Origin: Promethearchaeota archaeon
GTDB lineage: Archaea; Asgardarchaeota; Odinarchaeia; Odinarchaeales; JBHLKK01
Assembly (NCBI GenBank): GCA_048939465.1
Contig: JBHLPL010000104.1
Span: 1 to 6,888, forward strand
DNA length: 6,888 nucleotides
Reading direction: 5' to 3'
In this document: positions 1 to 6,888 of the stretch, piece after piece
Layout: the number at the start of each line of letters is the position of its first letter
How positions within the stretch are numbered: the stretch's first letter is position 1
Notes under the pieces: generated by a model
Seen by the model: only the letters and a program-made list of their open reading frames with translations
Databases searched by the model: none
What the model was told of the DNA's origin: nothing
Made by a program: the position numbers and the translations under genes

Positions 1-96
1 AAAACACCATCAAATCAGATTCAAGTAGGTAGCGAATGATTGATTCTTTCACCAAAACGGAATATCATGTTTCAATCCAAAATGTATCCTCTGACA

Positions 97-366
97 TCAT
101 TTTCTGGAGTCTCTTGACCGGATTTTCACTACGCCTCTATGAACAGCGCAGCTTATGCATGCAAATTTTGTTACCCGTTCTCTGGGGATAAATGTTCCTT
201 TTTGTCTCAGTTCCCGAGCAATTGTCGGTTCAACAAAGCTGACGTAGCCTGTTACCCGTTTAATCTTATCTCGAGGTACTCGCTTCCCGCAGTATGAACA
301 TTGGACCATGCTCTTTTTTCCTGATGAACCCTTAGCTCTTCCTCGACTTTTCCTTTTCTTTGGCAA
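97..366 (-). CDS. rps26e: 30S ribosomal protein S26e (89 aa, TTG start)
   Basis: Translation (M)PKKRKSRGRAKG...VQCSYCGKRVPRDK...FACISCAVHRGVVKIRSR has the S26e N-terminus and two CxxC zinc pairs. TTG at 366-364 follows a GAGGTG Shine-Dalgarno (378-373), so the ORF-track start at 399 is probably 11 codons too long. Confidence 0.95.
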   Translation of the reverse strand: MPKKRKSRGRAKGSSGKKSMVQCSYCGKRVPRDKIKRVTGYVSFVEPTIARELRQKGTFIPRERVTKFACISCAVHRGVVKIRSRDSRK

Positions 367-400
367 TCGACACACCTCATTTAACAAGTAATAATTCACG

Positions 401-412
401 ATATAAGTTTTT
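401..412 (-). promoter_or_regulatory. Putative BRE/TATA promoter of rps26e
   Basis: Minus strand reads CAAAAAC-TTATAT (TATA at 406-401). This places a start site near 378-380, just upstream of the SD and TTG. Confidence 0.6.
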
Positions 413-440
413 GGAACTGAAAGCTCCGGATACGAGATCC

Positions 441-1349
441 TTAATGCCCTAAAAGGCTTTCACTCCTTCTTTTGACCTCCTCAAAACTCATCGGAAACTC
501 AGGTCCAGTATACTCAACCATTATGGATGCAGCTGCCGATGCGAAGTAACCAGATCGGCTCACATCGCCGTTCCTTAAGTATTCAAATACAAACGATCCT
601 GCATAGGTATCGCCTGCTCCTGTTGGATCTCGGGCAAGAGTTTTGTACGCAGGAATCTTGATGTTTCTCTTTCCGTCAAATATCACAGAGCCCCTCTCTG
701 CAAGTGTAACTATCCCGACATCTGCACCCCACTCTACAAGCTTTCTTGCGGCCTCCTCCGGCTTTCTTACTCCAGTCATAACAAGGGATTCATGCTCATT
801 TGGCTTTGCAAAGTCTACCAAATTCACAATCTTTTTTGCTTCATCACGGTCACATATACGCTTAATTCTACCACCTTCTCCGATCACTCTGGTGATGCCC
901 TGAGGATCCAAGAATAGAATCGCATCGCTTTCTTCACGTAAAAAATGGACCAAATCGTAGTCCACTTCCTGCAGTATCGGTCCCAGAACAATTGCTTTAG
1001 CATCTAGACACTCTCTGGGAAAGTTCTCAACGGTAATTCTATTTGCTATTCCAAGTACATCAAGCGTTCTGTCGCCTGCTTCGTCGTAGACGAGTTTGAA
1101 ACCTCCAGTTTCCTCAGATATCATCAATCTAGGGATTTCTACACCAAATCTGTCCACATCTTCAACAAATACGTTCTTGAAGTCTTCTCCAATGTATCCA
1201 ACCAGCGCTGCTCTTCCGGTGCCTAGCTTTTTGGCAGCTAAACATGCGTTAGTGCTGCATCCTGACAGAACACGTTTTTTTGTTGACAGGTAAGGAGTTA
1301 TTATAATATCGTATACTGGATTTCCGACGGCGACAAAATCATAGGTCAT
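441..1349 (-). CDS. PfkB/ribokinase-family carbohydrate kinase, possibly myo-inositol kinase
   Basis: C-terminal PfkB signature DPTGAGDTYAG with the catalytic GD, N-terminal VGNPVYD, and AKPNEHE. Starts 11 nt inside the upstream gene, after a GAGGT SD-like element. The family is confident; the substrate is inferred from context. Confidence 0.88.
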   Translation of the reverse strand: MTYDFVAVGNPVYDIIITPYLSTKKRVLSGCSTNACLAAKKLGTGRAALVGYIGEDFKNVFVEDVDRFGVEIPRLMISEETGGFKLVYDEAGDRTLDVLGIANRITVENFPRECLDAKAIVLGPILQEVDYDLVHFLREESDAILFLDPQGITRVIGEGGRIKRICDRDEAKKIVNLVDFAKPNEHESLVMTGVRKPEEAARKLVEWGADVGIVTLAERGSVIFDGKRNIKIPAYKTLARDPTGAGDTYAGSFVFEYLRNGDVSRSGYFASAAASIMVEYTGPEFPMSFEEVKRRSESLLGH

Positions 1350-1974
1350 CTGTTTCTACCTCTGGTTGTCTACTCCCCTCTGTCCTTCTCCACGTATAAA
1401 CGAGACGCTGTATAACTGTTATCTGGGAGAGGACACCAACAAGAATTATAAAGATCTCCAGGATGCTTTGGTTGAGAATATTAAAGGCTGGCCATACGTA
1501 GACTAGTATGATACCGATAATAATTAGGATCAGTTTTTCCTGGCGCTCGGCGATTCCTACGTTACACTTTTCCAAGCCTCCAACAGACTCTGCTTTGGCT
1601 CTAATGAAGCTAGCCATAACCATGCTGAAGAATGCAAAGAATCCCCAGAGCCACCAAACGAAGCCACCAAGAATCAATCCAAGAATGATCAAAAACTCCG
1701 CGTATCTATCAAGAAGATGATCCCAAACAGCTCCGAATCGTGTAGCGGCATTAGTCGCCCTTGCAATCGCGCCGTCCAGCATATCGACGAAACCAGTTAA
1801 CAGAATTAGAATCAGACCCCAAATTAGTGCCCCAAAAGCAAAAAGTATGCAGCAGAGAATACTAATAACGAGGCTTATAGCAGTTGCAGTATTGGGCGTT
1901 AAACCGATCTTGGACAGAGCCCGGCCGACTGGCAACATTGCTCTTTCATATTTCTCTCTGAGTCTCCCTAACAA
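1339..1974 (-). CDS. pgsA: CDP-alcohol phosphatidyltransferase, archaetidylinositol phosphate synthase-like (TTG start)
   Basis: Complete family motif D-x2-D-G-x2-A-R-x8-G-x3-D-x3-D (DMLDGAIARATNAATRFGAVWDHLLD), downstream GIAERQEKL, multiple hydrophobic helices, 211 aa. The AIP synthase assignment is by family resemblance; pgsA is the generic symbol for this family. Confidence 0.85.
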   Translation of the reverse strand: MLGRLREKYERAMLPVGRALSKIGLTPNTATAISLVISILCCILFAFGALIWGLILILLTGFVDMLDGAIARATNAATRFGAVWDHLLDRYAEFLIILGLILGGFVWWLWGFFAFFSMVMASFIRAKAESVGGLEKCNVGIAERQEKLILIIIGIILVYVWPAFNILNQSILEIFIILVGVLSQITVIQRLVYTWRRTEGSRQPEVETDDL

Positions 1975-2014
1975 TGCCTAACACGCTCGACTCATCTTCT
2001 CTGGAACTCTTGGT

Positions 2015-2027
2015 TTTAAACCTTTTG
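2015..2027 (-). promoter_or_regulatory. Putative BRE/TATA promoter of the phosphatidyltransferase-kinase operon
   Basis: Minus strand reads CAAAAGG-TTTAAA, about 40 nt upstream of the TTG at 1974. Confidence 0.6.
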
Positions 2028-2099
2028 CTCGAGTTAGGAAGTTCATCCGTCTTTCGCAGGAAGACCCCCTGCGTTTGCATAGTGATGAATTGCGTCGGG

Positions 2100-2107
2100 T
2101 TTAAATA
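2100..2107 (+). promoter_or_regulatory. Putative TATA box driving the structured leader/ncRNA and probably lysS
   Basis: TTTAAATA matches the archaeal TATA consensus and predicts a start near 2128-2132, where the first hairpin begins. The upstream BRE is weak, so orientation is not certain. Confidence 0.5.
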
Positions 2108-2128
2108 TCTCCTTGGATATTTGAGGTT

Positions 2129-2370
2129 GAGGTCTGTGACCTTGAAGACCTAGAAGGCTATCGAGGTGGGTCGAAAGCACACGTAACGGGCTCCTTGACC
2201 ATGCACTTAGGAGCACACCCGTCCCGCAGTTTGTAGCTGCGTACAGGGGAAGTGAACCAGCCTTCGGCCTCTCCCGGGCGCACCGCGCCGAAAGATCTAT
2301 CAATATTCTGAAGCGAGAGGGAAAAACCCCTTACGAGAGCCAGGGGCAATTCACTAGCGAATTTACCTTC
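2129..2370 (+). ncRNA. Unidentified structured RNA or long 5' leader of lysS
   Basis: 83 of 130 nt are G+C across 2161-2290 by hand count, against roughly 42-47% in sampled lysS lines. At least eight short helices can be drawn, there is no credible ORF, and a TATA box lies about 25 nt upstream. No known family recognised; boundaries approximate. Confidence 0.5.
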
Positions 2371-2388
2371 CAAGTCCAACAAGTCCAA
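2371..2388 (+). repeat. Tandem 9-mer CAAGTCCAA x2
   Basis: Exact copies at 2371-2379 and 2380-2388, followed by a degenerate TCAATCCA. Confidence 0.85.
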
Positions 2389-2416
2389 TCAATCCAGAAA
2401 GGGGGACTGCTATTCG

Positions 2417-4066
2417 ATGGCATATCTTCACTGGCTTGAAGAAATACTTCAAGAACTAATAGATCGAAAAGCCAACCCGGTGGTTTTAAACACAGGCAAA
2501 TCAACAAGCGGAGAAACCCACATAGGGATCTTCCGTGAACTTCTTATTTGTGATTGTCTTGGTCGCCTGCTTGAGAAAATGGACAGTAATTGGAGATTTT
2601 ATTTCATTGCTGATGATTTTGATGCCGCAAAGCATTTTCCAAGTTATGTTCCCAAGGACTTTGACCACTACATAGGTACGCCATTTTCTGATATTCCCTG
2701 CCCCGAGGACCACTGCGAAAGCTATGGGCATCATTATGCGATGAACCTGATCGGCACATTTGATGATTTCGGGATAGACCCGAGAATAATCTGGGCTTCC
2801 AAGCTTTACGACTCTGCAGAGATGAAAGAGGCCGTGCGTATAGCCCTCAAGAATGTGGAACCGATAAGAAAGATCCTAAAAAAATATGTTGCGCCGACGC
2901 TGAGAGAAGAGGAAGTCGAGGATTACCTAATAGAAATGGAGGAGAGATGGCCCGCAACTGTTGTATGTGAGAAATGTGGGAAACTGCAGGCGAAAACAGA
3001 GGGAAGAATTCAACCCAACAGAATTACCTCTTTCGATCCTGCAACCGACAAGATAACCTATTCCTGTCCCGCTTGTGGTTATGAAGGAGAAACAACAATC
3101 GCCAAAGCAAGGATTAAGCTGACTTGGAGAATCGACTGGCCGGCTAAGTGGTTTATCCTACGTGTGACATGCGAACCAGCTGGAAAAGATCACACTGTGA
3201 AGGGAGGAGCGTATGATACAGGATTGGAGATCTGCCAGAAGGTCTACCGATTTGAAGGACCACTGAAGGTAGGTTATGAATGGGTTAGATTTGGTGAGAC
3301 AGACATGAAGACTCATCGAGGAATAACCTTCACGCCGCGTGAATTCCTCCGTATTTGCTCTCCCGAAGTACTCAGATATTTGATTCTACGAACTCACCCC
3401 TCAAAACACATAAGTTTTAGACCGAGACTGCTCGTTCAACTGGTAGACGAATATGATCGATTTGAGAAAATCTACTACAATCTAGAAGAAGCGGACGAGG
3501 AAGAAAAAAGGGAGATAAAATTCCTATATCCTCTATGCCAAGTCAACGAGACGTCTTCCGAGATTCCTAAACGCCTTCCATACAGGTTTGCAGTCATGTT
3601 CTCGCAATTGGAGAATCTACTCACAAAGGAAAAGATACTGGAAAAGGCAACCGAGGTAGTCAAAAAGACCTATCAAATAAGCGAAGTTACCGATGAGATA
3701 ACAAGAAGCATAAAGATGACTCTCCAAAGGGCTGAAGACTGGACAAAATCATACGCTCCTCCCCAATTCTTACTAAACATCCCGAAAGAGGTTACGAACG
3801 AAATAAAGCAAAAGCTAAGTGATAAACAGCGGAAAGGTCTAAAACTTCTCGCAAAAACCTTTCAGGATGGGGATTTGGATGAGGAAGAACTCCAAAACAA
3901 AGTGTTTACTTTAGGAAAGGAAGAGCTGGGAATCGGGGCAAAGAAAATGTTCCAAGCTGTATACTTAGCTCTCATAGGCAAGAAATTCGGTCCAAGACTG
4001 GCCCCCTTTTTGCTTGCGCTAGAACGAAGCTGGGTAATAAAAAGGCTTCTGGATGCAGCGAATTAA
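2417..4066 (+). CDS. lysS: Lysyl-tRNA synthetase, class I
   Basis: HIGH-type motif SGETHIGIFRE, zinc-ribbon CEKC/CPAC, and class I LysRS signatures KLTWRIDWPAKW, EPAGKDHTVKGG, FGPRLAPFL. 549 aa; GGGGG SD-like run at 2401-2405. Confidence 0.97.
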   Translation: MAYLHWLEEILQELIDRKANPVVLNTGKSTSGETHIGIFRELLICDCLGRLLEKMDSNWRFYFIADDFDAAKHFPSYVPKDFDHYIGTPFSDIPCPEDHCESYGHHYAMNLIGTFDDFGIDPRIIWASKLYDSAEMKEAVRIALKNVEPIRKILKKYVAPTLREEEVEDYLIEMEERWPATVVCEKCGKLQAKTEGRIQPNRITSFDPATDKITYSCPACGYEGETTIAKARIKLTWRIDWPAKWFILRVTCEPAGKDHTVKGGAYDTGLEICQKVYRFEGPLKVGYEWVRFGETDMKTHRGITFTPREFLRICSPEVLRYLILRTHPSKHISFRPRLLVQLVDEYDRFEKIYYNLEEADEEEKREIKFLYPLCQVNETSSEIPKRLPYRFAVMFSQLENLLTKEKILEKATEVVKKTYQISEVTDEITRSIKMTLQRAEDWTKSYAPPQFLLNIPKEVTNEIKQKLSDKQRKGLKLLAKTFQDGDLDEEELQNKVFTLGKEELGIGAKKMFQAVYLALIGKKFGPRLAPFLLALERSWVIKRLLDAAN

Positions 4067-4083
4067 ACTGCAAAATCTAAATC

Positions 4084-4090
4084 TTTTAAG
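4084..4090 (+). promoter_or_regulatory. Putative TATA box for the Lrp/AsnC-macrodomain genes
   Basis: TTTTAAG preceded by an A-rich tract. The predicted start near 4110-4115 lies upstream of a GGAGG SD (4114-4118). Confidence 0.45.
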
Positions 4091-4126
4091 AAAGCTGTTC
4101 CTATGAGTATAGAGGAGGAGACGCAT

Positions 4127-4360
4127 ATGAGTTCTGAAATAGTCGCAGTTCTTCTACTGGTTGTAAAGATGGGAAAGGAACACGAGGTAGCTGAGAAATT
4201 AAAGAAAATTGAGGATATTGTGGAAGTACTGATTGTGTATGGACAGTGGGATGTTCTTGTAAGGATAGAAACAGTGGCTCTCGGGAAGCTGGACTACATA
4301 GTAACTGAAATACGAAGAATTGATGGTGTAGAGCAAACCACAACACTGATTGCCTCATAA
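4127..4360 (+). CDS. Stand-alone Lrp/AsnC ligand-binding (RAM) domain protein, 77 aa
   Basis: Pattern AVLLLVVKMGKEHEVAEKLKKIEDIVEVLIVYGQWDVLVRIE...IRRIDGVEQTTTLI is typical of the Lrp/AsnC C-terminal domain, with no HTH. GGAGG SD 8 nt before the ATG at 4127 favours this start over 4103. Confidence 0.88.
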   Translation: MSSEIVAVLLLVVKMGKEHEVAEKLKKIEDIVEVLIVYGQWDVLVRIETVALGKLDYIVTEIRRIDGVEQTTTLIAS

Positions 4361-4396
4361 GAGTTTCCAATCATCAACTTATTAAGGGGGGCTCGA

Positions 4397-4948
4397 ATGC
4401 CAGAAAAGATCCTAAGAAGAGGATACAAGGATACCGTTCTGGAAGCGTATCGTGGGGATATTACAGAGACCATGGTTGAAGCAATAGTAAACCCGGCTAA
4501 CAGCCTTCTAATCATGGGGGGAGGAGTCGCTGGTGCAATAAAGCGGAAAGGGGGCGAATGTATTGAGACCGAGGCGCGAAAACACGCTCCCGTGCCGATA
4601 GGTCGATCTGTTGCCACCGCGGCGCGCAATTTAGACGCAAAATACGTCATACACACCCCGACTATGGAAACCCCTGCTCAAAGAACGTCCTTGGATGCCG
4701 TGTCAAAAGCGATGAGAGCAGCTTTGAAATGCGCCGACGTGAAGAATGCAAAAAGCGTAGCATTTCCAAGCCTCGGGACAGGTGTTGGCGGCATAGATGA
4801 AATCAAGGCTGCCGGATTAATGATTCGTGAAGCACTAGACTACATAGAAGGCGGCACAAGGATTCAAAAGATAATCTTCATTGGATATGACGATAAACTG
4901 GCCAATGCCTTTGCAAAGGAATTGGATAATATTGTATCCGCAGCCTAG
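4397..4948 (+). CDS. Macrodomain protein (AF1521/YmdB-like ADP-ribose binding or hydrolase)
   Basis: Motifs GDIT, AIVNPAN, GGGVAGAI, KYVIHT and AFPSLGTGVGG; GGGGGG SD-like run upstream. Confidence 0.93.
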   Translation: MPEKILRRGYKDTVLEAYRGDITETMVEAIVNPANSLLIMGGGVAGAIKRKGGECIETEARKHAPVPIGRSVATAARNLDAKYVIHTPTMETPAQRTSLDAVSKAMRAALKCADVKNAKSVAFPSLGTGVGGIDEIKAAGLMIREALDYIEGGTRIQKIIFIGYDDKLANAFAKELDNIVSAA

Positions 4949-4973
4949 GATAAGATAATGGACTCCCAAAGCC

Positions 4974-4981
4974 TTTTATAT
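4974..4981 (+). promoter_or_regulatory. Putative TATA box for the bPH_2 gene
   Basis: CAAAGCC-TTTTATAT about 30 nt before the ATG at 5012. The T7 run at 4986-4992 could also terminate the upstream transcript. Confidence 0.5.
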
Positions 4982-5011
4982 GCCATTTTTTTAGTTACAT
5001 TGAGGGGAGCT

Positions 5012-5638
5012 ATGTTGGGTAAAATAAACATAGAAAGTTTCAAACCCAATCCAAAACTGAGAACGCTGTGGTACTTTGAACTTCTTATCGGCATAATCAT
5101 TTATCTTCTGATAATAGCGTTTCCGGCGATATCCATCATTCATCTTTTGAACTTGACAGGTCCGTACTTCGATCTAACGTTCGTCATGTACGCAATATTC
5201 GGTTTCATGCTTCTATGGGCCATTCCAGCAGCCATATGGATTCCGTTCTATTACAGATCCATAGAGTACCAAATCCTTCCTGAGGAGATTGTTGCCAAAA
5301 GGGGAGTAATTTGGAAGAACGAGCAGCGTATACCCTATTTCAAGGTAACGAACATAAATGTGAGACGTGGGCCGCTGGAAAGGGCATTCGGGTTAGGACA
5401 CATAGGTATTCAAACGGCTGGTTTGGGTGCCACAAGTATAGCTGAAGAAAGAATTGCTGGACTCCGCAATCCGGAGGAAATCAGAGAGACAGTAATGGAA
5501 AGGATCAGAAGATTCGGAAAAGAGCCAATAGGGATAACCGAAGCTCCAACGCCAAGAGTGACAAGAAGACCGGTAGCTGAAGAAGAACTCTTGAGACAAA
5601 TACTGGATGAACTGAAGAAAATCAGAGAAAAACTCTGA
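5012..5638 (+). CDS. Membrane protein with bacterial PH (bPH_2/DUF304, YdbS-like) domain, 208 aa
   Basis: Two hydrophobic N-terminal helices, then YRSIEYQI...KRGVIWKNEQRIPYFKVTNINVRRGPLERAFGLGHIGIQTAG, typical of bPH_2, and a charged C-terminal helix. GAGGGG SD before ATG 5012 favours this start over 4958. Confidence 0.8.
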   Translation: MLGKINIESFKPNPKLRTLWYFELLIGIIIYLLIIAFPAISIIHLLNLTGPYFDLTFVMYAIFGFMLLWAIPAAIWIPFYYRSIEYQILPEEIVAKRGVIWKNEQRIPYFKVTNINVRRGPLERAFGLGHIGIQTAGLGATSIAEERIAGLRNPEEIRETVMERIRRFGKEPIGITEAPTPRVTRRPVAEEELLRQILDELKKIREKL

Positions 5639-5646
5639 AATCCTAC

Positions 5647-5654
5647 TTTTTTTT
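5647..5654 (+). terminator. Oligo(T) archaeal terminator
   Basis: T8 run 9 nt after the stop codon at 5638. Confidence 0.65.
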
Positions 5655-5686
5655 GATGGTTTATTTACTTCTCCGTTTCAATAACA

Positions 5687-5695
5687 TTTTATATA
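5687..5695 (+). promoter_or_regulatory. Putative TATA box of hutU
   Basis: CAATAACA-TTTTATATA, predicting a start near 5718, upstream of the GGGGGAGG SD (5744-5751). Confidence 0.6.
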
Positions 5696-5757
5696 CCAAG
5701 GCTCAGTAAATTGATTAGGATAGCACTGGCAAAATGACTATTTGGGGGAGGCATTAC

Positions 5758-6888
5758 TTGGGCGACAAACCTAAGCAAGTTCTAGGAATTTATGGTCCCC
5801 ATGTTGTTAGGGCAAACACGGGCGACAAACTTCTATGCAAAGGGTGGCAACAAGAAGCAGTTTTAAGACTTCTACAGAACAATCTGGATCCAGAAGTGGC
5901 AAAGGATCCGAATAACTTAATCGTTTACGGCGGCGCGGGGAAAGCTGCAAGAAACTGGGAGTGTTTTGAGAAGATTGTTGAATCGCTTAAGAAGCTGGAT
6001 AATGACGAGACCTTGCTTGTACAGTCCGGGAAGCCTGTTGGGATAATAAGAACTCACACAGCTGCTCCACGTGTTCTAATATCGAATGCCATGTTGGTGC
6101 CCAAATGGGCAACTCTGGATGAGTTTAGAAGGCTTGAGGATTTAGGTCTAACAATGTATGGCCAAATGACTGCAGGAAGCTGGATATATATTGGGACCCA
6201 AGGCATATTACAGGGGACTTATGAGACTTTTGCTGCAGTGGCCAAGAAACACTTCGGTGGAAGCCTAAGAGGTAGACTGGTGCTTACGGCCGGTACAGGT
6301 GAGATGGGACGAGCTCAACCGCTTGCGATAACAATGAATGAAGGAGTGGCCTTAGTCGTTGAAGTTGACAGAAATCAGATTCAAAAAGCAATAGACCGAG
6401 AATGTTGCGACATGGCCGTTGAAGACATTGATGAAGCTGTCTCGATAGCCAAGGCAGCTATTAGCGAAAGAGAGGCAAGATCGATAGCTTTAGTCGGCAA
6501 TGCTGCAGAGACTCATCCGAAACTCCTTGAGATGAGAGTCATACCAGATGTAGTAACAGACCAGACCGCAGCACATGATCCGCTTGATGGATACATACCA
6601 ACGGGAATGAGTCTGGAAGAAGCTGCTGAGCTCAGAAAAGAGAATGCGGAGAAATACATCAATCTGGCCAAGAGATCGATGGCAGTTCAGGTAAGGACCA
6701 TGCTGGAATTTCAGCGAAAAGGAGCGGTGGTGTTCGATTATGGCAACAATATTCGTCAGCAGGCCTTCGACGAAGGAGTGAAGGATGCTTTTGAAATTCC
6801 GGGATTTGTCCAGGCATATATCCGTCCTTTGTTCTGCGAAGGAAGAGGTCCTTTTAGGTGGGTGGCGCTGTCAGGAGATCCTGACGAC
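5758..6888 (+). CDS. hutU: Urocanate hydratase (urocanase) family protein, 3'-truncated by the window edge
   Basis: Hand translation gives [105 protein letters not shown]. The frame is open to the end. TTG at 5758 follows the SD; an in-frame ATG at 5734 is an alternative start. Confidence 0.93.

What the first reader, a model, noticed from the sequence alone, without database searches (positions are those of the whole stretch)
2129..2416. Unassigned GC-rich, helix-dense RNA element feeding into lysS
Seen: about 64% G+C over 2161-2290, TTTAAATA about 25 nt upstream, and no clear oligo(T) terminator or second TATA before the lysS ATG. Drawable helices include AGGTCT/AGACCT (2130-2135/2146-2151), GCTATCGA/TCGAAAGC (2157-2164/2171-2178, one mismatch), ACGGG-CTCCT/AGGAG-CACA bulge-CCCGT (2186-2222), CGCAG/CTGCG (2225-2241), CCTCTC/GAGAGG (2268-2273/2315-2320), GGCGC/GCGCC (2277-2289), CCCCT/AGGGG (2327-2346) and AATTC/GAATT (2348-2363). 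There are also mutually exclusive alternatives, such as GAAGGCT 2153-2159 pairing with AGCCTTC 2259-2265. Established: T-box control of aminoacyl-tRNA synthetases is a bacterial mechanism, and archaeal leaders are usually short. Inference: this is a novel stand-alone ncRNA co-transcribed with lysS, or a cis-regulatory leader responding to lysine or tRNA-Lys.
Basis: partly seen in the sequence, partly recalled or inferred. Interest (0 to 1): 0.75.

Follow-up and report, generated by a model that had tools for sequence, protein, structure and literature searches.

The report
Gene-less mini-transposon upstream of lysS
The "GC-rich structured RNA" in front of the lysyl-tRNA synthetase gene is a decayed, protein-less miniature of a TnpB-type (IS200/IS605) jumping gene that kept the transposon's promoter and guide-RNA scaffold; it is one of about 27 copies in this Asgard archaeal genome, so it is ordinary and not a lysine or tRNA sensor.

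Summary
The letters, the 64% G+C and TTTAAATA are as described, but the stretch folds no better than shuffled sequence. Only four of the nine drawn helices are kept in related copies.

The finding is the 3' two-thirds of a 308-nt insertion, window 2047-2354 (+). This is an internally deleted IS200/IS605-family, tnpB-only element of the PATE/MITE kind. It keeps:
- the left end,
- the tnpB promoter (TTTAAATA, 2100-2107),
- about 25 broken N-terminal codons,
- the last ~58 codons, which are the omega-RNA (guide RNA) scaffold,
- the right-end hairpin.

It sits directly 3' of a TTCAT target motif with no target duplication. The same pgsA-lysS spacer in a congener is 136 nt and lacks it. A covariance model of the scaffold finds 27 copies in this genome and shows compensatory base changes.

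This copy is the most decayed of the 18 compared: 33 of 50 consensus pairs, and a broken left-end hairpin.

The lysine/tRNA-Lys leader idea is not supported. Co-transcription with lysS remains plausible as a by-product of where the element landed. The kind is already published, and this scan has reported the same family elsewhere in this genome.

The parts
1339..1974 (-). CDP-alcohol phosphatidyltransferase gene (pgsA-like), divergent neighbour
   Evidence: Pfam PF01066, E 4.2e-16
2015..2022 (.). TTTTAAAC, a TATA-like box of the native spacer, conserved in the congener. It is a candidate native promoter for pgsA and/or lysS (inference).
   Evidence: Identical in G000 and G001 in alignment A1. 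It lies upstream of the insertion point.
2042..2046 (+). TTCAT, the target/transposon-adjacent motif (TAM) directly 5' of the element
   Evidence: The 5' flank is TTTAT or TTCAT in most of 27 aligned copies. The empty site in G001 reads TTTAT followed by the right flank.
2047..2354 (+). 308-nt gene-less IS200/IS605-family element (PATE/MITE-like, derived from a tnpB-only element)
   Evidence: Sharp ends in multi-copy alignments. nhmmer full-span match C40:2048-2354. Absent from the orthologous spacer of G001.
2065..2084 (+). Left-end subterminal hairpin, degenerate in this copy (5 of 8 pairs)
   Evidence: The family consensus is an 8-bp hairpin of -7 to -15 kcal/mol. This copy gives -1.7 kcal/mol.
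2100..2107 (+). TTTAAATA, the transposon's own TATA-like box (tnpB promoter). The predicted RNA start is about 2127-2131 (inference).
   Evidence: Near-invariant GTTTAAAT block in both subfamilies. About 20 nt upstream of the in-frame TTG (2127) that opens the conserved RSVTLK codons.
2079..2180 (+). Remnant of the TnpB N-terminus (aa 3-36 of the 417-aa relative), with an in-frame TAG at 2151-2153
   Evidence: tblastn alignment, frame +3. blastn match 2052-2146 to the full-length element.
2180..2354 (+). Omega-RNA (TnpB guide RNA) scaffold. It overlaps the remnants of the last ~58 tnpB codons (frames +1 and +2, with a stop).
   Evidence: Covariance model R1: 110.2 bits, E 2.5e-27. Covariation. 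tblastn to aa 364-411.
2327..2346 (+). Right-end subterminal hairpin, which is also the last hairpin of the scaffold
   Evidence: Conserved CCCCTTGC-GAAA-GCTAGGGG hairpin in all copies, similar to the left-end hairpin. Helix 10.
2350..2354 (+). TTCAC, the right terminus (transposon-encoded motif), one base different from the TAM
   Evidence: All copies end in ...AGTTCAC and then diverge. The same terminus is found on the tnpA+tnpB element of G000:C105.
2355..2374 (+). Flank that would be read as the guide of the omega-RNA (inference). It is native lysS leader DNA.
   Evidence: It aligns to the sequence right after TTTAT in the empty site of G001. The guide position follows the published OMEGA/TnpB layout (PMC10691335).
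2401..2406 (+). GGGGGA, a Shine-Dalgarno-like motif of lysS
   Evidence: Conserved in G001 10-15 nt before the ATG
2417..4066 (+). lysS, class I lysyl-tRNA synthetase
   Evidence: Pfam PF01921, E 1e-95

Best explanation
Window 2047-2354 is a non-autonomous, protein-less derivative of an IS200/IS605-family tnpB element, a PATE-like 'mini-transposon'. An internal deletion removed about aa 37-363 of TnpB. It joined the left end (hairpin, promoter, first codons) to the last ~58 codons, which double as the omega-RNA scaffold, and to the right-end hairpin.

Such elements move as single-stranded DNA. They are mobilised by a Y1 transposase (TnpA) supplied in trans, and they insert 3' of a short target motif (here TTYAT) without target duplication. 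The promoter would give an RNA of about 225 nt that ends in the flank. With a matching TnpB supplied in trans, that RNA would guide cleavage of the empty site and so favour retention of the element.

This copy landed in the pgsA-lysS spacer, between the candidate native promoter and the lysS start, pointing towards lysS. It has since decayed: the left-end hairpin is broken and 17 of 50 scaffold pairs are lost. It is most likely an immobile relic whose only present effect, if any, is to lengthen the lysS leader or add transcription into lysS.

Shown: identity, ends, copy number, insertion polymorphism, RNA covariation, decay. Inferred: transcription start, guide function, read-through into lysS.
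For: 1. Full-length relatives. G001:C76 carries a 417-aa ORF with Pfam PF07282 (Cas12f1-like/TnpB TNB domain, E 2.9e-19). G002:C94 carries a frameshifted copy. Both match window 2052-2146 and 2221-2357 with about 1 kb of tnpB in between. tblastn places aa 3-36, 364-380 and 386-411 in three frames with stops.

2. Empty site. The congener's spacer is 136 nt and reads TTTAT directly followed by the homologue of window 2355 onwards. An order-level relative has a 119-nt spacer.

3. Ends. In 27 aligned copies similarity starts right after TTTAT/TTCAT and stops after AGTTCAC. The flanks are unrelated and there is no duplication. The left and right hairpins resemble each other.

4. Copy number. nhmmer finds at least 18 full-span copies in G000. 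Model R1 finds 27 places in G000, 8 and 11 in the congeners and 26 in G018, patchily across the phylum. All 20 copies examined are intergenic.

5. RNA structure.
- 18 sequences: 88.6% of cells paired against 37-53% when partners are slid, and 13 pairs changed on both sides against 6.2 in shuffles.
- 32 sequences: 85.9% paired, with 27 pairs and 104 cells changed on both sides, reached by 0 of 500 shuffles. This second alignment was fitted to the model.
- Subfamilies A and B fold to the same architecture when folded separately.

6. A transposase is available. G000:C105 carries tnpA (PF01797, E 7.5e-37) with tnpB, and its left/right hairpins and ...GTAGTTCAC terminus match the mini-elements.

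7. Decay of this copy. R1 scores 110 bits against about 200 for good copies. It keeps 33 of 50 pairs, the lowest of 18. The left hairpin folds at -1.7 kcal/mol.

8. The kind is described in print: PMC3119063, PMC10055086, PMC10691335.
Against: - No intact TnpB of the matching 417-aa type was found in this 91%-complete assembly. Only fragments and two other TnpB types are present, so a working partner for the RNA is not shown here.
- Copies are only 67-75% alike, so most are old and recent mobility is not shown.
- DNA contigs from three studies all carry the insertion and none shows an empty site.
- Transcription, the RNA's ends and any TnpB binding are untested.
- The second covariation count was made on a model-fitted alignment, which leans towards the structure.
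Confidence: 0.93

Rival explanations
1. Domesticated promoter or leader. After insertion between the native promoter and lysS, the element's own promoter (2100-2107) became the main lysS promoter, or the scaffold became a functional part of the lysS 5' leader. On this reading the copy is kept because lysS expression depends on it. This is compatible with the transposon origin.
For: The element points towards lysS with no oligo-T run before the ATG. No TATA-like box lies within 45 nt of the lysS ATG in G000 or G001, whereas G003 has one there. A second TATA-like stretch just upstream of the insertion point in G001 (TTATTAAAA) is degenerate in G000 (GTTAGGAAG). The insertion is present in contigs from three studies.
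Against: Across 20 copies the orientation relative to the downstream gene is 10 same and 10 opposite, so there is no general promoter-donor pattern. The conserved TTTTAAAC box upstream (2015-2022) is intact and could still drive lysS through the element. No RNA data exist. The copy is decaying in the scaffold, as expected for neutral DNA.
Confidence: 0.15
2. Still-working trans guide cassette. The copy makes a functional omega-RNA that a TnpB encoded elsewhere uses to cut empty TTCAT-plus-guide sites.
For: The promoter box, helices P2b and P3, and most of the right-end hairpin are intact. Stand-alone omega-RNAs are reported to work in trans (PMC10691335; PMC10055086).
Against: It keeps the fewest consensus pairs of 18 copies (33 of 50): P2a 2/6, P5 1/3, P6 1/4, with a 3-nt deletion in the P6 hairpin. 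No intact cognate TnpB was found in the assembly.
Confidence: 0.12
3. lysS-specific cis-regulatory leader that senses lysine or uncharged tRNA-Lys.
For: Position upstream of lysS on the same strand. Structured, GC-rich RNA.
Against: It is absent from the same spacer in a congener. No match to the scaffold model was found next to lysS in G003 or G005. The same sequence family sits next to unrelated genes at about 27 places. There is no Rfam match, including T-box and lysine riboswitch families. Its sequence is explained codon by codon by a tnpB remnant.
Confidence: 0.02
4. A small protein gene on either strand (for example the 76-aa and 86-aa minus-strand ORFs, 2158-2388 and 2043-2303).
For: The ORFs exist in this copy.
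Against: There are no Pfam matches. Other copies match these ORFs only in short pieces, and the longest open frames vary from 47 to 130 aa between copies, so no frame is conserved.
Confidence: 0.01

Closest known systems
PATE-like gene-less IS200/IS605 elements that carry omega-RNAs (Geobacillus stearothermophilus ISGst families; Meers et al. 2023, PMC10055086)
   Same: No protein gene. IS605-type left and right ends. An omega-RNA scaffold is retained. It depends on TnpA and TnpB supplied in trans. Many copies per genome. Target motif on the 5' side and guide taken from the 3' flank.
   Different: The host is an archaeon (Asgard), with a different scaffold sequence that has no Rfam family. An archaeal TATA-type promoter from the tnpB 5' end is retained. 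This copy is decayed, and no cognate TnpB was found in the assembly.
PATEs of Haloquadratum walsbyi and other haloarchaea (Dyall-Smith et al. 2011, PMC3119063)
   Same: Archaeal. No terminal inverted repeats and no target duplication. Near-terminal palindromes like those of IS605-type elements. Origin by core deletion of IS1341-type (tnpB-only) elements. Some keep C-terminal coding remnants (HqIRS71). Copies are heterogeneous.
   Different: That paper predates the guide-RNA function and does not describe a retained RNA scaffold or promoter. Many haloarchaeal PATEs are much shorter, down to 52 bp with the termini only.
Stand-alone omega-RNAs of OMEGA systems (as summarised in Altae-Tran et al. 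2023, PMC10691335)
   Same: Mobilised omega-RNA loci without an adjacent effector or transposase, in genomes that also hold effector-containing loci. They can act in trans.
   Different: Function in trans is not shown here. The matching effector is seen intact only in congeners.
T-box leaders and lysine riboswitches upstream of aminoacyl-tRNA synthetase or lysine genes
   Same: Only the position: a structured RNA upstream of a synthetase gene.
   Different: No Rfam match, not conserved at the locus, dispersed repeat of transposon origin.

Membership tests
IS200/IS605-family non-autonomous element (PATE-like) | Subterminal imperfect palindromes at both ends instead of terminal inverted repeats | tested here: met
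   The family has an 8-bp left hairpin and a similar right hairpin. In this copy the right hairpin is kept (2327-2346) and the left one is degenerate (5 of 8 pairs).
IS200/IS605-family non-autonomous element (PATE-like) | Insertion 3' of a short conserved target motif, without target-site duplication | tested here: met
   TTTAT/TTCAT on the 5' flank of most of 27 copies, with unrelated 3' flanks. The empty site in the congener reads TTTAT plus the right flank.
IS200/IS605-family non-autonomous element (PATE-like) | No intact protein gene; derived from a coding element by internal deletion | tested here: met
   TnpB aa 3-36 and 364-411 only, in three frames with stops. The full-length relatives carry about 1 kb more.
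IS200/IS605-family non-autonomous element (PATE-like) | Several dispersed copies, and a Y1 transposase with matching ends in the genome | tested here: met
   27 model matches in G000. G000:C105 carries tnpA (PF01797) plus tnpB with matching hairpins and the GTAGTTCAC terminus. Actual mobilisation was not tested.
TnpB omega-RNA (reRNA) | The scaffold overlaps the 3' end of tnpB and runs to the right end of the element | tested here: met
   In the full-length G001:C76 element, model R1 covers 3348-3528 (-), while tnpB stops about 11 nt before the right end.
TnpB omega-RNA (reRNA) | Conserved secondary structure supported by compensatory changes | tested here: met
   (0-1 of 500 shuffles reach the observed values; slid controls 37-53% paired). 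Subfamilies A and B folded separately give the same architecture. This copy keeps only 33 of 50 pairs.
TnpB omega-RNA (reRNA) | The RNA is expressed, with a 3' guide of about 16-20 nt from the flank, and is bound by TnpB | not testable with these tools
   No listed run is on record as RNA. A binding or cleavage assay is needed.
T-box leader / lysine riboswitch | Match to the family's covariance model, and conservation upstream of the regulated gene | tested here: not met
   No Rfam match at gathering score or at E up to 10. Absent from the orthologous spacer.

The most novel reading that the evidence does not exclude
The insertion has been co-opted. In this species lysS is now transcribed from the transposon's promoter, or through the omega-RNA scaffold as a ~290-370-nt leader. 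An essential synthetase gene would then depend on, or be modulated by, a transposon-derived guide-RNA cassette, for instance through processing of that leader by a TnpB.
Probability: 0.08. Interest if true: 0.5.

Novelty: new member of a known kind. Interest (0 to 1): 0.15.

Why it matters
It removes a false lead. An apparent archaeal riboswitch or T-box-like leader in front of an aminoacyl-tRNA synthetase gene is a transposon relic.

It also adds one more mapped copy, with exact ends, target motif, empty site and decay state, to a family of guide-RNA-bearing mini-transposons in Asgard archaea. That helps with annotating these genomes, where such repeats mimic structured ncRNAs. It also helps anyone mining compact TnpB and omega-RNA pairs.

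The only locus-specific point of interest is that the element sits between the candidate lysS promoter and the lysS start.

Tried and rejected
- **Rfam:** gathering and E-value scans found nothing relevant. The only rows were SNORD96, mir-1206 and Chlorobi-1 at E 1.5-4.6 on the minus strand over the lysS start, which is noise.
- **tRNA/tmRNA scan:** none found.
- **Single-sequence folding:** not distinguishable from shuffles.
- **RNAalifold on the mixed A+B MAFFT alignment:** only 11 pairs, because gaps misplace the helices. It was replaced by per-subfamily folds and a covariance-model alignment.
- **RNA evidence:** no RNA holder listed among public runs.
- **Empty-site alleles in metagenome contigs:** no joint across 2047-2354 was seen. 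Contigs from three studies bridge the insertion.
- **lysS in congener G002:** not found with this query in that 82%-complete assembly, so only one congener gives the empty site.
- **First literature search** (TnpB, omega RNA, MITE): gave nothing useful.
- **Small-protein reading of the local ORFs:** rejected.
- **RNase P or SRP RNA in a long archaeal spacer:** dropped after Rfam gave no match and the repeat nature became clear.

Full report
**Observation**

The spacer between a divergent CDP-alcohol phosphatidyltransferase gene (1339-1974, minus strand) and class I lysS (2417-4066, plus strand) is 442 nt. G+C of 2161-2290 is 63.8%, against 44.7% for the window, and TTTAAATA lies at 2100-2107.

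The stretch does not fold better than shuffled sequence. The z-score is -0.06 for 2120-2416 on the plus strand, -0.72 on the minus strand, and -1.76 for 2180-2354. Rfam and ARAGORN find nothing.

**It is a dispersed repeat**

A blastn search of the spacer against relatives' genomes showed that about window 2039-2366 recurs at several places in this genome and in two congeners. In G001:C76 and G002:C94 the two halves of the match lie about 1 kb apart.

- Between them is a 417-aa ORF in G001:C76, and a frameshifted version in G002:C94. It has two CxxC pairs and an NRDLNGAINI motif.
- This ORF matches Pfam PF07282, the TNB domain of Cas12f1-like/TnpB proteins, at E 2.9e-19.
- Window 2052-2146 aligns to the promoter region and first codons of this tnpB. 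Window 2221-2357 aligns to its last codons.
- tblastn places TnpB aa 3-36 (frame +3, with a TAG at 2151-2153), aa 364-380 (frame +1) and aa 386-411 (frame +2, with a stop) in the window.

So the finding lies inside an internally deleted tnpB element.

**Exact ends and the empty site**

In the congener G001 the same pgsA-lysS spacer is 136 nt. Its flanks align to the window at 77% identity up to 2030 and again from 2401. The pairwise alignment shows G001 reading TTTAT directly followed by the homologue of window 2355 onwards. An order-level relative (G003) has a 119-nt spacer between the same divergent gene pair.

Alignments of 9 and then 27 copies with their flanks show that similarity begins right after TTTAT or TTCAT and ends after ...AGTTCAC. 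The flanks are unrelated and there is no target duplication. In the window the element is 2047-2354 (308 nt), preceded by TTCAT at 2042-2046.

Both ends carry similar 8-bp hairpins. The consensus is CCCCATGC-ATAA-GCGTGGGG on the left and CCCCTTGC-GAAA-GCTAGGGG on the right. These are the hallmarks of IS200/IS605-family elements and of their gene-less PATE derivatives (PMC3119063).

**Family size and transposase**

- An nhmmer profile finds at least 18 full-span short copies in this genome, plus many left-end-only matches. The copies fall into two subfamilies, A (about 290-315 nt, including this copy) and B (about 345-365 nt).
- All 20 copies examined are intergenic.
- The genome holds one tnpA (Y1 transposase, PF01797, E 7.5e-37) next to a 433-aa tnpB on contig C105. 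The left and right hairpins and the GTAGTTCAC terminus of that element resemble those of the mini-elements, so a transposase that could act in trans is present.
- No intact TnpB of the 417-aa type was found in this 91%-complete assembly. Only fragments and two other TnpB types are present.
- Close homologues of the 417-aa TnpB (68-74% identity) occur in records titled Candidatus Hodarchaeota archaeon and Candidatus Wukongarchaeum yapensis. The congener G001 itself is titled Candidatus Hodarchaeota archaeon.

**The RNA**

The conserved 3' block (window 2180-2354) starts at the codons for the NIGN residues that end the RuvC-III motif of TnpB, and it runs to the right end. That is where TnpB omega-RNA scaffolds lie (PMC10691335).

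Subfamilies A and B, folded separately, give the same architecture:
- a 5' hairpin (P1);
- a long-range helix (P2a/P2b) enclosing a hairpin with a UGU loop (P3);
- a long-range CCUCCC/GGGAGG helix (P4) enclosing a GAAA hairpin;
- the terminal GAAA hairpin, which is the right-end hairpin.

Pair counts support this structure.

| Alignment | Cells paired | Cells paired with partners slid | Pairs changed on both sides | Shuffle control |
|---|---|---|---|---|
| 18 subfamily-A sequences | 88.6% | 37-53% | 13 | mean 6.2; 1 of 500 shuffles reach 13 |
| 32 sequences, model-fitted | 85.9% | 38-52% | 27 (104 cells) | 0 of 500 reach it |

The second count leans towards the structure because the alignment was fitted to the model.

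The covariance model R1 finds 27 places in this genome, 8 and 11 in the congeners, 26 in G018, and scattered matches elsewhere in the phylum. That patchy pattern is typical of a mobile element.

**The promoter**

GTTTAAAT is nearly invariant in both subfamilies, although the sequence around it diverges. It lies about 20 nt upstream of the in-frame TTG (2127) that opens the conserved RSVTLK codons of TnpB. This fits a leaderless archaeal tnpB mRNA and puts the RNA start at about 2127-2131. That start is an inference.

The mini-element is therefore promoter plus scaffold plus right end, and its guide would be read from the flank at 2355 onwards. This layout, and the dependence on TnpA and TnpB in trans, is described for PATE-like elements and stand-alone omega-RNAs (PMC10055086; PMC10691335).

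**State of this copy**

This is the most decayed of the 18 subfamily-A copies.
- R1 scores 110 bits, against about 200 for well-kept copies.
- It keeps 33 of 50 consensus pairs, against 37-50 in the others. P2a is 2/6, P5 is 1/3 and P6 is 1/4.
- It has a 3-nt deletion in the GAAA hairpin.
- Its left-end hairpin keeps 5 of 8 pairs and folds at -1.7 kcal/mol, against -7 to -15 in most copies.

It is probably no longer mobile and probably not a good guide RNA. Contigs from three metagenome studies bridge the insertion with few differences, and none skips it.

**Relation to lysS**

The element points towards lysS, and no oligo-T run follows it. In G000 and G001 there is no TATA-like box within 45 nt of the lysS ATG, unlike in G003. 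The candidate boxes lie upstream of the insertion point: TTTTAAAC at 2015-2022 is conserved in both, and TTATTAAAA is intact only in G001.

If those boxes are the promoters, lysS mRNA in this species either carries the whole element in its leader or starts at the element's promoter. It would be an accident of insertion, not a lysine- or tRNA-sensing device. Orientation relative to the downstream gene is 10 same and 10 opposite over 20 copies, so the family shows no promoter-donor pattern.

- Four correspond to conserved family helices: the proximal part of 2186-2222 (P1), 2225-2241 (P3), CCTCTC/GAGAGG (P4, in a register shifted by 2 nt from the consensus), and 2327-2346 (right-end hairpin).
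- GGCGC/GCGCC (2277-2289) and GCTATCGA/TCGAAAGC are specific to this copy.
- AATTC/GAATT spans the right boundary.
- GAAGGCT/AGCCTTC is not conserved.

**Verdict**

The finding is a real sequence feature, but an ordinary one: a decayed, gene-less IS200/IS605 mini-transposon that keeps the TnpB guide-RNA scaffold. This scan has already reported the same family from other pieces of this genome. I reached the same reading independently before looking those reports up (my stated reading). The kind is published, so this is a new member of a known kind and of low interest.

Noticed in passing
G000:C105:1000-2900 (not in the window): An apparently complete IS605-type element: tnpA (149-aa frame, PF01797) followed by a 433-aa tnpB. 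Its left/right hairpins and GTAGTTCAC terminus resemble those of the mini-elements, but its scaffold region does not match model R1. It is the only Y1 transposase found in the three genomes of the genus.
   Followed up: partly
G000, 20 mini-element copies (coordinates): In 16 of 20 copies, the nearest ORF of 100 aa or more beyond the left end is divergently oriented. The elements therefore tend to sit with the left end towards a gene start, perhaps because the TTTAT target resembles archaeal TATA boxes. ORF calling was crude and no proper test was done.
   Followed up: no
L029-L038 (G000 contigs C138, C89, C69, C10, C137, C77, C106, C24, C39): A second subfamily (B, about 345-365 nt) of the same mini-element. 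It has a different 5' body and an extra hairpin-rich insert in the scaffold, but the same overall fold and the same ends.
   Followed up: partly
L010:1509-1824 (G002:C1) and L008:1509-1824 (G001:C3); L019 (G002:C78) and L026 (G000:C96): Pairs of copies in different species share both flanks, so these look like orthologous insertions older than the species split. That fits the low identity (67-75%) between copies.
   Followed up: no
L010:1852-1971 (-), G002:C1: A weak R1 match (21 bits) lies right beside a mini-element and next to a 384-aa TnpB of another type (G002:C1:13247-13444). A similar weak match lies beside that type's TnpB in G001:C3. The second TnpB type seems to have a distantly related scaffold.
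   Followed up: no
window 2040-2091: Another first-stage note on this window reads this stretch as an H-type pseudoknot between divergent promoters. It is the TAM plus the left end and degenerate left hairpin of the same mini-transposon.
   Followed up: partly
L053, L054: More distant relatives of the 417-aa TnpB (49-56% identity over parts) occur in records titled Bathyarchaeia and Candidatus Methanohalarchaeum thermophilum. The TnpB lineage is therefore not confined to Asgard archaea.
   Followed up: no
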